The translations under genes and the position numbers were made by a program. DNA of 64,000 nucleotides from Octopus sinensis (taxonomy: Eukaryota). The first letter of the stretch is position 1, and each line of letters starts with the position of its first letter. The notes beneath the pieces were generated by a model, which searched no databases, was not told the DNA's origin, and saw nothing but the letters and a program-made list of their open reading frames with translations. The stretch spans positions 142,166,001-142,230,000 of the forward strand of contig NC_042998.1 in assembly GCF_006345805.1 (NCBI RefSeq), in the 5' to 3' direction. Shown one piece after another: positions 1 to 64,000 of this stretch.

Positions 1-2133
1 AAAATATTAACATCTGACTTGACTGAATATACCTATAGATTTTCAATAAAAAGTGGCATATTCCCTAATGAGCAAAAATGATGTAAATGCGGACCCTATG
101 GATGTAAAGATGATCTTGGAAGATTGTCACAACGACACAAAAACTATAGACTATAGAAATGTTTTTGATAGTCTACTATATAGCTAGATTAAGAAATGGC
201 TGGAAATGTATAAAATAGCACCTACTCTGCGAAACTTCTTGTCTGTAAGTATGAGATCATAGAGAACCACACTGACTTTAAACAGTGATAATGAATCTCT
301 CAATGCTGGAGATGTAGGAATTTCATGTGGAATTTTCCAGGGTGACTCTCTATCACTACTCCTCTTTTGTCTAGCCTTAAAACCTCTCTCGAAATTGCTC
401 GATGATGTACAATATGGCTATAAAATGTTTGATAAAAATGACCAACAACTACAGGGCTTACTAGCAATTGTTGAACAATTCTGTGATGACATCAGGATGC
501 AATTTGGCCTCCATAAATGTGCAAAAACTACCTTTATCAAAGGAAAAATGGCAGAAACATCCAACGTTAATCTTGGCCAGCAGAATGTCATAAAGAAGTT
601 AGAACCAGCGGAGAGCTACAAATACCTAGGGATATTTGAAGGTAATGGAATCAAACATTCAATGATAAGGGAAAGGATCAGAAGAGCAAGTTATAGCAGG
701 GTAAGGGCAATACACAAGACAGAGCTGAATGGAAGAAACAAGATCGAAGCGACTAATATTTTAGCGATACCGGTCGTGACTTAGTTTTAATATCATTAAC
801 TGGTCAATTAGTGAAATTTGTAATCTTGACAGAAAAATTCGAAATTTGTTGACAATGCATAGAATGCACCACCCTAAGGCAGATATAGAACGACTTTACC
901 TGGCTAGAAATGAGGGTGGCCGTGGACTTTTACAACTGGAACTATCAACGAAGATTGCCACAATTGGCCTCAACATCTACCTGAAAAACACTGATGGCTG
1001 GATGTCAAAAGTTGTTTTAAAGCATGAAAACAAGAAAGCATCATATTTAGGCAAAGGAATATCTAAGTGAATTCCAAATATAACAAATCCCAGAATTAGA
1101 CGTATTGGAAACAAACACAGAAAGAAGTTAATCGTATGAAAACCCATGCTAAAACTACTGTCTTAGATATTCTTACTGATAAATATCAAGAAAAACCTCT
1201 CAATAGCAAATACCCAAAGAGAGCTAATAATGCCGTTGTTGACAAAGCCCTTACCCATCAATGGTTAATGTCTTCTGGCTCAAAATCAGAGACAGAAGGG
1301 TATATCATAGTAGCCCAAGATCAATGCCTACATACAAGAAGCTATCAGGCCAGCATCTTAAAGAATGGCAGTAGCCAACATAGTTATGCATACAACAAAA
1401 TGAAACCATTGATCATGTTGTCTCCATGTGCAGTCTTCTAGCGCCTACAGAGTATCTCAACAGGCATCATAGAGTAGCACAGTACATTCACTGGGCAATT
1501 TGCAAAATCTTGGACCTGCCCCATGATAAAAACTGGTGGGAACACAAACCACCTCCAGTACTTGAAAATTATCACATCTCACTCCTCTGGAACTTCACTA
1601 TACAAACTGACAGAAAGAGAGATGCGGATAGGCCATGCATTATATTGAAAGACTTCAGACAAAAATTATGCCTCCTTATTGATATGACTGTCCCAATCGA
1701 CATAAATGTATCTGTCAAAACCTACCACAAACTGATCAAGTATAAAGATTTTGATATAAAAATTGGCAAAATGTGGAACCTCAGATTAAAAAAATACCTG
1801 TTGTCATAGGTGCCCTAGGAATAATAGCAAAAATGGCTGATTCCTATCTGGCTCAGATACCAGGAAAGCCCAAAATGGCAGAAATTCAAAAGATAGTGTT
1901 CGTGGGAACTACCCATATCCTACGTGAAATGCTGTCTATGTAAACTCAAATTTTATAACAAACTTATATTTTTTTTATGTTTTCTTATACATTCTATAGA
2001 ACAATACTATGTGGAAAATCAAATATATGACACTCCAGGCATAATACCAACTTGAACTTCTTACTTTTTGTCTCTTGAGATCTCTGGGTGAGACTTGGAG
2101 CCGACTTGTTCAAATACAAAGCAAAAGTCAAAC

Positions 2134-2135
<2 letters not shown>
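1..2135 (+). mobile_element. Decayed R4/Dong-like non-LTR retrotransposon (RT + CCHC + REL endonuclease), frameshifted, with 3' UTR ending in an (AAT)n tract
   Basis: ORF pieces 395-784, 846-1070, 1136-1441 and 1426-1809 align colinearly with the intact ORF at 19228-20850. GIFQGDSLS-like RT motif at ~329-360; RHH/RPCII..LLIDMTVP REL region. 3' UTR matches 19030-19227. (AAT)n starts at 2136. Confidence 0.92.
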
Positions 2136-2187
<52 letters not shown>

Positions 2188-2372
2188 TAATAATAATAAT
2201 AATAACGATGATAATAATAATATTTGGAATATCACTACCTGCCTGCCTGCCTACCTACCTACCTATTTTTCTGTTTTCTTTTATGTATTCACATTTGTGT
2301 ATGTATGGATATGTGTTTACGTGCGAGCGTGCGTACGTGTGTATATAATATATATATATACATACATACATG

Positions 2373-2459
<87 letters not shown>

Positions 2460-2523
2460 ATATATATATACACATATGTATAGGAAATGAAAGACGGAAG
2501 ATAGAATATACGAGAATTTATTA

Positions 2524-2628
2524 ATCATGACAATTGTTTCGACACATCTAGCACCGATCCCTCATTGGTAGGACACTCAACAACTGGTTCAGCAGCATCC
2601 GGCGGTGCAGATGTATCTCGTCGGTAAT
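2524..2628 (-). ncRNA. Degenerate type I hammerhead-like motif (core CCGACGA, long stem II, palindromic stem III)
   Basis: Minus strand reads CCGACGA-GATACATCT-GCACCG...CGGTGC-T-AGATGTGTC-GAAA-CAATTG-TC. Core has U-to-C and stem I is weak. Lies between TA/CA microsatellites. Confidence 0.45.
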
Positions 2629-2751
2629 AAATAGATACATCTCGTTTAAATAACACTTCCGCAATGTGACTTCTCGTTTTGTAGAAAGAAAAACAGGCAG
2701 ATGGAGGAAATATCCTCATTTATATGTATGCCTATATATGTGTGTGTGTGT

Positions 2752-2784
<33 letters not shown>

Positions 2785-3339
2785 TGTGTACATATATGTA
2801 AAAACATCATTTTTGAAGCGCCAGTGAAGCTTCAAAAAAGTTGATACAGCTCTCAGCTATGAGTGCATGAGTGCATTGCAACTTATAGCAGAAACAGCTC
2901 TAAGTTAATGAAGTCCGTAGCATAATTGCTCATTCACTTGTCGTTTATTGAATGGCTTATTACTGCTCTGTACAACTGATGTTCTTGGCAGTCAGCCGTT
3001 CATAAAAATATATGCACGCCTGATACCATCATAAAAAACAAGTGAAAACGCATTTCTGTCAAAACGGGGGATCATAAAATAGCTTCAAAAACAGGTATAG
3101 TGTGTACAATATGTTCAGCCATTGTACAAACAGGTTATAACGTTTAATGTACACAACCATTTGTTTTTAAGACATTCTTCGCACACACACACACACACAC
3201 ACACACACTCATGCACACACTCGTATATACGCGTATGTACATATATAAACACACACTCACCCATAGACATACAAAAACACATTTAACTTAAGCTATAAAA
3301 GTCAATACACATACACACACACACACATATATATATATT

Positions 3340-3383
<44 letters not shown>

Positions 3384-3450
3384 TAAATAAAACGAGACAA
3401 CAAAACCAAGGCAGTGTGAAATTTCTAGGACATTTATAAAGAGAATGGTA

Positions 3451-3498
3451 GTCTTACAGCTGTTTCAGAGATATAAAAGATATCTAATCATCAGAGAC
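3451..3498 (-). ncRNA. Type I hammerhead ribozyme motif, Penelope-like minimal type
   Basis: Minus strand: GTCT-CTGATGA-tt-AGATAT-ctttt-ATATCT-ct-GAAA-CAGCTG-TA-AGAC. Base of stem II is mismatched. Adjacent inverted repeat at 3536-3581/3660-3705 and (TA)n at ~3328-3385. Confidence 0.65.
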
Positions 3499-3738
3499 GA
3501 TATGAGGGAGTGAAATAGAAGGAAATAGTACAGTTCAATATAAGAAGTTATTTTGGAAAGGGAGAGATATAGGAAGTATAAAGGGAAATATGGGAATAAA
3601 AATATTTTATTTTTATTTTTATTCTCATATTTTCGTTTAGTTTTATTATCATATTAGCCTTATACTTCTTATATCTCTCCCTTTCCAAAATAACTTCTTA
3701 TATTGATTTCTATTATTTATTATATGTATATTCATAAA

Positions 3739-3930
3739 TACGAATAAGTGCTGAAAAGTTCCGGGCCTTAATGAACTTTCGAGTTCTTTTACAGGGCTTA
3801 AATAAACAGAAGGACCGCTGCAATAAATGTGTAAATGTGAGAGGGGGAATATATTGAATAAAGTCACAAGTAACTGATCCTTCTGTATATTCTTTTAATC
3901 AAAACCAGAGATTTCCAGTGCCCCTTCATA
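3739..3930 (+). mobile_element. Mariner-derived internally deleted element (MITE-like)
   Basis: Degenerate TIRs (tacgaataagtgctgaaaagttcc / gagatttccagtgccccttcata) bounded by TA. Retains the mariner C-terminal RCNKCVNV-RG/EYIE* motif at ~3816-3862. Confidence 0.6.
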
Positions 3931-5709
3931 TATATATATATATATACTAAAATAAGGATTCAGATAGAATCAGATACTTGAATAGATATGCACCAGATAG
4001 GGTTGGATAAACCTGTGGTTCCGGCTTATGGTTGTTAAGTATCAAGTAGAATATTCCGGTTGTGTACAGAGAGAAAACCAATCCTATGAGTATTTAGCGC
4101 TCGTCCACATCATGCGTTACGTTGAATAATACGTTGCTGGTATACTCTAGGGTGTCCGACAAATCGTAAATCCCCTTGGTGTACTACAATCAAATGAATT
4201 ATATAATACGATGGATAAATGTCAGCTCATATGAGCTGACAATTATTCATCGTATGTTATTATTCATTTGTGTGTGTGTGTGTGTGTGTGTATGTGTGTG
4301 TGTGTGTGTGTGTGTGTTGTGTGTGTGTATGTGTGTGTATGTATGTGTGTGTATGTGTGTGTGTATGTGTGTTTGACGGTACTGTTCGTGAAACAGTTTT
4401 GATCACAACTGTCCGACGAACAGTAACCTGAAACTCTGAGGAACAGTTTGTAACTATTTTTGCAGCTTACATAAAAGCATACTAGTTCACCTTCGGCATC
4501 CAACTACTATTTATTTCCACCTTGTTTTGCATTTATGTTCTTACTCTAGATCAATCAAAACCGAATTTCAGCAAATTCAACAAAATGACCCAATAAAAGA
4601 ATGAATCAACCGAAACGACTGATGACTGTTCCTCACAGGGAAGCCAACCAGGCAGAACGACAAACTTGACCACCGGAAAAACAAGACGACACCAGCACTT
4701 TAACGAATCAAAAATCAGAACCACTCGCGGAAAAAATTATAAATACGCTGGATTCCAAAGCACACCGCTGCAAGCGAAAGTTCTTACACTCGACGGAAAG
4801 AGGATCAGAGAAACAGTAAACCAAATCCCCTTTTTTACTATCTTCATTTCTCCCTTGTTTTTTTTTTCATCTTAACTCAATATGACTGAAACTTTGACGA
4901 TATTCATTTCTTGTCGATCACTACTAACACTAATGAGCTTTGTACATTCAAAGAAATTGATGCACAGTTTTAATATTATTGACTGTTATAAGCATTTAAA
5001 CTTGTCAACATCGAAATTTTTTAACATGTTTTTCTAATTCATAATTCTATATTTGTCTGTTATGAACATTTTAATTTGTCAGCATTGAAACTTTTCAAAT
5101 TCATAATTCCAAATTTTCACCATTGATAAACAAAAATATAGTTGAAACTAGTTTGGTATATATGTAAATGAATTTGTTTTAAACAATTACAAGTTTTTCG
5201 AATTTAGGTGCATTTTCAACAACAAATTGGCCTATATTTTTTCATGCGTGTAAATACACCCCATCTTTTGCTATAAATATATATAATATAATATAATATA
5301 ATATAATATAATATAATATAATATAATAAATGCGAAAAGTCATTTTACTTTGAAGAAATTATAAATGAATATTAAAAATATTTTAAATTATAAAGTTTAT
5401 TTGTATATTAGACATAAATTATAATGCTTAATATTGCAAGGTTCGCTGCTGTTTTAAATGTCAACTTACGTTTGAATTCCATATGTAAACAAATAGCTTT
5501 TCTTCGCGTTCGTAAAAAATGTAATAAAGCAACAAAAAAATTATTTTTGAAAGTATTACGAAGTGCAACAACAATCCTATGTAATAGAATTAAGCTTTCG
5601 AATTGTGTTAGATTGCGGTCAATCTCGGGTACCACCTTGAAATTATTTAGTCAATAATATCATCTCCCAACACAATTTTTCGCGTATGGTCTGACGTATG
5701 TTGTATTAC

Positions 5710-5905
5710 CCTTTTCTACTCTAGGCACAAGGCCCTAAATTTTGGGGGAGGGGGCCAGTCAATTAGATCGACCCCAGTATGCAAATGGTACTTAATTTAT
5801 CGATTCCGTAATGATGAAAGGCAAAGTCAACCTCGGCGGAATTTGAATTCAGAACGTAAAGACGGACGAAATATCGTGCTAACGTTTCTGCCAGTTCGCC
5901 GCTTT
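5710..5905 (-). mobile_element. tRNA-derived SINE, family A
   Basis: Shares GTTCTGAGTTCAAATTCCGCCGAGG (box B-like) and TTCATCCTTTCGGGGTCGATAAATTAAGTACC-like core with many other copies in the window. Confidence 0.8.
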
Positions 5906-6371
5906 TGTATGTTACATTATCAAGGGCGTCAACAAAAGAAAATATAAAAGTATCAACCGAGATAATTGAAAAGGGTCCATTTGCTGACAGTTGTGTTTGC
6001 AAAAAGAATTATACGGTAATGTGACATTCATCATTCTCTTTTAATTGAAATGTATTTAAGTTTCTTTTTAATTGCTAGGAAAGGGACACTGGAAACACTT
6101 AAGACGTCTATAAGTGAATATAATGAAACAACAATATAGCAAAACACAACTCTTCATATTAGTAAATGTAATTCATTAATTCCCACTAGGACATCTATTT
6201 TCAAATTCATGAATATTTTCCATTGACAGTCTCATCTCTTTTCCGACTTTCATTATCGTCTTTTTAAAATTATTTTAGTGATTACAGAATAAACTGTAAC
6301 AGAGTCTTTGTTCAGTTCCATATCTATATGTATATATAATACTAATATGCGCAACTCACATGCTGGCAGAA

Positions 6372-6401
6372 AACCGCCCGGAGGGCGGATTTTTTGCTAG
6401 T
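6372..6401 (+). mobile_element. Helitron-type 3' terminus
   Basis: GC hairpin CCGCCC-GGA-GGGCGG followed about 8 nt later by CTAG|T in an AT-rich context. Confidence 0.5.
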
Positions 6402-6486
6402 ATATATAAATATGCATGTCTGTATATATGCATATATGTATGTGTGTATATGTGAGTATATATGTATGTATATGTGTGTATTTAGT

Positions 6487-6800
6487 GAAGGTGCCTGGTT
6501 TGGTGGTTTGGGTATTCGGCTCGCAAACGTAAGGTCGTGAGTTCAATTGCCATCGACGCCTTGTGCCCTTGAGCAAGACACTTTATTCCACGTCGCTCCA
6601 GTCCACTAACCTGACAGAAAATGAGTAGCACCTGTATTTGAAAAGGCCGGCCTTGTCACATTCTGTATCACTACGTTAAATGTACACGTGTCTGTGGAGT
6701 GTTCAGCGACATGAGCGTTAATTTCACGTGCAGGCTGTTCCGTTGATCGGATCAACTGGAACCCTCGTCGTCGTAACTGACGGAGTGCCAGTTGCCAGTC
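6487..6800 (+). mobile_element. tRNA-derived SINE, family B
   Basis: Box A/B-like head (tggtttggtggtt...gtgagttcaattgcc). Body shared with 50690-50855 (cacgttaatttcacg..gatcggatcaactgga). Confidence 0.7.
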
Positions 6801-7411
6801 AGTGTGTATTTAGTTTTATATTTCTAGATTTCTAGCCAACGGAGACAATGCCAGTTCCCAATAGAGAAGGAGCCGGTTTCTAACCTAGATCCAAAGCTCC
6901 TTCATTGGAATTTTAACATCAACAACGGGGTATTTTTGTATGTATGTATGTGTGTATGTATGTTTGTATGTATGTATGTATGTATGTATGTATGTATGTA
7001 TGTATGTATGTATGTATGTATGCATGCATGTATGTATGCATGTATGTATGTATATGTACAGATTTGTATGTTTTGTTTTCTCATGCATATATTTGCATAT
7101 CAAAATATGCTCATATATACTTAAATGATAAACTTCTCGAAAGTTTTACAGATTTTTACAGTTCCGGTGATGGCTTGGATCTGTATGTTTTCGAATCAGT
7201 TTTCTCCTTTCTGGTTTTGAGAAGCCTCATTTCTCAAGATTGCTATTTAGGCAGTGTTTTACATATCCCAGTGTATGTATGTATGTATGTATGTATGTAT
7301 GTATGTATGTATGTATGTATGTATGTATGCATGTATTTATGTATGTATGTACGTATGTATGCATGTATTCATGTATGTATGTATGAATAATACCTGTCAC
7401 AAACACAAACA

Positions 7412-7610
7412 CGAGGTAGTAGAAACGTTAGCACGTGCTTAGCACGGTATTTCGTCTGTCTTTACGTTCTGAGTTCAAATTCCGCTGAATTCAACTTTGG
7501 CTTTCATCCTTTCGGGGTCGATAAATTAAGTACTAGTTGCGTAGTGGACTCAATCCAATCGACTGGCTCCTTCCAAAAAGTTTCGGACCTTGTACCTAGT
7601 GTAGAAAAGA
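7412..7610 (+). mobile_element. tRNA-derived SINE, family A
   Basis: gttctgagttcaaattccgc...ctttcatcctttcggggtcgataaattaagtac core. Confidence 0.8.
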
Positions 7611-7612
7611 AT

Positions 7613-7825
7613 AATATCTGTTACTTGTGTTTTAAGCCCAGTCAGTCAGGAGCTGGTCTTAAAAGTCATCTGAGAGCTCATCAACGGAGGGATTGTGCTG
7701 TGTAATGGGGTGTGTTTTGTGTGTGTTGATGGGACGGCTATCATCTGTCCAGATGAAGCAATCAAGATGAAGGAATAAAGAAATAAGAAACGTTAGATAA
7801 AGAAATAAGATGAAGCAATCATCAT
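7613..7825 (+). mobile_element. 3' end of an RTE-type LINE (C-terminal C2H2 finger plus short 3' UTR)
   Basis: 7613-7705 translates NICYLCFKPSQSGAGLKSHLRAHQRRDCAV* (Cx2Cx12Hx3H, GLxSHxRxH, as at RTE ORF C-termini). Repeated gatgaagcaatca tail. Confidence 0.55.
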
Positions 7826-8109
7826 ATATGTATGTGTGTATGTATGCGTGTATATAAAGTGTAAATATAGGAAATTGATTTTGTAGATATATAAATATTG
7901 TAAATTGTTTTGTTTTTTTAATCTGTATTTTGAATGAAGGAAAAATGATTTTGTAAATAAAATACCTTAAATATGATTAGGACACGTCTATGTTAGGAGT
8001 CCGAATTTTCTTTTATTTAAACATATGAGATAAACAAACAAAATCCCGATGTTTTCGCGAATAGTATAAATGTTGAATTCGTTTTATTCTACTATTTTTA
8101 TATTCGTTT

Positions 8110-8308
8110 CGAATTTTGGCGCAAGGTCGGCGAGTTCGTAGGAGGAAGTAAGTCGACTACATCGACACCTGTACTCAAGCTGGTACTTATTTTATCGACC
8201 CCGAAAGGATGAATGGCAAAATGGACCACGGCGGAAATTGAACTTAGACGGACGGAATGCCGCTAAGCATTTTCCCGTGTTAACGATTCTGCCAGTTTGC
8301 CGCCTTAC
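8110..8308 (-). mobile_element. tRNA-derived SINE, family A
   Basis: ggtacttattttatcgaccccgaaaggatgaa..ggcggaaattgaac..aacgattctgccag motif set. Confidence 0.8.
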
Positions 8309-8829
8309 TCCTATCTTCATATTAGCCACGCGTATATTCTGGTTACATCCTTCCTTTAATTCCTGTGTAAGGATATAAATATATGTTTGATTAGTTGTTA
8401 GTGGGAAACGGGGGTTATACAACTATAACCAAACATATTCCTCATTGATACTTACTACATTCCGAATATTTTCTTTGCATGATTTTAATAGTCCTATTCT
8501 ACTATTCAGGATTGTACGCTACTATATTATTTTCTCTAATTCAGATTCATGCCACTCTAAAATATCCATTTTTATTCATACGAAAATAATTGAACGTCAT
8601 AGAGAAATATTAACAAAGTATAGACAATTCTTAAACAAAGGCTGTGTGGTCAAGAATTATGCAAGAATTATGCTTTGCAACCACGTGACTTCGGGTTAAG
8701 TCCCACTAAGTAACACTTGTGTCTTCTGCTTTGGCGTTTGAGCGGACCAATACTCTGTGAGGGAATTTTGTAGCGGGGAAACTACGTTGGAGCCCCGTCA
8801 TATTCATACACGCATACCCCCACCCATAT

Positions 8830-8900
<71 letters not shown>

Positions 8901-9336
8901 TGTTAAAATCGGGGCTGCGTCTTTGTGAAGCACATCTGCATGTTCATAGTAATCAAATGTATGTTAATAGATGCTTCATTTCAAATGAGACGTATGTAGA
9001 TAGCATTCTGATGAATTCTATTTGCAGAGTAATTTCTTATCAAAAGACAAGCAGACATTTTTCAGTCTTTTGATATATATATACAGGGACAAACATGAAG
9101 ACGGAAGAAATGCTGCTACTAACGATTCTGCCAATAATGATAGTCCTTTCTACCATAGCCACAAGGCCTGACATTTTGGGAGCAGGGTGGTATTATTTGA
9201 GTGGTACTTATTTTATCGAAGAGATGAAAACCAAGGTCAACCTAGGTGGTGTTTGAACTCAGAATGTAAAGACGGATGAACTGCCGCTACAAAGTTTGTT
9301 TGACCTCTGCATACTCATCGGCTTGTATAAATAATG

Positions 9337-9407
<71 letters not shown>

Positions 9408-9408
<1 letters not shown>

Positions 9409-9961
9409 CCCTGATGCAGTACCAGGCAGTGGCTCTCATGGCTTCTGATCTTAACTGATTGGAAGTGTTATCATGTACATTGTTTTGTCTTGGTATAAAA
9501 GATGGCTACAGCAAATATTCTGCTCAATACCACAGATTTGCTTGTCAGTTGTTTGACTTTAACCAGTTGAGCATGTCCCTTAGTGGCTGACGATGTGTGC
9601 ATCTCTGATCACGAGCAGAAGTAGTGGGGGAGCATCATAGCCATGTGTTGAGAGGGATTCTTTGGAGTTTGAATAATTCAACCCCTGGAAACATGGGTGG
9701 TTCTTTCAACATCCTTAAACAACCCTTATTCAGGGACCTTTTGAGCGGGATGGGCAACTCAACCTGAAGAAAATTCTAACTGGGCCCCAACTGCAAGGTC
9801 ATGTGCTGTTTATCTTGATATGAGATCACCATGTCGCGCACATATGGTTGTGATGCATGTGCCTGGTGTACCCTTATCAGACGGGTAGTCATGATGGGTA
9901 TATTGGGCTTCGTATATTTCACCCCAGTGTCACTTTGATGGCATGAACTGCTCTCTCACTC
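9408..9961. mobile_element. Non-coding ~550-bp repeat flanked on both sides by (AAT)n
   Basis: Bounded by (AAT)n at ~9330-9407 and from 9962. Diverged second copy at 10094-10585. Confidence 0.7.
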
Positions 9962-9993
<32 letters not shown>

Positions 9994-10043
9994 TGATGAT
10001 GATGATGATGATGATGATAATAATAATAGTAATAACAATGATA

Positions 10044-10078
<35 letters not shown>

Positions 10079-10093
10079 AATAATAATAATAAT

Positions 10094-10585
10094 GGAAGTA
10101 AATGTTTTTCCTTAGTGTAAATGATGGACTTCAGAAAATATTCTGCTCAGTACTACAAATTTGCTTGTCAATTGTTCGGCCATAACCATTTAAGCATGTC
10201 CCTTAGTATTTGATGATGTGCGCATTTCTGATCACGAACAGGAGCTGTGGGAAGCATCACAGACATGTGTTGAGAGGGATTCTGTGAGGTTTGAATAGTT
10301 CATCCCTGGATACATAGGTGTTTCATTCATCATCTTTAAATAACCTTTATTTAAGGATCTTTTGAGCGAAATGGGCTCTTCGACCTGAAAAAAAATTCTA
10401 ACTAGGCCCCCACCTGCAAGGTAATACGCTGTCTACCCCGATATGGGATCACAACGTCACGCACATATGGCTGTGATGCATGTGCTTGATGTACCCTTAT
10501 CAGATGAGTAGTCTTGATGGGTGTGTTGGGCTTCGTATACATGTAACCTATTATCACTTTGATGGCGGGTGTTGTTCTCTCACTC
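10094..10585. mobile_element. Diverged second copy of the (AAT)n-flanked repeat
   Basis: Colinear similarity to 9460-9961, same ...ctctcactc|aataataat right end. Confidence 0.7.
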
Positions 10586-11473
10586 AATAATAATAATAAC
10601 AATAATAATAGTTTCTAATGACTCAATGACAAAATGACTCAAATATTGATAAGAGCTATATCTGAGTCCTGTATCTGACTGATATTTATTTCATATACCA
10701 ACGAAGAATGACAGAGTAAATCGGGTGTTTAAACACATTGTCCTTACTAAATACCATTGATTACTCAAGCTGAACTTGGAATGATGATGATGATGATGAG
10801 GAGGAGGAGGAGGAGGAGGAGGAGGAGGAGGAGGGAAGAAGAGGTGAAGCAGGAGAATGTGAAGGAAGACAGAGAAACAAGATGAGCAAGAGGAGGAAGT
10901 GGATGAAGTAGAGAAAATGCTGGAGAAGCTGGTGGTGGTAGTGGTAGTGGTGACAGAGGAAGAGGAAAATGAGGTGGAGGAAGGGAAGGCAAGATGGCGA
11001 CTTAGAGGTAGAGGAGTAGCAGGAGGAAGAGGTGGTAATGCCGATCGTACTGAAGACCAATGCCATCTCTATTTTGCTTTTTGAGCCCAAGTAGGACATT
11101 TTACAATTTAGCTGCAGCAGCGTCTGTGGAAAGAAATGCACCAGAGACAACAATTCTGTTTGGCAACAGCGACGGAAGATAAATTCCATTTTGGATCGAA
11201 TGATTGTTGTCAGATGACGTCACACTACGACCATTCAGTTACAGTGGAGAGATAGTCTGGGGAAACTAAGGTAAAGATTCCAGGAATGTCTACGATGCAA
11301 ACGAACAGGGTCATGGAGTGCAGATGACACAATATATTATCGTTGACGAGATGCAATTATTGAGATCTACTTATCGCTCCCTTTCTCAATCTCTCTCCTT
11401 CTCTCTCTCTCTCGCTCTCTCGCTCTCTCTCTCTCGCTCTCTCTCTCCCCCTCTCTCTTTCTTTTTCTTTTCG

Positions 11474-11538
<65 letters not shown>

Positions 11539-11706
11539 ATATATGTATGTATGTATATATATATATATATATAATATATATATATATATTGTATAGAGGG
11601 CATTATTACACATAAATGCCTCACACTAGGAGGGACAGAGTCATTACTACCAAAATTATACTAATCATACCCAAATGCAGTTTTTCAAAGCAAGACATTC
11701 AAAAAT

Positions 11707-11775
11707 GAATTATGTTCTGTATCACCGTGATTTCACATACAACTTGCGTCTAATGATCGTCAGCAGAACTGATTC
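11707..11775 (-). ncRNA. Type I hammerhead ribozyme (inverted copy of array unit)
   Basis: Reverse complement of the 12271-12339 motif. Confidence 0.75.
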
Positions 11776-12270
11776 TGAATACATCATAAATAAACTAACC
11801 TTACGTAGCGAAGACGAACAGACAACTGCTCACTCCGGCCAAGCACATGGAATGTTCATAAACCATATATCCGGTAAATGGCGGGCTTTTTACGAACTGC
11901 ATGTCGGGTAGTAATGTTGGTAGTAATGACTCTGTCCCTCCTAGTGTGAGGCATTTATGTGTAATAATGCCCTCTATACAATATAGATATAATTAATTTG
12001 TTCAAAAGAAAAAAATTATTTTCGGATTCTTTTCTTTTATGAGGTTTTCACGCTAGCTACCTGATAATTTCTTGTTAAGATCCCTTATTAAGAGATTATC
12101 CTTAATTGTTAAACTTATTCCGAAATACTTTTCATTACCCGACATGCAGTTCGTAAAAAGCCCGCCATTTACCGGATATATGGTTTATGAACATTCCATG
12201 TGCTTGGCCGGAGTGAGCAGTTGTCTGTTCGTCTTCGCTACGTAAGGTTAGTTTATTTATGATGTATTCA

Positions 12271-12339
12271 GAATCAGTTCTGCTGACGATCATTAGACGC
12301 AAGTTGTATGTGAAATCACGGTGATACAGAACATAATTC
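12271..12339 (+). ncRNA. Type I hammerhead ribozyme, array copy 1
   Basis: GAAT-ca-GTTCTG-CTGACGA-t-CAT-ta-GAC-GCAA-GTT-gt-ATG-t-GAAA-TCAC-g-GTGA-TA-CAGAAC-ata-ATTC. Predicted cleavage after 12326. Confidence 0.75.
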
Positions 12340-12745
12340 ATTTTTGAATGTCTTGCTTTGAAAAACTGCATTTGGGTATGATTAGTATAATTTTGGTAGT
12401 AATGACTCTGTCCCTCCTAGTGTGAGGCATTTATGTGTAATAATGCCCTCTATACAATATAGATATAATTAATTTGTTCAAAAGAAAAAAATTATTTTCG
12501 GATTCTTTTCTTTTATGAGGTTTTCACGCTAGCTACCTGATAATTTCTTGTTAAGATCCCTTATTAAGAGATTATCCTTAATTGTTAAACTTATTCCGAA
12601 ATACTTTTCATTACCCGACATGCAGTTCGTAAAAAGCCCGCCATTTACCGGATATATGGTTTATGAACATTCCATGTGCTTGGCCGGAGTGAGCAGTTGT
12701 CTGTTCGTCTTCGCTACGTAGGTTAGTTTATTTATGATGTATTCA

Positions 12746-12814
12746 GAATCAGTTCTGCTGACGATCATTAGACGCAAGTTGTATGTGAAATCACGGTGAT
12801 ACAGAACATAATTC
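12746..12814 (+). ncRNA. Type I hammerhead ribozyme, array copy 2
   Basis: Same motif as copy 1; predicted cleavage after 12801. Confidence 0.75.
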
Positions 12815-13216
12815 ATTTTTGAATGTCTTGCTTGAAAAACTGCATTTGGGTATGATTAGTATAATTTTGGTAGTAATGACTCTGTCCCTCCTAGTGTGAG
12901 GCTTTATGTGTAATAATGCCCTCTATACAATATAGATATAATTAATTTGTTCAAAAGAAAAAAATTATTTTCGGATTCTTTTCTTTTATGAGGTTTTCAC
13001 GCTAGCTACCTGATAATTCTTGTTAAGATCCCTTATTAGAGATTATCCTTAATTGTTAAACTTATTCCGAAATACTTTTCATTACCCGACATGCAGTTCG
13101 TAAAAAGCCCGCCATTTACCGGATATATGGTTTATGAACATTCCATGTGCTTGCCGGAGTGAGCAGTTGTCTGTTCGTCTTCGCTACGTAAGGTTAGTTT
13201 ATTTATGATGTATTCA

Positions 13217-13285
13217 GAATCAGTTCTGCTGACGATCATTAGACGCAAGTTGTATGTGAAATCACGGTGATACAGAACATAATTC
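13217..13285 (+). ncRNA. Type I hammerhead ribozyme, array copy 3
   Basis: Same motif as copy 1; predicted cleavage after 13272. Confidence 0.75.
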
Positions 13286-13696
13286 ATTTTTGAATGTCTT
13301 GCTTTGAAAAACTGCATTTGGGTATGATTAGTATAATTTTGGTAGTATGACTCTGTCCCTCCTAGTGTGAGGCATTTATGTGTAATAATGCCCTCTATAC
13401 AATATAGATATAATTAATTTGTTCAAAAGAAAAAAAAATTATTTTCGGATTCTTTTCTTTTATGAGGTTTTCACGCTAGCTACCTGATAATTTCTTGTTA
13501 AGATCCCTTATTAAGAGATTATCCTTAATTGTTAAACTTATTCCGAAATACTTTTCATTACCCGACATGCAGTTCGTAAAAAGCCCGCCATTTACCGGAT
13601 ATATGGTTTATGAACATTCCATGTGCTTGGCCGGAGTGAGCAGTTGTCTGTTCGTTCGTCTTCGCTACGTAGGTTAGTTTATTTATGATGTATTCA

Positions 13697-13764
13697 GAAT
13701 CAGTTCTGCTGACGATCATTAGACGCAAGTTGTATGTGAAATCACGGTGATACAGACATAATTC
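13697..13764 (+). ncRNA. Type I hammerhead ribozyme, array copy 4
   Basis: Same motif with a 1-nt deletion in stem I (CAGAC); predicted cleavage after 13752. Confidence 0.7.
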
Positions 13765-14012
13765 ATTTTTGAATGTCTTGCTTTGAAAAACTGCATTTGG
13801 GTATGATTAGTATAATTTTGGTAGTAATGACTCTGTCCCTCCTAGTGTGAGGCATTTATGTGTAATATGCCCTCTATACATATAGATATAATTATTTGTT
13901 CAAAAGAAAAAAATTATTTTCGGATTCTTTTCTTTTATGAGGTTTTCACGCTAGCTACCTGATAATTTCTTGTTAAGATCCCTTATTAAGAGATATCCTT
14001 AATTGTTAAACT

Positions 14013-14013
<1 letters not shown>

Positions 14014-14046
<33 letters not shown>

Positions 14047-14167
14047 AATAGGATTTCTATATAAACAACGCGTGTATCCACTTTTAGGCATTGACTACGC
14101 TTTCTTCTAATTCATTATTAATGTGTATGTGTGTATGCGTACATAAATACACTTATATATATATATA

Positions 14168-14236
<69 letters not shown>

Positions 14237-14400
14237 AATAGGATTTCTATATAAACAACGCGTGTATCCACTTTTAGGCATTGACTACGCTTTCTTCTAA
14301 TTCATTATTAATGTGTATGTGTGTATGCGTACATAAATACACTTATATATATATATATATATATGGTGTGTGTGTGTGTGTGTATGTGTGTAGGTATGTA
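14014..14400. repeat. Direct tandem duplication, period 190 bp, with TA/TG microsatellite junctions
   Basis: gtgaataggatttctatataaacaacgcgtg...cataaatacactta occurs at ~14044 and ~14234. Confidence 0.9.
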
Positions 14401-14424
14401 TATGTGTATATATATATATATATA

Positions 14425-14465
<41 letters not shown>

Positions 14466-14975
14466 CTGAAATTTCTTCACGGCAAAAATTATCGCTAGAG
14501 TTTCTTTCTCTATTTGAATATAGTTTTTCTCTGCCGCTATCAGAGAACGTGTGGCATGAACCACCGCCTTCATATTACCGTCTTTATATTATTGTAGCAT
14601 TACTGCTCCTATGCCGTATTCAGAAGATACAATAATCTCCACAGGAGCCAGCAACAAATCCGATATTAATATTTTTTTAATATTGTCAAACGCCTTTTGA
14701 CAATTATTTGGCCAATTCCATTTCATAATCTTTTTTTGCAAATTATTCAGTGGAGCTCCCAATACATGTACATTTGGTATATAATTTTCATAATGATTCG
14801 CTAGACCTAGAAAAGCTTGTAAGGTCGTTATATTAGTCGGAGGAGGCAAATTTTTAATTGCGTCTCCTTCATCAAAATGTTTTACCACAGCAAAAGTTAC
14901 CGATCTTTTTGGCTTGAACACTGTTACTGCGTTTTTCTTAATTTGGAAACATTCCTTAGTCTTGGTACACAGACC

Positions 14976-15777
14976 GGATCTTTTCCTTTTGAAGGCCATA
15001 TTTCAACACAATTTCTAGTTAACTAAACACTTTAAAACTTCGTATACTGGTAGAATGTGTCAAAAGAAAACATTATTTTCACTTGGCTTTCTTGATAAAT
15101 TTTTAATTCGTTTGTTTAACGTAGTTTAATTTTTCGAATTTTAACCAATGAATCGCCTCTATTTGAGCTGAAATCATTTGCTGCGTCTAAAAACTGAGAC
15201 AACATCCTGTAACTAACCCTCACCCTCCCCCTAACCCTAACCCTAATCCTAACCCTATTTTTTTTTCTTAATTGTTAAATTAATTTAATTGTTACGCGTG
15301 TAAAAAAACTAAAGCAATGGAAAATAATTTAAGCAATTAAGATACAAAATAATTCTATAATTTTATACACACGCTTTCCCTACGTATACGGAAATCGTGT
15401 GTATAAAAATTATAGAATTATTTTGTATGTTAATTGTTTAAATTATTTTCCATTGCTTTAGTTTTTTTTTTACACGCATAACAATTAAATTAATTCAACA
15501 ATTAAGAAAAAAAAATTAGGGTTAGGGGGAGGGGAGGGTTAGTTACGGATGTTGTCTCAGTTGTAGACGCAGCAAATGACTTTAGCTCAAAAGAGAGCAT
15601 TGGATTGGTTAAAATTCGAAAAATTAAACTACGTTAAACAAACGAATTACAAATTTATCAAGAAAGCCAAGTGAAAATAATGTTTTCTTTTGACACATTC
15701 TACCAGTATACGAAGTTTTAAAGTGTTTAGTTAACTAGAAATTGTGTTGAAATCTGGCCTTCAAAAGGAAAAGATCC
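14976..15777. mobile_element. Foldback DNA element (~800 bp, almost entirely inverted repeat) with 8-bp TSD
   Basis: Arms of ~400 bp with GGATCTTTTCC...GGAAAAGATCC ends. TSD CACAGACC at 14968-14975 and 15778-15785. Internal (CCCTAA)n/(TTAGGG)n tracts. Confidence 0.92.
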
Positions 15778-16158
15778 CACAGACCTAATTTATCCGACAT
15801 TTTAAAATTTTCTTCTTCAGTTCATCTGACGCCTTATTCTTACTGGCGGAATAATCATATATGTTTTTACAGAACAGATTTATGGGGAGGTCCCATAAAT
15901 CAAACAACTCCATCTAGTCAGTACCGAACGAGTTTGTTAAAAATAACACAAACACTTTGGCTTTACAGGTTTCACCACGAAATGTAATGTCGCTTACCAT
16001 TTCGCCTAAGAAGTGTAATCTTTCACCTGCGACGCCTCACGCACATTTCGATGTTTTCTTTAATGTAGGTTTCCCGATTTTCTTCTATGTGTCGGTATCA
16101 ATAATTGTAATGTTGCTACATGTGTTGGTTATTCACATTCGCGTCGTTTATTTATATA

Positions 16159-16541
16159 CTAGCAGTATCACCCGGCGTTGCTCGGGTTTGTAAGGGAAAT
16201 AACTATAAAGCATTTTTAGAGAGTTATAGCCAAAAAATAGCAAAAAAATGGAAAAAAAATTATGGTAAATTTTTTTGAGAGTTAAAAAGGTGGAGTTGCG
16301 TCCCCTAGACAGTCTGTGGTTTGTGTTTCTGATTCTCGACCCCATGTCGAATTTATCGATTTTTTTCAGAACTGGGGGAACTTTTCAAAATTTTCGCTGC
16401 GTTAGTTTTGAATTATGACATTGGGCTATGTGTGTATCAAGTTTCATCAGAATCGGTTGAAAGCCGTGGTCATGGTGAGGGTACAACCTAACAGACACAC
16501 AGACACACACACAGACAAACTCCCGTTTATATATAGAGAGA
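16159..16541 (-). mobile_element. Non-autonomous Helitron
   Basis: Minus strand ends CCCGAGCAACGCCGGG hairpin then CTAG; begins TC-rich (tctctctatatataaac). No TSD. Longer relative at 62748-63530. Confidence 0.8.
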
Positions 16542-17844
16542 TAGACATACTTTCTTCTTTGGGTGTCGTCACGACTTTCCGTTGAGCAAACCTTTTTAGA
16601 AGAATCATTCTCTTCCGACCTGTTTTTCTACGTTATGCAGTGCTAGCTTTTATATCCTATTTTTTGACAACAAAAACATTTTCGTATTTTAAATGGACAG
16701 ACTTTCTTAAAATGCAGACCTCCACACCCATAGCATGGATTTAGTCGTAACATTCTTTTTTCTTTATATATTTCCGTTTGAAAAGTCTGAACTCGAGGGA
16801 AATTTTTGTCTTCAATTTTCTTTAAGTCCTGTCGCATGTTGATAACTCTTTGACATCCCTCTGCTACTGCCTGCAGGGTTAATTTCTGATCCTCCTGTTC
16901 TAGTTTTGTAAGAATCCGTGCACGTATTTCTGCATCTTGTTTGCCGTCAAACCTTGCACAAAGATGAAGCATTTAAATATGTCAGGAGATAATTCCCCCA
17001 GTTTAAATTTTTTGCACATTCTATTTACGATTCCGGCATAACTGACAAAATTTTTGTCCCCTTCTTTTACTAAGTTTAAACACTCCCAGCGTGTGTTAAA
17101 CAGGGAACACTTATCGCTGTTCATTTTGGATAGCAATTCAATTGTTTCCTCGAAACAAATTTTACTTGTTTTCTGAGGAAGATGAAATTGCTCTATTTTT
17201 CATGTTCTGAAGGACCTAGTTTCCGTAACAGTAGTCTCATTTTTCATCATCTGTCCAACATTTGCATTCTTCCTAGAAGATTTCTTATCTTCTGAAGTGT
17301 GCCGTAACGTTATACCCTCTTCTGGGTTATTACTAAATTCTGTTGTAGCATTCGCTACGCCGTCTGGCGAAAACGAACTTGTAGTGTTTTCCGATATCAA
17401 CATCAGTTCCGGCAACTGATTGTGTTGTAGTTGTTGGTGCAACTCTCGTTGCTGCTGTTTTCAAAAATTGGGCCTCGTACACATGATCGAGCGGAGGACG
17501 CTATGATAAAGTTTTAGTATAATCATTGTGACGTCAAGCCCTCAACGCTTTTTGGTTGGGACTGATGTACTACAGGAAGCATAAAACATCAATCTTCTGA
17601 CTTTTAGGAGTAGAGGGCTCCACTGACAATTTGGTAATTGGGCCCCGCACTCTCTAGAGTCGGCCCTGCACACACACTCATATAAAAATTACGTCTTTAA
17701 CAGGTCATTTAACCATCAATTTTTCTAACGGCCTAATATTTCTATCGGTTTGTCGCCTTTAAACTTGAGATTTTTGGCGTATTAAATTTACATTTAAGTT
17801 TTTCAAAGTCCTAAAAAATACATTAGTTATTTTTTGTTATCTTT

Positions 17845-18036
17845 ATCTTTTATCTGTTACTTGTTTCAGTCATTAGACTGCGGTCATGCTGGGGCACCGC
17901 CTTGAAGAATTTTTAGTCGAATGTATTGATCCAATTACTTATTCTATTGGTCGCTTTTGCCGAAGCGCTAAGTTTCGGGGATGTAAACACACCTGCACCT
18001 GTTGTCAAAGACACAAACACTTTCTCTCTCCCTCCC

Positions 18037-18069
<33 letters not shown>

Positions 18070-18084
18070 AATACACACACACAT

Positions 18085-18162
<78 letters not shown>

Positions 18163-18310
18163 CACACACACATATACGACGGGTGTCTCTCAGTTTCCGT
18201 CTACCAAATTCACACACAAAGCTTTGATTGGCCCTAGTCTAGAGTAGAAGACACTTTCCCAAGGTCCCAAGCATGAAGTTGGGAAGGAATCTTCTTACCA
18301 CACAGCCACA
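17845..18310 (-). mobile_element. tRNA-derived SINE, family C, with internal microsatellite
   Basis: ttacttgtttcagtcatt..ctggggcaccgcc tail and cagtttccgtctaccaaattcac..cttcttaccacacagcca head. Shared with 55240-55700 and 58275-58690. Confidence 0.75.
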
Positions 18311-18914
18311 ATGAAAAAAAATGTGGCAGACTAATTTTAATGGACGAAAATTTTCGATTGCAACTAAAGAGACAAACTGTGAAACGTTTGAGATCATATT
18401 CGCGATTTATGAAACCAAATCAAATATTCACGCGTCCCGAGCGGATATAATAACTGAATTCTGCCTTTATAGTCCCTCTATACATGGTTACATAGATGAT
18501 GTTGTCGAACTTATGATGAAAGACCCGTAATATGCATAATACATACATAAATGCAAAACATACATGCAAAAACAAATACATACATGCACAACTACATGCA
18601 TACATATACATACATACATACACACACACACATACACACACACACACACCACACACACACACACACACACAGATATATAAATACTGATCCGTGATAGAAA
18701 ATTAGTAGCGCTTTAATGCGTGTATTGTGACCTTTAAATAAATAAACAAATGAATAAAAATATGTATATGTGAGTGTATGTGTGTGTATTATATATATGT
18801 GGGTATTTTGTCTGGGGACTGTTGCTGCTGCCACTTACGGTTACTTCCAGAGCAAGAAATATTCCTTGTAAGGGGAGAAAACCATTCCAGGGTTTATTAT
18901 TATTATTATTATTA

Positions 18915-18965
<51 letters not shown>

Positions 18966-19029
18966 TATTTTATTATTATTATTATTATTATTATTATATT
19001 ATTATTATTATATTATTATTATTATTATT

Positions 19030-20847
19030 CTATGTTTGAGTTTTGCTTTATATTTGTACAAGTTGGCTCCAAGTCTCACCCAGAGACCTCAAAAGACAAC
19101 AGGTTGGAAGTTCATGTTGTTGTTATGCCTAGTGTGCCATATATTTGGTGAGGGGGGGGGAGTTTTTGGTGTTGTACTAATGAATGTCTAAAAAAAACGA
19201 AAATTATGTTTGTTTTAAACCTTGAGATTACATAGAAAGTATTTTGCGTAGGATATCAGCAGTTCCCATGAGCACTATCTTTTGAATTTCTGCCATTTTG
19301 GGGTTTCCTGGTATCTGAGTTAGGTAGCTATCAGCCCCTTTTGCTATTATTCCCAGGGCACCTATGACAACAGGTATTGTTTTAGTCTTCAGGTTCCACA
19401 TTTTGCTGATTTCTATTTCAAGATCTTTATATTTGCTCAGTTTTTGGTATGTCTTGACAGATACGTTTATATCGATTGGGACAGTCATATCAATGAGGAG
19501 GCATGTTCTTTGTTTGAAGTCTTTCAATATGATGTCTGGCCTATTTGCATCTATCTTTCTGTCAGTTTGAATGGTGAAGTTCCAGAGGAGTGAGATGTGG
19601 TCATTTTCAAGCACTGGGGGTGGTTTGTGTTCCCACCAGTTTTTTTCATGGGGCAAATCCAGGTTTTTGCAGATTACCCAATGAATATATTGTGCAGCTC
19701 TATCGTGTCTGTTGAGATACTCTGTAGGCGCTAGAAGACTGCACTTGGAGACCACATGGTCAATGGTTTCATTTTGTTGCTGGCATACACGACACGTTGG
19801 ACTGCTTCTGATCTTTAATATGTTGGCCTGGTAGTTTCTTGTTGGTAGGCATTGATCTTGAGCTGCTATGATAAACCCCTCTGTTTCAGATTTTAAGCCA
19901 GAGGCCATTAGCCATTGATGGGTCAGGGCTTTGTCAACATCTGCATTATTTGCTCTCTTTCGGTATTTGCCATAGAGAGGTTTTTCTTGCCATTTATCAT
20001 TCAGAATATCTAAGGCCGCAGATTTAGCACGGGTTTTCATGCGCTTAGCTTTTTCTGTGCCTGTTTCTTGTATGTCTATCTCTAATTCCGAAATTTGTTG
20101 TATTCGGAATTCACTTAGATATTCCTTTGCCTGTTTTGTTACTGAGTATGATGCTTTCTTGTTTTCATGTTTTGAGACAAGTTTTAACATCCAGTCCTCA
20201 GAGTTTTTCAGGTAGGTGTCTAGGCCAATTGTAGCAATCTTCATTGTTATTGCCAGTTGTAAAAGTCCACGGCCTCCCTCTTTTCTTGGCAGATAAAGTC
20301 GTTCTGTATCTGCCTTAGGGTGGTGCATTCTATGCATTGTCAACAGTTTTCGAATTTTTCTGTCAAGATTACATATTTCAGTAATTGACCAGTTAACGAT
20401 ATTGAAACTGTAAGTCACAACTGGTATGGCTAATGCATTGATCGCTTCGATCATGTTTCTCGCATTCAGCTCTGTCTTGAGTATTGCTCTTACTCTGCGA
20501 TAACATTCTCTCCTGATCCTTTCCTTCATCTCTGAATGCCTTATTCCTTCTCCTTCAATTACCCCTAGATACTTGTAGTTCTCTGCTGGGTCTAATTCTT
20601 TTATGACATTCTGCTGGTCAAGGTTAACGTTAGATGTTTCTGTCATTTTTCCTTTGATAAAGGTAGCTTTTGCACACTTATCGAGGCCAAATTGCATTCT
20701 GATGTCATCACTGAATTGTTTGACAATCGCTAGTAAGCCCTTGAGTTGTTGGTCATTTTTTGCAAAGAGCTTTAAATCATCCATGTAAATGAGATGATTT
20801 ATATTTTTATCAAACATTTTATACCCGTACTGCGCGTCATTGAGCAG

Positions 20848-20850
<3 letters not shown>
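19030..20850 (-). mobile_element. 5'-truncated young R4/Dong-like LINE inserted in (AAT)n
   Basis: Flanked by (ATT)n at ~18896-19029 and 20851-20950. Uninterrupted reading frame. 3' UTR shared with the copy at 1-2135. Confidence 0.95.
19228..20850 (-). CDS. C-terminal ~540 aa of a non-LTR retrotransposon protein: RT (YMDD), thumb, CCHC knuckle, REL endonuclease
   Basis: HLIYMDDLKLF; YKYLG; CRVCQQQNETIDHVVSKC; RHD; RPDIILKD..LLIDMTVP..KLSKY; IPVVIGALG. The upstream part of the called 633-aa ORF is microsatellite and flank read-through. Confidence 0.93.
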
Positions 20851-20937
<87 letters not shown>

Positions 20938-22233
20938 GTTATTATTATTATGAGAGTTCTTTTTCGTAAGAGTGAGAAAGTATACGAAATATTTCCATAT
21001 AATCCATGTTTTTTCCTTCTTCGGTGCCCTAGTGGCTGTAGATAGCATCATTTTACCCTTCTTATAGGCGCACGCAACAATGTATGTGTGTGTGTGTGTG
21101 CGCACGCATGTGCAATTTAATAAACACACGATTTAAATGTGAGCTACTATACGTTTCATGGTCTGACAGTACATTAATACATTAATTGTATAGCAAACCG
21201 TATACTATCCTGCAATTTTCAAGACTCAAAGTACAAGCTCGTCTGCCAGCTGTACTCTCTTTCGCTGGATGGAGTACTATTTCGCATATTGATATATATA
21301 TACATACATACAGATAAACACACACATACACACATGCATTCATACATGCATACATGCATACATAACCTGCATGAGGGTTCGTATTATCATCTGTATACGT
21401 ATTTCTGATAATCTTCCTGAAACATGTCTAAATTCGCAGGTATTTCAATGAAGACATGAAGATACAGATGCACCCTTGCACTCGCGCACACACATAGACA
21501 CAATCTCACACACACTCTTCATTCATATACACACATACGTACGCATCCACACTAACACACGCACATATATGTCTATACATGCGTACATACATACGCACAT
21601 AAATGCAGAGACAGGCAGGCAGACGGACAGACAGCCAAACTGACACGCAGGCAGACGGATAGACAAACATATAGATGTCGTTACGGTGTTCCAGCATGGC
21701 CACCGTCAAATGACTAAAACAAGTAAAGGAATAAATGGATAGGTAGAGAGGGAAGGAGAGCGAGGGAGAGCGATAGAGAGAGAGAGAGATAAAGGGAGAG
21801 GGGAGGAGAGAGAGACAGACAGATAGACAGAATGATAGATAGATGGATAGATAGACAGACAGACACATAAACAGACAGACAGATAGATGTATGGCGTGTT
21901 TCTTTATTCTGGGGGAGACGTTCTTATTTGTTTAACTTTCTTCTCCACTGACCTACTTCTGACAACAGAAATCACGAACGACGACGACGACATGACCTGC
22001 ACTGACACACGCACGCACGCACACTCACTCACACACACGCACACACTCACTCACACACACACACGCACACACTCACACACACACATACACTCACTCACAC
22101 ACACACATACACTCACTCACACACACACACGCACACACACCCATACATACACACATAAGCTGGGATTCCCACGGGAAACAATGAGACAAAAGTTGAGAGT
22201 TGCAGCAGCATCAACATCATTACTGTCTGTACA

Positions 22234-22264
<31 letters not shown>

Positions 22265-22774
22265 TGCGCGCGCGTGTGAGCGTGTGTGAGTGCACGCGCG
22301 CATGTGTGTGTGATATATATATATGTCTGTGTCTATGCGTGTGTGTGTGTGTGTCTGTGTCTTTGAGTGTTACTGTGGTACGTGTACGTTCGGGTATGCG
22401 TCGGGGTAGAATATATATCTTCAGTCAGTTTTGTGACCTCTCGCAAGATGGCTGTCACTTACTGCAGTTGGTTTCTGGCGAGCGTATGCGTGTGAAAGTG
22501 TGTGTGCATGTGTCAGTGTGTGAGTGTGCATATCTGCATGCATGTGTGTTTGAGTGAGTGAATGTGTATGTACATGTGATTACGAGATAGAGAGTGTGTG
22601 TGTGCTTTTACGCATGCGTGCATAGTCTCAGGTGCACTTTACATGTGCAGAATATTTTCTTCGTTAAGAAGTACACATACACGCTCATAGATGCAGTCTC
22701 TTATATGCAAACACATAAATCGACTCAGACACAGATTCAAAGATACTAACATACATACATATAATACGAGATGA

Positions 22775-23340
22775 ATAGCCCGTCGTTGCCGGGAAATTTT
22801 TACACAGAATGTCGTATATAGATTTTTGTTTATTCCCTGTCAGACCATGCCTTCCCCGACAGACAGGCCTCCTGATCAAGACAGATTTGTACAATTTTTC
22901 GCAATAAAACTTTGTTGAGGACTTTTTCCTTTTTAAATTATTTACGTCTGTTCGATCGTTTCACGTGACTTTATTCGTTAAAACTTATTAAAACTTCAGA
23001 AGTTCTTACAACTTTGGTCGTCATAAGGCTTTACTTTCGTTTGTTTAATAAAAACTCTTCCTCCTAATGATTTTGCTTTCATTTTGTGATAGACGACTAT
23101 CATGCAGAAAATGCCAGCTTCCAAATCTTGTTTTCTGATTAGGTAAAATTGATTAAACATTAAACCACAGTAACATTTTTCTGCAAATTTCTGGAACAAA
23201 TAAATAACAAAATCGGACTTAACGTGGGAAATTATTTCAATATACCAAATTTGAATATGTTGATGTAATTTCAAAATTTCAGAATATGTGACAGCAACAG
23301 GGAAGACCCTACAAAAGTAGAGACACATTTATAAAACGTC
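22775..23340 (-). mobile_element. Possible decayed non-autonomous Helitron
   Basis: Left end has cccgtcgttgccggg hairpin resembling the 16159 and 62748 termini; the rest is weakly supported. Confidence 0.35.
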
Positions 23341-24259
23341 TCACACACACACACACACACAACACAGATTTACAAACGTAATCACGGGTTTAAAATGGTT
23401 TATAGTAGACATTTGTATATATGTATGTGTGTGTGCGCGTCTGTGTGTGAGTGTTTCTTTGCGATGAACAGCAGAAAAGTCACCAATGAACAATTGTTGT
23501 CAACTTACCCCCTCTCTCCTTAAAGCTACATATTCCTCACACCCACCTTTCTTTCGCTTCTTCATCGCTTTAAAAGCTCTATTAACATTTTCATCCCACT
23601 GCTACTCCATATTTGTCGTTTACATGACTTTGGCTTCCCCTTCCTTGATATCAGCCGCACTTACTATGTCACTATATTTCCCTCACACTAACACTCTTGC
23701 ACCCTTCTCATTTGATCAAATAATTGCCCAACCGAGTAAAATAAATGAGTTGACCGGTAACGCCGAGAAAGCGGGGGTTATTCCCAGTTTCCGTTTACCA
23801 TTACACTGTTCCATGTCCTATCCCGTTTCCTGTTCAGTTCCCGTCTTTATGCCCAACCCGTCGTTTATGGTAATAGTTTATTGCTATAAATTCGATTGGT
23901 GGGTGAATAAGGAATGTCCCTATATTATTTTAACAAACGAATGTGCATCTGAGTAAAATAAACTAGATAAATAGACTAATTTACAAATACATTAACAATA
24001 GTCCGCGTATTGTAGCTGGTGTTGTGACGTGTCGTAGCTTATCGTAGCCGATTTGTAGACATGTGCTACAGCCACCCCACCCTAGGGGGTCCATTATAGA
24101 TTTTTATTGAAATCCAATTAGCCTATAATTCCACTGAATGTTAGTTTAACATGTTTGCAAAATTTTGTCAATGTTGGTTCACTGGTGTAGGCGGCAAAAT
24201 GATAACAGACAGATAGACATAAATTGCCTTTTATGTAATAGATTTATGAGAAGACTAAG

Positions 24260-24465
24260 ACGACGAGCTGGTGGAATCGTTAGCACGCCGGGCAAAATGC
24301 TTAGCAGCAGTTCGTCCCGTCTTCACGTTCTGAGTTCAAATTTCGCAGTGGTTGACTTTGCCTTTCATCTTTTAGGAGTCGATAAAATAAGTACCAGTTG
24401 AACACAGGGGTCGATGTAATTGACTTGCACCCTTCCTCAAAATTCCTGGTCTTGTACCAAAAACT
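24260..24465 (+). mobile_element. tRNA-derived SINE, family A
   Basis: gagctggtggaatcgttagcacgccgggc..gttctgagttcaaatt..gtcgataaaataagtacc. Confidence 0.8.
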
Positions 24466-24776
24466 GAAGCCAATATTTCTGAAACGACTCGTAGCCTCGT
24501 GGTTAGTTACACTCAAAATCCTTGTTTCGATCCCCAGAATTGTTTTCTTGATCAAAACACTTCATTTCACGGACGTGTGACACACTGTACACCTGTACAG
24601 GCAATATCAATTTGAAGAAAAGAGTGGGTTAATATACCGGACAAACATTTGATCATTATAAGCAAATCATCTTTGAAGGTTATTCTGCAAGTGGTTTCAG
24701 AACCTTCAACTGTCGTCTGCATATGTGTGGGTGTTTTGCGAGGAATTGAGAAGCGGTGACGAGTGACGATTCTATA

Positions 24777-24893
24777 AATACTTTATAAGCTTAAAGTTCA
24801 TAAGCGATCGCCATGTATTGACTAAAGAAATTAGACTATTTCCTTTAACCAATGCCTGGTGATCGCTTATAAGCTTTAAGCTTATAAAATATT
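24777..24893. repeat. Imperfect ~117-bp palindrome (small foldback/MITE-like)
   Basis: aatactttataagcttaaagttcataagcgatcgcca pairs with tggtgatcgcttataagctttaagcttataaaatatt. Inner region also pairs around a short loop. Confidence 0.75.
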
Positions 24894-24906
24894 ATTATCA
24901 TTTACA

Positions 24907-24944
<38 letters not shown>

Positions 24945-25404
24945 CGGGACGCGACGAACATCGTTGCAACAGTGATCCACGAGAATCTCAGACGCATTTC
25001 TTCCTCCTTGTAACTTGTTAATGGCGTGTACTGTCGATAGTTACATACCTGGACGGATTCTGTCGTCTCCAATATATAGAAAACAGTGAATAATTAATAC
25101 ACTGATAATGTGGAAAGTTACCATGCTTGAATAAAAACTATGTATGCAAATGAAAGAAACATACCTAACGTATATTCACCGTTAACTAGCAAGAAGCAAC
25201 GATATACATTGTGCGAGATATATGTAAGTAGATGCATACGCGAGTGTGTATGTCCATTTAAATATGTGTATATGCAAATATATGTAAATATGCATGTACA
25301 CTCAACGAGAAATTAGAAAAATTGACGTTTGGTGACATAGAATGCACGAAGATAAACGAAATAATATATGTTGAGAAGCAAAGAAAGTACTTCTCAAAAC
25401 TATA

Positions 25405-25795
25405 GGCTGTCATGGCTGTGCGATTAAGAAGCGTGGTTTGCAGCTACGTGGTTCCAGGTTCAGCCCCACGGTGCGGCACTTTGGGCAACTATCTTCTACC
25501 ATAGCTCTAGGCTGACTGGTGTATTGTGGGAGAATTTCAAAGACAGAAGCTGTGTGAAAGCTCGTCGTATATATGTATCGGGGCGGGGGGCTTTATAGAC
25601 GCAGGCACGGCTATGTGGTTAAGGAGCTCGGTTTGCAACTCCGTGGTTTCAGGTTTAATCTCACCAAGCGGCACTTTGCGCAAATGTCTTCTACTATAGC
25701 TTCGCTTTGTGAGTGAATTTGGAAGGTAAAAACTGTATGGAAGCCAGTCATATGCAGACGTGTGTGTGTGCATGTCACTGTGTTTGTGTTTGACA
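25405..25795 (+). mobile_element. Two tandem heads of SINE family C
   Basis: ggctgtgcgattaagaagcg..gttccaggttcagcccc and ggctatgtggttaaggagctc..ggtttcaggtttaatctc, each followed by ggcacttt..tcttctac.atagc. Confidence 0.65.
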
Positions 25796-26399
25796 ATTCA
25801 GAGAGCTAGCGTAGCAGACAGTTGTGAGAGGAATAGAGGAACAACAGCAGAGAGTATTTTAAAATAACTAAAATTAGAAAATTAAAATTGGATATAAGAA
25901 ATTTCATCACCACCACCGCCATCATCGTCATTGACATCGTCATCGTCATCGTCGTCGTCTTCGTCGTCGCCGTTGTCCTCATCATCATTTCCATGGTTGT
26001 CATCATTAGCATCATAAAATCTCTATCAACATCGACATCACGACACCCACCACTACCACCACCGCCTTCATCATCATCATCATCATCATCTTCATCAGGA
26101 TATACTATATCTGGAAAGATAATCAAGATTGTCGTGTCTAGAACACTTTTGAGCTAAGTTATACTAGACAGGGGCTGAAGCTGGACTAAATAAACAACAC
26201 CACCAGCAACAGCAACATCATCGTCATTGATAACGCCTTCCTTACTACTGCTCCATCAAAATTACTACAATCACAGAAGCAACAATATATTAATTATATT
26301 TATTCTCCTCTTCACAGCTTCTACTGCCAGAAGCGTCTTCAAAACACATCAGTTTCACATTCTCCATATAACCTATTCTATTTGTCTACAGGGAAAGGA

Positions 26400-26438
26400 A
26401 TTGTCTAGCTATCTACCTATATATATCTATTTATCCGC

Positions 26439-26528
<90 letters not shown>

Positions 26529-26685
26529 GTCTACCTTTCTATTTAACTTCATATCTATTAAGCAATCTATATATATATATTTTGTCCGTATAATGTATAT
26601 CTTTTTGTTTATCTATCTAAATGTATATATTTCTTTCTACCTCATCTGTCTCATTACCTACCTCATCTCTCTCTCTCTCTTTCTT

Positions 26686-26736
<51 letters not shown>

Positions 26737-26793
26737 TTGCCTATCTATCATATATATATATATATTGTCTAAGATTTTTCTATCTATCTATCA

Positions 26794-26861
<68 letters not shown>

Positions 26862-26888
26862 GTCTGTCTGTCTGTCTGTCTGTCTGTA

Positions 26889-26919
<31 letters not shown>

Positions 26920-27060
26920 ACCTAAGCCATGTATTTTTTCTGTCCGTCTGTCAAAGTACCTATTTATTTTTCTATTTAATTTGTCTATTCCTGTGTCTGA
27001 TTTATATATTTTTGTCTAACTATCAAACTAGCTATCAATCTATCTGCCTGCCTAATTAAG
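26400..27060. repeat. Compound (TATC)n/(TC)n/(TGTC)n microsatellite region
   Basis: Seen directly. Confidence 0.9.
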
Positions 27061-29199
27061 TAGTTAACTAACTAACCGTCTATTTATCCAATTTATCTGT
27101 TTATTTGTTTACTTTTTCTTTTTTTTTTGTCTGTCACTCTATCAATATTTATTTCTATACACACAAGCTCACTGGCAAACACACACTCCATCCATAAACA
27201 TAAGAGACAGAAAACACATCTAATTATAGAAGTTTAGCTGAAGGCGATGTAAGTACATTTATATTCACACAGTAGATGTGTAAGTACATCTACTATTCAG
27301 ATTGAATCACTAATGAAGAAGTCATGTATTCTATTCAGGATGGATGTACTCAATAGCTGATTTATTTATGACTTCGGAGATTGTAAAATTACCAAACCGT
27401 TTCGATGGAATATTTAATATAGCCAACTCCATTGTAGATTGTCCAGCCACTAGACGAAATAGAAATATATATAAAGATGAGGAGATCCTCATTGAATGCT
27501 TCACAAAGATACCTTCGTTAATATATTACTCTTAAAATGTAAAACGGTTTAAGCACAAACTGTAATATGGATAGCAGATCGGTATTGTTTGTTCAATTAA
27601 ACTATACGCAAATAAATATTTGATAAAGCGAAATGGTCGTTCGGAGTTTATTATTGGATGGACCACGAACTCATAGATTTTCACTTGAGATTCCAGTTTT
27701 TGCATTCATTGTGTATTTAGGAAATACAATTAATTTTACTTGCTACTGGGTATAAGTATCACGTTTTCAAATAACATTTTTTTTTTCTTATTGATTTGGT
27801 CTGGAATGACTGTGAAAGCCGAATTCAGTATTCATAGTTGGCAAAGCACAATGACGCAGAAACGCATGCGTCCTACGATCTGATGATGTCATTCATAGCC
27901 TAATACATTGTTACGCATTTTGTCAAAACGAAGAATTTCTCTGAGGACTATTTCAGCAGCGAAAAGTATTTCCTCGTTCGAGTGAACACGAGCGTATTAA
28001 ATATGGTTGTATACGATTATATTTTAATTGATGCTTGCTCTTATCCGATTGTTTGTTAATTTTCTGACCGTTTCTTTTAATCAGGTAACATCTTTGAAGA
28101 CAGCTTACGATAAGAAAATCCATTATTCGTATTACTGTCCATTATACTGCTATTATAGCCACGCTACACATACGCCTTACCAATTCATCTTCCTTTCCGC
28201 CCCTACCTCCTAATTCATGTATTTCTCCTTTTCTTTCTTTTCTATATATTTCTGCTATCTCCAACCTTTATTCCCAGCACTATATCTTCATCTTTTATTC
28301 CTTGCCAAGATGATAGTGCTAATTTTATTTATATATCTTCCTCTATATACGTCTACCTATTTACATTTCTGTATATTGCTTTTCTTCTGATGATGAGCGA
28401 GGCTGACCGCACTACTTATACCTGCGCTGCTTCATATTCAGACACTCACAACAATCTACCTTATGTATATGTAGACACAATACACATAACTACTTCTAAT
28501 GAAAATTTACACAGAAATAGCTGTAATGCAGTACCTGTACTTTCCTACCTCTTACTTGCAAAGTTATCTCTAATGATTTCATGAATTATACTTACCTACC
28601 CAGACGGAACCAATACGAAGCACCTTTCAAATTCTTCTCTATCTCATCGTCGACATTACTATATGAATTTCCCGGATTTGTATCCGTCTGTGCCGATTTG
28701 CTATGAACTTTCAACCTCGAGATTCTGTTGATTTCTGCTAAATTTATATACTTTCTTTCTCCTTTCTGTATAAATTTTGTAAATGCCATGATGCCTTGCG
28801 CCTACATGTCCATATTTTATTCTGTCATACTCATTCATATTACTATAATTTGTATGTTGATTACACTATTAATTATAGCATTAATTACAATGTTAATTGC
28901 GTTCTGAGTTTTAAACAGAAGGATAAAAATGTCGGCGAGATTGACTTCGCTTTTCATTCTTACTAGGATCGATAAAATGAATACCAGTGATACACTGGTG
29001 TAATCTATTGTATCCTAACCTCAAATATCAAATCTTCTGTCTATGTAACAAATCAAGCGTTTGTATTTTTACTTAAACAATTGTACGCGCTGTTATTAAA
29101 TTATATGCTGCTGCTTTGGATTGAGATTTCATTGCTATGTAATGTTGTACATGTAATAGTTTTCACAATTAAATGAAATATCTATTTACGTGTATGTCC

Positions 29200-30090
<891 letters not shown>

Positions 30091-31201
30091 CCTTGTCAAC
30101 ACCCGTTAAAAGGAGGGCTGGGCATGCCGTGGTTGATGATGCGCAGACACGCGCTGAGACTGCGACATCTCTGGCTCTATGTAGACGACGGTGAACAGGT
30201 GTGGTCGCCGTTTGTGAGGCACGCTTTCCCGCAGCTCGTCTCCATGACCGAACTGCAGTCGTGGATCAAAAAGAGGCCGAGGAAGGGCGAATGGCACCGC
30301 GAGTGTCGCGTTGCTCTCAAGCACTCTGCCGTCCTGGGTCGACTTAAGTGACTTCAACACAACCAAAAGCATTCTATAGGGGTTTAGTGGAGGGGAGGTA
30401 CGACGACGACTCGGGGCGAACCTGGACGTCGACGAGGAGTACCTGACCCGCCTGTTCGGGACGACTTTCGGGCGGGCCCATGGACAATTCCAGAGATCCC
30501 TGGCCTGGCAGTGCTACCGAGAAGCGCTACCCTTTCGGGATAAGCTCTACAGACACGGCTCGAGAACACGGGGCCGACCTGCCCGAGATGCGGTCAGAGC
30601 GACGAAACCGTTCTGCACGCACTCGTTCAGTGTCCAACAATTTCCGACCTGTGGGCTTATGTCGAACAACTGCTGTCACGTGTGGGACGAGTCGGTTTAT
30701 CAGCTGAGTCTATCGTCAATATTGTCACGCCTCCTCCTTCAAACGGGAAGGAAGAGCTATTTTCATCATCATCCTTGTGGCTATGGCGAAAGAATGTATC
30801 TGGTGGACGCGTCTGAAAGGATTGGAGACAACACTTTCCTCTCTGGTCAATCTCTCATCAACTTCTTCAAGTACCACTTGAAAAGGAAAGTGAGAGTAGA
30901 GAGGCAAGTTTTGTCTAGCGAATGTTTTAAAAAAAGATGGGTGAATGTAGCAAGAATGGCACGTATGAATGACGAAGCCACCTTGAGCATAGTCCTATGA
31001 GCCCAGAAATCGAAAACAGAGAGTTGCTTATTTGCAAAAAAAAAAAAAAAAAGAAATATAAAATGTGACTTCATTGACCGAGGTTACCGTGGTCTTTCCG
31101 TAGGCTTTTCTTCCACGGTAAACCTCACCTGTCCTCCCCTTTACACTTCATATTGACATTCTGTGATAACGATCCCTATTGATCATTTTTTTTTCCTCTC
31201 C

Positions 31202-31240
<39 letters not shown>

Positions 31241-31406
31241 CCCCCCCCTTTTTTTGTCTCTTTTCTCCTCCTTTTACGATCCCTTTTGATCGAAACTCCC
31301 CTTTCCTTTTTTTTTTTTCCTTTTTTTTTTTTAAAACCTCAAGAAAAGCTCTACCTTGTAATTTGTTTCTATCTGTGTGCAGCCCTGTGTGGCTAATAAA
31401 GAAACA
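30091..31406 (+). mobile_element. 5'-truncated L1/Tx1-like LINE (ORF2 C-terminus, T-rich 3' UTR, AATAAA) between (TATC)n tracts
   Basis: GC-rich frameshifted coding remnant. CPRCGQSDETVLHALVQCP (CCHC, zf-RVT-like) at 30580-30636. Ends ..FKKRWVNV..IVL* at 31000. AATAAA at 31395, then (TATC)n. Confidence 0.8.
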
Positions 31407-31428
31407 TATCTATCTATCTATCTATCTA

Positions 31429-31477
<49 letters not shown>

Positions 31478-31963
31478 ATCTGTCTGTCTGTCCTTCTGTC
31501 TATGTAATCTATCTAATTATACACAAACACACTAATATTACATCACACATAAAATAGTTAAACATATTTATAGCCATTTACCGTGAGCCTGGAGCTGTTC
31601 TTTTACTGCACAAGACAGGTCTTGTGTTTCCACCAATACACATTAGCAATATTAAAACAGACATCATTGAAAACTTTTAAATAAACATATTATTGATCAG
31701 CGAAACATCATTATTAATGCATATAATAGTGATTAAACAATTTAATTTTACAACTTTCTTAACGAAATGAATGAAATTAGTAAAATAACCACAGAAAATA
31801 AATAATCACAATGCAATACAATAATACAAATGAAAGAAACAAATAAGAAAATTAGGCAGAAGAACAGAATAATTGAAGGTTTGATTGGTATTAATTCTAT
31901 ATACAATTTGTACTGCAGTTATTTTCATTGTTGAAATGAGAGTATAATGAAGCTACACTACGG

Positions 31964-32012
<49 letters not shown>

Positions 32013-32119
32013 TATTATTATTATTATATTATTATTATTATTATAATTTCTTTTATTTGCCAGGATGAGGGACAATACAAAGGCAGATAGACAGTACGGG
32101 GGTTTACATTTATGAAATG

Positions 32120-32199
<80 letters not shown>

Positions 32200-32214
32200 T
32201 GTGTGTATTATGCG

Positions 32215-32510
32215 CCCTTTTCAAGCCTAGCCAGGCTCATAAGCCCGGTTTCCCGGTTTCTATGGCGTATATGTTCTCCCCCAGCTGAACGGGACGCTAG
32301 TCCATCGCAGCGTTACTCAAGAAACAGGAAGAAAGAGAGAAAGTTGGGGCGAAAGAGTACAACAGGGGTCGCCACCACCCCTTGCCGGAGCCTCGTGGAG
32401 CTTTAGGTGTTTTCGCTCAATAAACACACACAACGCCCGGTCTGGGAATCGAAACCGCGATCCTCCGACCACGAGTTCGCTGCCCTAACCACTGGGCCAT
32501 TGCGCCTCCA
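32215..32510 (-). mobile_element. tRNA-derived SINE, family B2 (full length)
   Basis: Reverse complement of 33411-33674 family; clear tRNA-like head ending ...gccattgcgcctccac. Confidence 0.85.
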
Positions 32511-32529
32511 CAAAAAATATTCATTCTCG

Positions 32530-32706
32530 TGCTATGCCAGGCTCATAAGGGCAGGTAATTTTCATTTTTGCCAGCTGAGTGGACTGGAGCAACGTGAAAT
32601 GAAGTGTTTTGCTCAAGAACACAACGCTTCGTCCGGTCCAGGAATCGAAACCACAAACTTACGATCATGAGTTCAACACCCTAACCACTAAGCCACGCAC
32701 CTCCAC
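32530..32706 (-). mobile_element. tRNA-derived SINE, family B variant
   Basis: gactggagcaacgtgaaatgaag..ggaatcgaaacc..ctaaccactaagccacgcacctccac. Shared with 42650-42840 and 55720-56005. Confidence 0.75.
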
Positions 32707-32715
32707 ACACACACA

Positions 32716-32916
<201 letters not shown>

Positions 32917-33289
32917 GAATGTATGTATGTATGTATGTATGTATCTTACTGTATAAAATATGTTGTCTGTATGTGTGTCCTTTATGTACGACCAGACTTC
33001 TGGATCAGTCTGTACTGTACTTGGGGTACATGAATAATTTGACCTGGGAAATAATAATACGGTCTTGATTTTTTTTTTATTAAAAATATATAATATTGCT
33101 TTATATATATATCATAAAGTTTCACATCTTCAAATCGTTTTGTGAATGTCAACTTCCTGTGGCTGATGTTCTGACGTAGTAACTAAGTAACCAGCTATTT
33201 ACACACACGTATATGTACATCATTACAGTTGTGACGATTTCTAATAAAAAAAAAGAATTTCTAAAGGTACTTTCATTTTTTTATATTCT

Positions 33290-33859
33290 TCTCCAGCTTT
33301 CTATTTGTGTATCTGTATGTATAGGTTCATTTCTGTAAAAGATTTTCCAATGTCAACAGATCTTCTTCATATATACAGTATATATTTATGTGTGAGTAAA
33401 TGTATTCTACGTGGAGGCGCAATGGCCCAGTGGTTAGGGCAGCGGACTCGTGGTCGGAGGATCGCGGTTTTAATTCCCAGACCGGGCGTAGTGTGTGTTT
33501 ATTGAGCGAAAACACCTAAAATCTCCACAAGGCTCCGGCAGGGGCTGGTGGCGACCCCTGTTGTACTCTTTCGCCACAACTTTCTCTCACTCTCTCTTCC
33601 TGTTTCTTGGGGGGGGGCACATACGCCACAGAAACCGAGAAACTGGGCCCATAAACCTGGCTAGGCTTGAAAAAATTCTACACGGAGATACACGCCTCTT
33701 TTTCATATGTCAACAGGTCTGTTAAGATATGCATTAATGTGAGTGTGTATGAGAAAATACATTCAATAGACGCCTTTTTTCCAAACCTCAACAGGTCTGT
33801 TTTATATATATGATATATATTATATTGTGTGCGTGTGTGTATGTGCGTGTGTGTGCATG

Positions 33860-33890
<31 letters not shown>

Positions 33891-34490
33891 TGTGTGTGTG
33901 TGTGTGTGTAAATAGATTCCACAAGGAGATAGAGGCCTTTTTTCAAATGTCAACAGGTCTGTTTTATATATATATATATTTGTGTGCGCGTGTCCTCTAT
34001 GGACGGCCAAACAGTTGGACCACTCTATGCCATAATCTTCTATACCTTTCCATTTGAGTATCCGTAGGTAAAGGTTCATTTCCGTAAAAGAATTTCAATT
34101 GTTAACAGGTCTATTTTATATATATAAGATATATATTTATGTGAGTGCATGTGTGAGAAAAAGATTTCATACGAAAATAGACGCATTTTCTTTCATTTAA
34201 TTAATCAATTGACAACAGATCTGTTCCATATACATAAGATATATAATTATGTGAATGTGTGTGTATGAGAAAAAAAATTCACACGGAAATATACGCCTTT
34301 TTCTCAATTAATTAAATGAGATGCTGTATATTGAACATTGAGTTTCCAATACATATTTCGGATATTTTTGGAACAAGTCGCCTTATTAACACTTGATATT
34401 TCATATTTAAATCCGATGTGATTATTCTTGGCACAACTCGATTTATTAACACTAAATATTTCTATTTTAAATCCAATGTGAGTAATTATA
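33290..34490. repeat. Degenerate minisatellite-like subrepeats (caacaggtctgtt motif), probably Helitron-internal
   Basis: Motif recurs at ~33354, 33711, 33789, 33951, 34103 and 34213. 33297-33400 resembles 34047-34150. Confidence 0.55.
33411..33674 (+). mobile_element. tRNA-derived SINE, family B2, with 7-bp TSD
   Basis: TGGCCCAGTGGTTAGG box A; GGTTTTAATTCC box B. ATTCTAC duplicated at 33404-33410 and 33675-33681. Confidence 0.88.
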
Positions 34491-34528
34491 CTTGTATGAT
34501 GATAGCTAACATTACATAGTAGTTGTGA

Positions 34529-35808
34529 CTAACACTCAAAGTTGTTGGGATGCACAGTGCAGATCCTTCCCAATGCTGAGACTCTCTTGATTCTTGGATG
34601 CCCTTCAACAGTCTGACCAATGGCACGTCTCTTCCATTGTTTAGTTCTCTGTTGCCATGAGTAATATTGATGGACTTCTTGGTACAAAAGAGTCGAAGCA
34701 AATGGATCTGTGCAACAAAGCTCAAAGAAAGCCGTCAATGTAGTTGAACCTGGAGCTTTCCACTGCATGAACAGCATCCAACTGTTATCCATCTAGTTAT
34801 ACATCTAGAGAATGGCCAGCGAGTATACTTTGATCCAGACAATCCACAACGTCTCCAGCGGCAATTTGAAGCTCCAGGTTAGCCATCTGGGATGCCACTT
34901 CACCACTTAACACTTAAAAAGAGAGTCCCAAGCATGCTGCTCAGGAATCTGGATCCACCTCGTCTGTGCAATGGCACCAGAGTGGTGGTGAAAGTGATGC
35001 GACCCCATGTCCTAGAGGCAACATTACGACTGGGAACTTCATTCCACAGATCTTGTTAATCCCACATGAACTTCCCTTTGAATCTAAACGGTTCCAGTTC
35101 CCAGTGAAACTAATTTTTGCTATGTCAATAAACAAATCTCAAGGACAGTTTCTCAACGTTGTTAGACTTTACCTAGCTTCTCCTTGCTTCTCTCATGGGC
35201 AATTATATGTTCGCGAGTTGGAAGTCCCCAAAATCTTTTCATTTATACACCAATTAAAAGACACACTCAAAACATTGTATATTTAGAAGCTCTAGATAAT
35301 TACACTGACTGATTTCCAGGTTTGTTTCAATACATTTTTTTGATACTCTGATAGAATTTTCATTAAAAGTATTCAGTAATAGAAGAGGAGCGCCCGGAGC
35401 GCGGTTCTTCTCAAATGTATGTATTTTCAGGCTAAACGTGTTTCAAATAAGTACTGACAATTGAAAGTGATTGCAAAGACAAAGAACTACCTGCTTTTTT
35501 AACAATTTTAACAGTGAGAATACCGGACAAAACATGTTATTGACATATACAGTTGGTACCTCAGTTAATAACTGTTCAGAACAGCATAATCCATGTTTCC
35601 TTTTGCTTAGAGATTTAAAAGACATACTTAAATTTCATTATTTTCAAGAGCCTAGGAAACACCGGGTTATTAACCCATAAAGTTGATATCTCAGTTACTA
35701 GGAGGTGAGACCTGCGTAGCTTATGTTTCATGTTAGTTTTATATCAAAAAGGCATTTTAAAATTTCATTATTTTCTTAACCCGAGCAACGCCGAGTATTT
35801 CTTCTAGT
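34529..35808 (+). mobile_element. Rearranged Helitron remnant (RepHel/Pif1-like helicase fragments plus 3' terminus)
   Basis: Plus strand: HPTVIHLVIHLENGQRVYF (~34775-34830), MLLRNLDPPRLCNGTRV, FQFPVKLIFAMSINKSQGQ, PCFSHGQLYV. Minus strand: STTLTAFFELC..TLLYQEV (34529-34760). Hairpin cccgagcaacgccgag then CTAG at ~35780-35807. Confidence 0.88.
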
Positions 35809-35828
35809 ATGTATGTATATATATATAC

Positions 35829-36312
35829 GTCATACGATATAGTGTATATTTAAACACATAGAGAATCCACTTATAGGAATTCTACGCGCTAGAAAGAATA
35901 GCTAAGTTCTATAACCACAAAAAATTCGGATAAAATTCAACAGGAATAAATTTGGAAATGAAAAACATTTACCGTCTAGTTTCCTGGACCAATTGGTTTC
36001 TAATCATCTTTTAGCGAGTCATGGAGAACTCACAAGGTTTGATTTTCTTCAGCAGGTTTGATTCAAACCTCACACGGTTTGATTTTACTGAAGAAAATCA
36101 AGCCTTGTGAGTTCTCCATGACTCGCTAAAAGATTATTAGAAACCAATTAGTCCAGGAAACTAGATGGTAAATGTTTTTCATTTCCAAATTTATTCCTGT
36201 CGAATTTTATCCCGAATTTTTTGTGGTTATAGAACTTAGCTGTTCTTTCTAGCGCGTAGAATCCTTATAAGTGGATTCTCTATGTGTTTAAATATACACT
36301 ATATCGTATGAC
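35829..36312. mobile_element. Foldback/MITE-like element, ~225-bp near-perfect inverted arms
   Basis: 35829-36054 is the reverse complement of ~36087-36312. Small internal hairpin ggtttgattcaaacc. Confidence 0.85.
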
Positions 36313-36454
36313 TAATATATAGTCTTTTTGACTAAAATTTTTTTACGCGTTAGACCACTGGAAATGTAAATTTTAGTTGAATGTTTTTAATTTTAATTAA
36401 ATTCCATTTCCCTTTGATATGATTAAATACTATATATATATATAATAATATAAG

Positions 36455-37092
36455 TAACTAGCAAGTATAAAATAACCAAAAAGGTAAAATTATTAATTTA
36501 TAATCAGGTTACAAGAACCACAGTAAACGACTTATACCCACGGGTGGATTGGAGGAAAAATTATATAAAAAGCCAACTTAACGTTGCGAGTAAAAATCAC
36601 AAATTTACTCTGATTCTCCAGCCGTTTTGGACTCTTATTTCAAGCAATACTGTGTACTGTCTTGTACCCTGATTATGAATTAATCATTTTACATTTTCGG
36701 CTATTTTTATACTTGCTAGCCACTTATATTATTATTTTTTTATTAATAATAATATCGTTATATATTTTTATAATTTTATTCACTTCGATCATTTTTAATT
36801 GCCACTGCATTCATATGGTCAATACACACATGGTGACGCGAGTATATTTAGCGCTCGGCAGTAATACTCACTGAGGAGGACTAAGTGTTTATCACAGGGT
36901 TACAAATCACGTGATATGAGTACGTCTGCAAACTCATTTGCGATTTTTACTCGCTATGGTAAGTTGGCATTTTATATACTCGTTTCCTCCAAGTCACCAG
37001 TGTGTATGAGTGATTTACTGTGGTTCTTGAGCAGTTTGGACTGTAATTTCTAGCAATGCTGTGTCATATCTTGTACCCAAATTATAAATTAT
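36455..37092. mobile_element. Decayed Penelope-like terminal-repeat structure (inverted plus direct partial repeats)
   Basis: 36458-36515 is inverse to 36661-36720; 36510-36605 is inverse to 36935-37030; 36620-36682 is direct to 37031-37090. TA-rich left flank. Confidence 0.55.
36865..36922 (+). ncRNA. Degenerate type I hammerhead motif
   Basis: TACTCA-CTGAGGA-(decayed stem II)-cAAA-TCACGTGA-TA-TGAGTA. Six-bp stem I and palindromic stem III are intact, but the G of GAAA is missing. Confidence 0.55.
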
Positions 37093-37344
37093 ATATCTTC
37101 TTCTTCTTCTTCTTATTGCTGCTGCTGCTGTTGCTGTTGTTGTTCTCGTTGTCAACACCGAAAGTTTTGGCGTTGCTTAGAGACGATACATTTTTCACCT
37201 CAGTGTTAGGCTATTCGATATTCATATTCTCACTTCTTTCTTCGTTCTCAGCTTTTCCGACGAGTAGTGCGTTTCTTTGTCGAACATTATGATGGCTTCT
37301 TTATCAGCCATCTTTAAATAATTACAGAAAATTGCGAAATATTT

Positions 37345-37450
37345 GCTTTTGCCGAAAGGATGAGAGTCAAAGTCGACCTCGGCGTAATTAGAACTCAGAA
37401 CGTAAGGACAGACGAAATGCCGCAAAGCATTTTGCCCATCGTGCGCAAGA
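37345..37450 (-). mobile_element. tRNA-derived SINE, family A (partial)
   Basis: ccgaaaggatgagagtcaaagtcgacctcggcg..gaactcagaacgtaa. Confidence 0.7.
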
Positions 37451-37819
37451 CACTATCAATCCAATAATATAACCTAAACAAAACAACCCACAAATACAAG
37501 ACACATCGTATACAACATTTACCCAGTGAAATAAACTTCCACCAACAAGCCAGAACACTAAAGCATTACACACTCACCATACAATACAAGCAGTGATACA
37601 GCAAAAGACTTCACCACATCTCAAAAGAAAAACAAAACTAACATAATACAGTACCGGGAAGAGTTTGCACACTGCCAACAGCATAAAAGAACACACGATG
37701 CTGTATACACCCCAGCAACACGAAAGTGTAGCAGGTAATGCTGTAGAAATTTGTCTCAATCTACAAAATATTGAGCCGTTATATAATACTAATAATAACA
37801 GCAACAACAACAACAACAA

Positions 37820-38340
37820 TGAATATAAGATACTGTGGGATTTTACAATCCAATGTGACTCCCTAATCGATGCTCGGAGACCAGATATTGTTGTGGTAGA
37901 TAAAGGAAAAAAGGAAACCAAGATTATAGATATTGCAACACCTGAGGATGCATGCATAAGTAACAAAGAACAAGAAAAGATTGAAAAGTTCAGCCTGCTA
38001 AAAGAGGAAATTGCAAGAATGTGGACTATGAGGAGAGTGTTTGTCATTCCAGTAGTTGTAGGAGCACTTGGAGTACTAACAACCAAGTTCGAGAAATATG
38101 TCAGAGAAATAGTAATTGACATGCGAAAAGAGCAAGCCCCCAAAACTGCTCTGCTGGGGACAACCAGGATTTTGAGATTGGTACTTGGATGTTGAAAGTC
38201 TCCCGTGATAATTAACAACCAAGTATCTAAGCTTATAATGTGCGGAAAGAGATCCTGTAAGACCTCTGACAACAGGCTGCTGTCCGCTCTGACAGAATCA
38301 ATCAGAGCAAACAAGACCAAGCCCTCTGAGAAGTAAAACA
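37820..38340 (+). mobile_element. 5'-truncated REL-endonuclease LINE of a second R4/Dong-like family, in an (AAC/AAT)n tract
   Basis: EYKILWDFTIQCD..RRPDIVVVDK..IIDIATP..KIEKF..IPVVVGALG..KTALLGTTRILR (to 38195). Short 3' UTR. (AAT/AAC)n at 37787-37820 and 38340-38358. Confidence 0.88.
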
Positions 38341-38899
38341 ATAATAATAATGATAATGACTTTTTGTTACTACTACTCACGCTCACCCCCATACATATAA
38401 AATATATTGCAATAATATCGGATAATACAAATTTATATAAAAATTAGGCATGAGTTTCTTTTGTGGGGCTGGGGTTGTTCGTTTTGTATTACTTTGTATG
38501 AAGTAATCATAAATCCTTCAGATTTCCTCAGCAAAAACGAACAAGAGGCCTACTGGAAGTACAAGCAACATCACAGAGAGAATGTCGTCTTGAAATATAC
38601 CTCAACTATATTGTATGGTATCACTTGCAATAGAATCGCTTACTATTTTTAACTTCAAGATGGTAGTTCATGAGGAATTCAGTTTGTCCATGGCTTTGAT
38701 TCTGATCTCTGGAAATTTAGCTAGATGAAGGGAATCTGGCTTCACTGAACAAACATGTACTTATATGATGAAAGAAAGTTGCGAAGTTTTATACATTTAG
38801 TATCTGAGTTAAATAACACTAACTTTAAAATATATTGTTGTACAAGATAAGCTCTTGCTTATCCACAAAATACTACATAAAAGTACAATATCAAATTAT

Positions 38900-41338
38900 A
38901 GACAGATTATGTTGCGTATAACAATATTTAAGTACGAACAAGGGGAAGGAGTTACCTTCGAGGCTTACTATAGAAGATACGAAAAAATCTTCAATAAAGA
39001 GTGCAAAGATTGGGACGACGATACGAAAACGCGCTTAATCTTAAGAAAACTGGCAGCAGGAGAACATGAGCGTTACAGCAATTATGTATTCCCGAAAAAA
39101 AACCTTCTGACATAAACTTTAAAGATACAATAGACATATTGTGTAAAAGTTTTAGCGAGAAAAGCTCCTCGTTAAATACACGTTAGAAATGTTTGAACCC
39201 AGAAAAGAACAGCGAGGAGAATTACATCACATATGCTGGTAAAGTTAACAGGGAATGTGAAACATTCAAGCTGGACGAATTAACGCCAGATATGTTCAAG
39301 TGCCCGACATTTACTCAAGGTCTAACTGCAGAGAAAGGCGCAGAAGTAAGAACAAGAATTCTCGCTAAGCTGGAACAAAGCCAAACTGTAACCTTACAAC
39401 AAGTGTCAGAAGAGTGTGAAGGAATAGTAAATTTAAGACACGTCACAGAGAAAAGTGAACATAATGATTGCTCCCAAGTGAAACAAGTGCGAAACAGGCA
39501 GAATAGAAATTAAGTCTGTACTAAAATACAGTACAAACAGGACAAGAATTAGGGGAAAAAAACATGTTTTGCATGTGGAGGTCTACACCAGAGGAAAAAC
39601 TATCCATTTAAGAAAGTAGAATGCTTCCGGTTTGGAAATATTGGATCCATAAAAACGCACTGTAAAACCAAGATGACAAAACGTTGGAGCAATGAAAAAA
39701 GAATAAACAGTATGTCGTCGAAAGAAAATGGTAATGTAACAGAGAAAATTCGTAAAGGTGAAAATTAAAAATATAAGAGTAAAAATACAGTTAGACACTG
39801 GAAGTGATATTACCATTGTGAACGAAAAAATTTGGAAGTATATCGGTGAGCCGAAATTAAGTAAACTTACAACAGTAGCACATGCTGTTACGGGTAAAAG
39901 ATTTTGTCGGTGAATTTGTGTGTAATGTAACATTTCGTGACCAAACAAAAACGGCAAAAATATGTGTTAAAAAATTCAGTTAATCTATTCGGCGCAGAGT
40001 TCAAATTGTGGAATACGCCTATAAGTTATTTGTGTGAGAATATAGTCGGTTCAGACGAAGGTTCGAATGAAGCCGAGGAATTGAAATAAGAAATAAAACA
40101 TTTATTTCCAGCTGTTTTCTCGGAGTAATTGGGCTGTTGCACGAAAACAAAGGCAAAAATTGCAGTAAAACAAAGTGCAACACCTATACTTAAGCATAAA
40201 TGGAATGTACCATTCGCGGCAAAATTACCCACTATAAAAAGTGAACCTTGGCCAAAAGTAGATGTTCCGTAGACTACACATCGGTTTCACTGGTCCTTTA
40301 AACGGTTCATACTACTTAGTGGTAGCTGATAATTTCTCTAAATTGCCAGAAATTTTTAAGTGTAAAAAACCAACCTCTTCAACTGTGACAAATTTTTTAC
40401 CTGAGCTGTTTGCGAAATTTGACATCCCAGACGTGGACAATGAAACGCAATTTGTCTTTTGAATTTAAAAAGTTCTCTAAACGGACACGCAGAACGCTTT
40501 GTCGAATAGTTCAAGAGAGCCCTAAGAAAGTCGAATAAGGAAGTCACGGATGAGCTAGCTCTATAACAATTCTTAAGAGTATACCGTGTGACACCAAATC
40601 CAAATACACCAGCAGATATATCACCAGCAGAGCTGATGTTTGTGAGGAAAGTAAAATCAGTCTTCGACAAATTGCTACCTGACAAGAAACGAAAATTTGC
40701 CATGGAAAATACAGCAAGATCTTTCAAAATTGGTGAAAAAGGTATTTGTGAGGGCATATAAGAACGGAAAACATAGTTGGGAAGATGGCGTGATTATCAA
40801 ACGCATAGGAAAAATGCTATACAAGAGACACATAAACCAACTGAAGAAAAGATTCATTGAGAGCGAATCCAAGAGAATGGAAGAACCAATGGAATAGTTG
40901 TATGATACTTTTCAAGTACCAACGCCACTACAGGTGATTGAATCCAGGCGCACAAATGTAAGAAAAAGAAAATGTGAGGAGTTCCTGGAAGTGGATGCCA
41001 AACGAAAAAATATTAAATGTTTAACTAAGAAAAAAAGCTAAAAAAGGGGAGGTGGGGTGATATAAAAATTATTTCCGATAAAAGAAATAAAATGAGAATC
41101 CTAAAATAAAGAAAAACTTAAATGAGGAGATGTTGAGACGAAAACAGTAATAATGGTACACCCTCCTACGTGACGAGTGGTATGTACTTGTCACTATAAT
41201 TAAGATGGCGTCAGTCAGTATAGAGAGAGACAGAATACGAAGAAGACGTTTTTAGGTAGTCGTGTCCTTATTGGTCTAATAATTATACTGCTATACCGAA
41301 GTGTGCGTTATAACAACCCGACGTTAAGAATTACAACA
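38900..41338 (+). mobile_element. Decayed, internally deleted Ty3/gypsy element (gag, protease, integrase remnants, 3' LTR)
   Basis: gag pieces (38855-39513), CFACGGLH knuckle at ~39565, QLDTGSDITIV at ~39788-39820, integrase pieces RLHIGFTGP..YYLVVADNFSK and NGHAERFV..YRVTP..SPAELMF. RT mostly absent. Confidence 0.88.
41131..41338 (+). repeat. Putative 3' LTR (208 bp)
   Basis: TGTTG...CAACA inverted termini, preceded by purine tract GAGGAGA, directly downstream of integrase remnants. No 5' LTR partner seen. Confidence 0.6.
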
Positions 41339-41659
41339 CAAATTTTAAAAGGTGGTGGACGGAAACCCTTAACTGACCGAAAACGTAATGTCGTTCCGAG
41401 AAGTGGAATTATTATCTTGGACACTAACCATGGTGTAACACCTCGTCCCTGAAAACAAGATCACATCTGGCAACATTATAAGAGAACATTCATTTCGACT
41501 CAGTGGAATGTTCCTCGACTGATTTAAATTTTCAAAACTTCATCGAAACGAGATCCAAGCCAAACCATTTATAATGCGAGGTGGACCTTCAGATGTATAC
41601 AACTTATCAGGCTACAAATATTTGCACAGATCCGACAAAATTATTAGAAATAAGTACCA

Positions 41660-41830
41660 ACTTATTAGTAAGTACCTCTTGGAGGAGGGCGCTAATCGAC
41701 TACATCGCCCCCAATGCTCAACTTTATCGACCTCTAAAGAATAAAAGGCGGAATTTGAACACAGAAACGTAAAGCAGGAAGATATGTCGCTAAGCACTTG
41801 TCCAGCGTGCTCACGATTCTACCATCTCAC
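41660..41830 (-). mobile_element. Diverged SINE, family A
   Basis: aatcgactacatcgcccc..tttatcgacc..ggcggaatttgaacacagaaacgtaaag. Confidence 0.6.
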
Positions 41831-42649
41831 TGCATTAAAAGTAACAAGTCTAAATGTTATTGTCATGGTCATATGCTTCCACAGTAGTAGAACTTCTTTC
41901 CATTCCCTTACAGCTAAGTATAGTAGCGGAGCAGTGCCAAATAAGGTACACTTCAACCAAAACAATAAAACAATAAAAACTTGCATGTTCATATGTATAT
42001 TTCATTGTACAAACCATCCTGTTCGTGAGATTTTTCTTTCTTGCAACCACTCAATATCACTCGTGTCTCTTAGTGAACACTGTTAGGAGCCTTTTACCTC
42101 TTGTGCTGTGCATTGCGACAAGCTATCGACGTAGGCTTTCAATCTTCAATATCTTAAACTGTACTGCAACGTCGCGCTGACTTTCTGCTGAATATCTCCC
42201 ATACATCTAATCGATATGAAACTTTCCCCTCTGTACCCACGTCATCCGTGAAAGACCGTCGGGGATAGGATTTGTCGCCAATTATCTCCTCCACGACTTC
42301 GCCCTATAATACAGTTCCTCGTCTAATGTATCAATTAAATCTCTCATTTAATGATCTCTAATTAAATCAAGAAAATTAATGACAGATTCCTACTGCACAA
42401 CCAACTCCAAGAGCTACTTCATCAAAATATTTCTCGCAATCTCGTCATCACAAAGATGGAATACATTAACTTCTCTGGAGGTAGTACAAGGTTGTTGCTG
42501 TTATTCACCTCCAAGTTAATCTTGATTGAGCAGACCTGTGATCATACGATTTTCGACCATGAACATCCTGTCGTATTTTCAGGTATAGCGTCACTAGAAT
42601 TACATGATCCACTGGAAATTGGGCATTACTGTTTTCGACTAATACTCGG

Positions 42650-42840
42650 TTTCCATGACACAGAAGTAACTGAGACCATAACATTCCCTTTGAATAGGAT
42701 GCCAGTCCGTCGTAGGGTTACTTATTTACGGCTGAATGGACTGGAACAATGTGAAATGAGACGTTTTGCTTAAGACACAATGCACCGCCCAGTCCACGAT
42801 CTTGAGTGCAACACCCTAACCTCTAAGCCACGCACCTTCC
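42650..42840 (-). mobile_element. Diverged SINE, family B variant
   Basis: gactggaacaatgtgaaatgag..ctaacctctaagccacgcacc. Confidence 0.6.
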
Positions 42841-43282
42841 CAAAAAACCCAGCGTGTCTTTTCTTTCTTTTAAAGATTGTAGGGCTTGATTCGAGGGAAG
42901 TTTGGTTGGTGTTTCTAGCAGTTTCTTATCGACTATTGATAAGCAGCCTTCCTCTTAACTCACCCAGTAGCAGATGGTTACATCCATTAGACAATATATA
43001 CACAGTTTAAAATCAAGACGAATACAACGAAGTCTCTATCTGGCAAGAGTAGAGCTACAATGCCGACTGACAAATCGCTTTGACATATTGCAAGAGATAG
43101 TCGGATAAAAGCCATAACTACGTAGCTATATCAATTATTATCATCCTCAATATCGACTATTAAAAAGCCTGCAAGCAAAGCTGAAAGTAGGAACCATTCA
43201 CCCACGTCAAATGTGCTACTAATAAAAATGTATTTATAGATCCTGATATTGCTATTTAACGTTTTTTTATATCAAACTTCAT

Positions 43283-43315
<33 letters not shown>

Positions 43316-43324
43316 GGTGTGTGT

Positions 43325-43355
<31 letters not shown>

Positions 43356-43478
43356 TATACATACACACACACCACATATATATATATATATATTATGTAT
43401 ATATCACTTAACCGTGTTTTTCGTTATATATGTACACATATATACAATATATTTAAGATATTTACACATATACATACA

Positions 43479-43531
<53 letters not shown>

Positions 43532-43550
43532 TACATTCATATATATATAT

Positions 43551-43581
<31 letters not shown>

Positions 43582-45179
43582 CGAAAAAGACAGAGTTGCA
43601 GAAAAAAGATGGATTGACTGTCAAGTATTGCAGCAGCAAACTGATACAAAGATAGTGGTTAAGTGAACTGACATTGTCATAAAGAATTATTATTTAAGTT
43701 ATCCTACATAATAACGATAAAGCAAATAACTCGAAGAAGAAAATATTAATTTTAAACATGGCAGGAGATGAGAGATCAAAGATAAGGGGAGCCTTCTGCA
43801 AAAATATTGGGAGAGAATGAAAGAGGCAGAAAGATAATGAAATTCAAATACAAAAACAAATCGTTGTTCAAGCATCTATTAATGGATGATCAACCACATT
43901 CCCTTTATGGGTGGTGAAAGAGTATTAAATGGGGTAAATGAAATTGTTCGGAGCTAGTGCATGCCTTCTAGTCTATCTGGCTGTTATTTACATAATCAGA
44001 CATGATTGTAAAAACAACACATATTTTGAATTATCAATTCGTTTCTTGTCAGAAAAAAATGTGAGGGTAACTTCTTAAATATTAATGGGATTTCCTTGGT
44101 AGGGTTGATGGTAGCTCGGTAGTATTTTTTGGCATCTCTGTTTTGTCTTCTCGTGTTATTTGCTATGTAATCGCTTACAATATGTTCGTTTACACTTTTT
44201 TTTTTGTTTTTGCCAAAGCCGACGACCACAAGTTCCTTCGGATTCCAGTTGGATAGTTTCTTTAAACGTTGTCAAAATATTTGAAAAATTTGATTTTGGA
44301 ATTACAGCTGAACGAATTTCTTGTCAACATTCTTTACTTGGCTTCTTATAATTGATTTTGTTTTACTAAGCGCAGGACCAGGAAGAGGGTAGTTTGGCGA
44401 TATAATCAATAAGATTGATGCCAAATATTTTAACGATGCTTATTTAATCAGCACGTTTCACATGTGTGACTTAGGGATGAGGATGAGATCGATTTAATTC
44501 AATCCTTAGTTATGTGATCAGAAAAGATCCGGTAGAGGGGTCGATTTTTGACATGAATGTTATTATAGATTAAGTTGGCTGAAGTTTGCTTCACAGAGGC
44601 TCAGCTATATTTTGATCCAGGAGAGTTTTTCTAACGCATACAGGGTATGTTGAATGAAGATCTATTCTTTACATTTCTTGTTGCTTCATTTCCCTGCATG
44701 TTCTTGTTGTATTTCGGGAAGGTTATTACGCTAACAATAAACACATGCACTGGTTCAATTTCTTTTCTTTGATATTATTCGTCAATTGGTCAGTTATTTA
44801 AGCAGCTTAATCAAGAATCTTGCAAACCAAATACAAAACCTAGTTGTTCCATACATGTCTTACAGCTAAAAGGGTTTGTAGTTAGTTAAGGTATACTTCT
44901 TGTTCATAGACACAACCATGGACACATATCAGCGTAGGAACAGACAAAGGACCGATAGATAGATAGATAAACAGACAAACAGAAGATGTCGCTGAATTAA
45001 ATTTCCGAAAAATTCAATTTTCCTACGCCAACAAGTTCACATTCTCATACATTTATTTATTTCCAGAAAACAACAATCGCAGACGGAAAGATCTTGAATC
45101 AAAGAAAAATATTTCCCTATCACCCAGTAAATCTTATTTGAAACGAGAATCATTTTGTTACTGATTATCTTTAATGTAT

Positions 45180-45386
45180 ATTTCTTTACTACCCACAAGG
45201 GGCTAAACACGGAGGGGACAAACGGATTAAGTCGATTACATCGACCCCAGTGCGTAACTGGTACTTAATTTATCGACCCCGAAAGGATGAAAGGCAAAGT
45301 CAACCTCGGCGGAATTTGAACTCAGAACGTAACGGCAGACGAAATACGGCTACGCATTTCGCCCGGCGTGCTAACGTTTCTGCCAA
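45180..45386 (-). mobile_element. tRNA-derived SINE, family A (well preserved)
   Basis: gtcgattacatcgaccccagtgcgtaactggtacttaatttatcgaccccgaaaggatgaaaggcaaagtcaacctcggcggaatttgaactcagaacg. Confidence 0.85.
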
Positions 45387-45835
45387 ACCCAACCACAAAC
45401 ACATGTTAAGACTTTTTTTTTTACCTCTTTAATCGTCCAATGCAGAGTTTCATTTCATTTTATTTTATTTTATTTTTGTCACCACCATCATTGTTCTTGT
45501 AGGCTGTGGCTGTTGTTATAAACTTTCAACTCTGCAAAACAAATTTATAAGGCCCCACCTGCCCCCCTCTGATCCTTCTCTTTTCATCTTCTGTTTCAGA
45601 TTTCTCGGCGATTTCTAATTGTTTTGCTGCTAGTGAGTGTTTGTTATTTCTGTTTAGTACAAACACAGATAAAAGGAGGGCCATATTATAATTAGTTTGA
45701 TATTGCTAGGCAACGAACAAGTAACTGTGCATATCTGTACGTGTGTATGTGTGTGTGTTCGTGTGAATGTATGTACGCGTAAATATATATGTACATATAA
45801 CATATTTATTGAATGTACGTCTATATATATATGAG

Positions 45836-45878
<43 letters not shown>

Positions 45879-45923
45879 ATATACATATATATATACATAT
45901 ATTTATATACATACATATATATA

Positions 45924-45986
<63 letters not shown>

Positions 45987-46135
45987 CAAAGAGTAATAAA
46001 GATTCAAGTTAATTTAAAAAAATTTACTTGAATATGGTACCTAACTTAGATGCACCAAAAAAAACCATACTGATTTAACAATACAGTAATGTGGGGTGAT
46101 TATAAGCGAGAAAGAAGCAACAAGAATGGATAGGT

Positions 46136-46226
46136 TTTTAGTACGATCGTTTCATACAAGGACAGGTTTTATTAAAAGTTGTAAAGATTACAGCATATAA
46201 ACGAGTCCCGTACTCATCAGCTAAAA
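46136..46226 (-). ncRNA. Type I hammerhead ribozyme
   Basis: Reverse complement of 47990-48080. Confidence 0.82.
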
Positions 46227-47989
46227 TACATGTAAGTTCTCTAGACATCCTAGTGTTTGAGGCTATACTCATGAAGTAATGTAGATAATTAAACAGATTT
46301 CTAAAGTTCATTAAAGTTCTTTAAAGATGATGTATAGTCTTATCACAGAATTTTAAAAAAGTTTTGATAGCATCACAGAGAAGGTGACCTAATCCATATG
46401 AATTTCCATAGATATGATGAGGGATTATATACTCACAGAAGACAAATTTATCCATTGTTATTAGCATTACAGAGAGGGTGAATTAATCCTTTGTATATAT
46501 GCACAGATTCCAATGGTGTAGATGTAAATTTCCAGAGAAATGGAGATGAATTTCATATTCACAGGCGATAAATTTTACAAGGTTGAACACAATGAGGTAG
46601 GTACCAATCCTTGTTATATGATTAGGTGTTTGCCATATTAATCACATTACTGCTATTCACAAGAGGCTGTAGCTATTTAACTCTTAAAGGCTGAAGGGCT
46701 TACTAGATCGGCCAAGAATAGAGAAGGGAATAGAAGAAAAGAGAGAAAATAATGGAGGAGGGAGCAAAAAAGGGGGGGGAAAGGGGGACTAAAAGAGAAG
46801 AGAAAAGGAAACAGAGAATAAGAAGAAGAAAAAAGAAAGAAGAGAAAAGAGAAAAGATGGGAAAGAAGGGAAAAAAAGAAAAAGAAAAAAAGGGGGTTCT
46901 AGTTATACAGAAGAGCTAGTAGACTGTAAGTCTGGTTTTAATCAACAGGCATCTAGGAATTAGAGGGGAATATTATTCTTTGACCAGTAAACCGTTAATT
47001 TATTGCTGTTGAAATCAGCTATGAGTTTAAAGAGAATCTAAAGAGATAACACAGTCAGGGGTTAAGGGGTCAGAAGCTAAAATCACCAGAAAATACATTA
47101 GGAAAATCTAAGTATAATCTTATCAAAAAGTCATTAAAAATTTACTTATTTAATTTATTCATTTTATTGTCTTAAGGAGTTGTCGTTATTATTCATACAT
47201 TGACTGACTACAGGTCAAATCTTATAAGATCATTTACAAGGTGTTAGGGGATTGTCTATCCTAATGAAGATAATCATATTATCACGAGGAATAGCCTTAT
47301 TTATTTAATTATGAAATAGAATTATGGGGCGGCTACAGTAACTAATTATAATTTATTAGAGTTATGCTATTTAAATTAGATTAAGTTAGGAATTAAAATT
47401 AAATATTACAATTAAGATTTAAAATTAAGAATTTAAAAATTGTGAGTTTGAAATTAAATAAAGCCTCAATTAAGTAGCGAATAAGTACTATTCATTTCCC
47501 TGTTCTCAAAAAACTGATGCAGATATAAGGAAAAAGATAAAGATAACTGTAATGTGAGAACTCTTAGTTATCTACTTAAAGCAGTGCTATACTAGTAGAA
47601 ATCAAGTTATATCTATCTATCTAGTTATGAATATTCCAATCATTTAAAATATTTTAAAGTCTTCAATTTAGCGTGGACACAAACTTGACCTAGTTCGATA
47701 TGGTTATTCAATAAGTTTCTATGTTTACTATGCTTTAGAATTTCGTACGTCTCCATGGAGCATAGTTGACAACCAACCCTACTATTTTTATACGGAATTG
47801 CTCTCCTAACTATTTCCCAATTAAGGGTATAATTTTTGTTATTATTTTTGAGTTCCCAGATTTTGTTTGAAAGTGTGGTGGTACCAGCTTTATGACGTAA
47901 TTTAATGAACTTTAGAAATCTGTTTAATTATCTACATTACTTCATGAGTATAGCCTCAAACACTAGGATGTCTAGAGAACTTACATGTA

Positions 47990-48080
47990 TTTTAGCTGAT
48001 GAGTACGGGACTCGTTTATATGCTGTAATCTTTACAACTTTTAATAAAACCTGTCCTTGTATGAAACGATCGTACTAAAA
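47990..48080 (+). ncRNA. Type I hammerhead ribozyme
   Basis: TTTTAG-CTGATGA-GTAC-GGGAC...GTCCT-t-GTAT-GAAA-CGATCG-TA-CTAAAA. Canonical core, palindromic stem III, GUA site with cleavage after 48074. Confidence 0.82.
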
Positions 48081-48639
48081 ACCTATCCATTCTTGTTGCT
48101 TCTTTCTCGCGTATATATATATATATATATATATACATATATATGCATATGACAATGATTGCCATTTGAGCAGCACATATTAACCCCATGTATATACGTG
48201 TTTGTGTGTATGTGTGTGTGTGCCCATATTTGTCTATTTATATACACAAACACGCACACAGACACCAACACATACCTGCACATGGAGACGCACGCGTACA
48301 CACACACACACAACCCCACCCAACTTCATAACTATATAACATTCCATCAAATACATCAAGTGTGATGTTTTCCACAGTGATACTTCCAGTTAGAACAACA
48401 AGGGTTTCGCTCATTATATTTAAAAAAAGTTGAGTTGGCTGCAGAATCATTAGCGCGCCGAATAAAATGTTTAATGGCATTTTTTTCTAGTTCTTGAAGT
48501 CCGGAGCTGTTATTCCGCCGAGGTCGACCTCGATGAAGAATTACCGGTTGGAGTTGTTTTGGGGTGGATCCTGATTTGCCGGGAAGTGACCCACAGACTT
48601 CGGTCTCGAAGACTTAATCATTACATATATATATATATA

Positions 48640-48830
48640 TATATGTTTACTTACTGCAGTCGTCATTTGACTGTGGCCATGCTGGGGCATTACCTTGAAA
48701 GGTTTAATCGAACAAATCACCCTTGGCACTAATTTCTTTAACCTGGTACTTATTTTATAGTTTTCTTTTGCCGAGCCGCTAATATAGGTGGACTTAAACA
48801 AACCAACACCGGTTGCCAAGCGCTGATGGA
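48640..48830 (-). mobile_element. 3' part of SINE family C
   Basis: gtcatttgactgtggccatgctggggc..cctggtacttattttat..gccgagccgctaa. Confidence 0.65.
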
Positions 48831-49184
48831 ATGAACTAAACAGAAATACACATACATGTATGGAATAACCGGAGCAAGAGCACAGATGAAAGATTTCCTG
48901 ACAATGGACAAGAGTTAGAATAAGAACAGTAATAAACGAGTGAAGAACGAATATATAGTGCGTGTGTTTATTTGGCAAAAATATATATATGTTTGTTTCC
49001 TTGTCCTGTTTTTATTCTTTACTTGTACTGTATTTTTTTAATTTGTATTTTTATTTTGTATTTGTTTTTTTATTTGTATTGTTTTTACGTCCTGTTTTTG
49101 TCACAATTTTTTCTTTCCTTGTTTTTACCCCTCTGCAAAGGAATTTTATTTAATTCTTTCGCAGGAAGGGCTAGTTCGACGAGT

Positions 49185-49246
49185 CGTGTTCTGTCCTTAC
49201 CTTCGAAACACGCATGGAGTCGAACTAGGGACAGCTGATGAAGGGG
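49185..49246 (+). ncRNA. Candidate rearranged (non-circularly permuted) hammerhead motif
   Basis: CGTG-TT-CTGTCC..CTTC-GAAA-CACG..GGACAG-CTGATGA-a-GGGG. All core and stem parts are present but in non-standard order. Confidence 0.4.
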
Positions 49247-49461
49247 AATTTTCCTTGTATTGTTTGTCTTGTACTCTGTTTTTTCGTTATTAAAAAAAGT
49301 CCGTTTCCATGTTTGTTTTTACGTTTTCGTTTCTTGTTGAGTTCTACGTCTATTTGTGGTGTCCTGTACTCACATATATATATTTATATATGCATGTATA
49401 TATACATGTAGATGTAGGTACGTACATATATGTATGTATGTATGCATATATTTTATTATTA

Positions 49462-49597
<136 letters not shown>

Positions 49598-49599
49598 GA

Positions 49600-49915
49600 A
49601 AGTAATAAAATGAAACTATTAAAAGTGAAACTATTGAAAGTGAAATCATATAAAAGTGAAATTATTATGTCACATTACAATAGAAATGTTATTGTTTCTT
49701 TTTTAACACGTAATGCAGAAACAGTGTAAGAGATTACTCTGGCCTAGCATTAGGCAAGAAGTTATACAAAAAAAATGGGCCCAAAACACTCTATGGACCC
49801 TAAGTAATGCATGTGTAAAAGTTGAATGGAAGCAGATGAGTAGTTTTCGAGTTTTAGCGCTGCACACATACATACATACATACAGACACACGTCCTCAGT
49901 TTTATATATAGAGAT
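49600..49915 (-). mobile_element. Possible Helitron-like non-autonomous 5' fragment
   Basis: Right end ..acatacagacacacgtcctcagttttatatatagaga resembles the TC ends of 16541 and 63530. Confidence 0.4.
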
Positions 49916-49990
49916 TTAATAACAGTTTGCTTTGGTTCCATGCAACTTAATGTCTCAGAGATAAATATCTGTTATTAAATAATGAAGATA

Positions 49991-50067
<77 letters not shown>

Positions 50068-50198
50068 TGTGTGTATGTATGTATGTGTGTGCATGTATGT
50101 ATGTATATAGTTGAAATTTACAGAAATACAAAAGACAAAGACAGGCGTATAAACAACAAATAGGTATATTAGTTTAATGCTCGGGAAGGTGAGAAAGT

Positions 50199-50234
50199 CT
50201 TTTACGTTTCGAGCTTACGTTCTTCAACAGAAAG
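50199..50234 (-). ncRNA. Minimal hammerhead variant
   Basis: Minus strand: CTTT-CTGTTGA-a-GAAC-GTAA-GCTC-GAAA-CG-TA-AAAG. Non-canonical CUGUUGA core, one stem II mismatch, 4-nt palindromic stem III. Confidence 0.5.
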
Positions 50235-50299
50235 GAACACGAGGGAATAAAAAGAGAGAGAATAGAAAAAGAGCTTTTAGAGCTAGCAATCAATCATAG

Positions 50300-50858
50300 A
50301 GGAGGCATGGGTGTGTGGCAAGAAGCTTGCTTCCAAACCACACGGTTCCGGGTTCAATCCCACTGCGTGGCACCTTGGGTAAGTGTCTTCTGCTATAGCC
50401 TCGGGGCAACTAAAGCCTTGCGAGTAGATTTGGTAGGCAGAAATTGAAAGAAGCCCGTCGTATATGTATATATGCATATTTATGTGTATGGGTCTTTGTG
50501 CCTGTTTGTCTTCGCACCATCGTTTGACGACCGATGTTGGTGAGCTTACGTTCCCGTAACTTGTGAGTGTTTATTGAGTGAAAACACCTAAAGCTTCACG
50601 AGGCTCCGGCAGTGGGTGTTGGCTAACCCTGCCGATTTTTTTTCGCAACAACTTTCTCTCACTCTTTCTTTATGTTTCTGTTGTACCTGTATTTCAAAGT
50701 GCCAGCCTTGTCACGCTCTGCGTCACGCTTAATCTCCCCGAGAACTACGTTAAGGGTACACGTGTTTGTAGAGTGCTCAGCCACTTGCACGTTAATTTCA
50801 CGATCAGGGTGTTCCATTGATCGGATCAACTGGAATCCTCGTAACCGACGGAGTACCG
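50300..50858 (+). mobile_element. SINE family C head fused to SINE family B body
   Basis: ggcatgggtgtgtggcaagaagcttgcttcc..gggttcaatccc head, then tgtttattgagtgaaaacacctaaagc..gatcggatcaactgga. Confidence 0.7.
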
Positions 50859-50939
<81 letters not shown>

Positions 50940-51770
50940 TATATATGCATATATATACATACATATATATAATATATATATATATATTATATATGTATTA
51001 TACATGTGTGTATGTATGTTTATCTATCTATATGTGTGCGTGCATGTATGTGGATGAGTGTATGCGTGTGTACAGTGATAAAAATACAGTGAGTTATATC
51101 AGTGTTCAACAAGTGATTTCTGATCTATTTTTACACTTGTAATTGCAAATGTTTCCAGTTTTAATCTTCCTATTTCTATATGTGTGGGTGTCCATGTTAC
51201 ATGCTTCGAATTGTTTTATGTTGCTTCAAGCTGTGTCTGCTGATGCAAACGTTCATTGGGAAGAGAAAAATAAAACTTCTATTCCTTTTTGTCTTTACTT
51301 GCTCTTATTTGTTTTGTGTAACTTTTTTTTGCTGTTTTATTTTTGTGTATGTTTGTGATGGTCATGTGATGATGTTGGTGGTGGCGAGAGGAAGTTGAAG
51401 CTTCTGGAAATCTGTAGTGACTGGAGTATAATTGACAAGTGGTTTTTCTATCTACTTTAATGTTGTATGTAAACGTGTGTAAAGTGTTCCTACTTAAGAT
51501 TCATGCGAGTTTCAACAATGTGGGATTTCAGTAACAGCTATTAGGACATGATATTGAACGAATAGATTTAATCTAATGATTGTTTCTGAGGCTTTCGTGT
51601 CACTATTCAGGTTTCAGGTGCGATGCTGGTGCTTAGTGCTGGTGTCTATAGAATGACTGATTTCCAACCTATTATTTGCTTTTACTTACGTAGTATTGCT
51701 GGCAAATTATTTTGTATTAATACGTAGAATATGTGCAAGTAGGTTCTTGCTAGAAACGTAAATTTAACAA

Positions 51771-51838
<68 letters not shown>

Positions 51839-51936
51839 ATCTATTTCTCTTCCTCTTTCTTTCTTTCGTTTTTCTTTCCTTTTCTTTCTCTCTCTCTCTA
51901 ATTCTCTCTTCCTTTCTCTCTTTTCTTTCTCTCTTC

Positions 51937-51977
<41 letters not shown>

Positions 51978-51978
<1 letters not shown>

Positions 51979-53125
51979 GTTTAGCTACCTCAGAATTTTC
52001 CTCAAGAAACCTTAATGGTGAAAGCTGACTTACTTACGTCTCACGAAAACAGAAGGGACTTTCTGTTTGTCCTCTAATAATGACTCGAAATAAGGACAGT
52101 ATTTTTTCTGTTGAACGAGGTAAGAGTACGATATATTCCGATTTTTTTAAAGACTAACATCGACGCCAAGAATCATAGTGAAGTGGTAAAGTTCACACCC
52201 GCCATACATGTATACAACAGCTCATGAGTCAACGCAACATAACGGTAATCGTTAGAAACATTGCTAGTGATATGAATTCCTTGCACTTAGTCACCTTTGT
52301 GACTGATATGGACCGGTTGTAAGGGCTAAAGTAACGAAAAATAACGCGATCGGGAGGAACCTGTAAAAATTGCAAGTCCTTATAACCTTACATCGCTACA
52401 AAACCATTCCAGAACTCTACCCATTCGCGGATGCAGAAATGCAAGTGAGGCTGATGGTGCAAGGTATAAGGCCTAGCTGCGATATTTTTGGAAACAAGAG
52501 CCACTAGAGGACATTCTAGCCAGAAGAGTTTTAAAAAAACGAACAGCAGCACCAGAATCCAGAGATTGTCGTTTCAGCAGTACAGTGGGTCAAAATCTCG
52601 AAATTACCTAAAGAGATTTATCTTTGATTCTAGGAGTTGACCAGGAAACTGAGACATTAATTACTCCAACCATGGCAAACAGTGACGGGTTAGAGAAGAT
52701 GAAAGATGAGATATATCCACAAAAACAACAGTAACAGCAAATGTCAAGCCCCACAACACTAACCAACAGAAGTACTACTTGTGTCTTATGACGAATGGGA
52801 GGCAAGGGTTGCCGAGTAAAATTTTAAAAGCAAGCAAACATAAAAGAGGAAGTTCCACTTCCCTCCCTCCCCCACCCATAAAAAAGAACAGAAATAAACA
52901 ACGATAGAAAATAACGATAGAAAACAACGAAAAGGAGTGAAGAGGAGTAACCTTTAAAAAATCGGAATATATCGTACTCTTACCTCGTTCAACAGGAAAA
53001 ATACTGTCCTTATTCCAATTCATCTTTAGAGGACACACAGAAAGTCCCTTTTGTTTTCGCGAGACATAAGTTAGTCAGCTTTCACCATTAAGGTTTCTTG
53101 AGGAAAATTTTGAGGTAGCTAAACG
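51978..53125. mobile_element. 1.15-kb element with ~180-bp inverted terminal repeats, flanked by (TC)n on the left and (GA)n on the right
   Basis: cgtttagctacctcagaattttcctcaagaaacc.. (51978-52158) pairs with ..ggtttcttgaggaaaattttgaggtagctaaacg (52946-53125). Confidence 0.8.
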
Positions 53126-53659
53126 AGAGAGAGATACAGAGAGACAGAGAGACAGAGAGAAAGAGAGACAGAAAAGGGAGAAAGAAAAGAGAGAAAGTAA
53201 GAGTGGGAGAGAAAGAAAAGGAAAGAAAAAAGTATGCATGTGGGTGGATGTGTTCTGTTATGTAATATGCATATGTAAATGAGTACGCCCGTATTCTCGC
53301 ATGTGTACGCGTTGTACGTTGTATATATGTATGTTTCTATGTGTATCCTTGTGCATGTGTGTATATATATCAGTGTATGCATATGTATATATATATATAT
53401 ATACATATATATCAGTGTATGTGTGTATATGTGTAATTTAGACGAGATCTAAACAATAGAATATTTAAGAATGTTACCTGTCACAGAATGACATCACATA
53501 CAGAATGAGAATGATAAATAGCTCCTGAATCAGCAGGTATTTTTCCATTTACCTTTACTAAACAATCGATTTCTTTTGTAGTAATAGTAACACTTTCTTA
53601 TAACTTGACTACTGAGAGAGATTTGTGTCTTAGCTCACCGAAGTATCATTAATGGTTTC

Positions 53660-53860
53660 GAAGTTTGGCTTGGGATCAGCAATATTAGGGAAAGAGGATA
53701 GTCGATTACATTGATCCTAGTACTCAAGTGGCACTTTATCCCGAGAGAAAGAAAGGTGAAATCAACCTCAGCGGAATTTGAATTGAGACATAAACAGCCG
53801 GAAGGAATATTACTTAGCATTTTCTCCTGTGCACTAACGATTCTGCCAGCACGTCGCCTC
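53660..53860 (-). mobile_element. Diverged SINE, family A
   Basis: gtcgattacattgatcc..gcggaatttgaatt..ctaacgattctgccagc. Confidence 0.65.
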
Positions 53861-54499
53861 CCAGTAATAAAATGAAAACAATGCAGATCAAGTACCTCCT
53901 TATAATTTATCTCAACTATGATTTCGTAACTTAAACGAGCCCCTTGTAGAATCCTTAAAGTGTTAGACATACTGCCTTGCAACATTTCTTCCGTCTCTTC
54001 GCATTCGGTGTTCAATTCCCTTCAAGGTCAACGTTGCTTTCATCCTTTCGGATGAATATCAGTCAAGCACGGGGCGTGAGGCGATCGGCTAATGCTCTCT
54101 CCTTAAAATTTTTTGGTTTTGTCCTAAATTAGAAATAATTATCTACTGAATTGTAGGGGCTATACTTATAAACACTACTAAAGGAGGTCTCTTTTGGGCA
54201 AGTCAAGTTGCACATATGGGTGAGGCCGTCTTGAAATAGGATTTGTATTTTTCTAAACAGATCACTTACACAAGGGTTATACTCATTGCTATTGTCAGAA
54301 TACGAACAGAGCCGAACAGTTACCACAATGACAGTTTTTTCTATATACATGATGTTACAAAGTACAAAAAAATAAAGGTAAGATCTTCAACATCCAAATA
54401 TAAAATAAAATTTAACAAGAGAAAATTGCAGAACTACTGTGTACGGGAAAAAGCGTGCAGAATTTGCAGTTTACTTTGATGTTAGTGGAGATCTGCATT

Positions 54500-55200
54500 T
54501 CTACAAAATCATGCATGGATAAAACAATCCCAACTCTTGTTGAGATGAAACTATTTGTGAACGATCACGATATCTATTTCTTGAACAACTGAAAGAAATC
54601 AACAAAAATGTTAAACAATGGTTTGTCTTACTGTTGTTAGTTTGAAGCTGTTTGGGAACAATCGTAATATCTTCCACTTGAACTTTCGGTACAAATGAAA
54701 GAAGTTGATGGCAATGTTAAACAGCTATTTGTCCAAATCAGCTACGCAGAAAGTGAGTAGCATGTATATGGGGATTTCAAGATGCATGCCTTTATTTTTT
54801 CGCTTTCAGGATGAATAGACAAAATTTGTGTTTCTTTTGTTTATGGAACAGTAAGAATGTTGGCCTCCAAGGCATAAATTACAACCAGAAAGATTAACTG
54901 CTGCAAGGCAGCCTATTATAGAGTCTAAAAACGTTTTGTTACTCCTACTTCATATAAAACTGGGATCCATAAAACAGCTAGTGAAGGCCTTAAACTTTGG
55001 AGAAATTTTTCAAGAAATCCATTTTATGTTTCCAAGTTTCTTTGATGACAAATCAAAGGTGGTTATGCTTGTTGAATCTCAAGTGAATATGATTTTGAAG
55101 TAAAAAAAGAAAAAAAATGAAAGAAAGAAATGTTAAGAGAATCAAGAAAGAAATATGATGTGCATTTTGTGGTGTAATTCGTGAGTTTCTAAGGATTCGA
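54500..55200 (+). pseudogene. DNA-transposase relic resembling Chapaev3/CMC-type transposases
   Basis: Frameshifted motifs GDFKM (~54770), CFFCLWNS (~54829-54852) and LLLLHIKLGSIKQLVKAL (~54939-54992) match, from memory, the GD(L/F)K / CFLC.WDS / PPLHIKLGLMKQFVKAL signature. Confidence 0.6.
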
Positions 55201-55239
55201 AAAGGTGATAATTATAGGAATCTCATAACATGGCGTAGT

Positions 55240-55485
55240 TATCTTTTATCATTTTTAGCTGTTACTTTTTTTCACTCATTCAACTTCAGCCATGCTGGGG
55301 CACTGCCTTGAAGAGTTTAGTCAAACAGAATGACCCCAGAATTTAATTTCTTAAAAATCTGGTACTTATTCTATCGGTCCCTTGTGACGAATTGCTAAGT
55401 TACGGGGACGTAAACAAACCAGCATCGGCTATCGTGCGATGGGGGTGGACAAGCACACACATACATACCCACGCACACACTCATG

Positions 55486-55544
<59 letters not shown>

Positions 55545-55700
55545 ATACATACATAAAACGGGCCTTCACAGTTTCCGTCTACTAGGTCCACTCATGAAGC
55601 ATTGGTCGGCCCAGAGACCATAGTAGAAGACATTTGCCCAAGCTGTGATGCAGTCGGACTGAACTCGAAACCGCATAGCTGCAAAACGAGCTTCATATAA
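55240..55700 (-). mobile_element. SINE family C with internal CA/TA microsatellite
   Basis: gccatgctggggcactgcc..ctggtacttattctatcgg..cagtttccgtctac..gtagaagacatttgcccaag. Confidence 0.75.
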
Positions 55701-55719
55701 CCTAGACTTTAGGCCTCTC

Positions 55720-56005
55720 ACGATGTCGGATTCATAAGGCCGGAGATGAACCCGGTTCCATGGCAATTAAGTGACTGAGATCACAATATTCCCCGCTGAA
55801 CGGGAGCCAGTCTATCGCGGGGTTGACTTTCCCAGTTGTTGCTGAAACTCATTCACAGATGAATGAACTGGAGCAACGTGAAATGAAGAGTTTTACTCAA
55901 TAGCACAACACAACGGACTGTCTGGGCCGGGATTCGAAACCACACTTAAACAAATATAAGTGCGATATCCCTAACCACTAACCACTAACCCAAGCGCCTT
56001 CACAT
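55720..56005 (-). mobile_element. SINE family B variant
   Basis: gaactggagcaacgtgaaatgaag..gggattcgaaacc..ctaaccactaa. Confidence 0.65.
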
Positions 56006-56909
56006 AAAAAAATGTTGAAAATTAACGTTCAAGTAGTAAAACAAAAATATTCTTTTGATTAATTTTGATAAGCAATAATCATATTTTCTAATTTAGATCC
56101 AAAATAAAGAAATTGTGAGCATTAGACTCTTAGAGATGGAAACAAAGCTTCCAACTCATACTCTAATCTTAACTAAGATCCCTTTGCATTTTTTTAGATT
56201 TGTTTGAAATAAAAGTATTATACTTGGTTTAATTTGTTTTTAATACAAAGTCATAACTCCTATAGACACCCAGCAACTCCCAAAGCACTCCCTTGACATT
56301 TGCCATCCCCTTGTGATCTCACAATGCTCTCAAAATGGTACTACCACCCATGTTAACAACCGCTGCATTATATAATGATTAATACAAAATCGACTAATTA
56401 TCGACTAGTCCCCTCCACCCAAATTTCAAGCCTTGTGCCTTTAGTAGAAAGGATTATTATTACTATTACTTTCATCCTTTCATCCTTTCGATGTTGATAA
56501 AATAAGTAATCGACTAGCCCCTCCCCCAAAATTTCAGGCTTTGGGTCTGCAGCAGAAAGGCATCATCGTCATTGGTATGTAGTCATTGAATATCTATGTA
56601 AGGTATAAGAATGTAATTATTTAAGATTCAGCAAATCCTAGTGAGAAGTCTTTTTGTCTATCTTTTGGTCAGCAATGGTAAAAATTTTAGATACTTTTTT
56701 TTTTTGTTCAAAACTTGTAGTAAATTGAAAATTATTATCAGCTGCTAAACGAATATATCGTATTTTGAGATTAAATTATGCAGTCTTCGAGTGATAATAC
56801 AAAGAATTGATAACTTGAAGCGTTGGTGTTTTCCCGTAAAGCAAGACAACCTTTTGAACATAACCGACCTTTTTATTGATAAACAACATAGCTCGACTAA
56901 TATTGATTC

Positions 56910-57092
56910 CAAATTTTGGCGCAAGGCCAGCAATTTCGAGGGAAGGGATAAGTCGACTACATCGACCCCCAGTGTTCAAGATGAAAGGCAAAGTCGGCCT
57001 CGGCGGAATTTGAACCCATAACGTGAAGACGGACAAAACGTCGGCTTAACATTTTGCCCAGCTTGTTAACGACTCTGCCAGCTCGCCGCCTT
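56910..57092 (-). mobile_element. tRNA-derived SINE, family A
   Basis: aagtcgactacatcgacccccag..gatgaaaggcaaagtcggcctcggcggaatttgaac..ctgccagctcgccgcc. Confidence 0.8.
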
Positions 57093-57638
57093 CAACTTGA
57101 CTAATATCGAAAATGTACCCCTTATTTATAAAAGCTATCAACACCTCTAGTGTAATTAAATCCAAATTTATAAAAATAATAACAATAATAATTAAACGAA
57201 TTTTAACGGATTTTTAAGAAGTGGGGCGAATTACAATAATTAATAAAGAAGGAGAATGAATTAACTATAATTTACTTTAGAATTGCTGATAGAGTTGCCG
57301 AAAATCAATGGATTTTAGGACTTATTCTTGTGCTGGTACGTTCCAGAATTTCTGGTACATATTTTAAAATAATAAATCTCTCTGCAGAAGATGTTTGATT
57401 GATCGCTCAGCTTTTCTATATTTTCATTAAAGGTCATCTACTTTTTTCCATATGAAACATTTTTTAGGGTTAAAGGTTTTATATTTATATCTTATATAAC
57501 GCTAAAACTGTTTCGCTTCTAAACGTTCGCTTTCAAAAAATGATACCACCATCTTTGTTGGTTTATTGTGCTGTTTTTGTAGCTTTTTCTTATTTGGAGG
57601 GAATAATTACTTCAGAATTTGTCATTTACAGTTAAGAT

Positions 57639-57704
<66 letters not shown>

Positions 57705-57751
57705 TTCTCCCTCTATCTTTGTCTGTCTGTCTGCCTCTTTCTATCTCGCTA

Positions 57752-57791
<40 letters not shown>

Positions 57792-58274
57792 CATCTCTTT
57801 GTCTCTGCCATTGTCTCTGTCTGTCTGTCATCCTCCCTCTCTCTTTCTCTCTCTCTCTTTCTCTCCCTCTCTCTCTCCCTCTCTCTTTCTCTCTTCATTT
57901 ACATTTTGCTTGGTTTAGTCACTGGATTTGCGTACGAATTTGTCGATGAAAACAGTGTGGAAGACCGTCATGTGTATATGCGTGTGTGTGTGTGTGGTGT
58001 GTGCGTGGTGTGTGTGTATGTGTGTATGTGTGTATTTGTCCTTCTCCCACTGCTTAAGAATCGGTGTTGCCAAGTGATGAAATCTTCCCCCGCGCTCCTC
58101 ACTGGTAACACCTAAATTTTCACGGAAAGAAAAAATGAAAGATTCGGACACACGAAACACCCTTTTAAAGTCATGCAGCAGTTCATTTTAATTATTACTA
58201 TTAACTGATGAAGCCTTTATAGTTTACAAAGGTTAGGGCCTTCAAAACCCGCTGGCAATGTTACAGTTTTTGCG

Positions 58275-58690
58275 AAGGAATAGCTGTGTCTCTAAGAAGC
58301 TTGTTTTGCAATCACGGGCTTTTGTATTCAGCCCCACCGCATGACTCTTTGGGCAAGTTCCTCTACAATAACATTGGGCTGGCCAATGCCTTGTGAGTGA
58401 ATATGATCGACAGAAACTGAAAGAAGCCCATTGTATAAATATGTGTGTGTGTATGTGTGTGTTTGTATGTAACGTCTCTCTTTTGATCCCCCTCCCATCA
58501 CCGCTTGACAGCCGGAGTTGGTTTGTTTACGTACTCGTAACTTAGCAGTTCGGTAAAAGAAACCTATAGGTTAAGCAGTAGATTTTAAAAAAGCATTAAG
58601 TACTAGGGGCGATTATGTTTGATTAAAACCCTTCATAGCAGTGCTCCAGCATGGCTACAGTTTAATGACTGAAACAAGTAACAATACAAA
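58275..58690 (+). mobile_element. SINE family C (near full length)
   Basis: Head agaagcttgttttgcaatcac; tail cagtgctccagcatggc..aatgactgaaacaagtaa. Confidence 0.75.
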
Positions 58691-59185
58691 GGCAGGTGCA
58701 GTTTAACCCCCATCCGAACTCCAAGACATTCCAGATTGAAGCCAGTCTCTGATCAAACGTGTTAGAGCTACCACTGTCCAATCTATTTTCAGACATAACG
58801 TATCTAGGTGCACATTATCCAATAAATGTATTTTTTTAATGTTTCGTTGAATTTGAGAAAATTCGATTACTTTATCTAGCAGGTCGAGACACAACGTAGA
58901 GCACATAAAGCTTCGTTTGTTCGCATGTAAATGCGATGATCTCAATAAGCAATTAATTGCTTGGAGAGAATTCGATTTAGAGAGAACGTACAACCGTGAT
59001 TAATAAATAATTTCGCAATGGTTGATAAGACAGTGCGCCAGTGTGGGCGCCGCCATATGGTTGTAACCAATTAAAAGAGCAAAAAGCTAACATTATTGCT
59101 ATGATTCTTCTTACCGTTTTATTGGCATGCATTGAAAAGGAAACAGCTGCATGTATATATGTGGACATACATGCATAAATACATA

Positions 59186-59239
<54 letters not shown>

Positions 59240-59719
59240 TGTGTAAATACATGTATATATTTATGTATATATGTGAATATCTACACAAAAAGAAATGTGA
59301 ATATTGCACTCACAAATACACATGTATATGAGAATATACACACATAAATACATGTATATTTGTGAATATAGAGACATAAACACATACAGACAGACACACA
59401 GACAAATCATAATACACACAGACACCACACACACACACACATGCACGCATACGTGCACCATTTCATATGTGACTTCCGCCAGAGACATGCACGTAAACAA
59501 CCATGTAGAGAATAAATCAAACACTAAGATGGCTGTCAGCACATTGTGAATTTGTAAATACAAACAAATAAAAAGGAAGGAATTCTGTGGAGAAGTGACT
59601 AACAATTCAGCAGAAATGTGAATGGTAGAATGTTTTCACTGGAATCAAAAGATCTGTGTGGTTTCGATTTAAAATTGTTTACAATTGCAGTGTATAAAAA
59701 TATATATATACATACGTAC

Positions 59720-59790
<71 letters not shown>

Positions 59791-59797
59791 ATGTATG

Positions 59798-59848
<51 letters not shown>

Positions 59849-60168
59849 GCATATCACTATATATATATATGGTTTAGACAAGTAGAACTCAAAACCTGAG
59901 TATATATATTCTTTTTATTATGAATAATAAAATATGCGCGTATGTGTATGTACGTATACATGTATGTATAACGGAAGCGTTAAGAACTTTTACATACATC
60001 ATAAAATAGCATACATTTATTAAGTAAAATTCATTCCTCTATTGTTGCTTCGCGTGCAATGCACATGTATTCTTACATGCATATATACTTACGTGTGTAT
60101 AATGCGTGTGTTAATGAACATATGTTTGTGTGTGTGTGTGTGTGTGTGTTAATGAACATATATATATA

Positions 60169-60236
<68 letters not shown>

Positions 60237-60884
60237 GTGTGTGTGTGTGTGGTGTGTGTGTGGTGTTGTGTGTGTGTGTGTGTATATATTTGTGTGTGCG
60301 TCTACTTGTAAAAATTGTGGGAAGATTTGTATGAAAACCAGTGGCAATCACATGCTGTTTTCCCTATCACTTGCTTGCTAACGAAAGCCTGGTGTGTCTA
60401 TATAATTTTATATATATATTTCTACTCGCAAAATAGATCCTTATCGAGGGGAAAGACAGGAATATGTATGCTTATTTTAGTATATGTAGCATGATATATT
60501 TTTCCTGTATCGTCCTGTTCCAGTTATCTTAATACATTTATATATTATCACTGCGAAGTTTGAATTTCTTTTTTCTATTCCATCGAGTTCTTTGTTAAAC
60601 TCTTTTACAGAGAAACATTCTCATTACAACCACGAAATTTTTGTTCCTATTACTAATACGTATGTGTGTATTAGAGTAAGGGAGTATCTGGCATGTGTGT
60701 GTGTGTATGCGTGTGTGCGTGCATATACAGGCATATATATTCTATATATATATGTCGTATGTAATGCATATGAGGGCATGTACACACATACATATACAGG
60801 TAGGTAGGCAGACAGGTACTACGTACGTACTACGTAGGTAAGTAGGTTGGTAGATAAGTAGGTAGGTAGGTAGATAGATAGATA

Positions 60885-61223
60885 TGTTTCTTTATTAGCC
60901 ACACAGGGCTGCACACAGATAGAACAAATTACAAGGTAGAGCTTTTCTTTTGAAGGTTTAAAAAAATTAAAAAATAATAATAATAATAATAAAATAAAAA
61001 ATAAAATAAAATAAAAAAGGGGGGGTCGATCAAAAGGGATCGTAAAAGGAGAAAAGAGGACAAAAAAAGGGGGGGTTAAAAAAAAAGGGGGAGAGGAAAA
61101 AAAAATTGATCAATAGGGATTCGTTATCACAGAAATGTTCATATGAGTGTAAAGGGGAGGACAGGTGAGGTTTACCCGTGGAAAGAAAAGCCTACGGAAA
61201 AGACCACGGTAACCTCGGTCAAT
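60885..61223 (-). mobile_element. 3'-UTR-only copy of the L1/Tx1-like LINE, between (GATA)n tracts
   Basis: Reverse complement of 31072-31406. (GATA)n/(GGTA)n on the left and long (GATA)n at 61223-61560 on the right. Confidence 0.9.
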
Positions 61224-61233
61224 AGATAGATAA

Positions 61234-61280
<47 letters not shown>

Positions 61281-61327
61281 CAGACAGACAGACAGACAAC
61301 AGACAACAGATAAATAGACAGATAGAC

Positions 61328-61378
<51 letters not shown>

Positions 61379-61447
61379 ATAGATAGATAGATACAGACAG
61401 ATAGATAAATAGACAGATAGACAGATAAATAGACAGATAGACAGATT

Positions 61448-61559
<112 letters not shown>

Positions 61560-62364
61560 TTCATTCAAGGATTTAAAAGGCCCGGCAATACAGTTATGAA
61601 AAAAATAAATTTTAAAATAAGAAATACTAAACCTTTATCTGAAATCATTGAATAATTCTGATATTTCGAACTAAAGGAGTTCGTCATTAGTGAAGTGAAC
61701 TGGAGAGATATGTTTCAGCATATCAAAGCTTCTGTTCATGTATACATGGATAGATACACGCAAATGTATTTGGTGATATTTTCCATTGTGCAAGGATAAT
61801 AAGGTTGCAATAGATAAAGCATGTAGGATGTTATGGTAGTATTTACCATCGTTCTGAGTTTGCTTATGAGTGATATAATTATAGCGTTTTTGATAATACG
61901 GTGATAATTTCTATCGCACTATGTTCGTAAAGTTTCTTTGCCTGTTTATTTAAGTAGAAATAGCGTGTGCGTAATGTGTGGAGAAAGTGGGATCCTATTT
62001 TGGATCACAGTGCCAATAGGAGTGCCTAGGTTAACTGGGGTCCCTGATATTTTGATCTGTAGTTCCGATTATTGCTGCCAGAATGTAACAACAGCTTTAA
62101 ACCAAAATGTCGATAACTTAGAGATTGTGAAGGCAGTTCTCATCTAACTATTTAAATTTACTGTCAACAGCCGATAAGAATTTTGCAAGAATTGGCTTCT
62201 CTGATCTTTCACATCGGCCCTCTTTCGAAAACCAAATGCGATCCTCAAAATCCTTATATTTTACAAACATTGTGTATTGATCGTATCAAAGGAAAAGAAT
62301 ACATTAATACATACACGGATGTATGTATGTATGTTTGTATGTATGTATGTATGTATGTATGTAT

Positions 62365-62396
<32 letters not shown>

Positions 62397-62399
62397 TAA

Positions 62400-62722
62400 T
62401 ATAGAGGGCATTATACATACATGCCAGAGAGCATTATACATACATGCCACACGCTAAGAGGGACAATTAGTCATTTCTATCAAAAAATATTACTAATCCC
62501 ACCGAATGCAATTTTTCAAAATAAGACATTTAAAAAATATAGACCTGTATCACAGTGATTTCATACTTACGTATTCATCAGCAGGCCTGAATGTATCATA
62601 AATAAACGACCCTGCCCCGCTTAAGCCGATCAGCTAACTGATCAACATCAACGAAGCACATGGGTGAGTTTACATATATTACATCCTGTAAATGGCATAC
62701 TTTTACGAATTGCATTTCGGGA
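62400..62722 (-). mobile_element. Diverged solitary homolog of the 11586-11911 array segment
   Basis: Colinear landmarks atagagggcatta, gagggaca, aatgca.tttttcaaa, tgtatcac.gtgatttca, tcataaataaac, aagcacatgg, gtaaatggc, tttacgaa.tgcat.tcggg. (TA)n on both sides. Confidence 0.8.
62541..62589 (-). ncRNA. Type I hammerhead ribozyme
   Basis: Minus strand: AGGCCTG-CTGATGA-ATAC-GTAA-GTAT-GAAA-TCAC-t-GTGA-TA-CAGGTCT. Canonical core, perfect stem II with GNRA loop. Confidence 0.85.
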
Positions 62723-62747
62723 GAGGAAATATATATATATATATATA

Positions 62748-63530
62748 CTAGCAGCATAGCCCGGCGTGCCGGGTATGTAAGAGCCCCTAGTAGGCAACGA
62801 CTAATCCCAATCTAGTCCTTTCCCTCTAGGGAACGAAGGCGCATGTGTAGGTTGCAATGTCTTCTCTTCACTCCCAAATAACTATCAAACAGCTATCGAT
62901 AATTCAACCCAACCAATTCCTACCAGGAAGAAATTACATTCGAGACTTACCCTCTGCTAATAGCTGCTGCAGCCGCAAGTTATTCGAATACTTTTTTTGT
63001 TTACACTTCTTTATAACTACCACCCAAACGTTTTACCTTAAATTTTGACGTACCCTAAGGGTCCTCGGACGCTGCTTGCAAACTCTTGGTTTATTATAAA
63101 CCGCTTTTGTCGTGTGCATCAAAAAAACCTTTTCCATTCGTTTGTTCAATTTGGTCACTTTTGACTTTTTCGTTGTTGTCACTCACATTGCTGCCTGCCT
63201 GCTTTTTTGCCGTTTTGTACATTTTTATACATTTTGGGATACTTACCCCACGTGTTCCGAGAGTTAAAAAGGTCGAGTGCGTCCCCTAGATAGTCTGTAG
63301 AAAATGTGTTGCATATAAAAAGCTTAGATTCTCGACCCATGTCGAATTTATCGATTTTTTTTCAGAACTGGGAGAACTTTTCAAAAATTTTCGCTGCGTT
63401 AGTTTTGAATTATGACATTGGGCTATGTGTGTGTCAAGTTTCGTCAGAATCGGTGGAAAGCCGTGGTCAGGGTGAGGGTACAACCTGACAGAACACACAT
63501 ACACACAGACAGACAAACTGCCGTTTATAT
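62748..63530 (-). mobile_element. Non-autonomous Helitron, longer relative of 16159-16541
   Basis: CTAG and cccggcgtgccggg hairpin at left. 63260-63530 closely matches 16278-16535. Confidence 0.8.
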
Positions 63531-63549
63531 ATTATATATATATATATAT

Positions 63550-63583
<34 letters not shown>

Positions 63584-63692
63584 ATATAATATATATATAT
63601 ATAATATATATATATATATGCATATATACATACATATATGTACATACCTACATATATATGATATATACATGCATATATGGGTACAGGACATC

Positions 63693-63874
63693 AATTTGCT
63701 TCACCACATACTGAAATTTAGAAATAGTAGCCAAAACTAGCTATTTCTCTACCATAAGAACATCTCTTTACCTACGTGGGTTGTTGAGTATTGTTCCTGT
63801 GAGGTTTTCTTATGGTAGAGAAATAGCTAGTTTTGGTTGCTATTTCTAAATTTCGGTATGTGATGAAGCAAATT
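63693..63874. repeat. Hairpin with ~73-bp imperfect arms
   Basis: 63693-63766 pairs with 63801-63874. Adjoins 63620-63692, which is inverse-homologous to 49358-49450. Confidence 0.8.
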
Positions 63875-64000
63875 TTTTGCTGAACCCTAATTATAATTAT
63901 ACTCATAATTATAAGAATTTTTGTTTAAGTTTACCGATAATGGTTCTTTTAACATGCCGAACTACTTAGTAAAATTATTAATTCTTAATTAATTGATTAA

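What the first reader, a model, noticed from the sequence alone, without database searches (positions are those of the whole stretch)
62400..62722. Diverged solo homolog shows compensatory changes preserving the hammerhead fold
Seen: this copy is visibly diverged from the array unit, yet stem I changes from GTTCTG/CAGAAC to GGCCTG/CAGGTC, stem II is rebuilt as ATAC-GTAA-GTAT (again a GNRA loop), stem III keeps TCAC-n-GTGA, and the core stays CTGAYGA/GAAA/TA. Its similarity also stops at the same point (..gcat.tcggg) as the inverted arm of the array. Inference: covariation indicates selection on ribozyme structure across an old, diversified family, and the ~320-bp segment is a defined terminal-repeat or transcript unit.
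Basis: partly seen in the sequence, partly recalled or inferred. Interest (0 to 1): 0.8.

Follow-up and report, generated by a model that had tools for sequence, protein, structure and literature searches.

The report
Young retrozyme copy with conserved hammerhead
The 330-base piece is a recent, front-truncated copy of a non-coding repeat present in thousands of copies, whose hammerhead-ribozyme fold is kept by paired base changes across many subfamilies and which is likely spread by Penelope-like retrotransposon enzymes, so it is a well-documented new example of a known RNA parasite (a retrozyme), not an ancient terminal repeat.

Summary
The type I hammerhead at 62541-62589 (-) is there. The copy is not an old diverged relic: it is a 5'-truncated (unit positions 147-475), one-armed insertion in (TA)n of a young subfamily (B) with its own 475-bp tandem unit (449 exact copies of its ribozyme). 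The window array is a sister subfamily (A). Covariation is real once 35 subfamily representatives are aligned (94.9% of cells paired vs 81.5% shuffled; 13 same-branch double changes vs about 2-3 by chance). It includes a lone loop-II/position-1.7 pair that runs A-U, G-U, G-C and U-A. The ~320-bp boundary is not defined: 5' ends scatter over the unit. The 3' ends are fixed: 79 of 83 two-armed insertions carry one end at unit position ~475 and one ~125-140 nt further on (a long Penelope-type tail). None of 112 5' breakpoints lies at the cleavage site. Best reading: a non-LTR retrozyme mobilised by Penelope-like RT/endonuclease, likely from circular RNA. No autonomous partner, cleavage or expression was shown. 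This scan noted Penelope-type arrays on other genomes before (unchecked notes). New member of a known kind.

The parts
62400..62729 (-). One-armed, 5'-truncated copy of subfamily B unit (unit positions 147-475 of 475)
   Evidence: (L001)
62541..62588 (-). Type I hammerhead ribozyme motif; predicted cleavage between 62548 and 62547
   Evidence: sequence
62582..62588 (-). Stem I 5' strand (pairs with 62541-62547)
62575..62581 (-). Catalytic core C3-A9
   Evidence: core definition in PMC3088659
62563..62574 (-). 4-bp stem II with GUAA loop; the last loop base (A, 62567) covaries with position 1.7 (U, 62541)
62548..62562 (-). Core G12-A15, palindromic stem III, U16 and A17
62400..62449 (-). 3' end region with a 23-bp duplication (a subfamily trait) ending at fixed outer end E1
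62372..62399 (.). (TA)n tract joined to the element's 3' end (target microsatellite)
62730..62748 (.). (TA)n tract joined to the truncated 5' end
11592..11910 (-). Sister subfamily A insertion: inverted arm, unit positions 158-473, outer end E1 in (TA)n
11912..14015 (+). Sister subfamily A insertion: direct arm, partial unit + four 473-479-bp units + 140-bp tail ending at outer end E2 in (TA)n

Best explanation
The segment is a young, 5'-truncated insertion of a non-coding ~475-bp hammerhead-bearing repeat (a non-LTR retrozyme) that is likely copied into (TA)n microsatellites by the reverse transcriptase/GIY-YIG endonuclease of a Penelope-like element (PLE). Shown: family size, closed non-coding unit, two-armed head-to-head arrays with scattered inner 5' ends and two fixed outer ends, (TA)n targets, covarying ribozyme stems and a covarying loop-II/1.7 pair. 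Inferred: an array is transcribed and the hammerheads (as monomer, or as a dimer through the palindromic stem III) cut it to unit length. The monomer likely circularises. A PLE protein, possibly a dimer, nicks both strands of a TA tract and primes cDNA at two internal sites ~125-140 nt apart, one per DNA end, each running round the template for up to ~15 units. The two cDNA ends join to give the inverted junction. The solo is a case where only the E1-primed arm survived, 330 nt long, with one ribozyme, so it could not by itself give a unit-length circle.
For: Copy number: 3132 and 1072 pattern matches vs 0 controls; 449 exact. Non-coding: longest stop-free frame 56-64 aa, GC 33-35%. Covariation: 94.9% paired vs 81.5% shuffled, 0/500, slid controls 22-45%; RNAalifold recovers the three-way junction unaided; 13 same-branch double changes vs 1.9 (mismatched partners, max 6 in 133,496) and 2.6 (branch null, 0 of 20,000). 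Lone pair: 35 of 35 complementary (A-U 33, G-C 1, U-A 1); 99 of 100 listed A-type copies (U-A 47, A-U 52) and 97 of 100 listed short-stem copies (G-C 58, A-U 22, G-U 17), tallied by hand. Ends: 61 of 65 two-armed insertions have one E1 and one E2 end, none E2+E2, plus 18 of 18 further subfamily-A insertions. Either arm can be the longer by more than a unit (20 and 20 of 79), so neither is a copy of the other. 0 of 112 5' breakpoints at the cleavage site (3.6 expected), and 72 of 79 E1 arms and 61 of 79 E2 arms run past it. Units within an insertion, both arms included, differ by 0.11-0.14% (A) and 0.5-0.7% (B) vs 1.2% and 3.6% between insertions. The genome holds RT + GIY-YIG PLEs with long open frames. 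The same marks are described for PLEs in PMC8557442 and PMC11167929.
Against: No autonomous element sharing sequence with the unit was found: 50 GIY-YIG loci gave only two weak AT-rich hits, and 20 tail-only loci were all short copies, one nested at the end of an unrelated PLE. The tail is 125-140 nt, not the 30-40 bp described for PLEs. The solo motif alone folds unremarkably (z -1.69), and the active monomer fold is 3.9 kcal/mol above the minimum. Pair 10.1-11.1 is a mismatch in 13 of 35 representatives. Rfam gives no hammerhead hit. In vitro the Anolis PLE does not need ribozyme cleavage and uses unprocessed RNA (PMC11167929), and 8 of 9 Xenopus retrozyme dimers did not cleave (bioRxiv 10.64898/2026.07.22.740005). 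The circle is inferred: linear uncleaved multimers fit the ends equally well. Stem III invariance says nothing, because it was part of the search patterns.
Confidence: 0.8

Rival explanations
1. Same element and same PLE machinery, but the template is a long linear uncleaved multimer. The ribozyme is selected for another step (releasing the RNA from host transcripts, end-processing, or late protein-assisted cleavage) and no circle is needed.
For: PMC11167929: ribozyme mutants insert normally in vitro and no reads end at the cleavage site. Arrays of up to ~17 units exist as possible sources. No RNA evidence for circles here.
Against: Subfamily-wide homogeneity of all units in both arms, with 15 variants private to one insertion and fixed in all its units, is most simply explained by a one-unit bottleneck. 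Selection on a tertiary contact suggests efficient cleavage, which would destroy long linear templates.
Confidence: 0.3
2. Monomers insert and the arrays then grow locally by unequal crossover, like satellites (model discussed in bioRxiv 10.64898/2026.07.22.740005).
For: A few variants recur at fixed spacing within arrays (L300 units 1 and 9 of 13; L105 units 3 and 7 of 9), and some whole insertions are duplicated (L064, L286).
Against: Both inverted arms are multimeric and as alike across the inversion as within an arm; each insertion keeps exactly one E1 and one E2 end in (TA)n.
Confidence: 0.08
3. These are 3' pseudo-LTR fragments of an autonomous PLE family whose full-length copies were missed.
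For: Autonomous-type PLE loci here also carry type I hammerheads with palindromic stem III near a TA-flanked end; only 150 of 5029 GIY-YIG candidates were scored.
Against: In the 101 insertions, the 20 and the 20 loci no unit opened into coding sequence; units follow each other head to tail for up to ~15 copies.
Confidence: 0.07
4. One reading: an old, diverged solo relic marking a defined ~320-bp terminal-repeat or transcript unit.
For: Solo and array arm stop within about 6 nt of each other; 7 of 112 other breakpoints lie at unit positions 146-160 vs 3.9 expected (p=0.10), so a weak stop site is not excluded.
Against: 98-100% identical copies genome-wide; 475-bp period; breakpoints spread over positions 1-424.
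Confidence: 0.03

Closest known systems
Metazoan non-LTR retrozymes (Cervera and de la Pena 2020, PMC7229834; Li, Clavereau and Pollet, bioRxiv 10.64898/2026.07.22.740005)
   Same: Non-coding, low-GC tandem repeats with one type I hammerhead per unit, monomers to multimers, thousands of copies, co-existing with PLEs; a U-U mismatch at the base of helix II is described for one axolotl family.
   Different: Unit 473-476 bp, a little above the 150-450 bp of the 2020 paper (inside the preprint's 51-972 bp). The parts I read describe neither head-to-head two-armed insertions nor fixed paired outer ends for retrozymes. Expression and circles not shown here.
Pseudo-LTR, inverted 5' copy and tail of EN+ Penelope-like elements (PMC8557442; Poseidon of Anolis, PMC11167929)
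   Same: 5' truncation, partial tandems, inverted 5'-truncated copy, tail at one end only, AT-rich or (TA)n targets, two internal reverse-transcription start sites, hammerhead near the end.
   Different: No ORF; tail 125-140 nt instead of 30-40 bp; the one-of-each pairing of ends is near-strict (79 of 83), whereas the in vitro Anolis data showed no strand difference in start site; no sequence-matched autonomous partner found.
Full-length type I hammerheads with the U1.7 / loop-II adenine contact (Schistosoma, sTRSV; O'Rourke et al. as reported in PMC11875169)
   Same: U at 1.7 in 33 of 35 representatives regardless of position 2.7; A as last loop-II base in 33 of 35; the solo has the minimal arrangement of a 4-bp stem II, GNRA loop and U1.7.
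   Different: Here the pair is replaced by G-U, G-C and U-A in other subfamilies, a series typical of a Watson-Crick pair rather than the Hoogsteen contact described; geometry untested.
Repeat-type dimeric hammerheads with palindromic stem III (PMC3088659, Fig. S8 legend)
   Same: Palindromic stem III; two copies co-fold into a double hammerhead at -31.7 vs 2 x -12.4 kcal/mol.
   Different: Stem III here can also close as a 4-bp monomer stem; which form is active is untested.

Membership tests
Type I hammerhead ribozyme | Core C3 U4 G5 A6 N7 G8 A9, G12 A13 A14 A15, U16 H17 (PMC3088659) | tested here: met
Type I hammerhead ribozyme | Three stems, core-adjacent pairs formed, stem I open-ended | tested here: met
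   solo: G-C, A-U and A15-U16; array subfamily has U-U at 10.1-11.1, a tolerated variant per PMC3088659
Type I hammerhead ribozyme | Covariation in stems across homologues | tested here: met
   stems I and II; stem III invariant and uninformative
Type I hammerhead ribozyme | Match to an Rfam hammerhead model | tested here: not met
   no hit at gathering score or E up to 10
Type I hammerhead ribozyme | Self-cleavage after H17 | not testable with these tools
   needs a cleavage assay
Non-LTR retrozyme | [quoted passage not shown] | tested here: met
   family level; the solo itself is a truncated monomer
Non-LTR retrozyme | No coding capacity, GC below 45% | tested here: met
Non-LTR retrozyme | Expressed as monomeric circular RNA | not testable with these tools
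   no holder on record as RNA, contigs only
Mobilised by a Penelope-like element | 5' truncation, inverted 5'-truncated copy, tail at one end, (TA)n target | tested here: met
Mobilised by a Penelope-like element | Tail length 30-40 bp | tested here: not met
   125-140 nt
Mobilised by a Penelope-like element | Autonomous partner sharing terminal sequence | tested here: inconclusive
   PLEs present but none of 50 sampled loci matches; 5029 candidates, 150 scored
Autonomous EN+ Penelope-like element | RT plus GIY-YIG ORF | tested here: not met

The most novel reading that the evidence does not exclude
This superfamily is a genomic record of twin-primed rolling-circle retrotransposition: one PLE dimer primes both target ends on a single monomeric ribozyme-made RNA circle at two different fixed sites ~130 nt apart, always one of each, and the ribozyme is a naturally evolving full-activity hammerhead whose one-base tertiary contact switches A-U, G-U, G-C and U-A like a Watson-Crick pair. 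That would explain why hammerheads are kept in PLE-dependent elements and show that retrozyme arrays arrive ready-made.
Probability: 0.4. Interest if true: 0.7.

Novelty: new member of a known kind. Interest (0 to 1): 0.47.

Why it matters
The role of hammerheads in Penelope-like elements is called unclear in PMC8557442 and was dispensable in the only in vitro system (PMC11167929). The retrozyme-PLE link rests mainly on co-occurrence and phylogeny. This family gives phylogeny-controlled evidence of selection on the ribozyme, down to a tertiary pair, in a non-coding parasite whose only known currency is mobilisation. It also gives direct PLE insertion marks on multimeric arrays with two mapped start sites. 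It supplies short natural templates for testing circular vs linear templates and the two-site priming model. The solo copy itself is ordinary.

Tried and rejected
Rfam scans found no hammerhead. Single-sequence folds were not significant (z -1.69 to +0.45). Expression: no RNA holder listed. Four runs guessed to be RNA hold low-depth contigs of the unit, one wrapping round it, but these cannot tell RNA from DNA or circle from tandem, so they are not used as evidence. Autonomous partner: 30 + 20 GIY-YIG loci and 20 tail-only loci gave none; L267 looked promising but is a fragment nested in the TA tract ending an unrelated PLE, and PLE pieces beside L227, L162 and L166 look like the same nesting. 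My first ribozyme scanner returned nothing and was rewritten. The periodicity test found no units and was redone. A boundary hot spot at unit position ~150 was tested and not significant. A snap-back model (second arm copied from the first) was rejected because either arm can be the longer. Five hits (L217, L231, L232, L240, L241) had no unit homology and were left out of the 35-row alignment. No target-site duplication could be read in (TA)n. R-scape was not available.

Full report
Observation. The minus strand of 62541-62589 carries a complete type I hammerhead motif: the core as defined in PMC3088659 (passages), a 7-bp stem I, a 4-bp stem II with a GUAA loop, a palindromic stem III and A17. 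Rfam does not recognise it and the isolated sequence folds no better than shuffles, so the case rests on comparison.

What the copy is. In the 2.7-Gb own genome the segment had 1429 first-look candidates, 40 scored, giving 49 matches; the 40 full-length ones are 98-100% identical. The exact 46-base ribozyme occurs 449 times against 0 for the control. Its relatives form their own tandem arrays with a 475-bp period. The solo is positions 147-475 of that unit, between two (TA)n tracts. The window array belongs to a sister subfamily A (310 matches from 30 scored of 1099 candidates). Broader patterns give 3132 and 1072 matches with 0 controls. Of the 50 loci taken from the second pattern, 45 are homologous to the A/B unit outside the ribozyme, at 62-93% identity; five are not and were dropped. 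The unit has no frame over 64 codons and 33-35% GC. Pieces also occur in coded runs of other organisms.

Covariation. Between the two window copies only two stem I and two stem II pairs change on both sides. I chose 35 representatives by hand, one or a few per subfamily, and aligned them by sequence only. Named pairs are formed in 94.9% of cells against 81.5% in shuffles (0 of 500) and 22-45% when partners are slid; all six stem I pairs and three of four stem II pairs change on both sides. The count of further pair types was not above shuffles (474 of 500). RNAalifold recovers the three-way junction. On a tree built from the flanks, nine stem pairs show 13 same-branch double changes, against a mean of 1.9 (maximum 6) for mismatched partners and 2.6 for a branch-length null (0 of 20,000). 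Stems I and II were not in the pattern (three bases of stem I were in that); stem III was, so its invariance is no evidence. Pair 10.1-11.1 is a mismatch in 13 of 35; U-U there is a known variant (PMC3088659; PMC7229834).

A tertiary pair. Position 1.7 is U in 33 of 35 while its helical partner varies, and the last base of loop II is A in 33 of 35. The two exceptions coincide and stay complementary (U-A in the window array, G-C in another subfamily). In genome-wide listings (first 100 rows of 1064 and of 126 matches, tallied by hand) 99 of 100 and 97 of 100 copies keep a standard pair, with G-U as an intermediate class. These are two or three evolutionary events, not 200. PMC11875169 (passages) reports that a contact between U1.7 and the last A of a stem II tetraloop is seen in two crystal structures and was proposed to be enough for high activity. 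The solo has that arrangement, but its A2.7 can also pair with U1.7, which that paper found lowers the rate. The A-U, G-U, G-C, U-A series suggests Watson-Crick geometry (inference). Subfamily B appears to have arisen from a longer form by deleting the distal part of stem II and about six bases on each side of stem I; its GUAA loop aligns with the old internal loop, not with the array's GCAA loop.

The boundary. One search parsed 101 insertions from 95 stretches (70 loci picked by place from pattern lists, 23 from the best-hit list, 2 window stretches): 65 two-armed, 33 one-armed, 2 cut by a locus edge, 1 complex. Inner 5' ends are spread over unit positions 1-424. Leaving out the best-hit loci and the two window ends in question, 9 of 112 lie at 140-165 (6.8 expected, p=0.24) and 0 of 112 at the cleavage site (3.6 expected). 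The outer 3' ends are fixed: E1 at position ~475, ending in a TA-like stretch with mostly 8-12 bases of match to the target, and E2 about 125 (B) or 140 (A) bases into the next unit, mostly with 3 bases of match. Both lie just 3' of predicted hairpins. Of the 65 two-armed insertions 61 have one E1 and one E2, 3 have E2 plus a rearranged end, 1 has two E1 and none has two E2 (one duplicated insertion, L064, is counted twice). Eighteen further complete subfamily-A insertions, chosen from the best-hit list and classed by eye, are all E1+E2. Either arm may be the longer (38 vs 41 of 79), and 9 of 61 junctions are symmetric against about 1 expected.

Mechanism. PMC8557442 (passages) describes 5' truncation, partial tandems, an inverted 5' copy, a 30-40-bp tail often at one end only, and (TA)n targeting for PLEs. 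PMC11167929 (main text, parts 1-2 of 4) shows that a PLE protein nicks and extends both strands of AT-rich DNA, is predicted to be a dimer, and starts reverse transcription at two internal sites that bound the tail. The family fits this with a longer tail (inference). Most arms run through the cleavage site and insertions reach about 17 units, uniform across both arms, so the template cannot be a cleaved linear monomer. It is either a circle, as shown for coral, mussel and axolotl retrozymes in PMC7229834 (passages and sections 14 and 17), or an uncleaved multimer. I favour the circle at about 60:40 because of the one-unit homogeneity and the selection on the ribozyme. The preprint 10.64898/2026.07.22.740005 (parts 1-3 of 5) links retrozymes to PLE pseudo-LTRs by phylogeny and suggests local tandem growth; the arrays here look ready-made, although a few spaced variants hint at later duplication.

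Partner. [quoted passage not shown] None of 50 sampled loci shares clear sequence with the unit, and the commonest family has a degenerate ribozyme core. The partner stays open.

Novelty. The kind is known. Paper searches listed no description of this family, of paired E1/E2 ends in a retrozyme, or of natural swaps at the 1.7 contact. The library lacks most subscription papers and Repbase, and I did not see the supplements of the papers cited, which may hold such cases. Earlier notes of this scan report Penelope-type arrays and ribozyme-bearing ends on other genomes (unchecked) and nothing on this genome. Verdict: real ribozyme-structure selection, ordinary young truncated copy, no defined 320-bp unit; new member of a known kind with two testable mechanistic details.

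Noticed in passing
window 35830-36430: A second, non-homologous hammerhead repeat family (unit ~480 bp, long stem II) with the same build: two inverted arms in TA tracts, one with a ~105-bp tail; 53 matches from 40 scored of 1491 candidates.
   Followed up: partly
window 3440-3505 (-): A third type I hammerhead-like motif with a palindromic stem III, about 70 bases upstream of a TA tract; related sequence in L109 and L189.
   Followed up: partly
window 19228-21132 (-) and 263-784 (+): 634-codon open frame with RVT_1 and zf-RVT matches (LINE-like), and a weak RVT_1 fragment.
   Followed up: partly
window 62749-62790 (-): Directly beside the solo, a GC hairpin followed by CTAG and a TA tract, like a Helitron 3' end (label recalled, not tested); 63259-63530 has an 87% copy at 16277-16532 and in five loci.
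   Followed up: partly
L146-L149, L267: Abundant Neptune-like PLE family with a 781-codon RT-endonuclease frame overlapped by an upstream 479-codon frame, ending in (TA)n, whose hammerhead-like end has an altered core.
   Followed up: partly
window 14015-14358: 190-bp tandem duplication starting at the array's tail end.
   Followed up: no
L300, L105, L294, L185: Single variants recurring at fixed unit spacing within long arrays; could reflect multimeric templates, later duplication or assembly error.
   Followed up: partly
L161, L163, L195, L006, L009, L064: Inverted junctions with the same breakpoint on both arms (9 of 61 vs about 1 expected), suggesting joining at local palindromes.
   Followed up: partly
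run X19, record 25: A 516-base contig from coded organism E holds a tandem unit of this superfamily whose printed loose ends read as a 6-bp stem I differing from both window subfamilies and a C at 11.1.
   Followed up: partly
L217, L231, L232, L240, L241: Hammerheads sharing the same stem III but with no detectable homology to the unit; further unrelated or very distant families.
   Followed up: no
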